Part shown: positions 1 to 64,000 of the stretch, piece after piece
Position numbering within the stretch: position 1 is the stretch's first letter
Layout: every line of letters starts with the position of its first letter
DNA from: Alphaproteobacteria bacterium
GTDB taxonomy: Bacteria > Pseudomonadota > Alphaproteobacteria > UBA828
Length of the DNA: 64,000 bases
Direction: 5' to 3'
Assembly (NCBI GenBank): GCA_963422645.2
Contig: CAXXVO010000009.1
Span: 224,001 to 288,000, forward strand
The notes under the pieces: model-generated
What the model saw: only the letters and a program-made list of their open reading frames with translations
Database searches by the model: none
What the model was told of the DNA's origin: nothing
Position numbers and translations under genes: made by a program

Positions 1-107
1 GCAACGACGACAGTGGTTGCGAGGGATGATGGCTCGAGAAGCTCCTTCAGGCAGCAGAAGGCCTCGTTACGGGCGGCGAGGTCTTCGTGCCAGTGCGACA
101 CCGTCAC
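1..107 (-). CDS. IS66-family transposase, N-terminus (partial)
   Basis: GTG overlaps the MTase stop; VTVSHWHEDLAARNEAFCCLKELL aligns with VTVSRWHEDLAAHDEAFACLQDLF of the full copies. Confidence 0.8.
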   Translation of the reverse strand, partial: MTVSHWHEDLAARNEAFCCLKELLEPSSLATTVVV

Positions 108-769
108 GTGTCTTCGGCCTCGACGGCCATCATGGCGGCGAGCACGGCGAGGCGTTCGCCCGGCGGCAAGGCCTGGTAGCGCCGGCCCCAGTTGGCTGCC
201 TTGCGCTTGATGCGCTGGCGGTCGGTGAAGTTCCGGCCTGCGTGGCTGGCCCAATGCATCCGGTCGGGGGCGTAGTTGAACCAGACGACCTCGGTTCGCA
301 CCAGACCCTGGGTCGTGACCTGCAGCGCCAGCCGGCGCCATCCCGCCAGCACCTCGTCATAGAGCGCCGACGGATGGCCCGAGATCATGACCTGGCAGGG
401 CAGAGCCTTGAGCAGCGCGAGAAGCGCGACGTGGCCGGCCTCCTCGTACTCGAAGCGGTAGCGCTGCGCCGAGCGGCGGGTCGCGTGCAGATAGGGCGGA
501 TCGCTGTAAACCAGCTCCGGGCCCAGGAACGGGAACGAGGCCAGGAAGTCATGGGCACAGCCGTGAACCAGATCGACCGGGTAGTCGCAGACGAAGGCCT
601 CGAGCGCCTGCGCATCGCGGTCGATGCCGATCGAACGCACGGCCGGCGGCTTGCGCTTCATCAGCGCCCCGCCCCCAAGGTGGCTTTCGATGTAGACGGA
701 GTGCGGCGGCATCAGCGCAATCAGCGCTTGGCACAGACCTGCTGTCGCCTTCGAGCCGAAATACCCCAT
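104..769 (-). CDS. Dam-like (D12 class) N6-adenine DNA methyltransferase
   Basis: YFGSK, ESHLGGGA (SAM binding) and DPPY catalytic motifs. Confidence 0.88.
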   Translation of the reverse strand: MGYFGSKATAGLCQALIALMPPHSVYIESHLGGGALMKRKPPAVRSIGIDRDAQALEAFVCDYPVDLVHGCAHDFLASFPFLGPELVYSDPPYLHATRRSAQRYRFEYEEAGHVALLALLKALPCQVMISGHPSALYDEVLAGWRRLALQVTTQGLVRTEVVWFNYAPDRMHWASHAGRNFTDRQRIKRKAANWGRRYQALPPGERLAVLAAMMAVEAEDT

Positions 770-1251
770 GGACCGCTCCCGTCACGCGAGAGAGCAGTCC
801 ATAGTCCCGCAACTCTATGAGGTCAAGAACCAATCGCGGTGGCAGAACCAGGCCGCGGCCGCCGCCATAATCACCGTCCTCAACTCAGGATTGGGGTACC
901 TGGGTAGTTACATAATGGTAGAAAATTTCATTTGAAACTTGCCTGTCTTGTGCCCGCTATCATGGAAGTTTTTCTAACAATATCTGACATTCTCTGCCGT
1001 GCATTATTCTGCAAGGGTAACTCAGAAAATTGGCAGCTAAGGGCCAATATATCTTCCCCACTCCCTGACCGCCATTCGGATTATACGTCTGACATAAGCA
1101 GGTTAGGTCAGAACAGGCAGATCCGATATGTCGAATTACCAGGGAATTATTCCCTTCGACTGACTGGTACAAGCGGTGCAAATAGAAGAGAATAGCTGCC
1201 ACTACTCTCCTGTACACCTCGATATAATTCGCTGCACTTGGCGGAATATTC

Positions 1252-1266
1252 ATAAGAACTTCTTAT
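1252..1266. promoter_or_regulatory. Perfect 7-1-7 palindrome containing a T-N11-A LysR-type box
   Basis: ATAAGAA-C-TTCTTAT about 100 bp upstream of the LysR ATG, in AT-rich intergenic DNA. Confidence 0.45.
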
Positions 1267-1490
1267 TGAGGGAGTTAGAAATCCTTGCTGGACCATACGC
1301 CCCGGTATTGCCACATCCATACGTGAAGTGTGTGCAGTTAATTCCTGAAAGGCCGGGGCCGCAGATGTTCGAGAAACGAAACGACCTGGTAACTGCCCAG
1401 GTCTGATTCTGCCGAGCACTCGGACGTGATGGATTGATGGTTCTGACCAGCCAGGGGTCAGGCGGCGCTTTCCCGGAGCAGCGCAGGATT

Positions 1491-3032
1491 TCAGAAGCGC
1501 AATACGGGGATCAGCTGGATTGGATCGGGGTGCGCCAGGGTTTCGAGGACATTCCAGCGCTGTTTTCGAGCGGTGGCGATGACGGATCGCAGGTTTGCGA
1601 AGTCGCGGGCGCCTTGTATCGAGCGGAAGCCGCCTGAGATTTTCTGGCGCAGCTTGCCCATTCGGAGGTCGCGCTCGGCCTCGTTGTTGGAGAAGGGGGT
1701 TCGCGGATCGGTGAGGAAGCGCAGGCACCCCTCCTTGTACTTCTGGAGTCGGAGGGCGAGGTTGTGACCGATGCGGCGCTTTTGTCGTCCGCGCTTTCCG
1801 GTCTGGAGCGGTGGCATTTCTTCGTGAGAGGCGATGGCACGTTCGAGGATGCGGTCCCAGGCTCGCGAGATGCGGGCCACCAGTGAGGCGGGCACGTCGC
1901 GGTCGTTCTTGTGGGCGAAGCGGGCGGCTCTGTTGGCACGGATGAGGAGCCGGTGCGTGCTCGTTGCCCAGTCTTCCTTCTCGATCTCGATGAGGGCTTG
2001 GAGCTCGCGCAGGTGATGGGCGTTGCAGGCCCCGTGGCGCACGCCCTCGAGAGCGAAGTAGGTGGCGTAGTCGTCATGGATGACGATGCCGTTGAGCTTC
2101 TCGTCGATGTGGCTGCGCCCGGTGGCGACGCGCAGGATGGTGAGCAACGGGGTGCACAGCACATGGAGCCAATGGGTCCGGGCGGCGATGCGGATGCCGG
2201 TCTCGTCGAGGTGTTTGACTGGGGCTGCGGTGCGGATGATCTCCGCGAGGCGATCGAGGAAGCCCTCGAAGCGCCGGGCGGTGCGCCTTCCCATGGCGAC
2301 GATGGTGGCTGTTGAGAGCTTGACCGCGAAGAGGTCGCTCATGACCTCGGCGACCCGCTTCTCGGGAATGAACTGAGCGTGCAGCAGGTAGGTCACCCAC
2401 GCGGTGATGCGCGGCCCGTATTGGACCGGTGCGCTCACGCCGTTCGGGAAGACGGCTGTCGTCACGGTGCCGCAGGCAGCGCAGAGGCAACGATGGCCGC
2501 GATGTTCGGTGACCTCGAGGGGCTGCGGCTCGGGCACATCGAAGACCTGCCGGCAGACGGGGGCTCCGTGACGGTCAGCGTCCGACAGCGGCGCGCCGCA
2601 GCCCTCACAGGCGGACGGATCATGATCGACGACATGGTCGGGCGTCGCGGTCCGCTCCAGGGTAGTTCCCTTGTGGCCCGGCTGGCCGCCACTGGGCCTG
2701 TCGGACTTGCCGCGCTGGCTCCGGGTGCGCTTCTCCCGGTCACCGCTCTTCTTCTTCAGACCGTCGCTGGCCGGCGGCTTGGAGCTGGTGGTGCTGTCGA
2801 GCGCGGCGCTGCGCTCGAGTTCGGCGATCCGCTCGCGCAAGCGGGCGTTCTCCCGCTCCAGCGCGTCGTTCTCCTTGACCAGGGCCGCGCTCAGGCGCAG
2901 CAACCCCTGGCCCCATTCCCGAATGGCTTTGACGGCGGTCATTGCGAAGGATTGTGGGGTGAAAAGGTCCTGCAGGCACGCGAAGGCCTCGTCGTGGGCA
3001 GCGAGGTCCTCGTGCCAGCGCGACACTGTCAC
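1491..3032 (-). CDS. IS66-family DDE transposase (TnpC-like, about 513 aa)
   Basis: Coiled coil, SSKPPASD and GGQPGHKG motifs, Cys cluster, HLDETG / HDDY / NNEAERDLR catalytic motifs; GTG start overlaps the MTase stop. Confidence 0.95.
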   Translation of the reverse strand: MTVSRWHEDLAAHDEAFACLQDLFTPQSFAMTAVKAIREWGQGLLRLSAALVKENDALERENARLRERIAELERSAALDSTTSSKPPASDGLKKKSGDREKRTRSQRGKSDRPSGGQPGHKGTTLERTATPDHVVDHDPSACEGCGAPLSDADRHGAPVCRQVFDVPEPQPLEVTEHRGHRCLCAACGTVTTAVFPNGVSAPVQYGPRITAWVTYLLHAQFIPEKRVAEVMSDLFAVKLSTATIVAMGRRTARRFEGFLDRLAEIIRTAAPVKHLDETGIRIAARTHWLHVLCTPLLTILRVATGRSHIDEKLNGIVIHDDYATYFALEGVRHGACNAHHLRELQALIEIEKEDWATSTHRLLIRANRAARFAHKNDRDVPASLVARISRAWDRILERAIASHEEMPPLQTGKRGRQKRRIGHNLALRLQKYKEGCLRFLTDPRTPFSNNEAERDLRMGKLRQKISGGFRSIQGARDFANLRSVIATARKQRWNVLETLAHPDPIQLIPVLRF

Positions 3033-3697
3033 GAACCCTCGTCGGCCTCGACGGCCATGATCGCGGCCAGCACCGCCAGGCGTTCGCCCGCCGGCATGGC
3101 CTCGTAGCGCCGGCCCCAGTTGGCCGCCTTGCGCTTGATGCACTGGCGCTCGGTGAAGTTCCGGCCGGCGAAGCTCGCCCAGTGCACCCGGTCAGGCGCG
3201 AAGTTGAACCACACGACCTCGGTCCGCACCTGGGCCTGGGTCGTCACCTGCAGCGCCAGCCGGCGCCAGCCCGCCAGCAGCTCGTCATAGAGCGCAGACG
3301 GGTGGCCCGAGACCATCACCTGGCAGGGCAGACCCTTGAGCAGTTCGAGGAGCGCGACGTGGTCGGCCTCCTCGTACTCGAAGCGGTAGCGCTGCGACGA
3401 ACGCCGGGTCGCGTGCAGATAGGGCGGATCGCTGTAGACCAGCTCCGGGCCCAGAAACGGGAACGAGGCCAGGAAGGAATGGGCGCAGCCGGGCACCAAC
3501 TCCACCGGGTAGTCGCAGCCAAAGGCCTCAAGCGCCCGCTCGTCGCGGTCGATCCCGATCGAGCGCATGGCCGCAGGCTTGCGCTTCATCAGCGCCCCGC
3601 CCCCAAGATGGCTCTCGATATAGACAGAGTGCCGCGGCATCAGCGCAATCAGCGCCTGGCTCAGACCGGTCGTCGCCTTCGACCCGAAATACCCCAC
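3029..3697 (-). CDS. Dam-like N6-adenine DNA methyltransferase
   Basis: ESHLGGGA and DPPY motifs; lies inside the IS ends. Confidence 0.88.
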   Translation of the reverse strand: MGYFGSKATTGLSQALIALMPRHSVYIESHLGGGALMKRKPAAMRSIGIDRDERALEAFGCDYPVELVPGCAHSFLASFPFLGPELVYSDPPYLHATRRSSQRYRFEYEEADHVALLELLKGLPCQVMVSGHPSALYDELLAGWRRLALQVTTQAQVRTEVVWFNFAPDRVHWASFAGRNFTERQCIKRKAANWGRRYEAMPAGERLAVLAAIMAVEADEGS

Positions 3698-4772
3698 CGG
3701 CTGCTCCTCTCATGCGAGAGTGCAACCCATAGGCGAGAGAACCTATACAGTCAAGCGGGGATCAACGACGCGCCGACGGCGAAACGGCACCGACGGCAAG
3801 CAACATCAGCACGCACTCAGAACTGGCGGCGGGGTACCTGGGTAGTTACACGACCTGATCAAATTCCTCGCCGTTGCGGAGACCGGCGCCATTCTCTCCG
3901 CCGCCGACAAGCTCGGCATCACGCAACCTGCTCTCTCGCGCGTCGTGGCGCGGCTCGAGCGCCAGTTCGGAGGCCGGCTCTTCGACCGCATGTCCACGGG
4001 CGTTCGGCTCACGCCGCTCGGCGCCGTCGTCGCGGATCTGGCACGCCATATCCTTTACGAAATCGAGGCTGCCGAAGAGAAGATCACCGCGACGCTCGCG
4101 GGCCGCACCGGCAGCCTGCGAGTCACGGCTGGCCCCATGTGGATGCGGGCTGTGCTTCCCGATGCCATAGCCAAGTTCCACGAGACCTGCCCCGGTGTGG
4201 AGATCAAGCTGAAGACGACGCCGATGACCGAAGGCATCCGCCTGCTCGCCAACGGTGATAACGACATTCACTGCGGCGGCATCAACAGCAACGAACCCTT
4301 GCCGCAGTTCCTCAAGAGCGAACGCTTCCTCGACATGACCTGGGGCATCGTCGCCCACAAGGACCATCCGCTCCATACCGGAACGGTGAGCGATGACGCG
4401 CTCGCCCAGTACCCGTGGATCGACTTCGACGCACCCATGCGGGCGGATGCCGCCAACGGGCGGCCTTCGTTGGCCGGAGTCCTCGACCAGCTCTATGACA
4501 GGACGGGCAAGCGGGTGAAGACCGTCACGCGCGCCGGTTCCGCCGGCCTGTTCCTGATGACGGCAGGCCCCTACCTCTCCTGGCTGTCGCTGACCTTCCT
4601 GGAGCGCCTTTCCGAACATCCGCTCAAGCCCTTGCCGGTGGCATTCGGCACCTATCGTCACCGTACCGGAATGGTGTCGCGGCGCTCCTCCGACGATATG
4701 TCGCCGTTCGGGCGCTTCCGGGGAATCGTGCGCGACATTGCGTCGTCGCGAAACGCCTGAGCCCCGGCCTCG

Positions 4773-5189
4773 TTAGGAATCTCCCCCGCCTTCGTCCCTC
4801 GGGGTGAGCACGAGCGAGGCGGAGTTCAGGCAGTAGCGTAAACCCGTGGGCGCCGGCCCGTCGGGGAAGACGTGGCCCAGATGGGCGTCGCATCGGCGGC
4901 ACACGACCTCGGTCCGGCGCATGCCGTAGCTCACGTCTTCCACCGTGCCGACGCTCGCGGCATCGACCGGCCTCGTGAAGCTCGGCCAGCCAGTACCGGA
5001 ATCGAATTTGTCGCCGGAGTTGAAGAGGGCGGCGCCGCAACAGACGCAGGCATACTCTCCCGGCGTCTTCTCGTCGCAGTAGGCGCCCGCGAAGGGCCGC
5101 TCGGTGCCCCCCTTCCGGGCCACGTAGTACTGCTCCTCGGTCAGCGCTGCGCGCCATTCCGCATCCGTCTTTACCACCTTGTCCGCCAT
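4773..5189 (-). CDS. msrB: Peptide-methionine (R)-S-oxide reductase
   Basis: [33 protein letters not shown]. Confidence 0.97.
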
Positions 5190-5334
5190 GATGCCTCCTC
5201 CGCATTACGCTGCCTCGCCCCGCTCCCTCGATTGCCGGGCTCACCGTGTATATATAGCGCCGGGCGGCGCGGGCAGGCGGCAAATTCTGGAGAGCCGTCC
5301 ATTGATCGTTTGCCGGCAAGCGAAGGAGGCTCCC

Positions 5335-6297
5335 ATGGCACGGCCCGCACCTGCGACAGTCAGCACTATTGCGTTGCTCGGCACCGGCACCATCGGGGCG
5401 AGCTGGGCGACGTACTTTCTGGCGCGGGGCTTCTCGGTCACGGCCTGGGACCCCGCTCCCGATACCGCCGCGCGCCTCAGCGCCTTCATCGACGCGGCCT
5501 GGCCCGCGATGGAGCGGCTCGGCGTCAGTGCAGGCGCCGACCCCGCGCGGGTGCGCGTGGTGGACCAGCCGGAGCAGGCGGTCGAAGGCGCGGTTTTCGT
5601 ACAGGAGAACGCGCCGGAGGAGCGGGAGCTCAAGCGCGAGCTCTACCGTCGTATCGACCCGGTGCTGCCGGCGGGCGCGGTGCTCGCGTCGAGCTCGTCG
5701 GGGCTCCTGATCAGCGAGCTCCAGGAGGGCCTGCGCAACGCGGCACGCTTCGTCATCGGCCACCCCTTCAACCCGCCCCATCTCGTCCCCCTGGTGGAAG
5801 TGGTGGGTGGGCGCGACACCGACCCGGCCACGATCGATTGGGTTCTGGATTTCTACAATGCCCACGGTAAGCACGCGATCCGGGTGGAGCGCGAGGTGCC
5901 TGGCCATATCGCCAACAGGCTGCAGGCGGCGCTCCTGCGCGAGGCCTTTCACCTCTTCCTTTCCGGCGTGGCCAGCGCCGCCGACATCGACGCGGCCGTT
6001 GCCCAGGGCCCGGGGCTCCGCTGGGCCTTCATGGGGCCCTTCCTTACCATGCACCTGGCCGGCGGCGAGGGTGGCATGCGCGGCGCGCTCAACCACTTCG
6101 GGCCGGGGCTGGAAAACTGGTGGGCCGATTCTGGCACACCCCGCCTGGATGAGGGCGCGATCGAGGCCATGGGCCGCGCCGTGGACGACATGCTGGACGG
6201 CCAGTCGATCCCGGCGCTCGCGGCCGTGCGCGATGCGCGACTGCTCGCCCTGCTGGCGGCGCTGGAAGCATCTGCGCCACCGGCCGACGCGGGCTAA
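5335..6297 (+). CDS. 3-hydroxyacyl-CoA dehydrogenase family protein (carnitine dehydrogenase/lambda-crystallin-like)
   Basis: GTGTIG Rossmann motif, QENAPE, HPFNPPHLVPLVE; AAGGAGG before ATG 5335. Confidence 0.9.
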   Translation: MARPAPATVSTIALLGTGTIGASWATYFLARGFSVTAWDPAPDTAARLSAFIDAAWPAMERLGVSAGADPARVRVVDQPEQAVEGAVFVQENAPEERELKRELYRRIDPVLPAGAVLASSSSGLLISELQEGLRNAARFVIGHPFNPPHLVPLVEVVGGRDTDPATIDWVLDFYNAHGKHAIRVEREVPGHIANRLQAALLREAFHLFLSGVASAADIDAAVAQGPGLRWAFMGPFLTMHLAGGEGGMRGALNHFGPGLENWWADSGTPRLDEGAIEAMGRAVDDMLDGQSIPALAAVRDARLLALLAALEASAPPADAG

Positions 6298-6385
6298 CGT
6301 GCCAATTCTGTGTTCTTGATAACGTCCATTTGCCGTTCGGCGGAATCCAGCGTGCGCAGACAAGAGCGCGAAGAAGGAGAGAGAC

Positions 6386-7480
6386 ATGGCGATCGACGTT
6401 GCGAAGGTGGAGATCAAGTCAGTCTCGGACGCCTCCGGCCTGGAGGAGCTGATCGCATCGGGCCGCATGGCGGCGGATGAGGTCGTGGCCGTGATCGGCA
6501 AGACGGAGGGCAACGGCGGGGTCAACGACTTCACGCGCATCCTGTCGGACTCCGCCTTCCGCGGAGTCCTGCTCGAGCATGGCACGCGCGGCGAAGAGGA
6601 GGTCGGCGAAATCCCCATGGTCTGGTCAGGCGGCTGCGACGGCGTGCTCACGCCGCACGCGACCGTCTTCGCCAGCAACGATGAGACGGGGCCCGAGGAT
6701 TCAGCTCGCCTCGCCATGGGCACCGCCATGAGCGCGCCGATCCTGCCTGAGGATATTGGTCGGCCCGCGATGGTGGAAAAGATCGCAGACGGAGTCCGCG
6801 CGGCGATGGCCGACGCGGGGATCAGCGACCCGGCCGACGTCCACTATGTCCAGACCAAGACGCCGCTGCTCACCATCGACACGGTGCGGGAGGCGCACAC
6901 GCGCGGCGAGACTACGGCCTGCGAGGTGCATCAATCGATGGGGGTCTCCAACGGCACCACCGGGCTCGGCATCGCCGTCGCGCTCGGCGAGGTGGACATG
7001 CCCGGGGCAGACGAAATCTGCCGCAATCTGGATCTCTACTCCTCGGTCGCTTCGTGCTCGTCAGGCGTGGAGCTCGACCGCGGGCAGATCGTTCTCTTCG
7101 GCAACGCGCCCGGCGCCGGCGGTCGCTTTCGCATCGGCCACGGCGTGATGCGGGACGCCCTCGACATCGACGGCATCTACGACGGCATCCGCAATGCCGG
7201 TCTCGACCTGCCGGAGCGCCCGCGCGCCGCCGACCTGGGCGACAAGCTGGTGAACTGCTTCATCAAGTGCGAGGCCGACCGCACCGCCCGCCTGCGTGGG
7301 CGCCGCCAGATCATGCTGGACGATTCCGACGTTCACCATCACCGCCATTCCAAGGGTGCCGTGGGCGGCGTCGCGGCGGCGGCGATCGGCGATCCCGCGG
7401 TGTTCGTCTCGGTCGATGCGATGCACCAGGGGCCGCAGGGCGGCGGCCCGGTGGTGGCGATCGTCGACGTGGGCGCCTAG
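6386..7480 (+). CDS. Ring-opening amidohydrolase of the AtzD/barbiturase family, barbiturase-like
   Basis: [38 protein letters not shown]. Confidence 0.9.
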
Positions 7481-7639
7481 CCAGCATCGTATTCTCGCCC
7501 CGGTTCGCAACCCACAGAGCGAATCGCGCCGTTCCCGTCAAAGCCGTGAGATGTCCGGCAGCCTGCCAGCGGGACGCTGGTGCCCGCGGCCGGCATCGGC
7601 CATCATCGCGCCGCCCGGCAGCGCGGCAAGGAGAGGAGC

Positions 7640-8035
7640 ATGATCACGAAGGGCATCGAGCAGCTGGTGGCCGAAGCGGAGGCCGAGATCGAGACCCTCT
7701 CGGCTACCGATGCCATCGCGCTGATGGACGACGAGGGCGTCGAGCTCGTCGATATCCGCGACATTCGGGAGCTGTGGCGGGAAGGCGCCGTCCCCGGCGC
7801 GCGTCACGTGCCGCGGGGCATGGTCGAGTTCTGGATCGATCCCGAGAGCCCCTACCACAAGCCTTTCTTCGCGAGCGGCAAGAAGTTCGTCTTCTTCTGC
7901 GCGGGCGGCATGCGCTCGGCGCTGGCAACGCAGGCGGCCCATAACATGGGGCTCGGCCCGGTCGCCCATATCGCCGGCGGCTTCGGCGCCTGGAAGGAGG
8001 CGGGCGGGCCGACCGAGGAGAAGCCGCGTCCCTAA
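7640..8035 (+). CDS. Rhodanese-like domain protein
   Basis: VDIRD, PRGMVEFWIDP, FCAGGMRS; GAGGAG RBS. Confidence 0.9.
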   Translation: MITKGIEQLVAEAEAEIETLSATDAIALMDDEGVELVDIRDIRELWREGAVPGARHVPRGMVEFWIDPESPYHKPFFASGKKFVFFCAGGMRSALATQAAHNMGLGPVAHIAGGFGAWKEAGGPTEEKPRP

Positions 8036-8144
8036 CCCGCACTTCCCACCACGGTCGCGGCCCGCGCCCCGCGCAGGGTGTGAGACAGGACTTGAAAATT
8101 TTTGGCGGGATTCGCCGGGATTAGGCGGGACAAGTGGGGTGTCG

Positions 8145-8230
8145 CGCACGCGCGCAGCGTCGTGCGCGCAGCATATGGCATTTCGCACGCGCGCTGCGTC
8201 GTGCATGCGGCGGATGGTATTTCGCACGCG
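8145..8230. repeat. Imperfect 39-bp tandem repeat (about 2.2 units)
   Basis: CGCACGCG recurs at 8145, 8184 and 8223 with similar intervening sequence. Confidence 0.75.
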
Positions 8231-8421
8231 ATACGGTGTCGCGCGGACCTGGACCTCGCTCGCCCCCGATATTGACCCGCTCCTGTTATTCACGGCCCGA
8301 TCGTGGCGCTGGTGCCCCGGCGTGGGCACCGCACCATGGTCCCGAGAGCGGGGAGGGGTGGGAGAAGCAGAGTCCTCCCGGTCCTGTCGGCCGGGCAGCG
8401 CCGGCCGCACCCTGACCAGAC

Positions 8422-9393
8422 ATGCGGGATAGGCCCCCGCCGGCCGGCCCTCCGCGCTGGGCCGGGCCGTTTGCGCCGCTCCTCGCCGCCTATAACACCC
8501 TGCCGCCGCCGGCGCGCGGCATGCTGCTGCTGCTGGGCGCCACCGTCGGCTTCGCGTCGATGCACGCGGTGATCCGCATCGCATCGAGCGAGCAGCACCC
8601 CTTCGAGGTCGCGTTCTTCCGCAATTTCTTCGGCCTGCTCTTCATCGCACCCTTCCTGCTGCGCCACGGTTTCGGCGCGCTGCGGACGCAGAGGCTGCCG
8701 CTTCATGCGGCGCGCGGCGCGGTCCACGTCTCGGCCATGATGATGTTCTTCTACGCGGTGCCGATCACGCCGCTCGGCACCATCGCGGCGCTGAGCTTCA
8801 CGGCGCCGCTCTTCGTCACCGTTGCCGCGGTGCTGCTGCTGGGGGAGGCGGTGCGCATCCGGCGTATCGTCGCGCTGATCGCGGGCTTCGCCGGGGCCCT
8901 CATCATCATCCGCCCCGGTATGGCGGCGCTCGACCCCGGCTCGCTGCTGGTGCTTGGCTCGTCTGCCGTCTGGGCCTGCGCGATGATCCTGATCAAGCTG
9001 CTCTCGCGCACGGAATCGAGCCTGACGATGACCGCTTACATGGCGGTCTTCCTCACGCCGCTCTCCTCCATCGCGGCAGCCTTCGTCTGGCAATGGCCGA
9101 GCCTCGAAGACCTCGGCTGGTTCGCGCTGATGGGGAGCTTCGGCACCCTCGCCCATCTCTGTCTTGCCCAGGCCTTCCGCGAAGCCGACGCGACGGTCGT
9201 GCTCCCGGTCGATTTCCTCCGCCTGATCTGGTCGTCGCTCTACGGCTACCTGCTCTTCAACGAGGTGCCGGTGCTCTACGTCTGGATCGGCGGCATCGTC
9301 ATCTTCGTGAGCACGCTCTACCTCGCCTATCGCGAGGCCAAGGTGGCGCGGGAGACCATCGCCGCCAAGGCCGGCGCGCCGCCGCCGAGCTGA
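8422..9393 (+). CDS. DMT/EamA family transporter
   Basis: About 10 hydrophobic segments; FFRNFFG, FTAPLF, LLGE. Confidence 0.9.
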   Translation: MRDRPPPAGPPRWAGPFAPLLAAYNTLPPPARGMLLLLGATVGFASMHAVIRIASSEQHPFEVAFFRNFFGLLFIAPFLLRHGFGALRTQRLPLHAARGAVHVSAMMMFFYAVPITPLGTIAALSFTAPLFVTVAAVLLLGEAVRIRRIVALIAGFAGALIIIRPGMAALDPGSLLVLGSSAVWACAMILIKLLSRTESSLTMTAYMAVFLTPLSSIAAAFVWQWPSLEDLGWFALMGSFGTLAHLCLAQAFREADATVVLPVDFLRLIWSSLYGYLLFNEVPVLYVWIGGIVIFVSTLYLAYREAKVARETIAAKAGAPPPS

Positions 9394-9471
9394 CGCCGTG
9401 CGGATTGGCGAGCGATCGATGGCCCCGCTATGCTGGCCTCACCCATGGGCTTCACCGCTGGAGAAGGTTCG

Positions 9472-10551
9472 ATGCAACTCGGTCTTTTCACCATGCCGTT
9501 GCACCCGCCGGGCGCGAACTTCACCGCGACGCTCAAGGCGGACCTGGATCAGATCATCAAGCTCGACGAGTTGGGTTATTCAGAGGTCTGGATCGGCGAG
9601 CACTTCACGTGCGAGTGGGAGAACATCCCCGCGCCGGACCTGCTCATCGCGCAGGCGCTCCCGTTGACGAAGCAGATCAGGCTCGGCACCGGCGTGAGCT
9701 GCATCCCGAACCACGACCCCTTCGTTCTCGCCCACCGCATCGCTCAGCTGGATCACATGGCGGAAGGCCGCTTCAACTGGGGTGTCGGCATCGGCAGCTT
9801 TCCCGGCGACATGATGGTCTTCGGCTACTGGGGCGAGAACGCGACCATCAACAACGCGAGCTACACGCGGGCCGCGCTCGACACGATCCTCAAGCTCTGG
9901 ACCGACCCCGAGCCCGGCGTCTACGAGAGCGACGGCTTTCGCTTCACTGTCCCCGAGACGATTACCGACTACGGGCTCAGGTTGCACGTCCGCCCCTATC
10001 AGAAGCCGCATCCGCCGATCGGAGTCGCCGGCGTCTCTGCGCGCTCGGGCACGCTGAAGATGGGTGCGGCCAAGGGCTATATGCCGATGTCCATCAACCT
10101 CGTGCCGCCGGTGCTGCTCAAGACCCACTGGGACGCGATCGAGGAGGGCGCACAGGCAGCGGGCCGCGCTCCCGACCCCGGCGCATGGCGCGTCGCCCGC
10201 GAGGTCGTGGTGGCGGAGACCGGCGCCAAGGCCCGAAAGCTGGCGATTGAAGGGGTTCTCGCGCGCGATTTTCGCGACTATTTCTTCCGCCTCCTGCCCA
10301 AGGTCGGCATGCTCCCGTTGCTGAAGAACGATCCGGACATGGCCGACAGCGACGTGACCATCGAGTACATGGTGGACAACGTCTTCATCGTCGGCAGCGT
10401 CGACGAGGTGGCGCAGAAGCTGAACGATCTCAGGGGCGAGATCGGCCCCTTCGGCACCCTGCTCGCCATGGGCCACGACTGGGAGCCCTACGAGGACTGG
10501 TACCAGTCCATGGCTCTGCTCAAGAACGAGGTGCTGCCCAAGGTTTCATAG
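9472..10551 (+). CDS. Luciferase-like flavin-dependent monooxygenase
   Basis: WIGEHF, IRLGTGV, AQLDHMAEGR, PYQKPHPPI. Confidence 0.92.
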   Translation: MQLGLFTMPLHPPGANFTATLKADLDQIIKLDELGYSEVWIGEHFTCEWENIPAPDLLIAQALPLTKQIRLGTGVSCIPNHDPFVLAHRIAQLDHMAEGRFNWGVGIGSFPGDMMVFGYWGENATINNASYTRAALDTILKLWTDPEPGVYESDGFRFTVPETITDYGLRLHVRPYQKPHPPIGVAGVSARSGTLKMGAAKGYMPMSINLVPPVLLKTHWDAIEEGAQAAGRAPDPGAWRVAREVVVAETGAKARKLAIEGVLARDFRDYFFRLLPKVGMLPLLKNDPDMADSDVTIEYMVDNVFIVGSVDEVAQKLNDLRGEIGPFGTLLAMGHDWEPYEDWYQSMALLKNEVLPKVS

Positions 10552-10570
10552 CCGCAGGGCCGGCGCTGCT

Positions 10571-11563
10571 TCAAAGGGGAAGCCGGCTCGCCTCGACGAA
10601 GGGGGCGATGTCCGCTTCCGGGCGGGCGCCGTAGTGGCCGAGAATCTCGCCGGCGGTCAGCGCCGCAAGCCGCCCGCAGCGGGCGAGGTCGAAGCCGCGC
10701 GCCAAGCCTGAGAGGAAGCCCGCGGCGTAGAGGTCGCCCGCCCCGGTGGTATCCACGACCCGGCCGACTGGCGCGGCCTCGATGGTGTGGACCGCACCCC
10801 CGCCCGCAACCACCGAACCCTTGGCGCTGCGGGTGAGCGCGACGACGGCGCAGTCTGCCCGCGCCGCGTCGAGCGCCGCGTCGAAATCCGCGACCTCGTA
10901 GAGCGACATCGCCTCGTCTTCGTTCGCGAACAGGACATCGATGTGGTTCGCCACCAGATCGCGCAGCTCTTCCCGGTGGCGGTCGACGCAGAACGAGTCG
11001 GAGAGCGAGAGGCAGACCCGCCCGCCCGCGGCATGGGCGATTCCGAGCGCCTTGCGAAAGGCGTCCTTGGCTGCCGGCGGGTCCCAGAGGTAGCCCTCCA
11101 TGTAGAGGAGCCGGGCGCGGGCGATGAAGTCAGGGTCGATATCGGCAGGCCCAAGCTCGACGCAGGCGCCGAGATAGGTCGTCATCGTGCGCTGGGCGTC
11201 CGGCGTCACGAAGACGAGGCAGCGCGCGGTCGCGGCACCCTCTGCCGCCGCCGGGGTGGGGAAGCTGACACCCGCGGCCTCGATATCGCGGCGAAACACA
11301 GCACCCGCCGCGTCGTCCCGCACCTTGCCGACGTAACCGGCCGCTCCGCCCAGCCTCGCCACGCCCACCATGGTGTTGGCGGCGGAGCCGCCGCAGACCT
11401 CCACCGCAGCCCCCATGCGCGCGCGGAGCGCATCGGCGCGGGCGCCGTCGATTAGGGTCATCGAGCCCTTCGGCAGGTCCTCCTTGGCGAGCAGCGAGTC
11501 ATCGGCCTCGGCGACGGCATCGACGATGGCGTTGCCGATCCCGACGACATCCAGCGACCCCAT
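10571..11563 (-). CDS. PfkB-family (adenosine-type) kinase
   Basis: GGSAANT and VVDTTGAGDLYAAGF. Confidence 0.93.
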   Translation of the reverse strand: MGSLDVVGIGNAIVDAVAEADDSLLAKEDLPKGSMTLIDGARADALRARMGAAVEVCGGSAANTMVGVARLGGAAGYVGKVRDDAAGAVFRRDIEAAGVSFPTPAAAEGAATARCLVFVTPDAQRTMTTYLGACVELGPADIDPDFIARARLLYMEGYLWDPPAAKDAFRKALGIAHAAGGRVCLSLSDSFCVDRHREELRDLVANHIDVLFANEDEAMSLYEVADFDAALDAARADCAVVALTRSAKGSVVAGGGAVHTIEAAPVGRVVDTTGAGDLYAAGFLSGLARGFDLARCGRLAALTAGEILGHYGARPEADIAPFVEASRLPL

Positions 11564-11723
11564 CCGCGTCTCCTCCTAGGATTGTTGCCGCCGGCGCGGC
11601 GGCGGCGGGACTATAGGGCGCAGGCCACCGGCGGCAAAGCCGGCGCCACAACACGCTCATGCCCGTCGCTTTCTCCGTCTGGCGCCTCCCTGTATCCTCG
11701 CGCGGCTTCAGCGGAGGAGGGCT

Positions 11724-13451
11724 ATGGCGAGTTCGATCGAGGCGCGAAAGACCAGACGCCGGTTGTGGGCTGGCGCGGACCCCGCACAGCGGGGAGACTT
11801 GGCGAACCGCGCCTACACCGGCGGCGATGCGTTGGTCGCGACCCTTCTCGACCACGGCGTGGATACCGCGTTCGGCGTGCCGGGCGAGAGCTACCTCGCC
11901 GTGCTGGAAGCGCTGCGGGCGGCGCAGGATCGGCTCCGCTTCGTCATCACGCGCCACGAATCCGGTGCCACCTTCGCCGCTTGCGCCTACGCCCGTCTCG
12001 CGCGCAAGCCGGGCGTCGCCTTCGTGACCCGCGGGCCCGGCGCCACCAATGCCTCCATCGGTATCCACACCGCGCGCCAGGATTCGGTGCCGCTCGTGGT
12101 CTTCATCGGCCAGGTCCCGTCGGATCAGCGCGGCCGCGAGTCCTTCCAGGAGATCGACTACCACCGCATGCTCGGGCCGATGACCAAGGCGGTGTTCGAG
12201 CCCCACGCGCCGCACGAGGTTGCGGCGGCGGCGGCGGAAGCCCTCGCCATTGCGACGGACGGCAGGCCGGGGCCGGTCGCGGTGGCGCTGCCGGAGGACG
12301 TGACCGAAGGCGAGACCAACGACGCAGCGGTGCCTGAGCCCCGCCCGCGCCGCGCCATTCCGGCCGCGCCCCACGACATCCGCGCCATCGCCGAGCGGAT
12401 CGCGCAGGCCGAGCGACCCGTCGCGGTCGCGGGCGAGATGGTGGGCTTCGAGGGCGCCAACGAGGCGCTCGCCGCCTTCGCCGAGGCCTATGGCGTAGGC
12501 GTGCTCAGCTCCTTCCGCCAGCAGGGGGTGGTGCCGTGCGCGCACCCCGCCTATCTGGGGACGCTCGGCCTCGCGCTCCCGCCTTATCAGGAGGACCTGC
12601 TGGCCGAGGCGGACCTCCTGCTCGCGCTCGGCACCCGGCTCGACCTCGCCACAACGGTCGATGACCGCGTGATCCACGAGGCCCGCTTCGTGGTTCACGT
12701 CTATCCGGACGCGGACGCGCTGGCCGCCGCCGGGGCCGGCCTTCAGGTCTGCAGCGATGTGGTGCCGGTACTGGCCGGCCTCATCGCCGCGGCGCCCGAG
12801 GCGCCGCCTGCCCCCCGCAGCGCCTGGCGGGCGGCGCAGCGCGCGGCGTTCGACGGGTTCCGGCAGGAGTCCGCAGGGCCGGCGCTCGGTTCGGTCGATC
12901 TCGCCTCGGTGGTGCAGACGCTCGCCGAGCAGGTTCCGCAGGACGCCACCATCGTCAACGACGCGGGCAACTTCTCGACCTGGCTGCTGCGCCACTTCCC
13001 CTACGAACATCCGCTGGCCCAGGCAGCGCCGTCGGTGGGCGCGATGGGCTACGGCGTGCCCGGCGCGATCGGCGCCCAGCTCGCGAGGCCCGGCAAGCGA
13101 GTCGTGGCGCTCGCCGGCGACGGCGGCTTCGGCATGACCGGGCAGGAGCTGATTACGGCGGTCGGCAATCGCCTGCCGATCGTCGTGCTGGTGTGCGACA
13201 ACGGCGTCTACGGCACCATCGCCATGCACCAGTACAACCGCTACGGCGCCGATGCGACCTACGGCGTCGCCCTCAGCAGCCCCGACTTCGCGGCCGCCGC
13301 GCGCGCCTGGGGCGCCGATGCCTGGACGGTCGAGACCACCGAGGCCTTCGCGCCTGCCCTGGAGGAGGCGCTGGCGGCGGACGGCCCCGCACTGATCCAC
13401 CTCAAGACCGACATACGCGACCTCGCGGCCTCGGGCGCCAAGATGCAGTGA
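11724..13451 (+). CDS. Thiamine-diphosphate-dependent enzyme (acetolactate synthase-like)
   Basis: FGVPGESYL, RHESGA, RGPGATN, GDGGF...N. Confidence 0.92.
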   Translation: MASSIEARKTRRRLWAGADPAQRGDLANRAYTGGDALVATLLDHGVDTAFGVPGESYLAVLEALRAAQDRLRFVITRHESGATFAACAYARLARKPGVAFVTRGPGATNASIGIHTARQDSVPLVVFIGQVPSDQRGRESFQEIDYHRMLGPMTKAVFEPHAPHEVAAAAAEALAIATDGRPGPVAVALPEDVTEGETNDAAVPEPRPRRAIPAAPHDIRAIAERIAQAERPVAVAGEMVGFEGANEALAAFAEAYGVGVLSSFRQQGVVPCAHPAYLGTLGLALPPYQEDLLAEADLLLALGTRLDLATTVDDRVIHEARFVVHVYPDADALAAAGAGLQVCSDVVPVLAGLIAAAPEAPPAPRSAWRAAQRAAFDGFRQESAGPALGSVDLASVVQTLAEQVPQDATIVNDAGNFSTWLLRHFPYEHPLAQAAPSVGAMGYGVPGAIGAQLARPGKRVVALAGDGGFGMTGQELITAVGNRLPIVVLVCDNGVYGTIAMHQYNRYGADATYGVALSSPDFAAAARAWGADAWTVETTEAFAPALEEALAADGPALIHLKTDIRDLAASGAKMQ

Positions 13452-13453
13452 CC

Positions 13454-14677
13454 ATGGCCGCTGGCCACGACGAGACGGACGACGCGGCGGAGGCCGGCGA
13501 GGAAGGTCCGGCGCCGGAGGAAGCGCCGGTCGAAGCCCATGTTCTAAGCTCCATCTCCCAGGTGGACGCGGCCGCCTGGGATCGCTGCGCCGGCCCCGAC
13601 AACCCCTTTGTCCGACACGCTTTTCTCGCCGTTCTGGAAGAGAGCGGCTCGAGCACGATCGAGACCGGCTGGCACCCCCGGCATATCGTCCTCAAGACCC
13701 CGCAAGGCGCTGTCCTCGGCGCCGTGCCGATGTATCTCAAGAACCATTCCTACGGCGAGTACGTCTTCGACCACGGCTGGGCGGACGCGTTCGCGCGGGC
13801 GGGCGGCCGCTACTACCCCAAGCTCCAGGTCTCGGTCCCCTTCACGCCGGTGACCGGGCCGCGCCTGCTGGCGCCACCGGGGCCGGGCTCGGAAGCGGTG
13901 CGGACGGCACTGCTCTCCACCTGTGTCGGCATCTGCGACCAGATCGGCGTCTCCTCGGTGCATATCACCTTCCCCACCGAGGACGAGTTCGACCTGATGG
14001 GGGACGCCGGGCTCCTGCAACGCACCGGCATCCAGTTCCACTGGCTCAACGAGGGCTACGAGAGCTTCGACGATTTCCTCGCGAGCCTCGCCTCGCGCAA
14101 GCGCAAGCAGATCCGCAAGGAGCGGCAGGCCGTCGCCGACGCCGGCCTCACGATCACGGCCCTGGCAGGGAGCGAGATCGAGGAGCGCCACTGGGATGCC
14201 TTCTTCGACTTTTACCAGGCGACCGGCAGCCGCAAGTGGGGGGTGCCTTACCTCACGCGCGAGTTCTTCAGCCTGCTCGGCGAGCGGATGGCCGACGCGG
14301 TGGTGCTCATAATGGTGGAGCGGGAGGGCCGGCCCATCGCGGGCGCGCTCAACCTGGCGGGCTCGGATGCGCTCTACGGCCGCAACTGGGGCTGTGTCGA
14401 GGAGCACCGCTTCCTGCACTTCGAGGCCTGCTACTACCGCGCCATCGACTACGCCATCGCCCATGGGCTGAAGCGCGTCGAGGCCGGCGCCCAGGGTCCG
14501 CACAAGCTCGCGCGCGGCTACCTGCCGGTGCCCACCTATTCCGCGCACTGGGTCGCCAACGAGAGCCTGCGCGATGCGGTCGCCCACTACCTCGACCACG
14601 AGACCCGGGAGATCGACCGCGAAATTTCCGTGCTGGAGCGGCACGGCCCCTTCCGCCAGAGCGACGACGCGGCGTGA
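13454..14677 (+). CDS. GNAT/FemAB-like protein (DUF482 type)
   Basis: HSYGEYVFDHGWA, YYPKL, LHFEACYY, EAGAQGPHKLARG. Confidence 0.9.
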   Translation: MAAGHDETDDAAEAGEEGPAPEEAPVEAHVLSSISQVDAAAWDRCAGPDNPFVRHAFLAVLEESGSSTIETGWHPRHIVLKTPQGAVLGAVPMYLKNHSYGEYVFDHGWADAFARAGGRYYPKLQVSVPFTPVTGPRLLAPPGPGSEAVRTALLSTCVGICDQIGVSSVHITFPTEDEFDLMGDAGLLQRTGIQFHWLNEGYESFDDFLASLASRKRKQIRKERQAVADAGLTITALAGSEIEERHWDAFFDFYQATGSRKWGVPYLTREFFSLLGERMADAVVLIMVEREGRPIAGALNLAGSDALYGRNWGCVEEHRFLHFEACYYRAIDYAIAHGLKRVEAGAQGPHKLARGYLPVPTYSAHWVANESLRDAVAHYLDHETREIDREISVLERHGPFRQSDDAA

Positions 14678-14768
14678 ACGGGACCCGCACCCGCAGGCCG
14701 CTTGCAGAGCGTGCGACAGCGCCCCAAGATCGCCCCCACACCAACCGCTGCCCCCGAGGAGAGACCGA

Positions 14769-16118
14769 ATGGACGCCTCCAATCTCGACGCGCTGACCCG
14801 CGACGCGCTCGACTACTTCCTGTTCCCGCTCGCGAGCAAAGAAGAGATCCGCACGCAGGGTCCGATGATCTTCACCAGCGCCGAGGGGATGGAGATCACC
14901 GACGCAGGCGGCAAGACCTACCTCGACATGATGAGCTGCCACACCAGGGCAGGCTCCCTCGGCTACGGGCAGGAGCGCATCGCGCGCGCGATCTACGACC
15001 AGCTCGTGTCTCTCCACTACGCCGGCACCATCGCCAATGTCGTGGATGTCACGGTCAATCTCTCGGCCAAGATGGCGGACCTGGCACCGGGCTCGCTCAC
15101 CTCGACGGTGTTCGCCGGCAGCGGTTCGGAAGCCAACGAGATGTCGATCAAGCTCGCCCGGCAGTATCACATCGCCAAGGGCGACAAGCCGCACGCACAT
15201 AAGGTCATCTCACGCTGGAACGCCTATCACGGCGCCACCATGGGCGCGATCGGCTGCACCGACTATCTGGGCACCCGCGCCATCACCGAGCCGGGCGTTC
15301 CCGGCTACAGCCGCGTCCCCGCGCCTAACCTCTACCGCACGCCCTTCGGCATGGACCCCTCCGAGGTCTGCGACTACTGCGTGGACTTCCTGGAGCAGCA
15401 CATCATCCACGAGGGGCCGGAGATGGTCTCCGCCTTCATCGCCGAGCCGGTGATGCAGGGAGATGGCGTGCAGGTGCCGCCCGACGATTACTTCGCGCGC
15501 GTGCGCGAGGTCTGCGACAAGTACGACGTCATGCTGATCGGCGACGAGGTGATCACCGGTTTCGGCCGCTGCGGCTACTGGTTCACGCTGGAGCACTGGG
15601 GTGTCGAGTGCGACATCATGAGCACGGCGAAGGCGATCACCGCCGGCTACTTCCCGCTCGGCGCGTCGACGGTAAGCCGCAAGGTGGCGGACACGCTGCC
15701 GGCCTTCAACCACATCCAGACCTACAACGGCCACCCCGGCGCCTGCGCCGCGGCGATGGCCACCATCGACATCCTGGAAAGCGATAACCTGATCGAACGC
15801 GGGCGGGAGACCGGCGCCTACTTCCTGGACGCGCTGCAGCGGCTCCGCGATCTGCCCATCGTCGGCGACCTGCGCGGGCTCGGCATGTGGACCTGCATCG
15901 ACTTTACCGTCGACAAGGAGACCAAGGCGCCCTTCACCGACGACACGATCAAGGCGATCACCCGGCGCATGGCCGATCTCGGCGTACTCGGCGGCGAGGA
16001 GGGCACGGCCATCGAGTTCGGCCCGGCTCTCGTCGCGAGCCGCGAGGACGTCGACCGCTGCGTCGATGTGGCGGAGCAGGCGATCCGCGAGGTGATGGCG
16101 GACCGGAACCTGGGCTAG
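14769..16118 (+). CDS. Class III PLP aminotransferase
   Basis: GSEANE, AYHGAT, DEVITGFGR, AKAITAG. Confidence 0.93.
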   Translation: MDASNLDALTRDALDYFLFPLASKEEIRTQGPMIFTSAEGMEITDAGGKTYLDMMSCHTRAGSLGYGQERIARAIYDQLVSLHYAGTIANVVDVTVNLSAKMADLAPGSLTSTVFAGSGSEANEMSIKLARQYHIAKGDKPHAHKVISRWNAYHGATMGAIGCTDYLGTRAITEPGVPGYSRVPAPNLYRTPFGMDPSEVCDYCVDFLEQHIIHEGPEMVSAFIAEPVMQGDGVQVPPDDYFARVREVCDKYDVMLIGDEVITGFGRCGYWFTLEHWGVECDIMSTAKAITAGYFPLGASTVSRKVADTLPAFNHIQTYNGHPGACAAAMATIDILESDNLIERGRETGAYFLDALQRLRDLPIVGDLRGLGMWTCIDFTVDKETKAPFTDDTIKAITRRMADLGVLGGEEGTAIEFGPALVASREDVDRCVDVAEQAIREVMADRNLG

Positions 16119-16212
16119 GCGCCAACTGGCACCGCTGGCTTGCCGGGGTCACGGTCCGCGCTGAGGAGAAGACGCCCGCCTCCGCCTGTCGCCCCTTCTC
16201 CGGAGGCCGCCC

Positions 16213-17265
16213 GTGCCGCTTCTGACCACCTGTATCGGCTCCTATCCCAAGCCGCCCTACGTGCCGCGCATGGATTGGATGCACGGGGGTCTCGAGGTCG
16301 GTGAGGTCGAGGGAGAGGCTCTATCGCCGGAGGAGCGGCAGGCCGCGTTCGACCACGCGACAAGGGAGGTCGTCGCCGAGCAGGCCGCCATCGGAATCGA
16401 CATTCCGACGGACGGCGAAGTGCGCCGCGCCAACTACATCCACTACCACTGCAGCCATCTGGAGGGCTTCGAGCCCGACAGGCTGACGCTCTGCACCATG
16501 CGGGGCGGCGCCTGGATTGCCAAGGTTCCCACCTTCACGGGCAGGGTCGCGGCGCGCGCGCCCTTCCTGGTGCGCGACTGGAAGGTCGCGCAGGCGGCGA
16601 CGGAGAAGCCCGTCAAGATCACCGTGCCCGGGCCGCTCACGATCGCGGATTCGACCGCCAATACCTTCTATCCCGACCGCCGGTCCTGGTGCGCGGCGCT
16701 CGCCGACGCGCTTAACGTGGAGATCAGGCGCCTGGCCGACGCGGGCTGCCGCCACATCCAGGTCGACGAGCCCCTCTTCGCGCGCCTGCCGGACCAGGCG
16801 CTCGACTTCGGGATCGAGAACCTGGAGCGCTGCTTTCACGGCATGCCCGGCGGCGTTACCCGCACCATGCACATGTGCTGCGGCTATCCCGACAAGCTGG
16901 ACGAAACCGACTACGTGAAGGCCGACCCGGAGGTCTACCGGCGGCTCGCCGGCGCGGTGGAGGCCAGCATCGTCGACGCGGTCTCCATCGAGGACGCGCA
17001 CCGGCACAACGATCTGTGCCTGCTCGACACCTTCTCCCGCACCACGGTCATCCTGGGCGTGGTCGAGATCGCCTCCAGCCGGGTCGAGACTGTGGACGAG
17101 ATCGCAGCCCGCCTGCGCGCGGCGCTCGACCATATCGATACCGACCGGCTGATCGCCGCGCCCGATTGCGGCCTCATCATGCTGGGCTCCGAACTCTCGA
17201 AAGCCAAGCTCGGCCGCCTCGTCGAGGCCGCGCGCGCAGTCAGTCCAGGATCACGCCGGGGTTGA
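16213..17265 (+). CDS. Cobalamin-independent methionine synthase II family protein
   Basis: TDGEVRR, QVDEP, HMCCG, PDCGL zinc ligands. Confidence 0.9.
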   Translation: MPLLTTCIGSYPKPPYVPRMDWMHGGLEVGEVEGEALSPEERQAAFDHATREVVAEQAAIGIDIPTDGEVRRANYIHYHCSHLEGFEPDRLTLCTMRGGAWIAKVPTFTGRVAARAPFLVRDWKVAQAATEKPVKITVPGPLTIADSTANTFYPDRRSWCAALADALNVEIRRLADAGCRHIQVDEPLFARLPDQALDFGIENLERCFHGMPGGVTRTMHMCCGYPDKLDETDYVKADPEVYRRLAGAVEASIVDAVSIEDAHRHNDLCLLDTFSRTTVILGVVEIASSRVETVDEIAARLRAALDHIDTDRLIAAPDCGLIMLGSELSKAKLGRLVEAARAVSPGSRRG

Positions 17266-18637
17266 GGATGCCCTTGGGGTCGAGGGTGTGCTTGAGCGTG
17301 CGCATCAGCGCGATCTCCTCGGCCGTGCGGGCGAGCGGCAGGTAGGCGCGCTTCATCACGCCGATACCGTGCTCGGCGCTGATGCTGCCCTGGCGCGAGT
17401 GCACGGCGGCGTAGATCGCGTCGGCCAGCGCGGGCTCCATGGCGAGAAAGTCGTCGTCGGCGAGCCCCGGCTCCTGCGCCATGTTGACGTGGACGTTGCC
17501 GTCGCCGAGATGGCCGAAGAGCACCACCCGCACGCCCGCGAACCCCTCGGCCAGCGCTTCCATCTCGCCGAGGAAGGCGGGGATCACGCCGGGCGGCACG
17601 GTCACGTCGAACTTGTGGGTGAGCCCGCGGCGGCTCACCGCCTCGGTCGGCGCCTCGCGCACGCGCCAGATGGCCCGCGCCTGCGCCTCGGAGCCCGCGA
17701 CCACGGCGTCGGCGATCAACCCGGCCTCCAACAGGCTTTCCAGTCCCGTGGCGAAGGCCTCGCCCGCGGCCTCGCCCGACGCGGATTCCTCCTCGATCAC
17801 GACGAGGCTCTCGTGGTCGCCGTCGAGGGGGATGCGGAGGTCCGGATCCGCCGCCCGCACATAGGCCACGGTCTTGCCGTCGATGAACTCCAGCGACGAG
17901 AGGCGGGGGAAGCGCGCCCGCGCCGCCTGGAGCAGGGCGGGCAGGAGGTCGCGGCGGGCGAGCCCGGCGAGCGCGGTCTGAAACGCCTCCGGCGCCGGCT
18001 GCACCTGCAGCACGGCGCGGGTGATGACGCCCAACGTCCCCTCCGAGCCGATGAAGACCTGCTTCAGGTCGAGGCCGGTGTTGTTCTTCTTCAGGATGTT
18101 GAGGCCGCTGACGACCGTGCCGTCGGCCAACACGACCTCGAGCCCCCGCACCTGCTCCCGCATATGGCCGTAGCGCAGCACCTTAACCCCGCCGGCGTTG
18201 GTCGCGATCATGCCCCCGATCTGGCATGACCCGCGCCCGCCGAGGTCCACCGGCATGTCGTAGCCCCGCTCGGCGAGGTAGGTCTGCAGCGTCTCCAGCA
18301 CGACGCCGGCCTGCACCCTGACGGTGGCCGAGGCCTCGTCGAACGCCTCGATCTCGTTCAGCCGCTCGACGCTCAGCACCACCTCGCCTGCGCGGGGCAC
18401 GCCGCCGCCCACCATCCCGGTGTTGCCGGCCTGGGGCACCACCGGCACGTCGAGCTCGGTGCAGGCGGCCAGCACCGCCGAGACCTCCTCGGTCGTGCGC
18501 GGGCGCACCACCAGCGGCGCGTGGCCCGCGTACTTGCCGATCCAGTCCCTGGCGTAGCGGGCCGTGTCGGCGGGGTCGTCGAGATAGAGCGCCGGGTCGC
18601 CGAGCCTCGCCCGCAGCCTCTCGTGAGGTGCCGTCAT
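17240..18637 (-). CDS. FAD-linked D-2-hydroxyacid dehydrogenase family protein
   Basis: GNTGMVGG, GSEGTLG, GHLGDGNVH, SAEHGIG. Confidence 0.92.
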   Translation of the reverse strand: MTAPHERLRARLGDPALYLDDPADTARYARDWIGKYAGHAPLVVRPRTTEEVSAVLAACTELDVPVVPQAGNTGMVGGGVPRAGEVVLSVERLNEIEAFDEASATVRVQAGVVLETLQTYLAERGYDMPVDLGGRGSCQIGGMIATNAGGVKVLRYGHMREQVRGLEVVLADGTVVSGLNILKKNNTGLDLKQVFIGSEGTLGVITRAVLQVQPAPEAFQTALAGLARRDLLPALLQAARARFPRLSSLEFIDGKTVAYVRAADPDLRIPLDGDHESLVVIEEESASGEAAGEAFATGLESLLEAGLIADAVVAGSEAQARAIWRVREAPTEAVSRRGLTHKFDVTVPPGVIPAFLGEMEALAEGFAGVRVVLFGHLGDGNVHVNMAQEPGLADDDFLAMEPALADAIYAAVHSRQGSISAEHGIGVMKRAYLPLARTAEEIALMRTLKHTLDPKGILNPGVILD

Positions 18638-18715
18638 CGTGCACTCCGTTCGGCAGGGGTGCGGTTTTGCGGCACTATGGGGCTGAGGTCAAACGGCGAG
18701 GGCGGAGCGCGGCAT

Positions 18716-19357
18716 ATGAGCGTCAAGGTGTTGTTTCTCGACTACGACGGCGTGATCGCCGACAGCATGGGGGCCAAGGCGGAGGCCCTGGCCGATGCTT
18801 TCGCACCCTATACCCAGGATCGCGCCGGGGTCGCCGACGGCTTCAGGCGCCACGCCGGGAGTGGCCGGGAGCTCATTTTCGACCGCATCTACGAGGACCT
18901 GATCGGGTCGCCGCTCGACGAGGCTTCGCGCCGGCGCATCTTGCGTGTGTTTCTCGCCCGCATCGACGCCATCAACGCGGCCATCCGCCTCTTCCCCGGC
19001 GTCCACGGCTTCATTGAAGGCCAGGCGGCGAAGCGGCTCGTCGCCGTGGTGACAGGCGTGCCGCAGGAGGAGGCCCGGCGGCAGCTCGAGCGCCTGGGCC
19101 TCGCACCCTTCCTCGCCTCGGTTCACGGGGCGACGCGCGAGACGCCGAAGCACATCCACATGGGGCGCTTCCTGGAGGCCCGCGCCATCGCGCCGGCGGA
19201 CTCGCTCTTCGTGGGCGATTCCCACGCCGACATGCGCGAGGCAGAGCTGGCCGGCGTCCCCTTCGTCGGCATCGGCGAGGCGGCGTTCTTCGCCGAGGGC
19301 GCGCCGCTCGCCGTGCTTACCAGCCTGCCCGACCTCGCAGCCGTGCTGGACGAGTAG
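18716..19357 (+). CDS. HAD-family hydrolase
   Basis: DYDGVIADS motif I and VGDS motif. Confidence 0.88.
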   Translation: MSVKVLFLDYDGVIADSMGAKAEALADAFAPYTQDRAGVADGFRRHAGSGRELIFDRIYEDLIGSPLDEASRRRILRVFLARIDAINAAIRLFPGVHGFIEGQAAKRLVAVVTGVPQEEARRQLERLGLAPFLASVHGATRETPKHIHMGRFLEARAIAPADSLFVGDSHADMREAELAGVPFVGIGEAAFFAEGAPLAVLTSLPDLAAVLDE

Positions 19358-19367
19358 AGCCGCGCGC

Positions 19368-21095
19368 TCAGACCGGCACCACCGCGCCCGAGCGTGGGGC
19401 AGCGAGAAAGTCCAGGTCGCAGCCGCGGTCGGCCTGCTCGACATGGGCGAGGTGGAGCGCGAGATAGCCGCGCTCCGCGCCTTCCGGCGGGGGCGGCGGG
19501 CGCCAGGCCGCCCGGCGTGCATCGAGCGTCGCCTGCGGCACGTCCAGCGTCAGCGACCGCGCCGCCACGTCCAGCGTGATCCGGTCGCCGTTCTCCACCA
19601 GCGCGAGCGGGCCACCGATGGCGGCTTCAGGCGCCGCGTGGAGCACGATGGTGCCGAAGGCGGTGCCGCTCATGCGCGCATCCGAGAGCCGCACCATGTC
19701 GGTCACGCCCTGGCGAGCGAGCTTGCGGGGGATCGGGATGTAGCCGGCCTCGGGCATCCCCGGCGCGCCCTTGGGGCCCGCGTTGCGCAGCACCAGCACG
19801 TCCTCCGGCGTCACGTCGAGCGCGGGATCGTCGATCCGCTCCGTGAGATCGGCGACGGAGTCGAACACGACCGCGCGGCCGCTGTGCTGGCAAAGCGCGG
19901 GCGTCGCCGCCGATTGCTTGATGATCGCACTGTCCGGCGCGAGGTTGCCGCGCAGCACCGCGATGCCGCCCTCGGGGTAGATGGGGTCGCCCGGCTCGCG
20001 CACCACATCCTGGGCCCAGGGGTCGGGGGCCGCGGCGATCTCCTCGCCCAGCGTGCATCCGGTCACGGTAAGGCAATCGAGATCCAGCTGATCCGACAGC
20101 GCGCGCAGCACCGGAACGAGCCCGCCGGCCTTATTCAGGTCCTCCATATAGTGCTGGCCCGAGGGCTTGAGATCGACCAGCACCGGGGTCTCGCGGCTCA
20201 GCCGGTCCAGGCGGCTCAAGTCGAGATCGAAGCCGCAGCGCCCTGCGACGGCGGCGAGGTGGATCACCGCGTTGGTCGAGCCGCCGACCGCGAGCAGCAC
20301 CGTGAGCGCGTTGGTGAAGGCGGCCGGCGTGAGGATGCGCTCCGGCGTCAGCCCTTCCGCAGCCATTGCCACGGCCCGCGCGCCGCTCTCGCGCGCGATG
20401 CGCTGGCGGTCGGCAAGCACCGCCGGGATCGCGGCGCTGCCCGGCAGCATCATGCCGAGCGCTTCCGCCGCGCAGGCCATGGTGCTGGCGGTGCCCATCA
20501 CCATGCAGGTGCCGGCAGAGGGCATAAGCCGGCCGCCGACCTCGGCGATCTCGTCCTCATCCACGCGCCCGCCCCGGTGCGCGCCCCAGTAGCGCCGGCA
20601 GTCGGTGCAGGCGCCGAGGCGCTCGCCCCGGTGGCTGCCGGTCAGCATGGGCCCCGTGACCAGCTGGATCGCGGGCACGCCCGCGCTCGCCGCCGCCATG
20701 AGCTGGGCCGGCACGGTCTTGTCGCAGCCGCCGATCAGAACCACCGCATCCAGCGGATGGGCGCGGATCATCTCCTCCGTGTCCATCGCCATCAGGTTGC
20801 GGAAGAGCATGGTCGTCGGGTGCATGAAGGGCTCGCCGAGCGAGATCGTGGGGAAGGTCAGCGGCAGCCCGCCGGCGGCCGTCACCCCGCGCTCCACCGC
20901 CTCGATCAGGGCCGGCACCGTGCCGTGGCAGCTCACGAGCCCGCTGGCCACATTCGCGATGCCGATGACCGGGCGGTCCAGCTCGGCCTCGGTGTAGCCC
21001 ATCGACTTGGCGAAGGCCTTGCGCAGGAAGAGCGAAAAGCCTGGATCGCCGTAGTCGGTGAGCTTGCCCCGGAGCCCGGTGGGCTTCTCCGTCAT
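19368..21095 (-). CDS. IlvD/Edd family dehydratase
   Basis: GGCDKT, GGSTNA, GAPGMPE, SDARMSGT. Confidence 0.93.
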   Translation of the reverse strand: MTEKPTGLRGKLTDYGDPGFSLFLRKAFAKSMGYTEAELDRPVIGIANVASGLVSCHGTVPALIEAVERGVTAAGGLPLTFPTISLGEPFMHPTTMLFRNLMAMDTEEMIRAHPLDAVVLIGGCDKTVPAQLMAAASAGVPAIQLVTGPMLTGSHRGERLGACTDCRRYWGAHRGGRVDEDEIAEVGGRLMPSAGTCMVMGTASTMACAAEALGMMLPGSAAIPAVLADRQRIARESGARAVAMAAEGLTPERILTPAAFTNALTVLLAVGGSTNAVIHLAAVAGRCGFDLDLSRLDRLSRETPVLVDLKPSGQHYMEDLNKAGGLVPVLRALSDQLDLDCLTVTGCTLGEEIAAAPDPWAQDVVREPGDPIYPEGGIAVLRGNLAPDSAIIKQSAATPALCQHSGRAVVFDSVADLTERIDDPALDVTPEDVLVLRNAGPKGAPGMPEAGYIPIPRKLARQGVTDMVRLSDARMSGTAFGTIVLHAAPEAAIGGPLALVENGDRITLDVAARSLTLDVPQATLDARRAAWRPPPPPEGAERGYLALHLAHVEQADRGCDLDFLAAPRSGAVVPV

Positions 21096-21132
21096 TTCGG
21101 CCTCCGCCAGTCGGTGGGTGGCGCGTCGGCCC

Positions 21133-21903
21133 TCACTCGGGCACGAGCCCGCAGCTCACACCGCCGTCGATGGTGAGCGCGATGCCGGTGACCCAACGCG
21201 CCTCGTCCGAGGCGAGGTAGGCGAAGCCCCCGGCAATGTCCGCCGGATCGCCCACGCCAAGCGGATGCAGCCCTGCGAGGCGTTCCTTGAACCCCTCCGG
21301 GTCGTCGAGCTGGGAGAGGTGGTAGTCCACCATCGGGGTCTGCACCCAGCCGGGGCAGACGCAATTGACCCGGATCTGGTCCCTGGCGCCGTCGAGCGCG
21401 AGGCACTTGGTCAGCATGACCACCGCGCCCTTGGAGGTGGCGTAGGCCACCTGCCCCGGCGTGCCGATAAGGCCTGCGACCGAGGCGGTGTTGAGGATCG
21501 CGCCACCGCCGCGCTCGCGCATGTGACCCCAGACCGCCTTGGCGCCCCGGTAGACGCTGGTGACGTTGACGTCCATCTGGCGGTCCCAGTCGGCGCGCTC
21601 GACCTCCTCCACGCTGCCGATCACGGCCTGACCCGCGTTGTTGACCAGGATATCGACGTGGCCGAGGGCCTCGATGGCGGCGGCCACCATCCCCGTCACG
21701 TCCTCGTCCTGCATGACGTCGGCCTCGATGGCGACGGCGCTGCCGCCGGCCTTCTCGACCGCGCGCACGGTGGCGACGTTGTCGTTGGCGCTGAGGCCCG
21801 CGCAGGCGACCGCCGCGCCTTCCCTGGCGAAGCGCAGCGCCGTGGCGCGGCCGATGCCCGAGCCTGCGCCGGTGACGACCGCGGTCTTGCCCTCGAGCCT
21901 CAT
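21133..21903 (-). CDS. Short-chain dehydrogenase/reductase
   Basis: [17 protein letters not shown]. Confidence 0.92.
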
Positions 21904-22019
21904 GTGTCTCTGCTCGTCCTCATGGCCGCCGCAGGATAGCCCGGTGGCCTGGGGCCTGCGAGGGTTGACTCCGCGCCCTGCCAGCCGATAGGCCGGGCGA
22001 GATAGGGGATCGGGAGGCA

Positions 22020-22832
22020 ATGACGCTCGAGGGGAAACACGCCATCGTCACCGGCGGTGGGCGCGGCATTGGGCGCGAGATCGGCCGCCGCTTCGCCGCC
22101 GAGGGTGCGCACGTGCTGCTCGCCGATATCGACGGCGAGCGCGCAGAGGCCGCGGCTGGCGAGGTCGTCTCCGCCGGCGGTCAGGCGACGCCCTGCACCG
22201 CCGACCTCGGTGAGCCTGCGGGCGCGCAGCACGTGTTCGAGCAGGCGGAGGCGTGCTTCGGCGACCGCCTCGACATCCTCGTCAACAATGCCGGCATCGC
22301 CCATCACGGCGCCTTCCTGGAACTTTCGTTCGAGGATTGGGAGCGGGTGCTGCGCAACAACCTGACCAGCGCCTTTCTCTGCGCGCAGGGAGCGGCGCGC
22401 GTCATGGCGGCGCATGGCGGCGGGCGAATCGTCAACATCGGTTCGATCTCGGGCCAGCGCGGCAGCTACGGGCGAACCGCCTACGGCGTTAGCAAGGCCG
22501 GCATCCACCAGATGACGCGCATCATGGCGGTCGAGCTCGGCCCGCGCGGCATCACCGTCAACGCCATCGCGCCCGGCCCCATCGACACCGGCATCACGAG
22601 CATGGGGCCGGATCAGGAGCGCCGCTACCTGGAGCGGATCCCGCTGGAGCGCTTCGGTCACGCCCGCGACATCGCCGGCACCGCGCTCTTCCTCGCGAGC
22701 GACGAGGCGGCCTACCTCACCGGCAGCGTCGTCAACGTGGACGGCGGCTTTGATGCCGCCGGCCTCATCTTCAGCTATACGGAACTCACCACGGTGAAGA
22801 GCGATGTCCGAGACCACTCCAAGAGCGACTGA
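22020..22832 (+). CDS. Short-chain dehydrogenase/reductase
   Basis: TGGGRGIG, NNAG, YGVSK. Confidence 0.92.
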   Translation: MTLEGKHAIVTGGGRGIGREIGRRFAAEGAHVLLADIDGERAEAAAGEVVSAGGQATPCTADLGEPAGAQHVFEQAEACFGDRLDILVNNAGIAHHGAFLELSFEDWERVLRNNLTSAFLCAQGAARVMAAHGGGRIVNIGSISGQRGSYGRTAYGVSKAGIHQMTRIMAVELGPRGITVNAIAPGPIDTGITSMGPDQERRYLERIPLERFGHARDIAGTALFLASDEAAYLTGSVVNVDGGFDAAGLIFSYTELTTVKSDVRDHSKSD

Positions 22833-22836
22833 GCCC

Positions 22837-23589
22837 ATGCAGATCGACGGATGCGAGGCCTTCGTCACCGGTGCCGCCGGCGGCATCGGCACGCCCCTGG
22901 TGGCGGCCCTGGCCGCGCGCGGCGCCCGGCGCATCCACGCCGTGGACCTGCCGGCGGCACTCGCGAAGGCGGCGTTCCCGGAGGGTGCCGGTGTGGAGCC
23001 GCTCGCCCTCGACGTGACCGACGAGGCGGCGGTTCAGCGCGCCGCAGAGCGATGCGAGGGCGTTACACTCGTCATCAACAACGCCGCCATCGTCGCCTGG
23101 GAGGGCGTGATGAGCGCGCCCACCCTCGCGACGGCGCGCACCGTGTTCGAGATCAACTACTGGGGCTATCTGCACGTGGCCCGCGCCTTCGCCCCGGTGC
23201 TGGCGCGGAAGGGCGGCGGTGCGATGGCCAACGTGCTCTCCGAGGTGGCGCGGGTGAACGCGCCCTTCTGCGGCTCCTACTCCGCGAGCAAGGCGGCGGT
23301 CTGGTCCGCGACCCAGTGCATGCGGGCCGAGCTTGCCGCTCAGGGCACCCATGTGCTCGCGGTCTTCCCGAGCTCGACCGATACCCCGATGGTCGCGGGC
23401 TTCGGCGGCGAGAAGCAGCCGCCCGAGGCGGTCGCCGAGGGCATTTGCGACGCGCTGGAGGAGGGCGTGGAGGACGTCTGCATCGGCGCCCACTCGATCC
23501 AGACCGAGGCGCTGATGCGGAGCGACCCCAAGGCCGCCGAGCGCGAGTTCGCCGCCCTGCTCCCCGGCGCCGCCGCAATCCCCGACTAG
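22837..23589 (+). CDS. Short-chain dehydrogenase/reductase
   Basis: TGAAGGIG, NNAA, YSASK. Confidence 0.9.
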   Translation: MQIDGCEAFVTGAAGGIGTPLVAALAARGARRIHAVDLPAALAKAAFPEGAGVEPLALDVTDEAAVQRAAERCEGVTLVINNAAIVAWEGVMSAPTLATARTVFEINYWGYLHVARAFAPVLARKGGGAMANVLSEVARVNAPFCGSYSASKAAVWSATQCMRAELAAQGTHVLAVFPSSTDTPMVAGFGGEKQPPEAVAEGICDALEEGVEDVCIGAHSIQTEALMRSDPKAAEREFAALLPGAAAIPD

Positions 23590-23793
23590 CCCGGGCATCG
23601 CGGAGGTGGGTAGCAGGTACGTTATTCAAAGGGGATTATATGTAACTACCCAGGTACCCCGCCGCCAGTTCTGAGTGCGTGCTGATGTTGCTTGCCGTCG
23701 GTGCCGTTTCGCCGTCGGCGCGTCGTTGATCCCCGCTTGACTGTATAGGTTCTCTCGCCTATGGGTTGCACTCTCGCATGAGAGGAGCAGCCG

Positions 23794-24462
23794 GTGGGGT
23801 ATTTCGGGTCGAAGGCGACGACCGGTCTGAGCCAGGCGCTGATTGCGCTGATGCCGCGGCACTCTGTCTATATCGAGAGCCATCTTGGGGGCGGGGCGCT
23901 GATGAAGCGCAAGCCTGCGGCCATGCGCTCGATCGGGATCGACCGCGACGAGCGGGCGCTTGAGGCCTTTGGCTGCGACTACCCGGTGGAGTTGGTGCCC
24001 GGCTGCGCCCATTCCTTCCTGGCCTCGTTCCCGTTTCTGGGCCCGGAGCTGGTCTACAGCGATCCGCCCTATCTGCACGCGACCCGGCGTTCGTCGCAGC
24101 GCTACCGCTTCGAGTACGAGGAGGCCGACCACGTCGCGCTCCTCGAACTGCTCAAGGGTCTGCCCTGCCAGGTGATGGTCTCGGGCCACCCGTCTGCGCT
24201 CTATGACGAGCTGCTGGCGGGCTGGCGCCGGCTGGCGCTGCAGGTGACGACCCAGGCCCAGGTGCGGACCGAGGTCGTGTGGTTCAACTTCGCGCCTGAC
24301 CGGGTGCACTGGGCGAGCTTCGCCGGCCGGAACTTCACCGAGCGCCAGTGCATCAAGCGCAAGGCGGCCAACTGGGGCCGGCGCTACGAGGCCATGCCGG
24401 CGGGCGAACGCCTGGCGGTGCTGGCCGCGATCATGGCCGTCGAGGCCGACGAGGGTTCGTGA
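23794..24462 (+). CDS. Dam-like N6-adenine DNA methyltransferase
   Basis: Protein identical to 3029-3697. Confidence 0.88.
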   Translation: MGYFGSKATTGLSQALIALMPRHSVYIESHLGGGALMKRKPAAMRSIGIDRDERALEAFGCDYPVELVPGCAHSFLASFPFLGPELVYSDPPYLHATRRSSQRYRFEYEEADHVALLELLKGLPCQVMVSGHPSALYDELLAGWRRLALQVTTQAQVRTEVVWFNFAPDRVHWASFAGRNFTERQCIKRKAANWGRRYEAMPAGERLAVLAAIMAVEADEGS

Positions 24463-25287
24463 CAGTGTCGCGCTGGCACGAGGACCTCGCTGCCCACGAC
24501 GAGGCCTTCGCGTGCCTGCAGGACCTTTTCACCCCACAATCCTTCGCAATGACCGCCGTCAAAGCCATTCGGGAATGGGGCCAGGGGTTGCTGCGCCTGA
24601 GCGCGGCCCTGGTCAAGGAGAACGACGCGCTGGAGCGGGAGAACGCCCGCTTGCGCGAGCGGATCGCCGAACTCGAGCGCAGCGCCGCGCTCGACAGCAC
24701 CACCAGCTCCAAGCCGCCGGCCAGCGACGGTCTGAAGAAGAAGAGCGGTGACCGGGAGAAGCGCACCCGGAGCCAGCGCGGCAAGTCCGACAGGCCCAGT
24801 GGCGGCCAGCCGGGCCACAAGGGAACTACCCTGGAGCGGACCGCGACGCCCGACCATGTCGTCGATCATGATCCGTCCGCCTGTGAGGGCTGCGGCGCGC
24901 CGCTGTCGGACGCTGACCGTCACGGAGCCCCCGTCTGCCGGCAGGTCTTCGATGTGCCCGAGCCGCAGCCCCTCGAGGTCACCGAACATCGCGGCCATCG
25001 TTGCCTCTGCGCTGCCTGCGGCACCGTGACGACAGCCGTCTTCCCGAACGGCGTGAGCGCACCGGTCCAATACGGGCCGCGCATCACCGCGTGGGTGACC
25101 TACCTGCTGCACGCTCAGTTCATTCCCGAGAAGCGGGTCGCCGAGGTCATGAGCGACCTCTTCGCGGTCAAGCTCTCAACAGCCACCATCGTCGCCATGG
25201 GAAGGCGCACCGCCCGGCGCTTCGAGGGCTTCCTCGATCGCCTCGCGGAGATCATCCGCACCGCAGCCCCAGTCAAACACCTCGACG
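24459..25287 (+). pseudogene. IS66 transposase, 3'-truncated
   Basis: Identity with the full copy ends at KHLD; rest of the DDE domain absent. Confidence 0.9.
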
Positions 25288-25301
25288 CTGAGCGCGCGCG
25301 G
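25286..25301. repeat. 16-bp inverted repeat, left arm (partner 28878-28893)
   Basis: CGCTGAGCGCGCGCGG is the exact reverse complement of CCGCGCGCGCTCAGCG. Confidence 0.75.
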
Positions 25302-25771
25302 ATGGGGGCGATCTCTGCGACGGCGTTCTCGTCGACGCTGTGCAGGCGGACCAGGGGATCGAGGATCAGGAGGCGCGGTTCGATGCGCTCCACGGTCTGC
25401 TGCAGGCGTTGACGGTCGCCGGGCCGGTCGAGACGCAGGGTGGGCACGTCGATGACGGCGATGTCGAGTTCGTCGAAGGGGGTGGCGGCGGCGCGGGCGA
25501 TCCCCTGCAGACGCTTGCGCACCCTGTGGCCGGCGTCCTCGGCGGCGAAGAGCAGCACGGTGCCGCTTGCGCTGGGGCGGTAGTGGCGCAGGCATGGGAC
25601 GCCGGTGGCCACGGCGACGGCGAGATCGAGCGCGAGCAGGGATTTGCCGCACTTGGGCTCGCCGCCGACGATGCCCACGGCCTGCTCGGCCCACAGCGTG
25701 TCCACCATCCACTGTTGCGCCCGGGGGCGATCCTCGAGCTGCATCGGCGCCCGTGTCGGGAAGCCCTTCAC
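25302..25771 (-). pseudogene. RecA-like/AAA_25 ATPase, 3'-truncated
   Basis: GEPKCGKS Walker A, AAED, LILDPLVRLH; GTG overlaps the upstream stop; runs into IS66 antisense after AEIAPI. Confidence 0.8.
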
Positions 25772-26601
25772 CGCCGTGCCCTCTTCGGCTTGGCGGGCTC
25801 GCCCAGGATCTCCATGAAGAGCTTCTCGTCGAGAACCTCGCGGTTCTTCTCGGCGCCGGCGGCGAGCAGCATGTCGCCCATGACGGTAAGCGCCCTGGGG
25901 TTGCCGCCGGCGTGGGTGACCAGGGTGTCCTTGAGCTCTGCGCTCATGAGGCCCGGATTGCCGGCCTGCTCGACCAGATGGTCGAGCAGGGCCGCGAGGT
26001 CGCCGGCGTCTGCCTGGGTCATGACCAGGCGCTGGCGCAGGCGCGAGGCGATGGGCTGCAAGTCGGGCTGGCGGAGCCTGTCGATCAGGCGGCTGTCGCC
26101 GGCGAAGACGACCGAGAGGATGGCGCGCGAGTCGAAGTCGGTGGACGCCAGCAGGCGGATCTCGGAGATCACCGAGGGCAGCAGCTCCTGGGCCTCGTCG
26201 ATGAGCACCACGGGCCGCATGCGGGTGTCGTCGACATGGGTGAGCCATCGCTCGCGCAGGTTTTTGAAGCTGGCCCAGCGGTTGTTGTACATCAGGTCGA
26301 CGCCGAACATCCCGCCGATCTCGCGGTAGAAGTCGGACAGCCTGGAAGAGGGGTGGGTGATGGCACAGACCCTGAGCCCGTCCGAGCGGCCGAGGCGGTC
26401 GGCGAGCACGCGCAACGCCACGCTCTTTCCGGTGCCGGGCTCGCCGGCGATCAACGCGAAGCCGCCCTGGCGCACAAGATGATGCTCGATTCTGAGGCAG
26501 AAGCTGTCGACGGCGGGGCTCACCATGAGGCTGTCGACCGGAAGGTCGGTGGCGAAGGGGTTCCATTTGAGCCCGTAGAAGGTGAGCAGCTCGCGGTTCA
26601 T
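25768..26601 (-). CDS. ExeA-like AAA+ ATPase (probable transposition helper)
   Basis: YGLKWNPF, GEPGTGKS, VLIDEAQ, GGNPR; ATGA overlap with the transposase. Confidence 0.9.
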   Translation of the reverse strand: MNRELLTFYGLKWNPFATDLPVDSLMVSPAVDSFCLRIEHHLVRQGGFALIAGEPGTGKSVALRVLADRLGRSDGLRVCAITHPSSRLSDFYREIGGMFGVDLMYNNRWASFKNLRERWLTHVDDTRMRPVVLIDEAQELLPSVISEIRLLASTDFDSRAILSVVFAGDSRLIDRLRQPDLQPIASRLRQRLVMTQADAGDLAALLDHLVEQAGNPGLMSAELKDTLVTHAGGNPRALTVMGDMLLAAGAEKNREVLDEKLFMEILGEPAKPKRARR

Positions 26602-28073
26602 GACGGATCTCCCTGATCGTCGTCCTCGCCCGGACCGGGCGTCTTGTTATGGGGTACCCAGGCCGGCGGCAGGCCTGTTGCGGCCTGGGCGTCGAGCACG
26701 CCCTTGAGCAGCGGCGGAAGTTCGCCGACGCCCGCGCTGGCGCCGCCATGGTCGCTGCCGGGTCTCGCAGGACGGCGGACGCCATCGGCGTTGCCGCGCT
26801 TGTCGAGGGGGTACAGCGTGCACAGCCGCTCGCCGCTTCGGCCTTCCACCAGATCGACGCCGCTGAGGTCCCAGCGCGCATAGCGGACCCAGAGCGTCCT
26901 CAGGTGGCGCCACGGCTGTGGCACCTGGTAGCGGATGCCCTCGACCGAGACGGTGCCGTCCGAGCGCCTGAGCGTGCGCTTCCTGGCGATGCGGAAGGCC
27001 GCCTTGAGCTCGTCCGAGGCGGGGCAGGGCCTCGATGCCTTGACGCTCCCGGCGAGGCGTTCATGCGGCGTCATGCCGAGCTCGCGGTGCACCCGCCGAT
27101 GGTAGTCCTGCTCCAGCCAGGCTATGGTGGCGTCGTTGAGCATCTTCAGGGTGAGCGCGTCGACGCCTTCGAGCTGAGCCATCAGGCGGCCCTCGACCGT
27201 GCCCCAGAACGACTCGATTTTTCCATTTTGATGGGGGCTGTAAGCGAGTGTCGTGGCCCCCACGATGCCGAGGCGGTGCAAGCCCTCCTCGACCTCGCCC
27301 GCCGTCATCGGCCCGCCGTTGTCGGTCAGCAGGGACCTGGGCAAGTCCCTCTTCATGAAGGCCTGACAGAGCCCGTGGACGAAGACCTCGGCGGTCTCCT
27401 CCAGGTACCACTGCAGGTGGCAGCCAAGCCTGGAGTGGTCGTCGAGGAAGCCGAGCAGGATGGGCGTCTGCCATTCGCCCGACGCCGTCAGCACGCGGCG
27501 CTTGCCGTGGTGGAAGTCCCCGTGCCACAGCGCGTGACTGCGAGACACCTCGTAGCTAAGGACCTCGCGGGCTTCGACCGCCGGCTTGTCCTCACCCTCG
27601 TGCCACTTCCTGGGGCGCTCGCGCACCAGGCCGCGATTGCGCATCGCCCGCGTCAGCGTCGCGTAGGACGGCATCGGGCCGAGCTCGGGATGGGTCGCAA
27701 CATGAGCCTTGAGGGTCTCGTAGTGGAGCTGCGCCGCCCACGAGGGATGGACCCGGTACTGCTCGCGCAGCGCCGCGATCAGCCCCGCCGACATGGACCG
27801 CTCGCGGCCGACGTCGGTCCGAGGCTTCCGGCGCAGCGCCTTGACCGGGTCCTGCTCCTCTGCCCGCGCCCGGTAGTACCAGCGCTCGATCGTCGAGGCC
27901 GCAAAGCGCACCGGCCCCTTGCCCGACGGGTGCTCCCAGTCGCGCTGCGACAGACGCTCGAACTCGGCCCCCAGCTGGCCTGCAGGCGGCGGTGAAGCCA
28001 GAAGCGGCCCCACCACCGCAAAGCGCAGCCGGGCCCACTTCTCGCGCCTGGCGCCTGCGTCGTCCTTGTCCAT
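26598..28073 (-). CDS. DDE (rve-type) transposase/integrase with Mu-like C-terminus
   Basis: LWHGDF, LLTDNG, NGKIESFW; N-terminal HTH-like STIERWYY; DGTVSVEG. Confidence 0.92.
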   Translation of the reverse strand: MDKDDAGARREKWARLRFAVVGPLLASPPPAGQLGAEFERLSQRDWEHPSGKGPVRFAASTIERWYYRARAEEQDPVKALRRKPRTDVGRERSMSAGLIAALREQYRVHPSWAAQLHYETLKAHVATHPELGPMPSYATLTRAMRNRGLVRERPRKWHEGEDKPAVEAREVLSYEVSRSHALWHGDFHHGKRRVLTASGEWQTPILLGFLDDHSRLGCHLQWYLEETAEVFVHGLCQAFMKRDLPRSLLTDNGGPMTAGEVEEGLHRLGIVGATTLAYSPHQNGKIESFWGTVEGRLMAQLEGVDALTLKMLNDATIAWLEQDYHRRVHRELGMTPHERLAGSVKASRPCPASDELKAAFRIARKRTLRRSDGTVSVEGIRYQVPQPWRHLRTLWVRYARWDLSGVDLVEGRSGERLCTLYPLDKRGNADGVRRPARPGSDHGGASAGVGELPPLLKGVLDAQAATGLPPAWVPHNKTPGPGEDDDQGDPS

Positions 28074-28122
28074 TCCGGCATCCCTCCCTCGCCGCATCGG
28101 AGAGATGCCCATGTAGAACGCC

Positions 28123-28740
28123 CTATCCGGGCGTGACAGGAACACTTTCTGCGGGCGGCGCCGAGCCATCGCCGAGCCCGCAATAGCCCGTCCACGGCTT
28201 GAACCAGATCAGGCTCAGGAACAGACGCTCACCGAAGCGTCCGCCCCGCATCTGCCGCAGCACGAAGAGCAGCGGCACCTCCTCGGGTGGCATCACCAGT
28301 TCGCCACGCTTCGCTCCCCAGGGCTCCGTCGCCGGGAACGCCTCCAGCCACCACTTCCGCCAGCGGCGCAGTGTGGCGACCGAGACCCCCCACTTCCGCT
28401 TGATCGTCTGCAACCGCACCCCGCCTCTCAGAACCAGTGCACTCAACAGAACGAACAGGGCGCCCAGATAAAAGCGGCGCCCGAAGAATCGTACCGATGG
28501 TGGGGTCGCTCGCAGGCGGCAATCCGCGCAGCAGAAGCTGAACCGCCGCGTGCCCTCTTCCCTCAACTCGGCTGCCAGACCGTACGGCTTGCGCGGATAC
28601 GTCGCGCTGTGCAGCTTGCCGGGGCAGTGTCGGCAGCCCGCCTCGCGGCAGCGCGCCGCCTCGGCCTCATCGACCTCGCGCAGCCAGGCCCAGACCAGGG
28701 CGTTGCAAAGCATGGAGTGGCGGAAAATGTTGTGCGACAT
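28123..28740 (-). CDS. Cys-rich hypothetical protein with probable HTH, upstream of the transposase
   Basis: CRHC...CCADCR...PPSVRF; VSVATLRRWRKWW. Confidence 0.75.
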   Translation of the reverse strand: MSHNIFRHSMLCNALVWAWLREVDEAEAARCREAGCRHCPGKLHSATYPRKPYGLAAELREEGTRRFSFCCADCRLRATPPSVRFFGRRFYLGALFVLLSALVLRGGVRLQTIKRKWGVSVATLRRWRKWWLEAFPATEPWGAKRGELVMPPEEVPLLFVLRQMRGGRFGERLFLSLIWFKPWTGYCGLGDGSAPPAESVPVTPG

Positions 28741-28784
28741 TGGGGCCGTCTCTGGCGATTGTGACCGTCACCACGAGACAAAGC

Positions 28785-28818
28785 CCCCCGGCGAACTTCT
28801 TGCAAGTTCGCCGAGGGG
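28785..28818. promoter_or_regulatory. Strong inverted repeat upstream of the transposon operon
   Basis: CGGCGAACTT-CTTGC-AAGTTCGCCG flanked by CCCC/GGGG. Confidence 0.45.
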
Positions 28819-28877
28819 CACCCGCCCCAAAACCTCAACAAATCCGAGCGGATCAGGCCCCGATCCCCGCTGAAAGA

Positions 28878-28893
28878 CCGCGCGCGCTCAGCG
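28878..28893. repeat. 16-bp inverted repeat, right arm (partner 25286-25301)
   Basis: CCGCGCGCGCTCAGCG. Confidence 0.75.
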
Positions 28894-29588
28894 CCGCCAT
28901 CAAGGCCATGGCCGACACAATCAACGCCATGATCGACGCCTTCGGCGATCCGAACGGCGTCGCCACCCTCGACGGCTCCGGCCTGCACCCCTTCCGCCAG
29001 ATGCGGGGCGAGGTATTCACCGCCGCCGAGCGCACGCGGCTGGCCAACCTCAGCGAGCGCACGGCGCCGCCGCGTCCCGGGCCCGAGCCCGCGCCCCGGC
29101 CAACGCCGCGCGGGCGCAAGACCTTCACCTCGCCCGGCTCCGGGTACTGGCGCGCGCCCGCGGGCGTGACCCGCGTGCGCGTGCAGTTGCGGGGCGGCGA
29201 CGGCGGCGACGGCGCCGGCGATAGCGGCTTCGAATACAACAGGGGCGCCGCGCCGATCAGCTGGACGGGCGGCGACGGCGGCGACGGCGGCTTCATCTAC
29301 TTCGAGATCGCGGTCTCGCCGGGCACCTCCTACAGCTTGACCGTGGGAGACAACGGCGTGGACGGAGCGCGATTGAGGGACGGCGGCGACGGCAGCAACA
29401 CCGCCGTCCTCGGCGGCACGGCGCGCGGCGGCAAGGGCGGCAAGAGAGCGTATGGCCGACGCAACGGCGCAGACGGCGCAGACGGAACCGCCTCCGCCCC
29501 CGCCGGCGCAAGCGGCGTCAGCCGCCACACCCAGCTCACCGTGCCCTCCCCGGTCTCCGCCGGCTATATCGTCATCGAGTGGGGCTGA
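28878..29588 (+). CDS. Glycine-rich phage-tail-like protein, probably 5'-truncated (start uncertain)
   Basis: NGVATLDGSG, TFTSPGSGYWRAPAGVTRVRVQLRGGDGG, VSPGTSYSLTVG, GYIVIEW. Confidence 0.65.
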   Translation, partial: PRALSAAIKAMADTINAMIDAFGDPNGVATLDGSGLHPFRQMRGEVFTAAERTRLANLSERTAPPRPGPEPAPRPTPRGRKTFTSPGSGYWRAPAGVTRVRVQLRGGDGGDGAGDSGFEYNRGAAPISWTGGDGGDGGFIYFEIAVSPGTSYSLTVGDNGVDGARLRDGGDGSNTAVLGGTARGGKGGKRAYGRRNGADGADGTASAPAGASGVSRHTQLTVPSPVSAGYIVIEWG

Positions 29589-29593
29589 TCGCG

Positions 29594-30475
29594 ATGCGCC
29601 GCACCCTCGTCCCCGCAGGCGGCGGCATCGACAGCACCGCCCTCGCCCTCCTCGTCCTGCGCGAGACCGAAGACGAGGTCGTCCTCTCCTGCTACCGCGA
29701 GCCCGCCCGCGAACTCCCGGAGCGCATCGCCCGCGAGCAGGCCGCAAGCGAGGCCGTCGCAGACTGGCTCTCCCGCAACGTCCGGCCCGTGCGCCACGTC
29801 AGCCGCGACGCCCTGCGCGTGGAGACCGGCCCCCGCGCAAGATGGCCAATTCGGGACGGGAGAGGATGGGAGGGCGTCTGCGACCCCACATTCGGCCCCT
29901 GGGGCATCGACCGATACGCAACCCACGCCGACGAGGCCGAGCGCCACCGCGCCGACCGGGTGATGCCCGGCATCACCTCGTGGGACACCGCCGACGACAT
30001 GCACCGCATGTACTGGTATCCCGTCTACCGCGCGCGCACCGCCGTCCCCATGGAACTCCCCTTCTTCCCCGGCTGGGAGGACGGCGCGCAGTGGCCGCCG
30101 TCGCGGGACGACCCCTTCGGACCCGTCGCCGGGCGCTTCATGCTCCAGGCCCTGCTCCCGCCCGGGCTGGAGGCGCTCACCTGGCGATGCACCGTCGCGG
30201 CAGAGCCCTGCGGACGCTGCCCCCGATGCCGCCTCAACGCCTTCTTCGAGCGCTTCTGCCGGGGACGCCCGGCGGACGGGATCGCCCGCATCGACGACGC
30301 CCTCGAACGACACCGCGGCGCAGGCCGATGGTACGCCGACGCCGACCCCGGAAGATGGACCGGTCACGACGGATACGACGCCGCAGAACGCGCCGTCGAA
30401 GACCCCGAATGGTGGAAGGCCGAACTCGAACGCCCGTGCCGCCCCGGCGCCCGCCCCGGTCCCGACCGCGCCTGA
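29594..30475 (+). CDS. QueC-like PP-loop ATPase with C-terminal Cys cluster
   Basis: AGGGIDST (variant of SGGxDS) and TWRC...PCGRCPRC. Confidence 0.7.
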   Translation: MRRTLVPAGGGIDSTALALLVLRETEDEVVLSCYREPARELPERIAREQAASEAVADWLSRNVRPVRHVSRDALRVETGPRARWPIRDGRGWEGVCDPTFGPWGIDRYATHADEAERHRADRVMPGITSWDTADDMHRMYWYPVYRARTAVPMELPFFPGWEDGAQWPPSRDDPFGPVAGRFMLQALLPPGLEALTWRCTVAAEPCGRCPRCRLNAFFERFCRGRPADGIARIDDALERHRGAGRWYADADPGRWTGHDGYDAAERAVEDPEWWKAELERPCRPGARPGPDRA

Positions 30476-30597
30476 AACCCTCACGCACCGCCCGTGCACG
30501 GGCCCTGAACCCCCCGCGCAGCGCTCCTTCACGGCCCATGCACAGGCCGGTTTTTCCAGCCCGATTCAGCCCCGAAAACCAGACGATTTTCCAGGCC

Positions 30598-30647
30598 ATT
30601 CGCAAAGACTTCCGGCCGCGATTCGCAAAGACTTTCGGCCGGCTACA
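30598..30647 (-). repeat. Transposon end: two 21-bp direct repeats and terminal ACA (TGT on minus strand)
   Basis: ATTCGCAAAGACTT(C/T)CGGCCG at 30598-30618 and 30621-30641. Confidence 0.8.
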
Positions 30648-32960
30648 GCCGCCCTTCACACCGTACTCGGTGAAGGGGGACGGCGTCTCGACATGGCCGA
30701 CGACGATTTCGACCGGCGACTCCTTGATGGTCGGGATTAAGTAGTCGGTCCAGAGCGCGGTCGTAAGTTGGCCCGCCTCGTCGTAACTGAATTCCTCGAA
30801 GAGCGCCGTGCCGATGCCGTTCACCGTGCCGCCCCGGATGTGCCCCTCCAGCGTCATCGGGTTCACCATCGTGCCGCAGTCGTGCACGGCGGCGTAGTGG
30901 AGGAAGTGCACCTGCCCGGTCTCGATATCCACCTCGACCACCGGGATGTGACAGCTGTGGCCCATGATCGGGTAGAAGATCCCCATGTGACGCTCCTCGG
31001 GGTCCGGGAGCGTCGTCACCGGATGGTCGTAGACATAGGTCGCGTCGAGCCCGCTGGTGAGGTCGAGGTCCTCGGGCATGCTGAGCCGGTAGTAGTGCGC
31101 CTTATCGGCGAGCTCGGCGATGCTCATCTTCATGTCGGGCACGCCCTTGACCTGCACCGCGCCGTCCTGAAGCGTGAGATCGCGGACATCGGCCTCCATC
31201 AGATGGGCAGCGATGCGAAGCAGCTTCTCGCGAATCTTGCCGGCCGCGCCGACGATGGCGCCGGTCACCATGACCGTGAAGCGGCTGCCGCCCGGCCCGG
31301 TCGAGTTGAGGCCCTGGTCGGTATCCGAATAGGTGATCTCGATATCCGAGGGGTCGATGGTGAGCTGCTCGGCCAGCACCTGGGCCGCCACCGTCTCCGG
31401 GCTGTTGCCCCAGAAGGGCGAGTGCAGGGTGACGAAGGCCTTGCCGGTGGGGTCGATCTTGACCGAGACCCCGTCCGGGGAGCTGGTCCACTCGACACCG
31501 GGCTCCAGGTTCCACATCCAGAACTCGGTGGCGCTGAAGACGCTTCGCTCCTGACAGGAGGCGACGCCGATGCCGATGTAGCGGCCCTCCTTGCGCGCTT
31601 CGGCCTGCTTCGCCCGCCAGCCGTCCAAGTCGGCCAACTTCAGCGTCTCTTCGAGAACGGCCTGATAGTTGCCGCTGTCGTACATGTTCCCAGTCGGGAT
31701 CAGGTAGGGGAACTGGTCCGGCTGGATGAAGTTCTGACGCCTGAGCACGATCCGGTCGACACCGAGCTCGTCGGCCGCTGCATCCACGAGCCTCTCGATG
31801 ACGAAGTTCGCGACCTCGGAGCCGAAGCCGCGATAGGCGCCCTGCTGGCACTTGTTGGTCAGCACCGCGGCGAGATCGACCTCGACGCTGTTGATGCGGT
31901 AGGGGCCTACGCATTGCGAGAGCGCGTTGCCGTGCTGGCCGACACCGAACTGCAGGTATGCGCCGTAATCGTCGATGATCCGGGTCTTGAGGCTGAGCAG
32001 CGTGCCATCGCGCTTGAGCGCGAGCTTGGCGTAGTAGACCCGGTCGGAGGCGTGGTTGTCGCAGCTCGTGGTGTTGTCGATCCGGTCTTCCATGAACTTG
32101 ACCGGCCGGGCAGTCGCGCGCGCCAGCACCGCCGCTAGTACCGGGACCTTGTGCACGAACATCTTGCTGCCGAAGCTGCCGCCCGCGAGCGTCGGTACGA
32201 TGTTGAGCTTGTGGGGCGCGACGCGGAGCGTGCTCGCGATCATCCAGCCGCAGTAGTTGTACATCGACGTGTTGCACTGGATGGTGAAGCGCCCCGCGCC
32301 CTCGTCGAAGCTCGCGACAGCGCCCACAGTCTCCAGCGGCTGGCCGCCTGAGCGCGGCCAGCGGAAGCGGCGCTCGATGACCAGGTCCGCAGCGGCGAAA
32401 TCTTCTTCCACCGGCCCGAAGGTGAGCTTGCGCTCGAGCCCGATGTTGGTGTCGCCGCGCTCGGGGTGGAGGACGGCATCGCCCGTGGACGTCAACGCCT
32501 CCTCGGGATCGACCACCGGGGGCAGCGGCTCGTATTCAACCTCGATCAGGTCGCACGCGTCCTCGGCGATGTAGCGGTCCTCCGCCGCCACCGCCACCAC
32601 CGCCTCGCCGACGTGGCGCACCCGGTCGTCGGCGATGACGCGCTGGAGCACCGGCGGACTCGCCCAGGTGGGGAGCGGATCGCACACCTCGGCGGCGTCG
32701 GCGCCGGTCATCACGCAGAGCACGCCGGGGAGCGCGGCCGCCTTGCTCACGTCGATGGAGACGATCCGTGCATGGGCGTGGGGGCTGCGCAGCACCGCGG
32801 CGTGCGCCATCTCCGGCATGTTGATATCGTCGGCATAGACGCCCTTGCCGACGAGGAGGCGCGGATCCTCCACCCGCTTCATGCTCTTGCCGATCCATTG
32901 CAGGTCGGCGCGGGGCTTCTCGCGCTGCCGGCTCTCGGGGATGTGACCGCGATCGGTCAT
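30648..32960 (-). pseudogene. Xanthine dehydrogenase-family molybdopterin large subunit, 3'-truncated
   Basis: GGSFGSK, QQGAYRGFG; similarity with the paralogue at 38058-40532 stops at EYGVKGG. Confidence 0.88.
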
Positions 32961-33439
32961 GCGCCCTCCTCCCGCATCAGCCGCGCCGCGTGCTGGATCG
33001 ACTCCACGATTGTCTGATACCCGGTACAGCGGCAGAGGTTGCCGGAGATCGCGTCCCGGATGTCTTCGACCGAAGGGTCCGGGTTCGCCTCCAAGAGTTC
33101 GACGGCGGTCATCAGTATCCCCGGTGTGCAGAAGCCGCATTGCAGGCCGTGCTTCTCCCAAAACGCCTGCTGCACCGGGTGCATCGCATCCACCGTGCCG
33201 AGCCCCTCGATGGTCTCGATCTCGGAACCGTCCGCCATCACCGCGAAGGTCAGGCAGGAACGGGCCGTCACCCCATCCATCATCACGGTGCAGGAGCCGC
33301 AGACGCCGTGCTCGCAGCCGACATGGGTGCCGGTGAGGCGCAAATCGTCGCGCAGGAAGTCGCTGAGCAGCCGCCGGGGCTCGACCGCGCGCTCGTAGGC
33401 CTTGCCGTTGACGGTGACGCTGATCGTCTCGCGCTCCAT
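32957..33439 (-). CDS. 2Fe-2S small subunit (CoxS/CutS family)
   Basis: [26 protein letters not shown]. Confidence 0.95.
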   Translation of the reverse strand: MERETISVTVNGKAYERAVEPRRLLSDFLRDDLRLTGTHVGCEHGVCGSCTVMMDGVTARSCLTFAVMADGSEIETIEGLGTVDAMHPVQQAFWEKHGLQCGFCTPGILMTAVELLEANPDPSVEDIRDAISGNLCRCTGYQTIVESIQHAARLMREEGA

Positions 33440-33449
33440 GGCTTTCCCC

Positions 33450-34307
33450 TCAGCCGCAGCGCTCGGCGGCCCGGCGCACCGTCCGCCCGGTCAACACGGC
33501 GATCGCGTCCCGCCGATAGGCGGCGTCGGCGTGGCTGTCGCTGTGCGGATTGACCGCGCCCGCGGCGGCCGCCGCAGCGGCATCGACGCGCGCATTGTCG
33601 ATCGGCCCGCCGATGAGAACATTCTCCGCCGCTGTGAGTCTGGCCGCCTTCTCGCCGACCCCGCTCGCCACCACGCGGGCCGCCTCGCAGCGCCCCTTCG
33701 CAAGCCGCAGCGTGGTCGCGACCACGGCGATGGCGAAGTCGCCGTGCCGGTTGCTGATCTCGGCGAAGGCCCAACCGTCGGCGCCGCGGCCGGGAATGCG
33801 AATCTCCACCAGCATCTCGTCCTGTCGCCGCGCCGTCTCGTAGGTGCCGAGGAAGAAGTCCTCCGCCCCGACCTCGCGGCGACCGCTCACGCTCCGCAAC
33901 ACCAGCGTCGCGCCTGTGGCAACCATCACCGCCGGCGTCTCCGACGACGGATCGGCGTGGCAGAGATTGCCGCCGAGGGTGCCGCGATTGCGCACGGTAT
34001 GGTGCGCGATCGATTCGTAAGCCTCAGTCAGCAGCGGGCAGCGCGCCTGAACCAGCGGGGAGTGCTTCACGTCGTTGTGCCGTGCCAGCGCGCCGATGGC
34101 GATGCCGTCGCCATCCTCCCGGATGTAGGCGATGTCGGGCACGCGGTTGATGTCGATGAGGCAGGCGGGCTTGACCATCCTGAGGTTCATCAAGGGGATC
34201 AGGCTCTGGCCGCCGGCCAGGATTTGGGCGTCTTGGTTGTCGGCAAGCGCCTGGAGCGCGTCGTCGACGCTCGCAGCGCGCAGGTAGCGGAAGCGTGCGG
34301 GTTTCAT
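33450..34307 (-). CDS. FAD-binding medium subunit (CoxM/CutM family)
   Basis: LAGGQSL, VRNRGTLGGN, HADP. Confidence 0.95.
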   Translation of the reverse strand: MKPARFRYLRAASVDDALQALADNQDAQILAGGQSLIPLMNLRMVKPACLIDINRVPDIAYIREDGDGIAIGALARHNDVKHSPLVQARCPLLTEAYESIAHHTVRNRGTLGGNLCHADPSSETPAVMVATGATLVLRSVSGRREVGAEDFFLGTYETARRQDEMLVEIRIPGRGADGWAFAEISNRHGDFAIAVVATTLRLAKGRCEAARVVASGVGEKAARLTAAENVLIGGPIDNARVDAAAAAAAGAVNPHSDSHADAAYRRDAIAVLTGRTVRRAAERCG

Positions 34308-35104
34308 TGTGCGAGCGCCTCGCGGACCGCTCGCCTCGCTATCACGCCGATGAGGTGCGCGCGGTAGTCCCTGTCGGCGTGGAGATCCTCGTTGAGGTCG
34401 TCGCTTGCCACCGCGATGCCCTCGAGAGCCTCTTCGGCGAAGTTGGCAACGAGCGCCCCTTCCATCTCCGCCACGCGGAAGACGTGGGGCCTAGCGCCGG
34501 TGACCGCGAGGCGTACCGAGCTGCCCGAGAGCGATACCATCACCGCGACGATCGCGAAGCGCGAGGCCTGGTTGCCGAACTTGGCCCAGCCCGCACGCTC
34601 AGGCACCAGGAAGTCGACCGAGACCACGACCTCGCCATCCTCAAGCGCGGTCTCGTAGAGCCCGGTGAAGAAGTCGTCGGCGGCGATGGAGCGCCGGTCG
34701 GTATTGACTGTGGCGCCAAGGCCGAGCAGGCCAGCCGGGTAATCCGCCGCCGGGTCGGCGAAGCAGATCGAGCCGCCGATGGTGCCGCGGTTGCGCACCT
34801 GCACATCGCCGATGGAGCCCGCGAGCGCCGCGAGCGCCGGGATCGCCTCCCTTACCGCGGGCGACTCCGCGACCGCCACGTGCCGTGTCATCGCACCGAT
34901 CCGAACGTGCCCGCCGTCCCGCTCGATCCCGGCCAGCGCCTCGATGCCGTTGAGGTCGATGAGGTCGGCGCACGAAGCGAGACGGAAGCGCATGGTCGGG
35001 AGCAGGCTCATGCCGCCCGCGAGCGGACGGCCGTCCTCGCTCGCGGCGAGCCGGGCCTTGGCGTCATCGAGCGAGACGGGCCGGTGGTAGCTGAAGGGAT
35101 ACAT
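34304..35104 (-). CDS. FAD-binding medium subunit (form II CoxM-like)
   Basis: LAGGMSL, VRNRGTIGGS, DPAADYP. Confidence 0.93.
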   Translation of the reverse strand: MYPFSYHRPVSLDDAKARLAASEDGRPLAGGMSLLPTMRFRLASCADLIDLNGIEALAGIERDGGHVRIGAMTRHVAVAESPAVREAIPALAALAGSIGDVQVRNRGTIGGSICFADPAADYPAGLLGLGATVNTDRRSIAADDFFTGLYETALEDGEVVVSVDFLVPERAGWAKFGNQASRFAIVAVMVSLSGSSVRLAVTGARPHVFRVAEMEGALVANFAEEALEGIAVASDDLNEDLHADRDYRAHLIGVIARRAVREALAQ

Positions 35105-35116
35105 CGCTTCCTCCCC

Positions 35117-35620
35117 TCAGCCGTTGTCTTTGCGCCCGCGCGCGTGGGCGCGCGACGCCTCAGCACCGGCCGCGATCGATGCGACGATGTTGTGATAGCC
35201 CGTGCAGCGGCAGAGATTGCCTTCGAGCTCGCTGCGGATCGTCGCCTCGTCCGGCGCCTCGTGGCGCTTCGCGATGTCGATCCCCATCATCACCATGCCG
35301 GGCGTACAGAAGCCGCACTGCAGGCCGTGATGCTCCCTGAAGGCGGCCTGCATCGGGTGCATCCCGTCCGGACCGGCGATGCCCTCGATGGTGGTCACCT
35401 CGGCACCCTCCAGCTGCACCGCGAGCAGGGCGCAGGACTTCGCCGGCGTACCGTCCAGATGCACCGTGCAGGCGCCGCACTGGCTGGTATCGCAGCCGAT
35501 ATGGGTGCCGGTGAGCTTGAGGTTCTCGCGCAGGAAGTGGGCGAGGAGAGTGCGCGGATCGACCGTCGCCGTGACCTCCCGGCCGTTCACGGTGAAGCTG
35601 ACTGACACCTTATCCATCAC
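35117..35620 (-). CDS. 2Fe-2S small subunit (CoxS-like)
   Basis: [26 protein letters not shown]. Confidence 0.95.
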
Positions 35621-35645
35621 CTCTGCCTCAGCCCCGATCCCGGCC

Positions 35646-38015
35646 CTAGTGCCGCGCCCGCTTCGCGTCTTCGATGGCGCGCCAGATCTTCCTGGGTGTC
35701 ATCGGCTGCGTGATCTGGCGCACGCCGAGATGCCAGAGCGCGTCGGTCACCCCGTTGCAGATGCAGGCGGGCGCGCCGATGGTACCGCTCTCGCCCGCGC
35801 CCTTGGCGCCGAGCGGGTTGCCCAACGCCCGCGTGAAGTGGGAATCGAGGCCGAAGGAGGGCACGTCCTCCGCATGGGGTATGGCGTAGTCCATGAAGGT
35901 GCCCGAAAGATATTGGCCGCTCTCGGCATCGTAGGCGCATTCTTCCATCAGCGCCTGGCCGATGCCCTGGACCAGCCCGCCGTGGACCTGCCCGTGCAGC
36001 ACCATGGGGTTGATGACCGTGCCGACATCGTCCACCGCCCAGTAATTGCGGAGCGTTACCGCGCAGGTCTCGGGATCGACCAGCACGACGCAGAGATGGA
36101 CGGCCGAGGGATAGGTGCAGTCGGCGGGGTCGAAGAACGAGGTCTCTTCAAGCCCGATCTCCAGATCAGGCGGCCGGTCGCCGGAATGATAGGAGGCGTT
36201 GGCTACCTCCGAGAACGCGAGCTTGCGGTCAGTCCCCTTGACCGTGAACTCGCCCTCGGCGAGGTCGAGGTCTTCCGGCGCGCACTCCATCATGTGCGCC
36301 GCGAGCCGCTTGGCCTTCGCCACCACCCGATCGGCGGCGGTGTAGACCGCCATGCCGGCGGTCGACAGCGAGCGCGAGCCCCAGGTGCCGATGCCCATGG
36401 GCACGCGGTCGGTATCGCCCTCCACCAGGTCGATATGGTCGATGTCGCAGCCGAGCCTGTCGGCCGCGATCTGGCTCCAGGTGGTCTCGTGGCCCTGCCC
36501 GTGGCTGTGGCTGCCGGCGAAGACGGTGATGCGCCCGTCCGGGTGCACGCGGACGCTGGCCACGTCGTAGCAGCCGACCTTGGCGCCGAGGTCGTTCATC
36601 ATCTTCACGGGGCCGGCGCCGGCCATGTCGAAGAAGGCCGAGATGCCGATGCCCATCCACTGGCCCTCCGCCCTGAGCTTGGCTTGCTCGGCGCGGAGCG
36701 TGTCGTAGTTGGAGAGCGCCTTGGTCTTCTCCATGAGCGCCGGCGGGTCGCCCGAATCGTAGGTGATCCCGAGCGCGGTCTGGAAGGGGAATTTTTGGGG
36801 CGGGATCAGGTTGCGGGCGCGGAGCTCCAGCGGATCGATGCCCATCTCCTGAGCGCCGTTCTCTATCATGCGCTCGACCTGATAGACCGCCTCGGGCCGC
36901 CCAGCCCCGCGATAGGCGTCCACCGGCGTCGCGTTGGTGTAGACCGCGCGCACCGTCGTGTGGATCGCCGGGATGTCGTAGGCGCAGGACAGCATTGTGA
37001 AGTGATAGCCGTTGGTGATGCTCGCCTGCCACTGGCTCTCATAGGCGCCGAAGGCGGCGAGCGTCTCGAACTTCACGCCGAGAATCTTGCCGCTCTCGTC
37101 GAAGCCCATGCGGCCCACCGTGTGGTGGTCCCTCGCGTGCGTGTCGCCCAGCAGGCATTCGGAGCGCGTGCCCACCCAGCGCACGGGCCGGTCGCAGGCG
37201 ATGGCGCCCCAGAGCACCAGCGCCTCCTCGGGGTAGTGGTAGAGCTTCATCCCGAAGCCGCCGCCGACATCGGGCGCGATCACCCTGAGCTTGTGCTCTG
37301 GAATGTGCAGCGACTTGGTGAAGTAGCGGCGCACGATGTGCGGCGCCTGGTTGGTGGTCCACACCGTGTAGCGGTCGTTCACCCTGTCGTAGTGTCCCAG
37401 GTAGCAGCGGGGCTCCATGGAGGCGGCGGTGATGCGGTTGGAGGGCACCACGACCTCGGTCACGTGATGGGCGGCAGCCAGCGCGGCCTCGGTCTCCTCC
37501 TTGCGCCCGTGCTCGGTAACCAGCACCTCGTTGGTGCCGAATGCGGGATGCACGAGCGGGGTCTCGGGGTCGAGCGCCCTGGCGGTGACGGTGTTGGCCG
37601 GCTTCTCCTCGTAACCGACCTCGATGGCCTCGGCGGCGTCGAGCGCCTGGTGGCGGTCCTCGGCCACGACCATGGCGACAATCTCGCCGACGCAGCGCAC
37701 CACGCCATCGACACAAATCAGCGGCCTGTAAGCGGATCGAGCCTCCGCGCCGCTCCTGTCCTTGACCGGCCACACGCCCTCGGCATCGCCGTGGCCGGCA
37801 GCGGTCCAGTCTTCGCCCGTGAGCACCGCGAGCACGCCAGGCATCGCCGCGGCCTGCGCGGTCTCGACCCGCGTCACCGCCGCGTGGGCATGGGGAGTGC
37901 GGACGAAGGCGGCATGGGCAATGGGCTGGTCGAGGGTCACATCCTCGACGAAGCGCCCGCGCCCCCGAAGGAAGCGCTCATCCTCCCGGCGCAGAATCGC
38001 CTGCCCGATATACAT
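35646..38015 (-). CDS. Molybdopterin large subunit, form II CoxL-like
   Basis: [29 protein letters not shown]. Confidence 0.93.
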
Positions 38016-38057
38016 GGCCCCCCTCCCCTGGCGCGCCGCTCTTGTCGGATCAGTCGT

Positions 38058-40532
38058 TCAGGCGGCGCTCCGCTGCTCCGCCTCGCGGATCATGCCGCGT
38101 AGCACCTTGGGCGTGAGGGGGAGCGATTCCACCTTGATTCCCAAGGGCTTGAGCGCGTCCTCGATGGCAGTTGCGATTGCTGGCGGGGCGCCCATGCGGC
38201 CGCCTTCGCCGCCGCCCTTGATGCCGTACTCGGTGAAGGGGGAGGGCGTCTCCACGTGGCCTACGCGGATGTCGACCGGCGTCTCCATCGGGGTCGGGTG
38301 CAGGTAGTCGCTCAAGAGCGCGTTCTGCAGCTGGCCGTTCTCGTCATAGTGGAAGTGCTCGTAGAGGGCGCTGCCGATGCCGTTCACCGTGCCGCCCCGC
38401 ACGTGGCCGGCGAGCGTCATCGGGTTGACCATGGTGCCGCAGTCGTGGACCGCCACGTAGTCCAAAAACTCGACCTTGCCGGTCTCGATATCCACCTCGA
38501 CCACCGGGATGTGACACATGTGGCCAACGATCGGGTAGAAGATGCCGAGATCGGTGCGGTCCTCCGACGGCATGGTCGTGACCGGGTGGTCGTAGACGTA
38601 GGCTGCGTCGATGCCGCTGGTGAGGTCGTGGTCCTCCGGCAGGTCCAGCCTGAAATAGTGGGCGTGGAGCGCCACCTCGGCCAGCGTCTTCTCCTTGCCG
38701 GGCACGCCCTGGACGCCGATCGAGCCCGCGCGGAACTCGAGATCGCTCGGGTCCGCCTCCAGCATGTGGCTCGCGACCCGCAGCATCTTCTCCTTGATCA
38801 CGTCGGCAGCACCGCTGACGGCGCCCGCGATCATCACCGTGAAGCGGCTGCCGCCCGGGCCTGACGAGTTGAAGCCCTTGTCGGAATCGGCGTAGCCGAC
38901 GGAGATGTCCGCCGGGTCCATCTCCAGCTTTTCGGCCAGCACCTGGACCGCCATCGTCTCCGGACTGTTGCCCCAGAAGGGCGCGTTCAGCGTGATGAAG
39001 GCCTTGCCGGTGGGGTCGATGTTGACGGCTACGCTTTCCGGCGAGCTCGAGAGCGTGAAGCCCGGGGTCTCGTTCGGATTCCACATCCAGAACTCGGTGG
39101 CGCTGAAGACGCTCCGCTCCTGGCAGGTGGAGATGCCGATGCCGATGTAGCGGCCCTCCTTGCGCGCCTCCGCCTGCTTCTGGCGCCAGCCCTCGTAGTC
39201 CATCATCGCCAGCGCCTTGTCGAGCACGGCGTGGTAGTTGCCGCTGTCGTACATGTTGCCGGTCGGCATGATGTAGGGGAACTGGTCCTGCTCGATCAGG
39301 TTCTGCCGGCGCAGCGCGATGGGATCGATGTCGAGCTCCTCGCAGGCGGCATCGACCAGACGCTCGATCACGAAATTGCCGACCTCCGAGCCGAAGCCGC
39401 GATAGGCCCCCTGCTGGCACTTGTTGGTGAACACGGCGGTGAGATCGACCTGGACGCTTTTGATCTTGTAGGGGCCGGTCACCTGCGCCATGGCGTTGCC
39501 GTGCTGGCCGACGCCGAACTGGAAGTAGGCGCCGTAATCGTCGATCACCTTGAGCCGCATGCTCAGCATCGTGCCGTCGCGTTTCAGCGCGAGCTGGGCG
39601 TCATAGAGGCGGTCCGACCCGTGGGCGTCGCCGCTCGTCATGTTGTCGATGCGGTCTTCCAGATACTTCACCGGCCGGCCGGCGGCGCGCGCGAGCGTGC
39701 CGGCCAGCGTGCAGACCTTGTGGCAGAAGAGCTTGCTGCCGAAGCTGCCGCCGGCGTCGGTGGGCACGATGTTGAGCCGGTGGGGCTCGACCTTGAGCGA
39801 GACCGCGATCAGCCAGCCGACGTAGTTGTACATCGAGGTGTTGGCGTGGATCGTGAACTTGCCGGTGCCGCGGTCGTAGTGCGCGGTGGCGCCGACGGTC
39901 TCGATCGGCGTGCCGCCGGAGCGCGGCCAGCGCAGCCTGCGCTCGATCACCAGATCGGCGGCGGCGAAATCCTCGTCCACCGTGCCGAAGTCGATGAGGC
40001 GATGGTGCGCGACGTTGGTGTCGCCACGCTCGGGATGGAGCACGGCATCGCCGGTGGAGGTCACCGCCTCCTCGAGGTCGACCACCGCCGGCAACGGATC
40101 GTATTCGACCTCGATCAGCTCGCAGGCGTCCTCGGCGATATAGCGGCTCTCCGCCACCACAGCGGCGACCGCCTCGCCCACGTGACGTACCTTTTCCACG
40201 GCGATGCAGTGCTGCGTCGTGGGCGGGCTGGAGAAATCGGCGCAGGGCCCCGTCACCTCCGCCGCCTCCGCGCCGGTCATGACGCAGAGCACGCCCGGCA
40301 GCGCCTCCGCCCTGGACTTGTCGATGCTCACGATGCGGGCGTGGGCGTGCGGGCTGCGGAGCACCGCCGCGTGCGCCATGTTGGGCAGCGACACGTCGTC
40401 GGCATAGGTGCCGGAGCCGGTGAGCAGACGGGTGTCCTCCACCCGCTTCATGCTGTGCCCGATGGCGAAATACTTGGACTTGGGCTTCTCGCGCTGACGC
40501 GATTCTGGGATGTAGTGGCGCTCGCGGGTCAT
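38058..40532 (-). CDS. Xanthine dehydrogenase-family molybdopterin large subunit
   Basis: GGSFGSK, QQGAYRGFG, KGGGEGG. Confidence 0.94.
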   Translation of the reverse strand: MTRERHYIPESRQREKPKSKYFAIGHSMKRVEDTRLLTGSGTYADDVSLPNMAHAAVLRSPHAHARIVSIDKSRAEALPGVLCVMTGAEAAEVTGPCADFSSPPTTQHCIAVEKVRHVGEAVAAVVAESRYIAEDACELIEVEYDPLPAVVDLEEAVTSTGDAVLHPERGDTNVAHHRLIDFGTVDEDFAAADLVIERRLRWPRSGGTPIETVGATAHYDRGTGKFTIHANTSMYNYVGWLIAVSLKVEPHRLNIVPTDAGGSFGSKLFCHKVCTLAGTLARAAGRPVKYLEDRIDNMTSGDAHGSDRLYDAQLALKRDGTMLSMRLKVIDDYGAYFQFGVGQHGNAMAQVTGPYKIKSVQVDLTAVFTNKCQQGAYRGFGSEVGNFVIERLVDAACEELDIDPIALRRQNLIEQDQFPYIMPTGNMYDSGNYHAVLDKALAMMDYEGWRQKQAEARKEGRYIGIGISTCQERSVFSATEFWMWNPNETPGFTLSSSPESVAVNIDPTGKAFITLNAPFWGNSPETMAVQVLAEKLEMDPADISVGYADSDKGFNSSGPGGSRFTVMIAGAVSGAADVIKEKMLRVASHMLEADPSDLEFRAGSIGVQGVPGKEKTLAEVALHAHYFRLDLPEDHDLTSGIDAAYVYDHPVTTMPSEDRTDLGIFYPIVGHMCHIPVVEVDIETGKVEFLDYVAVHDCGTMVNPMTLAGHVRGGTVNGIGSALYEHFHYDENGQLQNALLSDYLHPTPMETPVDIRVGHVETPSPFTEYGIKGGGEGGRMGAPPAIATAIEDALKPLGIKVESLPLTPKVLRGMIREAEQRSAA

Positions 40533-41014
40533 TGCCCCTCTCCCTGCATCCGTTCGGCTGCGGCCTGCACCGCCTCCACGATGGTCTGATAACCGGTGCA
40601 ACGGCAGAGATTGCTCGAGATTGCCTCGCGGATGTCGTCGAGGCTCGGGTTGGGCGTGCTCTCAAGCAGTTCGACTGCCGTCATCAGCATTCCGGGGGTG
40701 CAGAAGCCGCATTGCAGGCCGTGCTTCTCCCAGAAGGCCTCCTGCAGCGGGTGCATGTCGTCGACACCGCCGAGGCCCTCGATGGTGCGGACCTCCGATC
40801 CCGCCGCCTGGACGGCGAACATCAGGCAGGAGCGCGCGGCCTCGCCGTTGACCAGCACGGTGCAGGCGCCGCAGACCCCGTGCTCGCAGCCGACGTGGGT
40901 GCCGGTGAGCCCGAGCCGCTCGCGCAGGAAGTCGCTCAACAGCATGCGCGGCTCGGCCTCGCCGGCGCGGCGCTCGCCGTTGACGACAAGCTCGACGTTA
41001 CGTGGCGTCGTCAT
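40529..41014 (-). CDS. 2Fe-2S small subunit (CoxS/CutS family)
   Basis: [26 protein letters not shown]. Confidence 0.95.
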   Translation of the reverse strand: MTTPRNVELVVNGERRAGEAEPRMLLSDFLRERLGLTGTHVGCEHGVCGACTVLVNGEAARSCLMFAVQAAGSEVRTIEGLGGVDDMHPLQEAFWEKHGLQCGFCTPGMLMTAVELLESTPNPSLDDIREAISSNLCRCTGYQTIVEAVQAAAERMQGEGQ

Positions 41015-41026
41015 CTCCGCCTCCCA

Positions 41027-41890
41027 TCAGTTGCAGCGGGAGGCGGCATCGACGAGGGCGCGCCGGGTGAGGCTACGCACCAGATCGCGCCGATAGTCCG
41101 CGTCCGCGTGAAAGTCTTCGCTGGGGTCGATGCTGTCCGCCGCCGCCGCAGCCGCCTGGCGGAAGGCATCGTCGCCCGGCGCCGCGCCCCCAAGCACGTC
41201 CTCGGCGGCGCGCGCCCGGTGCGGCCCATCGCCCACGCCGGCGCAGACGATCCGCGCGCCCGTGCAGGCGCCCTCCGCTACTTGGAGCGTCGCGCCCACC
41301 GCCACATAGGCGAAGTCGCCCTTGCGAGGGCTCACCTCGTGAAAGCCTGCACCCTGGCCGGCCGGCGCGCGGGGCACGCGAACCTCGACCAGAATCTCGT
41401 TTGCCTCAGCCGCCGTGGAGAGCGTGCCGGTGAAGAAGTCTTCGGCAGCGACGGTGCGCGTGCTGCCTGCGCTTTGCAGCACCATCTCCGCATCGCTCGC
41501 CAGCGCCACCGCCGGCATCTCCGACGCCGGGTCGTTGTGGCAGAGATTGCCGCAGAGCGTGCCGCGGTTGCGGATCGGCCCGTGGGAGACATAGGGGTAG
41601 GCCAGAGCCATCAAGGGCGAGGCGTCGCGCACAGCGGCGGATTCCAGCACTGCCTTGTGCCGCGCCAGCGCGCCGACCCTGAGCTGCCCGTTCTCCAGGG
41701 TTACGTAATCGAGGCCGGGAAGGCGGTTGATATCGATCAGCACTCCCGGGTGCAGCGCCCGCAGGTTCAGCATCGGCACCAGGCTTTGGCCGCCTGCGAG
41801 CACCTTGGCCGCCTCGCCGTGCTCGGCGAGCAGCGCCAGCGCCTCGTCCAGGGTATCCGGACAGCAGTAGTCGAACGGTGGCGGTTTCAT
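41027..41890 (-). CDS. FAD-binding medium subunit (CoxM/CutM family)
   Basis: LAGGQSL, IRNRGTLCGN. Confidence 0.95.
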   Translation of the reverse strand: MKPPPFDYCCPDTLDEALALLAEHGEAAKVLAGGQSLVPMLNLRALHPGVLIDINRLPGLDYVTLENGQLRVGALARHKAVLESAAVRDASPLMALAYPYVSHGPIRNRGTLCGNLCHNDPASEMPAVALASDAEMVLQSAGSTRTVAAEDFFTGTLSTAAEANEILVEVRVPRAPAGQGAGFHEVSPRKGDFAYVAVGATLQVAEGACTGARIVCAGVGDGPHRARAAEDVLGGAAPGDDAFRQAAAAAADSIDPSEDFHADADYRRDLVRSLTRRALVDAASRCN

Positions 41891-42104
41891 CCAGTCTCTC
41901 CCCTCTTCCGGCCCGCCGCCCGGTGGCGAGCCGGGCGTGGTACGCAGTCGGGTGGCAGTCTAGAGCAAGCCCGCGCCCTCTTCCAAGCCGAGCGCCGCGC
42001 CCCTTAGCGCGCGCCCCGCCGGTCGAATCCGGGATTTCCGCACAAGTGTGCGCTTACTCGGGATGTCGGGAAGGGCCGGGAGGCGGCCAAGCACTTGAAA
42101 TGAT

Positions 42105-42181
42105 TGGTCGGAGTGAGTGGATTCGAACCACCGACCCCCGCCTCCCGAAGACGGTGCTCTGCCAAGCTGAGCTACACTCCG
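42105..42181 (-). tRNA. tRNA-Pro(CGG)
   Basis: Minus strand CGGAGTGTAGCTCAGC...CCGTC-TTCGGGA-GGCGG...GGTTCGAATCC...CTCCGACCA, 77 nt. Confidence 0.97.
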
Positions 42182-42302
42182 ACCGGCGCGCGGGGGCGCT
42201 GTGATCGTCGCCCCTGCGCGCGCTCCTTATAGCCCCAGGGGCCCGGAGCCGGCAAGCAATGCGGCGGTCGCCGCGTGCCCCGGCCTTGGCCCGTGCTGCT
42301 CC

Positions 42303-43706
42303 TCAGAGCGCGGGCCGCTTGTCTGCCCAGGGGCGCGCCTGCTCGAAGGCACGCGCGGCCTGGAGCACTGTCAGGTCGGCGAAGCGCTTGCCCACGATCT
42401 GCAGCCCGACCGGGAGGCCTCCGTCGGTAAAGCCGCAGGGCACCGAGGCGGCGGGGTTCTGGCTGAAGTTGAAGGGGTAGGAGAATTCGGCCCAACTGAT
42501 CCAGTCCCATGGATGGGACGGCCAGTGCTCCGGTTGCAGCCGCTCGGCCGGGAAGGCCGGCACGGAGACGGCCGGCGTGAGCAGCAGGTCCCAGTCCTCG
42601 AAGAAGCGGTGCACGGCCTCCACGTAAGCCAGCTTGCGCGCCCGCGTCTCGATGTAGGTCGCGCCGGTCATGCCCTCCGCCGCCCGGATGCAGGCGACCA
42701 GGCCGGGGTCCATGCGGTCTTCGAACTCGGCGAGCAGCGGGCGGTAGCCGTGAAGATGGATCGGCCAGAGCAGGCGAATGATCTCCGGCCCCTGCGGGCC
42801 AAAGGGCAGCGCCGGGCTCTCCACCCTGCAGCCGAGCGATTGGAACGCGTCTGCGGCACTCTGCACCAGCGCCGCGACGTCGGGGTCGACGCGGGCGTGC
42901 CCGAGGTCCGGGCTGAAGGCGACCTTGAGGCCCGCGATCCCGTCGTCGAGCCTGGCCGGGTAATCGGCGGGCGGAGCCTCCAGGCTGGTGTGATCCGACG
43001 GGTGAGGGCCGGCCATCGACTTGAGCATCAGGGCGGCGTCGCCCAAGGTGCGGGTCATCGGCCCGACGTGGGAAACCTGATCGTTGTTCTGCACCGGCCA
43101 ATTAGGCACCCGCCCATACGAGGGCTTCAGGCCGAATATGCCGCTGAAGTGCGCGGGCATGCGGATCGAGCCTGCACCGTCCGAGCCCTGGTGCAGCGGC
43201 CCGTAGCCTGCGGCCGCAGCGGCGCCGGCGCCGGCCGAAGAGGCGCCCGTGTTGTAGCCCTCTTTCCAGGGGTTGGAGGTGATGCCTGTGAGCGGGCAGT
43301 GACTCACGCCGGACCAGCCGAATTCGGAGGTGGTGGTCTTGCCGAGGATGATGGCGCCGGCCTCCTCGAGCCGGGGAATCACCGGGGCGTTCGCCTTCGG
43401 CACGTGGCCCTTCAGCGCATGGGAGCCGCGCTGCGTGGGGATTCCGGCGGTCTCTGTCAGGTCCTTGATGGTGACGGGCAGGCCGAAGAGCGCGCCTGCG
43501 GCATCGCCATTCATCAGCGCCGCCTCGGCGCGTCGCGCGGCCTCCCGCGCCCGCTCGGCGGTGAGCGTCGCGAAGGCGTTGACGCGGGGCTCGCAGGCCT
43601 CGATGCGGGCCAGCACGGCGTCGATCAGCTCGACCGGCGAGAGCTCCTTGCGCCGGATCAGAGGCGCAAGCTCGGTGGCTGGCGTGAAGCAGAGATCATC
43701 GGTCAC
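42303..43706 (-). CDS. Amidase-signature family enzyme
   Basis: IKDL, GASSAGAG, GSDGAGSIRMPA, GLKPSYGR. Confidence 0.94.
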   Translation of the reverse strand: MTDDLCFTPATELAPLIRRKELSPVELIDAVLARIEACEPRVNAFATLTAERAREAARRAEAALMNGDAAGALFGLPVTIKDLTETAGIPTQRGSHALKGHVPKANAPVIPRLEEAGAIILGKTTTSEFGWSGVSHCPLTGITSNPWKEGYNTGASSAGAGAAAAAGYGPLHQGSDGAGSIRMPAHFSGIFGLKPSYGRVPNWPVQNNDQVSHVGPMTRTLGDAALMLKSMAGPHPSDHTSLEAPPADYPARLDDGIAGLKVAFSPDLGHARVDPDVAALVQSAADAFQSLGCRVESPALPFGPQGPEIIRLLWPIHLHGYRPLLAEFEDRMDPGLVACIRAAEGMTGATYIETRARKLAYVEAVHRFFEDWDLLLTPAVSVPAFPAERLQPEHWPSHPWDWISWAEFSYPFNFSQNPAASVPCGFTDGGLPVGLQIVGKRFADLTVLQAARAFEQARPWADKRPAL

Positions 43707-43766
43707 CGGCGACTCCTCGGCGGTCGTGGATTGGGGGGCGGATCATGGCTGGCGCGGGCACCTGTG

Positions 43767-44885
43767 TCATCCCGCCCCGTCGACCAGCGTGTCACGCAGC
43801 AGGTCCTCGTCGAGCTCGGCACCGAGCCCGGGGCGGTCCGGCAACGTCAGCCATCCCTCGTCGTCGGCCTCGATGGTCTCCTTGAGGCAGAAGTCGCGCT
43901 GCGCCGGCACCCAGTCCGGCGGGTCGAAGGGGAACTCCAGATAGGGCGCGCCGCCCGTGCCGATCGTCAGGTGGGCGTTGGCGAGGAGCCCCAGGCCGCT
44001 GCCCCACGTGTGCGGCGTGAACATCAAGCCGGCCCGGTGTGCCGCCGCGGCGATGCGCGCGAGCCCGGTGATGCCGCCGGTGAACACGCAGTCCGGTTGC
44101 AGCACGTCGAGGCAGCCGCGCTCGATCAGCGTGTGAAACTCGTGGGCATCGCGGGTCACTTCGCCGCCGGCGATCCTGACTGCCGTCTCTGCGCGCAGCG
44201 CGGCCATGCCGGCGTAATCGCCCCGATGCAGCGGCTCCTCCATCCAGTAGACGTCGAGTTCGGCAAGCGCGTGCGCCACCTTGCGGGCGGTCGCGAGCTC
44301 CCACGGCGGCGCGGTGTCCCAGGACATGCGCCAGGCCTGGTTGCAATCGACCATCAGGTCGATATCAGGGCCCACCGCGTCGCGCACGGCGGCGGCACGT
44401 CCGATGTCGCGACGCCAGTCCTCGGTGGAAAAGCGCAGCTTGATGGCCCTGAATCCCCGGGCGACGAGCCCTCGCGCCGTCTCGCGGCTCGCGGCCTCGT
44501 CGCGCCTGAGCGCCGTCGAGGCATAGGCCTGCACCCGGTTGTCTGTGCCGCCGAGCAGGCGATAGACGGGCGCGTTCTCGATCTTGCCGCGCAGGTCCCA
44601 AAGCGCGAGGTCGAGCGGCCACCAGCGCCCGTAGTGGAAACAGAGGTTGTCGAGCACGGCGTGGTGGCGCTCGATGTCGCGGGGGTCGCGGCCGAGGAAG
44701 AGGTCCGCGTGCTCGGCGAAGCCCCCCATGGTATCGCCCGCCGCGACGCCCTCCAGCCCCTCATCGGTGCGGACGCGTACGAGGCTGATGGAAAAACTCT
44801 CGCGGGGCCTGCTGTCCCACGAGACCGCCACGGGCGGGTCGAGCGGAATGCGGTGACGCGTGATGTCGATTGCAGCGATTTTCAT
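43767..44885 (-). CDS. Mandelate racemase/muconate lactonizing enzyme family protein
   Basis: DLALWDL, MVDCN, WMEEP, GGE, LQPD. Confidence 0.92.
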   Translation of the reverse strand: MKIAAIDITRHRIPLDPPVAVSWDSRPRESFSISLVRVRTDEGLEGVAAGDTMGGFAEHADLFLGRDPRDIERHHAVLDNLCFHYGRWWPLDLALWDLRGKIENAPVYRLLGGTDNRVQAYASTALRRDEAASRETARGLVARGFRAIKLRFSTEDWRRDIGRAAAVRDAVGPDIDLMVDCNQAWRMSWDTAPPWELATARKVAHALAELDVYWMEEPLHRGDYAGMAALRAETAVRIAGGEVTRDAHEFHTLIERGCLDVLQPDCVFTGGITGLARIAAAAHRAGLMFTPHTWGSGLGLLANAHLTIGTGGAPYLEFPFDPPDWVPAQRDFCLKETIEADDEGWLTLPDRPGLGAELDEDLLRDTLVDGAG

Positions 44886-44888
44886 GGG

Positions 44889-45314
44889 CTAAAGGAGGTC
44901 GCGCAGCACGGGAACAAGCGGCGCATCGGCAGGCGGCATCGGGTAGTCGCGGAGCCGCGCGGGCCGCACCCAGCGGAGCTCCTGGCCTTCCTGCGGCGTC
45001 ACGAAGCCCTTCCACACCCGGCAGACGTAGAGCGGCATGAGGAGGTGGAAGTCATCGTAGCCGTGGGAGGCGAAGGCGAGAGGTGCGAGGCAGCTCTGCT
45101 CCGTGTCGATGCCGAGCTCCTCGCGCAGCTCGCGGATCAGCGCGCGCTCCGGCGTCTCGCCGGCCGCGAGCTTGCCGCCGGGGAACTCCCACAGCCCTGC
45201 CATCGCCTTGCCCGGCGGCCTGCGCGCCAGCAGGACGCGGCCGTCGGCATCGACCAGCGCGACCGCAGCCACGAGGACGATCGGCAGCCCCCCTTCAGGA
45301 GCGGTAGTCGGCAT
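44889..45314 (-). CDS. mutT: 8-oxo-dGTP diphosphatase (Nudix)
   Basis: WEFPGGK...ETPERALIRELREELG; adjacent to argJ and secA. Confidence 0.88.
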   Translation of the reverse strand: MPTTAPEGGLPIVLVAAVALVDADGRVLLARRPPGKAMAGLWEFPGGKLAAGETPERALIRELREELGIDTEQSCLAPLAFASHGYDDFHLLMPLYVCRVWKGFVTPQEGQELRWVRPARLRDYPMPPADAPLVPVLRDLL

Positions 45315-46530
45315 TAATTTCGATATAGCCGCGGGTCAGGTCGCAGGTCCAGACGGTCGCAGAGCCGGAGCCCGCGCCGATCTCGACGGCGAGCTCGACC
45401 TCTTGCCCCTGCATGTGGCGGGCCGCAGCCGGCTCGTCGAATGCGGGATCGGCCACGCCGTCCTTGGCCGCGCGCTCGCCGCCAAGCCAGATCGAGAGCC
45501 GCTCCTGCTCGAAGGGCACGCCGGCCCGGCCGACCACCGCAACAATTCGCCCCCAATTGGGATCCTCGCCGGCGATCGCTGTCTTCACCAAGGGTGAGTT
45601 GGCGATGGCGAGCCCGAGCTTGCGCGCCGCCCCCTCCGACGCCGCGCCGCTTACCGTGATCGAGACCAGCTTTTGGGCCCCCTCCCCGTCCCGCACGATC
45701 TGCTGGGCGAGATCGGCGAGCACGGCTTCGAGGGCGGTTCGGAACCCGTGGAGCCGCGGGTCGCCCGCCTGCGCAATCCGCCGGTGCCGCGCGGCGCCGG
45801 TGGCGAAGAGCAGGCAGGTGTCGTTGGTCGAAGTGTCGCCATCCACCGTGATGGCGTTGAACGAGCGATTCACGCCGCGCCGGACCAGAGGTCCCAGCAC
45901 CGCCGCCGGCAGATTCGCATCGGTGAACACGTAGGCGAGCATGGTGCCCATGTTCGGCGCGATCATGCCGGATCCCTTGGCGATGCCGTTGATGACGACC
46001 GGCACGCCTTCGATCTCGGCCGTGGCCGAGGCGCCCTTGGGGAAGGTATCGGTGGTCATGATCGCGGCTGCGGCCGTGGGCCAGTCGTCGTCTGCGAGGC
46101 GTGCATGAAGCGCCGGCAGCGCCGCAGTCAGCTTTTCCGCCGGCAACTGCTCCCCGATCACGCCGGTCGAGCTGACGAAGACCTCCCGCGCCTGGCACCC
46201 GACCAGCGCGGCGGCCGCATCGGCGGTCCGGCGCACGGCCGCATGGCCCTGCTCCCCGGTCGCTGCGTTGGCATTGCCCGCATTGACCACCAGCGCCCGT
46301 GCGACGCCATCGCCCTCCCCGAGCAGCGCGCGGCACCACAGCACCGGCGGCGCCGCCGTGTGCGAGCGGGTCAGAGTGCCTGCCACCGCCGTCTTCGGCG
46401 CAAAGGACGCGAGCAGAAGATCGGGCCGGCCCTGGTAGCGCAGCCGCGCCTCGGTGGCGGCAAGCCGAACCCCTGGAACGGGCGGCAAGTCGGGGAAGCG
46501 CGCGGGTGCAAGGGGGGATATCGCGGTCAT
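45295..46530 (-). CDS. argJ: Ornithine acetyltransferase / N-acetylglutamate synthase
   Basis: [35 protein letters not shown]. Confidence 0.97.
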
Positions 46531-46685
46531 CGACCTCTCCTGATAACGAGCCGCGCAACCATACAGGCAGAGCCCGAACGAGACGAATACCGCGCGCCGC
46601 GTTGACAGGACCGGAACGCGCGCCTATCTCTCGGTCATTGGCGTCGCTGTGGGCGGCGGCAGACGTCGGCTGTCGGGATGATGCC

Positions 46686-49493
<2,808 letters not shown>

Positions 49494-49550
49494 GCAGCCG
49501 GAGCTCCACCCTCTCCCGGAATTTACTGCCTGCGGAGCGCAGGCAGAGAC

Positions 49551-50159
49551 TCAAATGATGATGCCGCCGAGTAAGCGGCGCCACTTGTTCTCGTGGTCGG
49601 TGCCGAGCACGAGGTCTTGGTCGGCTTCGATCACCGCCCAGTCGCCGCGCGCGATCTCCCCCTCCAACTGCGAGGGCCCCCAGCCGGAATAGCCGAAGAG
49701 CAGCAGGCTGCGGTGCGGCCCCTGGCCAAACGCGATGTCCAGCAGCGCCTCGAGGTTGGTGGTAAGCGCAAACGCGCCGGAGAGGACCCTGGTTCCGCGG
49801 ATCGCGTACTCGGCCGAATGGAGCAGGAAGCCGATTTCCGGCTGGACCGGGCCGCCGTAATGCAGGGTAACGGAGCCGTTGCTCAGCGCGCCCAGGCCCT
49901 CATCGTCGAGATCGATGCCGAGCCGATCGAGAAGTCCCTCGATGGGCCCGGTGCTGACCGGCTTGTTGACGACCAGCCCGAACGCGCCCTTCTCGTCGTG
50001 ATCGACGAGATAGATCACGGTCTCCTGGAAGCGCGGGTCGGGCATGTCCTCGCTCGCGACCAGCACCCGACCGGCCAGCCATGAGTCGGCCTGCGCGGCG
50101 CCGGCGGCGGCGCCCGCGACCAGGAACGCGATCAGGCCGAGGGCTCGCAACAGGCGCAT
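49551..50159 (-). CDS. YqgE/AlgH family protein
   Basis: DPRFQETV, GAFGLVVN, GGPV, GYSGWGPSQLEGE. Confidence 0.88.
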   Translation of the reverse strand: MRLLRALGLIAFLVAGAAAGAAQADSWLAGRVLVASEDMPDPRFQETVIYLVDHDEKGAFGLVVNKPVSTGPIEGLLDRLGIDLDDEGLGALSNGSVTLHYGGPVQPEIGFLLHSAEYAIRGTRVLSGAFALTTNLEALLDIAFGQGPHRSLLLFGYSGWGPSQLEGEIARGDWAVIEADQDLVLGTDHENKWRRLLGGIII

Positions 50160-50170
50160 GGCTTCGATCC

Positions 50171-50860
50171 TCAGGCGATGCCCAGCAGCGGGGGAAGCTC
50201 CGCGAGCGTCTTGATCTCGGCGTCGGGCGCCTCCGGGATACGCTCCTGCCCCTGGCCGAAGCGGTTGCACCAGGCAACGCGGAAACCGAAGGCGGCAGCG
50301 CCGTTGGCATCCCAGGCGTTGGACGACTGGAAGCTCACCTTGGCCGGCGGCACGCCGAGCCGATCCACCACCAGTTGGTAGACTGAAGGATGAGGTTTGA
50401 AGATGCCGACCTCCTCGACTGAGAGGACGGCGTCGAGACTATCGCCGATCCCCGCCGCCTCGACCGCCGATTCGAGCATCCCCGGCTCTCCGTTGGAGAG
50501 AATGGCGGTCCTCAGCCCCTGCGCCCTCAGCGTTGCCAGCGTTTCCGTCACTTCCGGGTAAGCGTCCAGGGTGCGGTAGGCCTCCATCAGCTGGGCGCGA
50601 AGCGCGTCGTCCTCGATACCGAGCTCCCCCATGGAGAAGTCGAGCGCGTCGCCGGTAACTTGCCAGAACCCCGTGTAGCGGCCCATCAGGCTGCGCAGCC
50701 AAGTGTACTGGAGCTGCTTGTGGCGCCAGAGCTCGGCGAGCGGCGCGGCCCTGTCGCCGAGCGCCGCAACGTGGCGCCCGGCCGCTGCGTTGTAGTCGAA
50801 GAGCGTGCCGTAAGCGTCGAAAACGCAGACCGCGATATCACCGAAGCGCGGATGGGCCAT
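50171..50860 (-). CDS. Haloacid dehalogenase type II
   Basis: FDAYGTL, KQLQYTW, ILSNG, FKPHPSVY, SSNAWD. Confidence 0.93.
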   Translation of the reverse strand: MAHPRFGDIAVCVFDAYGTLFDYNAAAGRHVAALGDRAAPLAELWRHKQLQYTWLRSLMGRYTGFWQVTGDALDFSMGELGIEDDALRAQLMEAYRTLDAYPEVTETLATLRAQGLRTAILSNGEPGMLESAVEAAGIGDSLDAVLSVEEVGIFKPHPSVYQLVVDRLGVPPAKVSFQSSNAWDANGAAAFGFRVAWCNRFGQGQERIPEAPDAEIKTLAELPPLLGIA

Positions 50861-50962
50861 GCCCCTCCTCCTCCCGATGCCGGCAGAGTGTGCCGGGGCG
50901 CTGCGACAGCAATCGGGCCGGCGGCCGCGGCCGCCGCGTGTTCTTTCGCCCGCGACCCCGGT

Positions 50963-51181
50963 CTACTTGTGGCGGAAGATGATACGGCCCTTCGACAGGT
51001 CGTAGGGCGTCATCTCGACATCGACCCGGTCGCCGACGAGCACGCGGATGCGAAACTTGCGCATCTTGCCCGCCGGGCGCGCGATGATCTCGTGGCCGTT
51101 GTCGAGCGCCACGCGGAACATCGTGTCCGGCAGCTTCTCGCGAACCGTGCCGGAAAACTCGAGCAAGTCCTCTTTGACCAT
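50963..51181 (-). CDS. infA: Translation initiation factor IF-1
   Basis: 72 aa; [25 protein letters not shown]. Confidence 0.95.
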
Positions 51182-51480
51182 GGGCGAAGGCGCCGCTTCT
51201 CTATTCAAAGGACGACGCAGCCGATCGCGGGACAATTGTGCCGCGCCATGGGCCGCCGGGCCCGGGTTGTCGCATAGCGCGGCCGCTTTGTGAAGCGCGT
51301 TTCGGGCGGCTCGCGGAAGCAAGCGCTTGTCGTAAGGAAAATAACACCCGCTGCACGGTTGGCAGGCGAGGCCATGATGCTATTGTTGCGCCGCGCGAAA
51401 GGCGGCCGAACGTGGTTCTTGCAGACCTGCTCGACTGCCGCTCGCGGGTCGAAGCGAACTCATCGGAGCGGACTCGTCGG

Positions 51481-52575
51481 ATGGCGCAGGTACGCCTCAC
51501 CGGACTGACCAAGAGCTACGGTTCGGTGCACGCGCTTCGCGGCGTCGACCTGGAGGTCGACGACGGCGAGTTCTTCGTGCTCTTCGGGCCGAGCGCGGCC
51601 GGAAAGACGACGACGCTGCGGGTCATCGCCGGCCTCGAGAGGCCGGACGGTGGGTCGTTGACCGTGGACGGGCACGACATGACCGGCGTGCCCGTCAAGC
51701 ATCGCGACACGGCGATGGTTTTTCAGAGCTTCGCCCTTTACCCCCACATGACGACCTTCCAGAACCTCGCGTATCCGCTGCGCGAGATGAAGATGCGACG
51801 CGCCGAGATCGACGCGCACGTGCGCGAGACCGCGGAGCTGCTGCGCATCACCCACACGCTCGACCGCAAGCCGGCATCGCTCAGCGGCGGCGAGCAGCAG
51901 CGGCTCGCCATCGGGCGCGCCATCATCCGCCGCCCGCGGCTCTTCCTCTTCGACGAGCCGCTCACCAACCTCGATGCCAAGCTCCGCCACGACATGCGCG
52001 CCGAGTTCAAGCGGCTGCACCGGGAGCTCGGCACCACCACGATTTACGCGACGCCAGATCAGCTGGAGGCGCTCGGCATCGGCGAGCGCATCGCCGTGAT
52101 CCAGCACGGGCAGATCACCCAGGTCGATACCCCCGACCGGCTCTATGCCAAGCCCATCGACCGCCACGTCGCCTCGCTGATCGGCGACCCGCCCATCAAT
52201 CTGGTCAAGGGCACACTCAAGCCGGGTGGGAACGCCGGTCCAACCATCGAGCTGCCGTTCATGGAGTTGGATGGCAGCGTCTGGGGCGAGAGGCTGCAGG
52301 CGCTCGACCCGGGAACCGAGCTCCTGGTCGGCATCAGGCCCCACGACCTCTCGCTGGTCGACAGCGGCGGCGACGGCGTGGCGGCAACGATCGAGATCAC
52401 CGAGCCGCAGGGCGACATCACGATACTCGACCTTTCGGCGGCCGGCGTACCGCTCCGCATGGTGGTGGCGGAAGCGACCGGCGCCCGCTATACAGCCGGC
52501 GACAACGTGCGCATCGCGCTTGCCGGCGCGGATACACGGCTTTTCCTGAGCGACTCCGGCACCATGGTGGCATAG
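51481..52575 (+). CDS. CUT1 ABC transporter ATP-binding protein
   Basis: GPSAAGKT, LSGGEQQR, DEPLTNLD. Confidence 0.93.
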   Translation: MAQVRLTGLTKSYGSVHALRGVDLEVDDGEFFVLFGPSAAGKTTTLRVIAGLERPDGGSLTVDGHDMTGVPVKHRDTAMVFQSFALYPHMTTFQNLAYPLREMKMRRAEIDAHVRETAELLRITHTLDRKPASLSGGEQQRLAIGRAIIRRPRLFLFDEPLTNLDAKLRHDMRAEFKRLHRELGTTTIYATPDQLEALGIGERIAVIQHGQITQVDTPDRLYAKPIDRHVASLIGDPPINLVKGTLKPGGNAGPTIELPFMELDGSVWGERLQALDPGTELLVGIRPHDLSLVDSGGDGVAATIEITEPQGDITILDLSAAGVPLRMVVAEATGARYTAGDNVRIALAGADTRLFLSDSGTMVA

Positions 52576-52665
52576 GATGCGGCGCGCCCGCCGGAGCGGC
52601 CGGCCGACACGATCGACGGCAGGCACCGCCGCGCATCGCGAGTAGACCCAGTGAGGGAGACAAGC

Positions 52666-54099
52666 ATGAGACTCATGACGAAGGGCAAGGCGGCACTGCT
52701 CGCCGGCGCGGTGGCGCTGGTCGGCTCTGCCATGTGGGGAGGCCCCGCAAAATCCGAGGAAATCACCATCAACATGGCCGCGCCAGACTGGCCGCCGACC
52801 CGCATCATGCAGGACATGGCGAACGCCAGCTACATGGCGCCGAGCGGCAACGAAGTGAAGCTCGTGATCGACTTCATCCCGTGGCCCGATTACTACACGC
52901 GGCTCGCGGCCTCGCTGACCTCGGGCGAGGAGAAGTACCAGATGGCCGTCAGCGACAGCCAGTGGCTGGGCGCCAACATCGAGGGCGGCTACTACATGAA
53001 GATCAACGAGTTCATCGATGCCGACCCCGGTCTGCAGGCGGTGTTCGAGGATCTGCATCCCAACCTGGTCGCGTCCTATTCCACCTATCCGCATCGCACG
53101 GAAAACTATTACGGCTTCCCGCAGATGCCGGACGTGCTGGTGGTCTATTACCGCGAGGACCTGTTCTGCCACGAAGGCGAGATGGCCGCGTTCAAGGAGA
53201 TGTACGGCTACGACCTGCCCTGCTCGCCCGAGGAACACAACGAAGTCCATTGGAATCAGGTGGCCGACTTCGGCGAGTTCTTCCGCCGGGGTTCCGGTGA
53301 CTCACTGGGCGGCGAGACCCTGAACGACGACTTCTACGGGATCGCCTACCAGGCCGGTAAGGGCTACGACTTCTCCAGCATGCAGATCAACGGCTTCATC
53401 TGGCAGTACGGTGGCAGCATCTGGGACGAGACCATGGAGCCCGAGGGCCAGGCGCTCGGCGTCGTGAACTCCGACACCGCCGTCCAGGCGTTCGAGCATT
53501 ATCTCTCGATGACCCAGCACATGCCGCCCGTGGTCCAGACCGGCACCATGGACATCTTCAAGGTCGACGAGCTGTTCCGCGAGGGCAAGGTCGCCTGGAT
53601 CATCCAGTGGATCGGCTTCGGCGAGTCGGCGATTTCGCCGGATACCTCGAAGGTCCATGACAAGGTCAACTTCGCCAAGATGCCGGGCCTGCTCGTGGGC
53701 GACGAGATCGTGCGCTGGTCCAACATCGGCGGGCAGCCCTTCGTGCTGACCACCTGGAACAGCGACACGGTGGTCCAGGAGTCGCTCGACTTCTGCAAGT
53801 GGTGGCTCTCCACCCCGGTCCAGCACGAGTTCGCCTCGCGCGGCGGGCAGAGCGGTTTGAAGAGCGTCTACACCACGCCCGAGTACATGGAGTACCGGCC
53901 GTGGAACCACGCCTTCGGCCCGAGCCTCGACTGGCAGAGGGACGTCTGGCACATCCCCGAGTTCTTCGAGCTGCTGGTGCAGCAGCAGGAGGAATTCGAC
54001 AAGGCGATTACCGGCCAGATCTCCGCCAAGGAGGCTCTGGACAACATCGCCGTGTTCCAGGATGACCTCCTGCGCGAAGCAGGGCGCATCGAGGACTAG
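52666..54099 (+). CDS. ABC transporter substrate-binding protein (family 1)
   Basis: Signal peptide; YYREDLF; position within the operon. Confidence 0.9.
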   Translation: MRLMTKGKAALLAGAVALVGSAMWGGPAKSEEITINMAAPDWPPTRIMQDMANASYMAPSGNEVKLVIDFIPWPDYYTRLAASLTSGEEKYQMAVSDSQWLGANIEGGYYMKINEFIDADPGLQAVFEDLHPNLVASYSTYPHRTENYYGFPQMPDVLVVYYREDLFCHEGEMAAFKEMYGYDLPCSPEEHNEVHWNQVADFGEFFRRGSGDSLGGETLNDDFYGIAYQAGKGYDFSSMQINGFIWQYGGSIWDETMEPEGQALGVVNSDTAVQAFEHYLSMTQHMPPVVQTGTMDIFKVDELFREGKVAWIIQWIGFGESAISPDTSKVHDKVNFAKMPGLLVGDEIVRWSNIGGQPFVLTTWNSDTVVQESLDFCKWWLSTPVQHEFASRGGQSGLKSVYTTPEYMEYRPWNHAFGPSLDWQRDVWHIPEFFELLVQQQEEFDKAITGQISAKEALDNIAVFQDDLLREAGRIED

Positions 54100-54116
54100 T
54101 TGATCGAGGCGGTATC

Positions 54117-54149
54117 GGGGGCGGCTCCGCATCAGGGGCCGCCCCCTTT
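54117..54149 (+). terminator. Intercistronic stem-loop after the binding-protein gene
   Basis: GGGGGCGGCTCC-loop-GGGGCCGCCCCC followed by TTT. Confidence 0.6.
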
Positions 54150-54196
54150 CCTTCTCACCGATTGCCCCAAACAATGCATTGACCGGCCCCTGAGTC

Positions 54197-55117
54197 ATGG
54201 CCGCACCCACCTATCACGCCGAGCACGGCACGCTCCTGGAGCGCTTCTTCGAGCGCAACCGCGGGCCGCTTCTGGTCGCGCCGGCGCTCGCCGTGCTGTT
54301 CATCATGAACCTATTTCCGCTGCTCTGGTCGTTCGGCCTGAGCTTCTATCGGTATCGCGCGAACCGCATCAAAGAGCCCGAATTCGTTTGGTTTAAGAAT
54401 TACCAGAAGGTGCTGACCGACCCGGTGGTCTGGGAGCGCTACCAGACGACGGCCATCGTGGTCGCGGTCGACGTGCTGTTGCAGCTCGTGGTGGGCTTCC
54501 TGCTGGCGCTCCTCTTCGAGAAGACCTTCCCCGGCCGCCGCGTGCTCCTGATGTTGGTGCTGACACCGATGATGCTGAGCTTCGTCGCGGTCGGCGCGTT
54601 CTTTCGCTACTACTACGAGCCGACCTTCGGGCTGCTGAGCCAGGCGATCAAGTCGATCACCGGCGAGCCCTTCATCCTGCTGGGCTCCGAGGTGGGCGCG
54701 CTCGCCGGCATCATCTTCGCCGACGTCTGGATGTGGTCGCCCTTCGTGATGCTGCTGGTGCTCGCCGGCCTCGTCAGCGTGCCGAAGCATCTCTACGAGG
54801 CCGCCGAGATCGACCGCGCCTCCTGGTGGCGGCGCTTCTGGACGATCACCTTCCCCTACATCCGGGGCCTGCTGCTGCTGGCGATCCTCTTCCGCACCAT
54901 CGAGGCGTTCAAGCTCTTCGACATCGTGTTCCTGATCACCGAGGGCGGGCCGGGCACCTCGACGGAGACCATCGCGGTCTACGTCTATCGGGTGGCCTTC
55001 CAGTACTTCAAGACGAGCCAATCGGCGGCGCTCGGCTATATCCTGCTCTTCGTGGTCATCGTGCTGACCAACCTCTATCTCTTCTTCGTCAGACGACGGG
55101 CGGAAGAGGACGCTTAG
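54197..55117 (+). CDS. CUT1 ABC transporter permease
   Basis: LYEAAEID EAA motif; TEGGPG. Confidence 0.93.
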   Translation: MAAPTYHAEHGTLLERFFERNRGPLLVAPALAVLFIMNLFPLLWSFGLSFYRYRANRIKEPEFVWFKNYQKVLTDPVVWERYQTTAIVVAVDVLLQLVVGFLLALLFEKTFPGRRVLLMLVLTPMMLSFVAVGAFFRYYYEPTFGLLSQAIKSITGEPFILLGSEVGALAGIIFADVWMWSPFVMLLVLAGLVSVPKHLYEAAEIDRASWWRRFWTITFPYIRGLLLLAILFRTIEAFKLFDIVFLITEGGPGTSTETIAVYVYRVAFQYFKTSQSAALGYILLFVVIVLTNLYLFFVRRRAEEDA

Positions 55118-55120
55118 GCC

Positions 55121-55990
55121 ATGGCCCGTAGACGACGTGAAATAGGCAAGGCAGGCTGGCGCCGGACCGCGGTCTCGACGGTGATCAGCTTCATCTACTT
55201 CTTCCCGGTGCTGTGGATCATCCTGACCGCGTTCAAGAGCCACACGGACGCCCTCTCCACCCCGCCCAAGTTCATCTTCACGCCGACGCTGGAGAATTTT
55301 TCCAACGTCTTCTCCCGCGCCTACGAGCGCGGCGGCGCGGAGGTGGACACCGGCTTCGCTCTCTTCTTCTTCAATAGCGTCTTCATCGCGGGCGCCTCGG
55401 TCGCGGTCGCGCTGATCATCGGCACGGTCGCGGCCTACGGCTTCTCGCGCTGGCCGCTCAAGGGCAACGAGACCTACCTCTTCATCATCCTCACGACCCG
55501 GATGCTGCCGCCGATCATCGTCATCATCCCGATCTTCATCATGTTCCGGGTGAGCGGGCTGTCGGGCAGCTACATCGGCATCATCCTGCTTTACGCCGCC
55601 TTCAACCTGCCCTTCACCATCTGGATGATGAAGAGCTTCTTCGACGAAATACCGCGCGAGGTGGAAGACGCGGCGCGAATGGACGGCAGCTCGGAGATGA
55701 AGATCTTCTTCCGAATATGCCTGCCGCAGGTGAAGGCCGGCATCGCGGCGACCGCCGTCTTCGGCCTGATCCTGACCTGGAACGAGTTCCTCTTCGCTCT
55801 GCTGCTCACCGGGCGTGACACGCGAACGGTGCCGGTCGCCATGGCGCAGACCATCGGCGGCGATATCGGCGTGCGCTGGGGGCTGCTGGCGGCGATCGAG
55901 ACGCTCTTCCTGATCCCTGTGGTGTTCGTGACCTTCCTGCTGCAGAACCAGCTGCTGCGCGGCGTCACCTTCGGCACCATCAGGCGGTAG
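55121..55990 (+). CDS. CUT1 ABC transporter permease
   Basis: EDAARMDG, WNEFLFAL. Confidence 0.93.
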   Translation: MARRRREIGKAGWRRTAVSTVISFIYFFPVLWIILTAFKSHTDALSTPPKFIFTPTLENFSNVFSRAYERGGAEVDTGFALFFFNSVFIAGASVAVALIIGTVAAYGFSRWPLKGNETYLFIILTTRMLPPIIVIIPIFIMFRVSGLSGSYIGIILLYAAFNLPFTIWMMKSFFDEIPREVEDAARMDGSSEMKIFFRICLPQVKAGIAATAVFGLILTWNEFLFALLLTGRDTRTVPVAMAQTIGGDIGVRWGLLAAIETLFLIPVVFVTFLLQNQLLRGVTFGTIRR

Positions 55991-55997
55991 CGGGCCC

Positions 55998-57097
55998 ATG
56001 GCCGACATCGAGCTGCGCAACCTGAGCAAGCACTTCGGAACGCTCGCCGCGGTCGACGACATCGACCTCGACGTGGAAGCCGGCGAGGTGGTGTGCCTGC
56101 TCGGCCCATCCGGCTGCGGCAAGACCACGACGCTGCGCATGATCGCGGGCCTCGAGGACACGACGGCGGGCGATATCTTCATCGCCGGCACGCGGGTCAA
56201 TGACCTCGCGCCCCGCGAGCGAGACATCGCCATGGTGTTCCAGTTCTACGCCCTCTACCCCAGCCTGACGGTGGCGGAGAACCTGGCCTTCCCGCTCCAC
56301 GCCGAGAAGATCACCACTGAGGAGATCGACCGGCGGGTGCGCGAGATCGCGGCCCTTCTCGACCTCTCCCATGCGCTGAACCGCGTCCCCGGCCGGCTTG
56401 CGGAGGGCGAGAAGCAGCGCGTCGCGGTGGGGCGTGCCGTCATCCGCGACCCGCAGTGCTTCCTTTTCGACGAGCCCTTGAGCCGCCTGGACATTACCGT
56501 GCGCCAGGAGATGCGCGGGCAGATCAAGCAGCTTCTCAACGGCCTGCACAAGGCGACGGTGATCGTGACCCACGACCAGATCGAGGCGCTCACCATCGCC
56601 GACCGGATCGCGGTCATGCGCGACGGCATCATCGAGCAGGTGGCCAGTCCTCACGACATCTTCGCCAAACCCGCCAACGTCTTCGTCGCGGGCTTCATCG
56701 GCACGCCGCAGATGAACCTGGTGGAGGCCAAGGTCATCGATGCCGATGAGGATAGGGCGAGCGTGAATACGCTAGGGCAGGAGGTGCTCCTGCCATTACA
56801 CGCAGAGGTCTCCCTGCAGGGCACCGTTGCGCGGCGCAACGCCCCGCTCACCGTGGGCGTGCGCCCGCGCGGGCTCGCGCCGGCGCCCGAGGCGGGCCCC
56901 ACCACGATCTCCGGCCAGATCGATCTGATCGAGCCGATGGGGGCCGAGACCTGATCCATCTCCGCATCGGCGAGAAAGACCTGCGCGTCGTGACCAGCCG
57001 GGGACACCCGGCCGCGATCGGCGAGACCATGCACGTGGCGCCAACGCCGGGGCAGGTTCACATCTTCGACCACGACGGCGTGAGGATCGCGTCATGA
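55998..57097 (+). pseudogene. CUT1 ABC ATP-binding protein with a 1-nt frameshift near 56951 (real or sequencing error)
   Basis: GPSGCGKT; ORF stops at EPMGAET, and the -1 frame continues LIHLRIG...HIFDHDGVRIAS to TGA 57097. Confidence 0.8.
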
Positions 57098-57423
57098 CCG
57101 ACGCGCAGGTGGAGCCCCAGGAAACTCCGGCGGAGGAGAAGCCGGCACCGCGCAACATGTCCCGCCGCACGGCGCGCCTGATCGTGCTCGCGATCATCGC
57201 GCTCTGCCTGCTCGCAATCGTCTTCATCTTCCAGCCTGTGTACCAGCCGCTCTATACGGCTGGCTGCATCATGGTGGTGGCCGGCGGCCTGCTCTTCAAT
57301 CTCGTGCCCTTCGCCAACACCCAGAACCCGGTGCGCCGCGTCTTGCGGGTTGCCGCCATCGTCGGCGCCATCCTGCTCGTCGCCGTTCTGGTCGCCATCG
57401 GCTTCGTCGAAATCCTGCTCTAG
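57094..57423 (+). CDS. Small membrane protein (3 predicted TM segments)
   Basis: Hydrophobic stretches; ATGA overlap with the repaired ATPase frame. Confidence 0.75.
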   Translation: MTDAQVEPQETPAEEKPAPRNMSRRTARLIVLAIIALCLLAIVFIFQPVYQPLYTAGCIMVVAGGLLFNLVPFANTQNPVRRVLRVAAIVGAILLVAVLVAIGFVEILL

Positions 57424-57448
57424 CATCGGCACGCGGGAGCGGCACACG

Positions 57449-57913
57449 ATGACGAGAGACGACTACGTGGACCTGGTGGAGCGGCGCTACTTCGGGAATG
57501 TCGTGCAGGCCGACATCCCGGCTGTGGTCGCCTGCTTTACGGACGACGCTTCGGTCACGATCTATCACGGCGATGCTGCGCCGCGCTTCTTCAAGGCGCA
57601 GCCCAGCGCCGGTGAGACGCCGCTGCCGCGCTTCTTCGAGCATCTGCTCGCGAACTACGAGCCCCGGTTCACCGAGTTCGTCCACTACGTGGATGTGCCC
57701 AACGAGCGCTGCGCCGCGATGTTTCTCGTGACGCTGACGCCGAAGCCCGACTCAGCCTACAGCGACGCCGGCGTGCAGCGGCTGCGCAACTGCAACTTCT
57801 TCCGCTGCCGGGACGGTCTCATCCACGAGATGACCATCTACTACAGCAATCCCGGCAGCGCAGGCAGCGCAGACGCCCGCGGCTCCCGCCCCACCGGCTT
57901 CCCCCAGGCCTGA
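57449..57913 (+). CDS. NTF2/SnoaL-like protein
   Basis: YFGNV...VVACFTDDA, NCNFF...DGLIHEMTIY. Confidence 0.78.
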   Translation: MTRDDYVDLVERRYFGNVVQADIPAVVACFTDDASVTIYHGDAAPRFFKAQPSAGETPLPRFFEHLLANYEPRFTEFVHYVDVPNERCAAMFLVTLTPKPDSAYSDAGVQRLRNCNFFRCRDGLIHEMTIYYSNPGSAGSADARGSRPTGFPQA

Positions 57914-58071
57914 CCCGCTCAGCGCTTGCACCATGGTGCGAGGCACGGCGCGAACCTCCCGTGCCACGATCGTGCCATGCCGTTCTCGAACAAACACACC
58001 GGCGCATGCAGAAGGGGAGCAAGCAGGCGGCAGGCCCTCACCGCGCGCGACCGATCCGGCCCGCGCGCTCG

Positions 58072-58128
58072 CTTATCCCACTTATCCCACTTACATCCCA
58101 CTTATCCCACTTACATCCCACTTATCCC
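58072..58128. repeat. Tandem 9/11-bp repeat CTTA(CA)TCCCA, six units
   Basis: Units start at 58072, 58081, 58090, 58101, 58110 and 58121. Confidence 0.9.
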
Positions 58129-58252
58129 GGGAATCCCACATTAAAATTTTGTAACTGCCCAGGTCTGATTCTGCCGAGCACTCGGACGTGATGGATTGAT
58201 GGTTCTGACCAGCCAGGGGTCAGGCGGCGCTTTCCCGGAGCAGCGCAGGATT

Positions 58253-59794
58253 TCAGAAGCGCAATACGGGGATCAGCTGGATTGGATCGGGGTGCGCCAG
58301 GGTTTCGAGGACATTCCAGCGCTGTTTTCGAGCGGTGGCGATGACGGATCGCAGGTTTGCGAAGTCGCGGGCGCCTTGTATCGAGCGGAAGCCGCCTGAG
58401 ATTTTCTGGCGCAGCTTGCCCATTCGGAGGTCGCGCTCGGCCTCGTTGTTGGAGAAGGGGGTTCGCGGATCGGTGAGGAAGCGCAGGCACCCCTCCTTGT
58501 ACTTCTGGAGTCGGAGGGCGAGGTTGTGACCGATGCGGCGCTTTTGTCGTCCGCGCTTTCCGGTCTGGAGCGGTGGCATTTCTTCGTGAGAGGCGATGGC
58601 ACGTTCGAGGATGCGGTCCCAGGCTCGCGAGATGCGGGCCACCAGTGAGGCGGGCACGTCGCGGTCGTTCTTGTGGGCGAAGCGGGCGGCTCTGTTGGCA
58701 CGGATGAGGAGCCGGTGCGTGCTCGTTGCCCAGTCTTCCTTCTCGATCTCGATGAGGGCTTGGAGCTCGCGCAGGTGATGGGCGTTGCAGGCCCCGTGGC
58801 GCACGCCCTCGAGAGCGAAGTAGGTGGCGTAGTCGTCATGGATGACGATGCCGTTGAGCTTCTCGTCGATGTGGCTGCGCCCGGTGGCGACGCGCAGGAT
58901 GGTGAGCAACGGGGTGCACAGCACATGGAGCCAATGGGTCCGGGCGGCGATGCGGATGCCGGTCTCGTCGAGGTGTTTGACTGGGGCTGCGGTGCGGATG
59001 ATCTCCGCGAGGCGATCGAGGAAGCCCTCGAAGCGCCGGGCGGTGCGCCTTCCCATGGCGACGATGGTGGCTGTTGAGAGCTTGACCGCGAAGAGGTCGC
59101 TCATGACCTCGGCGACCCGCTTCTCGGGAATGAACTGAGCGTGCAGCAGGTAGGTCACCCACGCGGTGATGCGCGGCCCGTATTGGACCGGTGCGCTCAC
59201 GCCGTTCGGGAAGACGGCTGTCGTCACGGTGCCGCAGGCAGCGCAGAGGCAACGATGGCCGCGATGTTCGGTGACCTCGAGGGGCTGCGGCTCGGGCACA
59301 TCGAAGACCTGCCGGCAGACGGGGGCTCCGTGACGGTCAGCGTCCGACAGCGGCGCGCCGCAGCCCTCACAGGCGGACGGATCATGATCGACGACATGGT
59401 CGGGCGTCGCGGTCCGCTCCAGGGTAGTTCCCTTGTGGCCCGGCTGGCCGCCACTGGGCCTGTCGGACTTGCCGCGCTGGCTCCGGGTGCGCTTCTCCCG
59501 GTCACCGCTCTTCTTCTTCAGACCGTCGCTGGCCGGCGGCTTGGAGCTGGTGGTGCTGTCGAGCGCGGCGCTGCGCTCGAGTTCGGCGATCCGCTCGCGC
59601 AAGCGGGCGTTCTCCCGCTCCAGCGCGTCGTTCTCCTTGACCAGGGCCGCGCTCAGGCGCAGCAACCCCTGGCCCCATTCCCGAATGGCTTTGACGGCGG
59701 TCATTGCGAAGGATTGTGGGGTGAAAAGGTCCTGCAGGCACGCGAAGGCCTCGTCGTGGGCAGCGAGGTCCTCGTGCCAGCGCGACACTGTCAC
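58253..59794 (-). CDS. IS66-family DDE transposase
   Basis: Protein identical to 1491-3032. Confidence 0.95.
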   Translation of the reverse strand: MTVSRWHEDLAAHDEAFACLQDLFTPQSFAMTAVKAIREWGQGLLRLSAALVKENDALERENARLRERIAELERSAALDSTTSSKPPASDGLKKKSGDREKRTRSQRGKSDRPSGGQPGHKGTTLERTATPDHVVDHDPSACEGCGAPLSDADRHGAPVCRQVFDVPEPQPLEVTEHRGHRCLCAACGTVTTAVFPNGVSAPVQYGPRITAWVTYLLHAQFIPEKRVAEVMSDLFAVKLSTATIVAMGRRTARRFEGFLDRLAEIIRTAAPVKHLDETGIRIAARTHWLHVLCTPLLTILRVATGRSHIDEKLNGIVIHDDYATYFALEGVRHGACNAHHLRELQALIEIEKEDWATSTHRLLIRANRAARFAHKNDRDVPASLVARISRAWDRILERAIASHEEMPPLQTGKRGRQKRRIGHNLALRLQKYKEGCLRFLTDPRTPFSNNEAERDLRMGKLRQKISGGFRSIQGARDFANLRSVIATARKQRWNVLETLAHPDPIQLIPVLRF

Positions 59795-60459
59795 GAACCC
59801 TCGTCGGCCTCGACGGCCATGATCGCGGCCAGCACCGCCAGGCGTTCGCCCGCCGGCATGGCCTCGTAGCGCCGGCCCCAGTTGGCCGCCTTGCGCTTGA
59901 TGCACTGGCGCTCGGTGAAGTTCCGGCCGGCGAAGCTCGCCCAGTGCACCCGGTCAGGCGCGAAGTTGAACCACACGACCTCGGTCCGCACCTGGGCCTG
60001 GGTCGTCACCTGCAGCGCCAGCCGGCGCCAGCCCGCCAGCAGCTCGTCATAGAGCGCAGACGGGTGGCCCGAGACCATCACCTGGCAGGGCAGACCCTTG
60101 AGCAGTTCGAGGAGCGCGACGTGGTCGGCCTCCTCGTACTCGAAGCGGTAGCGCTGCGACGAACGCCGGGTCGCGTGCAGATAGGGCGGATCGCTGTAGA
60201 CCAGCTCCGGGCCCAGAAACGGGAACGAGGCCAGGAAGGAATGGGCGCAGCCGTGCACCAACTCCACCGGGTAGTCGCAGCCAAAGGCCTCAAGCGCCCG
60301 CTCGTCGCGGTCGATCCCGATCGAGCGCATGGCCGCAGGCTTGCGCTTCATCAGCGCCCCGCCCCCAAGATGGCTCTCGATATAGACAGAGTGCCGCGGC
60401 ATCAGCGCAATCAGCGCCTGGCTCAGACCGGTCGTCGCCTTCGACCCGAAATACCCCAC
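59791..60459 (-). CDS. Dam-like N6-adenine DNA methyltransferase
   Basis: As copy 2 but VHG instead of VPG. Confidence 0.88.
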   Translation of the reverse strand: MGYFGSKATTGLSQALIALMPRHSVYIESHLGGGALMKRKPAAMRSIGIDRDERALEAFGCDYPVELVHGCAHSFLASFPFLGPELVYSDPPYLHATRRSSQRYRFEYEEADHVALLELLKGLPCQVMVSGHPSALYDELLAGWRRLALQVTTQAQVRTEVVWFNFAPDRVHWASFAGRNFTERQCIKRKAANWGRRYEAMPAGERLAVLAAIMAVEADEGS

Positions 60460-60704
60460 CGGCTGCTCCTCTCATGCGAGAGTGCAACCCATAGGCGAGA
60501 TAACCTATACAGTCAAGCGGGGATCAACGACGCGCCGACGGCGAAACGGCACCGACGGCAAGCAACATCAGCACGCACTCAGAACTGGCGGCGGGGTACC
60601 TGGGTAGTTACAAAATTTTCTTGTCTCGTCCCGCGTCGTGTTCCGTCACCGGGTGCTCGTTGCGCGTGCTCGGGCCCGGCGCTACAGTTCTCACTGTCGA
60701 CGCG

Positions 60705-60838
60705 GCCCTCCGGGCCGAGCGACCGCCCGAACGACGGAACGGTCGGTCCTTGTCGGCGACGGTCGAGGCGCCGTGGAGGTGCGGGTGCGCTCGCTCCAGT
60801 CGGAACCAGCCTCACACACTGCAGGTTGAGGAGGAGGC
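60705..60838 (+). promoter_or_regulatory. Structured leader of modA, candidate Moco RNA motif
   Basis: CCTCC (60707-60711) can pair with the GGAGG RBS; GACCG/CGGTC and CCTCA/TGAGG stems. Confidence 0.3.
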
Positions 60839-61672
60839 GTGAGCCCCGCGGGGTCCGCGACGCGCGACGTGTGGCATGCAAGTGGCGACCGGCAACCGCG
60901 CCGGTCGGCGACACTCCGGACGCTTGGGCTGGTGTTCGCCAGTCTCCTCGCCTGTTGCTGGGCCGGGCCCGCAGCTGCCGAGCGGGTGATCGTGCTCGCG
61001 GCCGCGAGCACCGCGCACGTGATCGACGCGCTAATCGGGCAGTTCGAGGCGGGGCCTGGCGACAGTGTCGTGGCCTCCTACGCCGGAACCTCAGCACTCG
61101 CGCGCCAGATCGAGAGCGGCGCCCCGGCCGAAATCTTCCTCGCGGCCAATGCGGCGTGGATGGACTACGTGGACGCGCAAGGTCTGATCGAGCCCGGCAG
61201 CCGGCAGGTGCTCGCCGGCAATCGCCTGGTGTTCGTCACCGGTGACGCCAACATGGCGCCCTTCGAACCCTCGGCGGCGCTCGATTTTTCTGCATTGCTG
61301 AGCGGCGGGCGGCTGGCCATCGGCAACCCCGACCATGTACCGGCCGGCATCTACGCGCGCCAGGCGCTGGAAGCGCTGGGCCTCTGGCGCGACGTGCGGA
61401 GCCAGCTTGCGCCGGCGGCCGACGTGCGGGCGGCACTCGCGCTGGTGGCCAGGGGAGAGGCGCCGCTCGGAATCGTCTACGCCACCGATTCCGCCCGCAT
61501 CGAAGGCGTGCATGTGGTGGGAACGATCCCGGCGTCGCTGCATGAGCCCATCGTGTATCCGATGGCCCTCATCGCGGGCCGCGTCTCGCCGCTGGTGACG
61601 CGCTTCTTCGAATTTCTCGCGGGGCCGGAGGGCCGGGCGGCCTTCGCCCGCGCCGGCTTCATCGTCGACTGA
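60839..61672 (+). CDS. modA: Molybdate ABC transporter substrate-binding protein
   Basis: AAAS, LARQIESGAPA, VPAGIYA, DVRAAL, GIVYATD. Confidence 0.95.
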   Translation: MSPAGSATRDVWHASGDRQPRRSATLRTLGLVFASLLACCWAGPAAAERVIVLAAASTAHVIDALIGQFEAGPGDSVVASYAGTSALARQIESGAPAEIFLAANAAWMDYVDAQGLIEPGSRQVLAGNRLVFVTGDANMAPFEPSAALDFSALLSGGRLAIGNPDHVPAGIYARQALEALGLWRDVRSQLAPAADVRAALALVARGEAPLGIVYATDSARIEGVHVVGTIPASLHEPIVYPMALIAGRVSPLVTRFFEFLAGPEGRAAFARAGFIVD

Positions 61673-61684
61673 AAGACCGGGTGG

Positions 61685-62374
61685 ATGGCGCTGACTCCAC
61701 TGGAGGTCGAGGCGATCAGGCTCAGCCTGCGGGTGGCGGGCTGGGCGGTTCTGATCAGCCTGCCTCTCGGCATCGCTGTCGCCTGGCTGCTCGCGCGCTA
61801 TCGCTTCCCCGGCCGAGAGATCCTCAATGGCCTGGTCCACCTGCCGCTGGTGCTGCCGCCGGTGGTGGTGGGCTTCGTGCTGCTGCTGCTGCTCGGCAAG
61901 CGCGGACCGCTCGGCGCCTGGCTCGACGACTGGTTCGGCATCACTCTCGCCTTTACCTGGCAGGGCGCGGCGGTGGCCTCGGCCGTGGTCTCTTTCCCGC
62001 TCATGGTCCGCGCGATCCGGCTCTCGATCGAGGGTATGGACCGGCGGCTGGAGACCGCCGCACGAACGCTGGGCGCCCCGCCGGTCTGGGTGTTCGCGAC
62101 CATCAGCCTGCCGCACATCGCGCCTGGCATTCTGACCGGTGTCATCCTCGCTTTCGCCCGCTGCCTCGGCGAGTTCGGCGCGACCATCACCTTCGTTTCC
62201 AACATTCCCGGAGAGACCCGAACCCTGCCGCTCGCGCTCTACACTTATACCCAGGTGCCGAGCGGCCTGGACGGCGCCTTTCGCCTGATGGTGATCGCCA
62301 TCGTCATCGCCTTTGCCGCACTGATCGGCTCCGAATTTCTGGCGCGCATCGTCAAGCGCCGGCTGGAGGGGTGA
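61685..62374 (+). CDS. modB: Molybdate ABC transporter permease
   Basis: HLPLVLPPVVVG, GEFGAT, NIPGETRT. Confidence 0.96.
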   Translation: MALTPLEVEAIRLSLRVAGWAVLISLPLGIAVAWLLARYRFPGREILNGLVHLPLVLPPVVVGFVLLLLLGKRGPLGAWLDDWFGITLAFTWQGAAVASAVVSFPLMVRAIRLSIEGMDRRLETAARTLGAPPVWVFATISLPHIAPGILTGVILAFARCLGEFGATITFVSNIPGETRTLPLALYTYTQVPSGLDGAFRLMVIAIVIAFAALIGSEFLARIVKRRLEG

Positions 62375-63477
62375 TGCTGGCGGTCCAGGCGCGACTCACC
62401 CGGGGCGAATTCACGCTCGATGCATCCTTCGGCGCCGAGGCCGACGGCGTCGTCGCGCTCTTCGGCGCCTCGGGTGCCGGCAAGACCACGCTTGCGGACG
62501 CCATCGCTGGCCTCGTGCGGCCCGAGGCGGGACGGATCGCGCTCGAAGACCGCGTGCTCTTCGATGCGGAGGCCGGGATCGACCTCAAGCCGGAGCGCCG
62601 CCGGATCGGCTACGTGTTTCAGGACGGCCGCCTCTTCCCCCTCCTCAGCGTGCGCCACAACCTGCTCTACGGGCACCGCTTCGCGCCGCGCGACGGGCGT
62701 TATGCGACGCTGGAGAGGATCGTGACGCTGCTCGGCCTGGAGACGCTGCTGCAGCGCCGGCCAGGCACCCTCTCCGGCGGCGAGCGCCAGCGCGTGGCGC
62801 TCGGCCGGGCTCTCATGGCCCAACCGGAGCTCCTGCTCATGGACGAGCCACTGGCCGCGCTCGACGTGCCCCGCAAGGCGCAAGTCATCGACTACATCGA
62901 GCGGCTGCGCGACGAGATCGGCGTGCCCATCGTCTTCGTCAGCCATGCGGTCGACGAGGTGGCGCGGCTCGCGGGAACCATCGTGGTCATGGCCGGCGGC
63001 AGGGTCGCAGCGGCGGGCCCTGCCGCGGAGGTCATGGCCAGACTCGATCTCGACCCGCTGGCAGGGATCGAAGCGGCCGGCGCGGTGCTGGACGCCACCG
63101 TTCAGAGCCACGACGCGGCTTACGGGCTCACCGAGCTCGCGGTACCGGGCGGCACCCTGCGCGTGCCGCGCCTCAGGCTTGCTCCGGGACGCCGCCTCAG
63201 GGTCCGCGTGCGGGCGCGCGACGTCTCGCTGGCGACTGCGGAGCCGCGCGAGACCAGCGTCCTCAACGTCTTCCGCGGCCGGGTTGTCGAGATCGGACCG
63301 CGCCGAGGCGCCTCGGTCGACGTGGCGGTCGACATCGGCGCCCGGCTGACGGCGCGTATCACGGCTCGCTCCGCCGATACACTCGGCCTTGCCCCCGGCA
63401 GCCAAGTCTACGCGCTGGTCAAGAGCGTCGCGGTCGATCCGGCCTCGCTGGTGCAGGCTGAGCAGGACGGCTCCTGA
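62374..63477 (+). CDS. modC: Molybdate ABC transporter ATP-binding protein
   Basis: GASGAGKT, LSGGERQR, C-terminal TOBE/Mop ITARS...VKSV. Confidence 0.95.
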   Translation: MLAVQARLTRGEFTLDASFGAEADGVVALFGASGAGKTTLADAIAGLVRPEAGRIALEDRVLFDAEAGIDLKPERRRIGYVFQDGRLFPLLSVRHNLLYGHRFAPRDGRYATLERIVTLLGLETLLQRRPGTLSGGERQRVALGRALMAQPELLLMDEPLAALDVPRKAQVIDYIERLRDEIGVPIVFVSHAVDEVARLAGTIVVMAGGRVAAAGPAAEVMARLDLDPLAGIEAAGAVLDATVQSHDAAYGLTELAVPGGTLRVPRLRLAPGRRLRVRVRARDVSLATAEPRETSVLNVFRGRVVEIGPRRGASVDVAVDIGARLTARITARSADTLGLAPGSQVYALVKSVAVDPASLVQAEQDGS

Positions 63478-63808
63478 CCCGTGGGCGCTGGGGACTCGGA
63501 AGCGTCAGCCCCAGGCCTCACCCGCAGCGGGCTCTCGCACCTGGCGTAGGGGGCGGCAGGCAAGGCCAGTTGGAGCTCGCGGGAGGCACCGCTGTCTATG
63601 CCGGTCTGAAAGGAAGCTGTGCCTACGAGACCAGCTGTCTGGCGAACGATCAGGTCGTAACGACCACGGATTGCACCTGGCAGAGCGATTGATTGTCAGG
63701 GGACGAAGCATTCCACTCGTGTCGACGAGGGCGCCTGCGCGCGGGCTTGCGTAGGGCCCGCCAACCTGCAACGCTTCGCCGCGGCTATTCCTTGCAGTGG
63801 AGGTGGCT

Positions 63809-64000
63809 ATGGGCGCGGCAACGCCAACCGTGCTAATCGACAACGAGCGCGTGCGCGTCACCGAGTGGCGCTTCAAGCCCGGCGAGGCGACGGGTTGGCA
63901 CCGGCACGAATACGACTACGTGGTGGTGCCGGTGACGACCGGACACCTCCACCTCAAGGAGCCCGACGGCGAGCGCACGGTCCAAATTGTCCACGGCTCG
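63809..64000 (+). CDS. Cupin-domain protein (partial, runs off window end)
   Basis: GGAGG RBS; IDNERVRVTEWRF...GWHRHEYDYVVVP. Confidence 0.85.
   Translation, partial: MGAATPTVLIDNERVRVTEWRFKPGEATGWHRHEYDYVVVPVTTGHLHLKEPDGERTVQIVHGS

What the first reader, a model, noticed from the sequence alone, without database searches (positions are those of the whole stretch)
1389..3849. Recently mobile IS66-family element with a DNA adenine methyltransferase in place of tnpA/tnpB
Seen: a 2461-bp unit with GTAACT(A/G)CCCAGGT ends and exactly two genes, a DPPY methyltransferase and an IS66 transposase whose GTG start overlaps the MTase TGA. Two full copies have different perfect 8-bp target duplications (ACGACCTG, AAAATTTT), so the MTase moves as part of the element. 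I spotted only two nucleotide differences between them. Known: IS66 elements have GTAA ends and 8-bp duplications and carry tnpABC or tnpC alone. Inference: this is a self-methylating IS that may control its own transposition, protect itself from restriction, or change the host methylome as copy number rises. IS with methyltransferase passengers exist in other families, so novelty must be checked.
Basis: partly seen in the sequence, partly recalled or inferred. Interest (0 to 1): 0.88.

Follow-up and report, generated by a model that had tools for sequence, protein, structure and literature searches.

The report
IS66 element with methylase-like autorepressor gene
A recently active jumping gene carries, ahead of its transposase, a small methylase-like protein whose closest studied relative shuts off its own promoter, and the same promoter-plus-gene module is also found inside unrelated families of jumping genes, so it may be a portable brake on transposition.

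Summary
Window 1389-3849 is a 2461-bp IS66-family element with 14-bp GTAACT(A/G)CCCAGGT ends, an 8-bp target duplication and two coupled genes. Its genome holds 13 full copies at 99.8% identity or more, and 10 of them have different perfect duplications.

The interpretation needs revising.
- The transposase belongs to the tnpC-only (ISBst12-like) branch, so the extra gene was added rather than swapped for tnpA/tnpB.
- The "methyltransferase" has a Dam/DpnM-like core with DPPY, but it lacks Dam's roughly 100-residue recognition insert and scores below the family cut-offs.
- It is 43% identical over its full length to plasmid protein Upf31. In print, Upf31 represses its own promoter, and no methylation was detected.
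- 111 of 113 distinct upstream regions carry cTTGACAnCATAG-N10-CTATGCT, a palindrome built into the promoter.
- The same cassette lies inside IS701-family and ISKra4-family elements, with their own inverted repeats and target duplications.

My best reading is an autorepressed cassette that also drives the transposase. Neither repression nor methylation was tested in this clade. My literature searches found no description of this layout, and ISfinder could not be queried.

The parts
1381..1388 (.). 8-bp target-site duplication (ACGACCTG), right side in gene orientation
   Evidence: identical copy at 3850-3857
1389..1402 (-). right terminal inverted repeat (GTAACTGCCCAGGT on the + strand)
   Evidence: matches the left end at 13 of 14 positions
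1491..3032 (-). IS66-family transposase TnpC, 513 aa; its GTG start overlaps the upstream TGA as GTGA
   Evidence: PF03050 3e-38, PF20042 (DUF6444) and zf-IS66; NF033517 284 bits against a cut-off of 180
3029..3697 (-). Upf31-family methylase-like protein, 222 aa. Dam/DpnM-like core with LGGGA and DPPY, and a C-terminal basic helical hairpin at residues 181-221
3726..3731 (-). predicted -10 hexamer TATGGG (most relatives have TATGCT)
   Evidence: Not called by the consensus scan
3728..3732 (-). operator half-site 2, CTATG, overlapping the -10
   Evidence: C 105, T 108, A 111, T 93 and G 93 of 111 at these positions
3743..3747 (-). operator half-site 1, TATAG (family consensus CATAG), just after the -35
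   Evidence: A 100, T 110, A 111 and G 111 of 111
3749..3754 (-). predicted -35 hexamer TTGACT, 57 nt before the start codon
   Evidence: TTGAC (TTAAC in one) at this place in 111 of 113 distinct upstream regions
3836..3849 (-). left terminal inverted repeat (GTAACTACCCAGGT in gene orientation)
3850..3857 (.). 8-bp target-site duplication (ACGACCTG), left side in gene orientation
58151..60611 (-). second full copy of the same element, flanked by AAAATTTT; 2 differences from copy 1
23642..25287 (+). truncated copy (gene-orientation positions 1-1646): left end, promoter, methylase-like gene and the 5' part of tnpC
1..911 (-). left part of a copy of the 2508-bp sister element (82% identical). Its left repeat is at 898-911 and its methylase-like gene at 110-769; the rest lies before the window

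Best explanation
The unit is a recently active IS66-family insertion sequence of the tnpC-only (ISBst12-like) branch that has gained a 5' cassette. The cassette is a sigma-70-type promoter with a built-in palindrome (CATAG-N10-CTATG, the second half overlapping the -10), followed by a 222-aa Upf31-family protein. That protein has a Dam/DpnM-like methylase core and a basic C-terminal helical hairpin. The transposase gene is translationally coupled to it.

Inferred mechanism: the protein acts on the palindrome and shuts off its own promoter, as its plasmid homologue Upf31 does. Transposase synthesis then falls under the same negative feedback. The protein is diffusible, so it would act on all copies, and the brake would tighten as copy number rises and release in a naive cell after horizontal transfer. 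This needs no co-adaptation with the transposase, which would explain why the cassette is also built into IS701-family and ISKra4-family elements.

Shown here: the anatomy, the mobility, the homology, the conservation of the promoter palindrome, and carriage by several IS families.
Inferred: repression, control of the transposase by this promoter, and any methylation.
For: Mobility.
- 13 full copies at 99.8% identity or more, 10 of 13 with distinct 8-bp duplications.
- For the sister element, 36 copies were examined and 22 have duplications.

Homology to Upf31.
- 43% identity over residues 3-220, E 5e-60, including the C-terminal domain and the tryptophan aligned with W198.
- The paper reports that a 68-bp upf31 promoter fell from 4.76 to 0.09 XylE units when full-length protein was supplied. 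A naturally C-terminally truncated allele lacked strong repression (PMC11997246, section 12 read).

Promoter palindrome.
- 111 of 113 distinct upstream regions carry TTGAC at the expected place.
- The two pentamers are nearly invariant while the 10-nt spacer between them is not.
- They are perfectly complementary in 66 of 111 regions and have one mismatch in 27. In the inner-spacer control only 9 of 111 are perfectly complementary.
- G8 pairs with C25 in 3 of 7 regions, against 5 of 100 for A8.
- The non-consensus G and C of TATGCT are conserved.
- Two of 4 plasmid homologues inspected have the same palindrome.
- In the host genome the pattern occurs 139 times against about 4 expected. All occurrences I inspected are these promoters.

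Coupling.
- GTGA overlap here.
- Gaps of 4-30 nt in most metagenome loci.

Other carriers.
- IS701-family element: CTCGACTTTGTACA ends and a 5-bp CTNAG duplication in 6 of 6 copies.
- ISKra4-family element: 23-nt inverted repeats, a 7-bp duplication, and contig breaks at its ends.

Selection.
- dN/dS is 0.09-0.33 for the gene.
- The own genome gave 72 matches, and only 2 of the rows listed for it carry a stop.
Against: - Nothing was tested in this clade. Function is transferred from a 43%-identical plasmid protein.
- The pBP136 promoter has a different sequence at the same positions (CATCG ... CGAGA, 3 of 5 complementary).
- The consensus scan called 0 promoters in 1300-3950, because this copy's -10 is TATGGG, only 3 of 6.
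- The half-site centres are 15 bp apart, which is unusual for a dimeric binder (my own knowledge).
- The DPPY and glycine-loop residues are invariant. A pure repressor model does not explain that.
- A separate promoter for tnpC inside the upstream gene is not excluded.
- The supposed brake did not prevent expansion. There are about 77 transposase loci of the two cassette-bearing types, against 75 for a cassette-less IS66 type in the same genome.
Confidence: 0.55

Rival explanations
1. Methyl-switch version. The protein is an active N6-adenine methyltransferase. It methylates adenines in the CATAG/CTATG pentamers, including the A at the second position of the -10 hexamer. That silences its own promoter and the transposase until replication leaves the site hemimethylated. 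This would be a self-contained analogue of Dam control of IS10.
For: - D90, P91 and P92 are invariant, and G32 and G34 are invariant or nearly so, across 41 diverse homologues.
- The gene is under purifying selection.
- The model is confident (pLDDT 91.5) and its best fold matches are E. coli Dam, DpnM and Mcbe1.
- The profile matches DpnM at 1.3e-9.
- The conserved pentamers place an invariant A (111 of 111) at the -10.
- The negative result for Upf31 came from the native, autorepressed plasmid (PMC11997246, section 10). A different family of plasmid methylases was likewise silent in its original hosts, yet active on single strands (PMC7736820, abstract and passages read).
Against: - SMRT sequencing and DpnI/MboI digests detected no methylation by Upf31 (PMC11997246, section 10).
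- The roughly 105-residue recognition insert of DpnM/Dam has no counterpart here.
- TIGR00571 scores 27 bits against a cut-off of 114.85, and there is no Pfam hit.
- No recognition sequence is known.
Confidence: 0.25
2. Cargo version. The gene is a passenger with no role in transposition. It would be an anti-restriction or host-beneficial orphan methylase of the kind that conjugative plasmids carry, hitch-hiking on insertion sequences.
For: - Homologues at 43-53% identity are stand-alone genes in 157 plasmid records, 126 of them conjugative.
- In the 4 plasmid contexts read, their neighbours include ArdC-like zincin, SprT-like, RadC and StbB/TraD genes.
- Plasmid methylases of another family protect entering DNA from restriction (PMC7736820, abstract).
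Against: - In every carrier family the gene sits directly 5' of the transposase, on the same strand, overlapping it or 4-70 nt away, behind the one recognisable promoter. Cargo would not be expected to keep that arrangement.
- The characterised homologue acts as a regulator (PMC11997246).
Confidence: 0.12
3. Accessory-subunit version. The protein binds the transposase or the element ends and takes part directly in transposition, filling the role that TnpA/TnpB play in canonical IS66.
For: - The two genes are translationally coupled, which favours a fixed stoichiometry.
- The protein has a basic C-terminal hairpin.
Against: - The same protein, at 72-84% identity, serves unrelated transposases (IS66, IS701, ISKra4) whose ends differ.
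- The palindrome was found at the promoters, not at the element ends.
Confidence: 0.04

Closest known systems
Upf31 (upf31.0) of IncP-1 beta plasmids pBP136 and R751
   Same: About 222-225 aa and 43% identical over the full length. It shares the methylase-like core with DPPY, the basic C-terminal domain with the conserved tryptophan, and a TTGACA promoter directly upstream. Its own promoter is repressed by the protein (PMC11997246, section 12).
   Different: Upf31 is a stand-alone plasmid backbone gene with no transposase behind it. The sequence between its -35 and -10 differs. It is predicted to bind KorB, which has no counterpart here. The paper reports homologues mostly on IncP-1 beta plasmids and does not mention insertion sequences (sections 8 read).
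ISBst12-group (tnpC-only) IS66-family elements such as ISGst1 and ISGka4
   Same: An IS66 DDE transposase with a DUF6444 N-terminal region and no tnpA/tnpB. The same genome holds about 75 copies of such a 1.7-kb tnpC-only element, one end of which reads ACCTGGGCAGTTAC.
   Different: At most 37% identity to the named elements. It carries an extra 5' gene with its own promoter, which makes it 2461 bp long.
Canonical IS66 (tnpA-tnpB-tnpC)
   Same: The same transposase family, end type and duplication length, and overlapping, coupled reading frames.
   Different: No tnpA or tnpB. The upstream gene is unrelated to either.
Dam / DpnM (M.DpnII 1) adenine methyltransferases
   Same: The N-terminal YxGxK and glycine-loop block and the DPPY block both align. 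They are the best fold matches, with TM 0.50-0.56.
   Different: The roughly 105 residues between the two blocks in DpnM are replaced by about 13. The scores are below the family cut-offs. There is an extra C-terminal hairpin.
M.EcoGIX / M.BceJIII plasmid single-strand methylases
   Same: Small orphan methylase-like genes on conjugative plasmids that are silent in their native hosts (PMC7736820).
   Different: The paper describes them as beta class. IncI1 and IncF plasmids, where the paper says they abound, are not among the leading genera of the 157 matching records. They are therefore analogous, not the same family.
Element-encoded brakes on transposition: IS1 InsA, the Tn5 inhibitor, and Dam control of IS10 (recalled, not looked up)
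   Same: Negative control of transposase supply by a product or mark that acts on all copies.
   Different: Here the proposed brake is a methylase-fold protein with its own operator, and the module is shared between unrelated IS families.

Membership tests
IS66 family | IS66-type DDE transposase (TnpC) | tested here: met
   PF03050 3e-38; NF033517 284 bits against a cut-off of 180
IS66 family | Terminal inverted repeats beginning GTAA (definition recalled from ISfinder/TnPedia) | tested here: met
   GTAACT(A/G)CCCAGGT at both ends, 13 of 14 positions matching
IS66 family | 8-bp target-site duplication (definition recalled) | tested here: met
   10 of 13 full copies; 22 of 36 sister-element copies
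IS66 family, canonical group | tnpA and tnpB upstream of tnpC | tested here: not met
   The only other ORF with support is the methylase-like gene
IS66 family, ISBst12 group | tnpC as the only gene (definition recalled) | tested here: not met
   The transposase is nearest to tnpC-only elements, but a second gene lies inside the ends
Upf31 family | Full-length sequence homology including the C-terminal domain | tested here: met
   43% identity over residues 3-220, E 5e-60
Upf31 family | Represses its own promoter | not testable with these tools
   The conserved promoter-embedded palindrome is consistent with it. The experiment exists only for pBP136/R751 (PMC11997246)
Dam family (TIGR00571 / PF02086) | Score above the curated cut-off | tested here: not met
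   TIGR00571 27.2 bits against 114.85. No Pfam hit at E 0.01. PF02086 is precomputed for only 4 of the 120 homologues listed
Dam family (TIGR00571 / PF02086) | Target-recognition insert between the cofactor-binding and DPPY blocks | tested here: not met
   DpnM residues 75-179 have no counterpart
N6-adenine DNA methyltransferases in general | Catalytic DPPY and glycine-rich cofactor loop | tested here: met
   D90, P91 and P92 invariant; Y93 in at least 90%; G32 invariant; G34 in at least 90% of 41 sequences
N6-adenine DNA methyltransferases in general | Methylates DNA | not testable with these tools
   Not detected for Upf31 under native expression (PMC11997246, section 10)

The most novel reading that the evidence does not exclude
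The cassette is a portable epigenetic governor of transposition. The protein would be both a repressor and an active adenine methylase that methylates the invariant A of its own -10 element inside CTATG. Transposase would then be made only in naive cells, or briefly after the replication fork passes. Any DDE transposon that captures the cassette would gain copy-number control and replication coupling at once, which would explain why it has spread into IS66, IS701, ISKra4 and probably IS4/ISNCY-like elements across several phyla.
Probability: 0.18. Interest if true: 0.85.

Novelty: new variant of a known kind. Interest (0 to 1): 0.62.

Why it matters
Little is known about how insertion sequences limit their own activity outside a few model elements. 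This finding identifies one conserved module: a promoter, a built-in palindrome, and a methylase-fold protein whose plasmid homologue is an experimentally shown autorepressor.

- The module sits in front of the transposase in at least three unrelated IS families.
- It occurs in thousands of environmental sequences and in more than 70 copies in one genome.
- If the module is a brake, it offers a simple, transferable explanation for transposition bursts after horizontal transfer followed by quiescence.
- It would also give Upf31, so far a plasmid oddity, a much wider biological setting.
- It warns annotators that these abundant "DNA adenine methylase" calls may be regulators. They should not be counted as restriction-modification or methylome genes without a test.

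Tried and rejected
IS630 as a fourth carrier. In L098 an IS630 transposase follows the gene, but it has its own 32-nt inverted repeats at 4754-4785 and 5906-5937, wholly downstream. It is an independent insertion. L099 has an IS110-like ORF on the opposite strand (judged by eye).

Same family as M.EcoGIX/M.BceJIII. Rejected. The paper calls them beta class, and the plasmid hits do not show the IncI1/IncF abundance the paper reports.

Homodimer prediction. No verdict (score 0.21 against a mark of 0.42). It counts neither for nor against.

RNA libraries. Only Logan contigs of relatives (85-99% alike) were available. Contigs in runs X16 and X17 cross the gene junction, and depth figures fall upstream of the predicted promoter. 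Contigs cannot show a transcript, a start or a level, and DNA may be present in these libraries, so I draw no conclusion.

Consensus promoter scan of 1300-3950. It found 0 sites.

Operator elsewhere. The palindrome pattern occurs 139 times in the genome. Seventy-nine occurrences have TTGAC just upstream. The first 20 of the other 60 that I printed are the sister element's promoter read on the opposite strand. I did not inspect the remaining 40.

The 2.5-kb element inserted in the promoter. Its ORFs gave only a weak helix-turn-helix match to IS630 and IS481 models, so its family is not identified.

Unknown downstream ORFs. L135, L145, L164 and L198 have no NCBIfam or Pfam family. L164 resembles IS4/ISNCY-type transposases by language-model features only, which is a lead. 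L199 is followed by an ABC-transporter binding protein and lacks the promoter motif.

Tree. The careful search did not finish, so the quick IQ-TREE result is reported. Only 2 plasmid rows served as outgroup.

Literature. Searches gave no paper on an IS66, IS701 or ISKra4 element with this gene, judged from listings, titles and abstract starts only. ISfinder and TnCentral could not be queried.

Supplements were closed, so two sets of files were unseen: PMC11997246's data S3-S5, figures S5-S7 and table S2, and PMC7736820's figure S1. They bear on the motif-order (class) assignment and on the exact upf31 promoter fragment. PMC11997246 states a beta motif order for Upf31. In my alignments the glycine loop precedes DPPY, as it does in Dam/DpnM. 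I could not resolve this difference.
Full report
**Observation.** The stretch 1389-3849 is a discrete 2461-bp unit. It begins GTAACTGCCCAGGT, ends ACCTGGGTAGTTAC, and is flanked on both sides by ACGACCTG. The end motif occurs six times in the window against 0.01 expected by chance. Both genes lie on the minus strand. The first is a 222-aa ORF (3697..3029) containing DPPY. The second is a 513-aa ORF whose GTG at 3032 overlaps the upstream TGA as GTGA. The second full copy, at 58151-60611, has the duplication AAAATTTT and differs at exactly two positions.

**Mobility.** The window lies in a 5.9-Mb assembly of 23 contigs.
- A blastn search found 13 full-length copies at 99.8-100% identity. Ten of the 13 have perfect 8-bp duplications, all different. 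One of the three exceptions carries a flank that equals another copy's duplication, as expected from recombination between copies.
- A sister element of 2508 bp is 82% identical across both genes and has the same terminal 14 bp. I examined 36 copies, and 22 have duplications.
- By tblastn the genome has 152 IS66 transposase loci of 300 aa or more. Twenty-seven are of this type (22 with the upstream gene adjacent) and 50 are of the sister type (47 with it). The other 75 belong to a third type at 40-75% identity, and 72 of those lack the gene.
- The third type is a 1.7-kb tnpC-only element with one end reading ACCTGGGCAGTTAC.
- Copy 1 interrupts a LysR-type regulator gene.
- Among 40 related genomes searched, 4 have the gene, in 1 to 16 copies. 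Acquisition is therefore patchy and the expansion is lineage-specific.

**The transposase.** It matches PF03050, DUF6444 and the IS66 zinc finger, and scores 284 bits on NF033517 against a cut-off of 180. Its nearest relatives in 72,556 plasmid records are at most 47.5% identical. The two I inspected, from Octadecabacter and Bradyrhizobium, are single-gene elements. The nearest named elements are ISGst1 and ISGka4, at 34-37%. The backbone is therefore the tnpC-only branch, and the upstream gene is an addition rather than a replacement for tnpA/tnpB.

**The upstream protein.**
- It has no Pfam hit at E 0.01 and only a 27-bit partial match to TIGR00571 against a cut-off of 114.85.
- A profile built from 41 homologues matches DpnM (1.3e-9), E. 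coli Dam (1e-5) and T4 Dam in two blocks. One block is the N-terminal YxGxK and glycine-loop region and the other is the DPPY region. About 105 DpnM residues between the blocks, the recognition insert, have no counterpart.
- The AlphaFold model is confident (pLDDT 91.5). Its best Foldseek matches are Dam, DpnM and Mcbe1 at TM 0.50-0.56. Residues 181-221 form an extra basic helical hairpin.
- G5, H23, G32, D90, P91, P92 and H113 are invariant.
- The family is large. There are 2754 proteins at E 0.001 among the length-matched candidates, most of them 219-226 aa. The 120 listed are 70-95% identical, and 4 of them have a precomputed PF02086. In the library clustered at 50% identity there are 5917 clusters.

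**Partners.** In 80 genome loci, mostly alphaproteobacterial MAGs but also Dehalococcoidia, Binatia, Tectimicrobiota and Gammaproteobacteria, an IS66 transposase follows the gene directly in 67. The other loci are more informative.
- In seven loci an IS701-family transposase follows (NF049999, 309 bits for L095). In the six copies compared, the repeated unit of about 2.78 kb includes the gene. It ends in CTCGACTTTGTACA repeats and is flanked by a 5-bp CTNAG duplication in 6 of 6.
- In L106 an ISKra4-family transposase follows (345 bits). Inverted repeats of 23 nt enclose both genes, a 7-bp duplication flanks them, and other contigs of that MAG break at the element's ends.
- An apparent IS630 partner turned out to be an independent insertion with its own repeats.
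- In 80 metagenome contigs, 70 have an assessable downstream ORF. Fifty-eight of those are IS66, one is IS701, two are a second IS701-like type and one is ISKra4. Two are IS66 fragments, five have no family match, and one is not a transposase.
- One of the ORFs without a family match resembles IS4/ISNCY transposases by language-model features only.
- On a quick maximum-likelihood tree the IS-borne proteins form one group apart from two plasmid proteins (support 97). The five IS701 rows form one nested clade (support 92). The two ISKra4 rows sit in two places beside IS66-borne rows. IS66 therefore looks like the main carrier, with later captures by other families.
- dN/dS for the gene is 0.09-0.33, similar to tnpC at 0.24. 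Between this element and its sister, synonymous divergence is 0.31 for the gene and 0.63 for tnpC, which hints at exchange of the cassette.

**The promoter.** I aligned the upstream regions on their -35.
- In 111 of 113 distinct regions, TTGAC (TTAAC in one) lies 42-81 nt before the start codon.
- The consensus is cTTGACAnCATAG-N10-CTATGCT. That is a -35, a 17-nt spacer and a -10, with two pentamers that are reverse complements of each other.
- The pentamer positions are nearly invariant: A 100, T 110, A 111 and G 111, then C 105, T 108, A 111, T 93 and G 93, each of 111. The ten bases between them are not conserved.
- The pentamers are perfectly complementary in 66 of 111 regions and have one mismatch in 27. 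The inner-spacer control is perfectly complementary in 9 of 111.
- The pattern holds across IS66, IS701 and ISKra4 carriers. Two of four plasmid homologues inspected also have it.
- In this copy the -35 is at 3749-3754, the half-sites are at 3743-3747 and 3728-3732, and the -10 is TATGGG. That weak -10 is why the consensus scan did not call a promoter.

**Link to a studied protein.**
- Homologues at 43-53% identity are stand-alone genes on 157 plasmid records, 126 of them conjugative. They include upf31.0 of IncP-1 plasmids.
- Upf31 of pBP136 is 43% identical over residues 3-220, including the C-terminal domain.
- The paper on it (PMC11997246; abstract and sections 8, 10, 12 and 13 read) reports three relevant results. 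The protein represses its own 68-bp promoter about 50-fold. A naturally C-terminally truncated allele failed to repress strongly. No methylation was detected by DpnI/MboI digestion or SMRT sequencing under native expression.
- The paper does not mention insertion sequences.
- At pBP136 the bases between the -35 and -10 differ from the palindrome found here.

**Mechanism.**
- Main reading (confidence 0.55): the cassette is an autorepressed expression module, and the transposase behind it inherits that feedback. The product is diffusible, so the brake would tighten with copy number and be absent on arrival in a new cell.
- Why it fits: the module needs nothing from the transposase, which fits its presence in unrelated families.
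- Evidence against: no experiment exists in this clade, the pBP136 operator differs, and the -10 here is weak. In addition, the cassette-bearing elements reached about the same copy number as the cassette-less type in this genome.
- Unexplained by repression alone: the invariant catalytic motif. A methyl-switch version, or a protein that both represses and methylates, therefore stays open (0.25).
- Less likely: pure cargo (0.12) or a transposase subunit (0.04), given the fixed position of the gene and the unrelated partner transposases.

**Novelty and limits.**
- Insertion sequences with passenger methylases, and with their own repressors, are known (recalled). This is therefore a new variant, not a new kind.
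- New as far as my searches reach: a Upf31-family cassette, promoter and palindrome included, built into at least three IS families and abundant in nature.

Noticed in passing
L202:150-2661 (G000:C10:125349-127860) and 15 other places in the genome: Another element of about 2.5 kb has ends CAGACTTCCTGACCTC and a 6-bp duplication AGGTTC. It sits at exactly the same spot, inside the promoter spacer of this IS (gene-orientation positions 106-111, between the -35 and -10). Fourteen of the 16 junctions examined show it, in both orientations. Either it targets this site or composites have spread. Its transposase family was not identified.
   Followed up: partly
window 1365-1388 and 3858-4760: Copy 1 splits a LysR-type regulator gene near its 5' end. 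The downstream frame matches HTH_1 from profile position 7 and also matches LysR_substrate. Removing the element and one duplication restores a single open frame.
   Followed up: yes
L204:58-1769 (G000:C11): A third, cassette-less IS66 element (1.7 kb, tnpC only, 521 aa) has about 75 loci in the genome. One of its ends reads ACCTGGGCAGTTAC, like the two cassette-bearing elements, so cross-mobilisation is conceivable. Its other end was not defined.
   Followed up: partly
window 1389-3849 versus the sister element (window 1-911 and beyond): Between the two elements, synonymous divergence of the methylase-like gene (0.31) is half that of tnpC (0.63). Nucleotide similarity begins at the -10 and not at the element end. 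This suggests exchange or conversion of the cassette between lineages.
   Followed up: partly
L164:795-2135: A 447-aa ORF directly after the cassette has no Pfam or NCBIfam family. By language-model features it resembles IS4/ISNCY-type DDE transposases (score 0.96). It may be a further carrier family.
   Followed up: partly
L098:3867-4692 and L099:3859-4686: In one Thalassobaculaceae MAG, two loci share only the cassette: about 130 bp upstream, the gene, and about 26 bp after it. Different insertion sequences follow. The cassette therefore also occurs without an intact partner transposase.
   Followed up: partly
L199:667-1326: A homologue at 67% identity lacks the promoter motif, has an AT-rich upstream region, and is followed by an ABC-transporter binding-protein gene. 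The context looks non-IS.
   Followed up: no
L207:1341-1460 (pBP136): Upstream of upf31, the sequence CATCGCCATT occurs twice as a direct repeat, once overlapping the promoter spacer. It may be the Upf31 binding site in IncP-1 beta plasmids.
   Followed up: no
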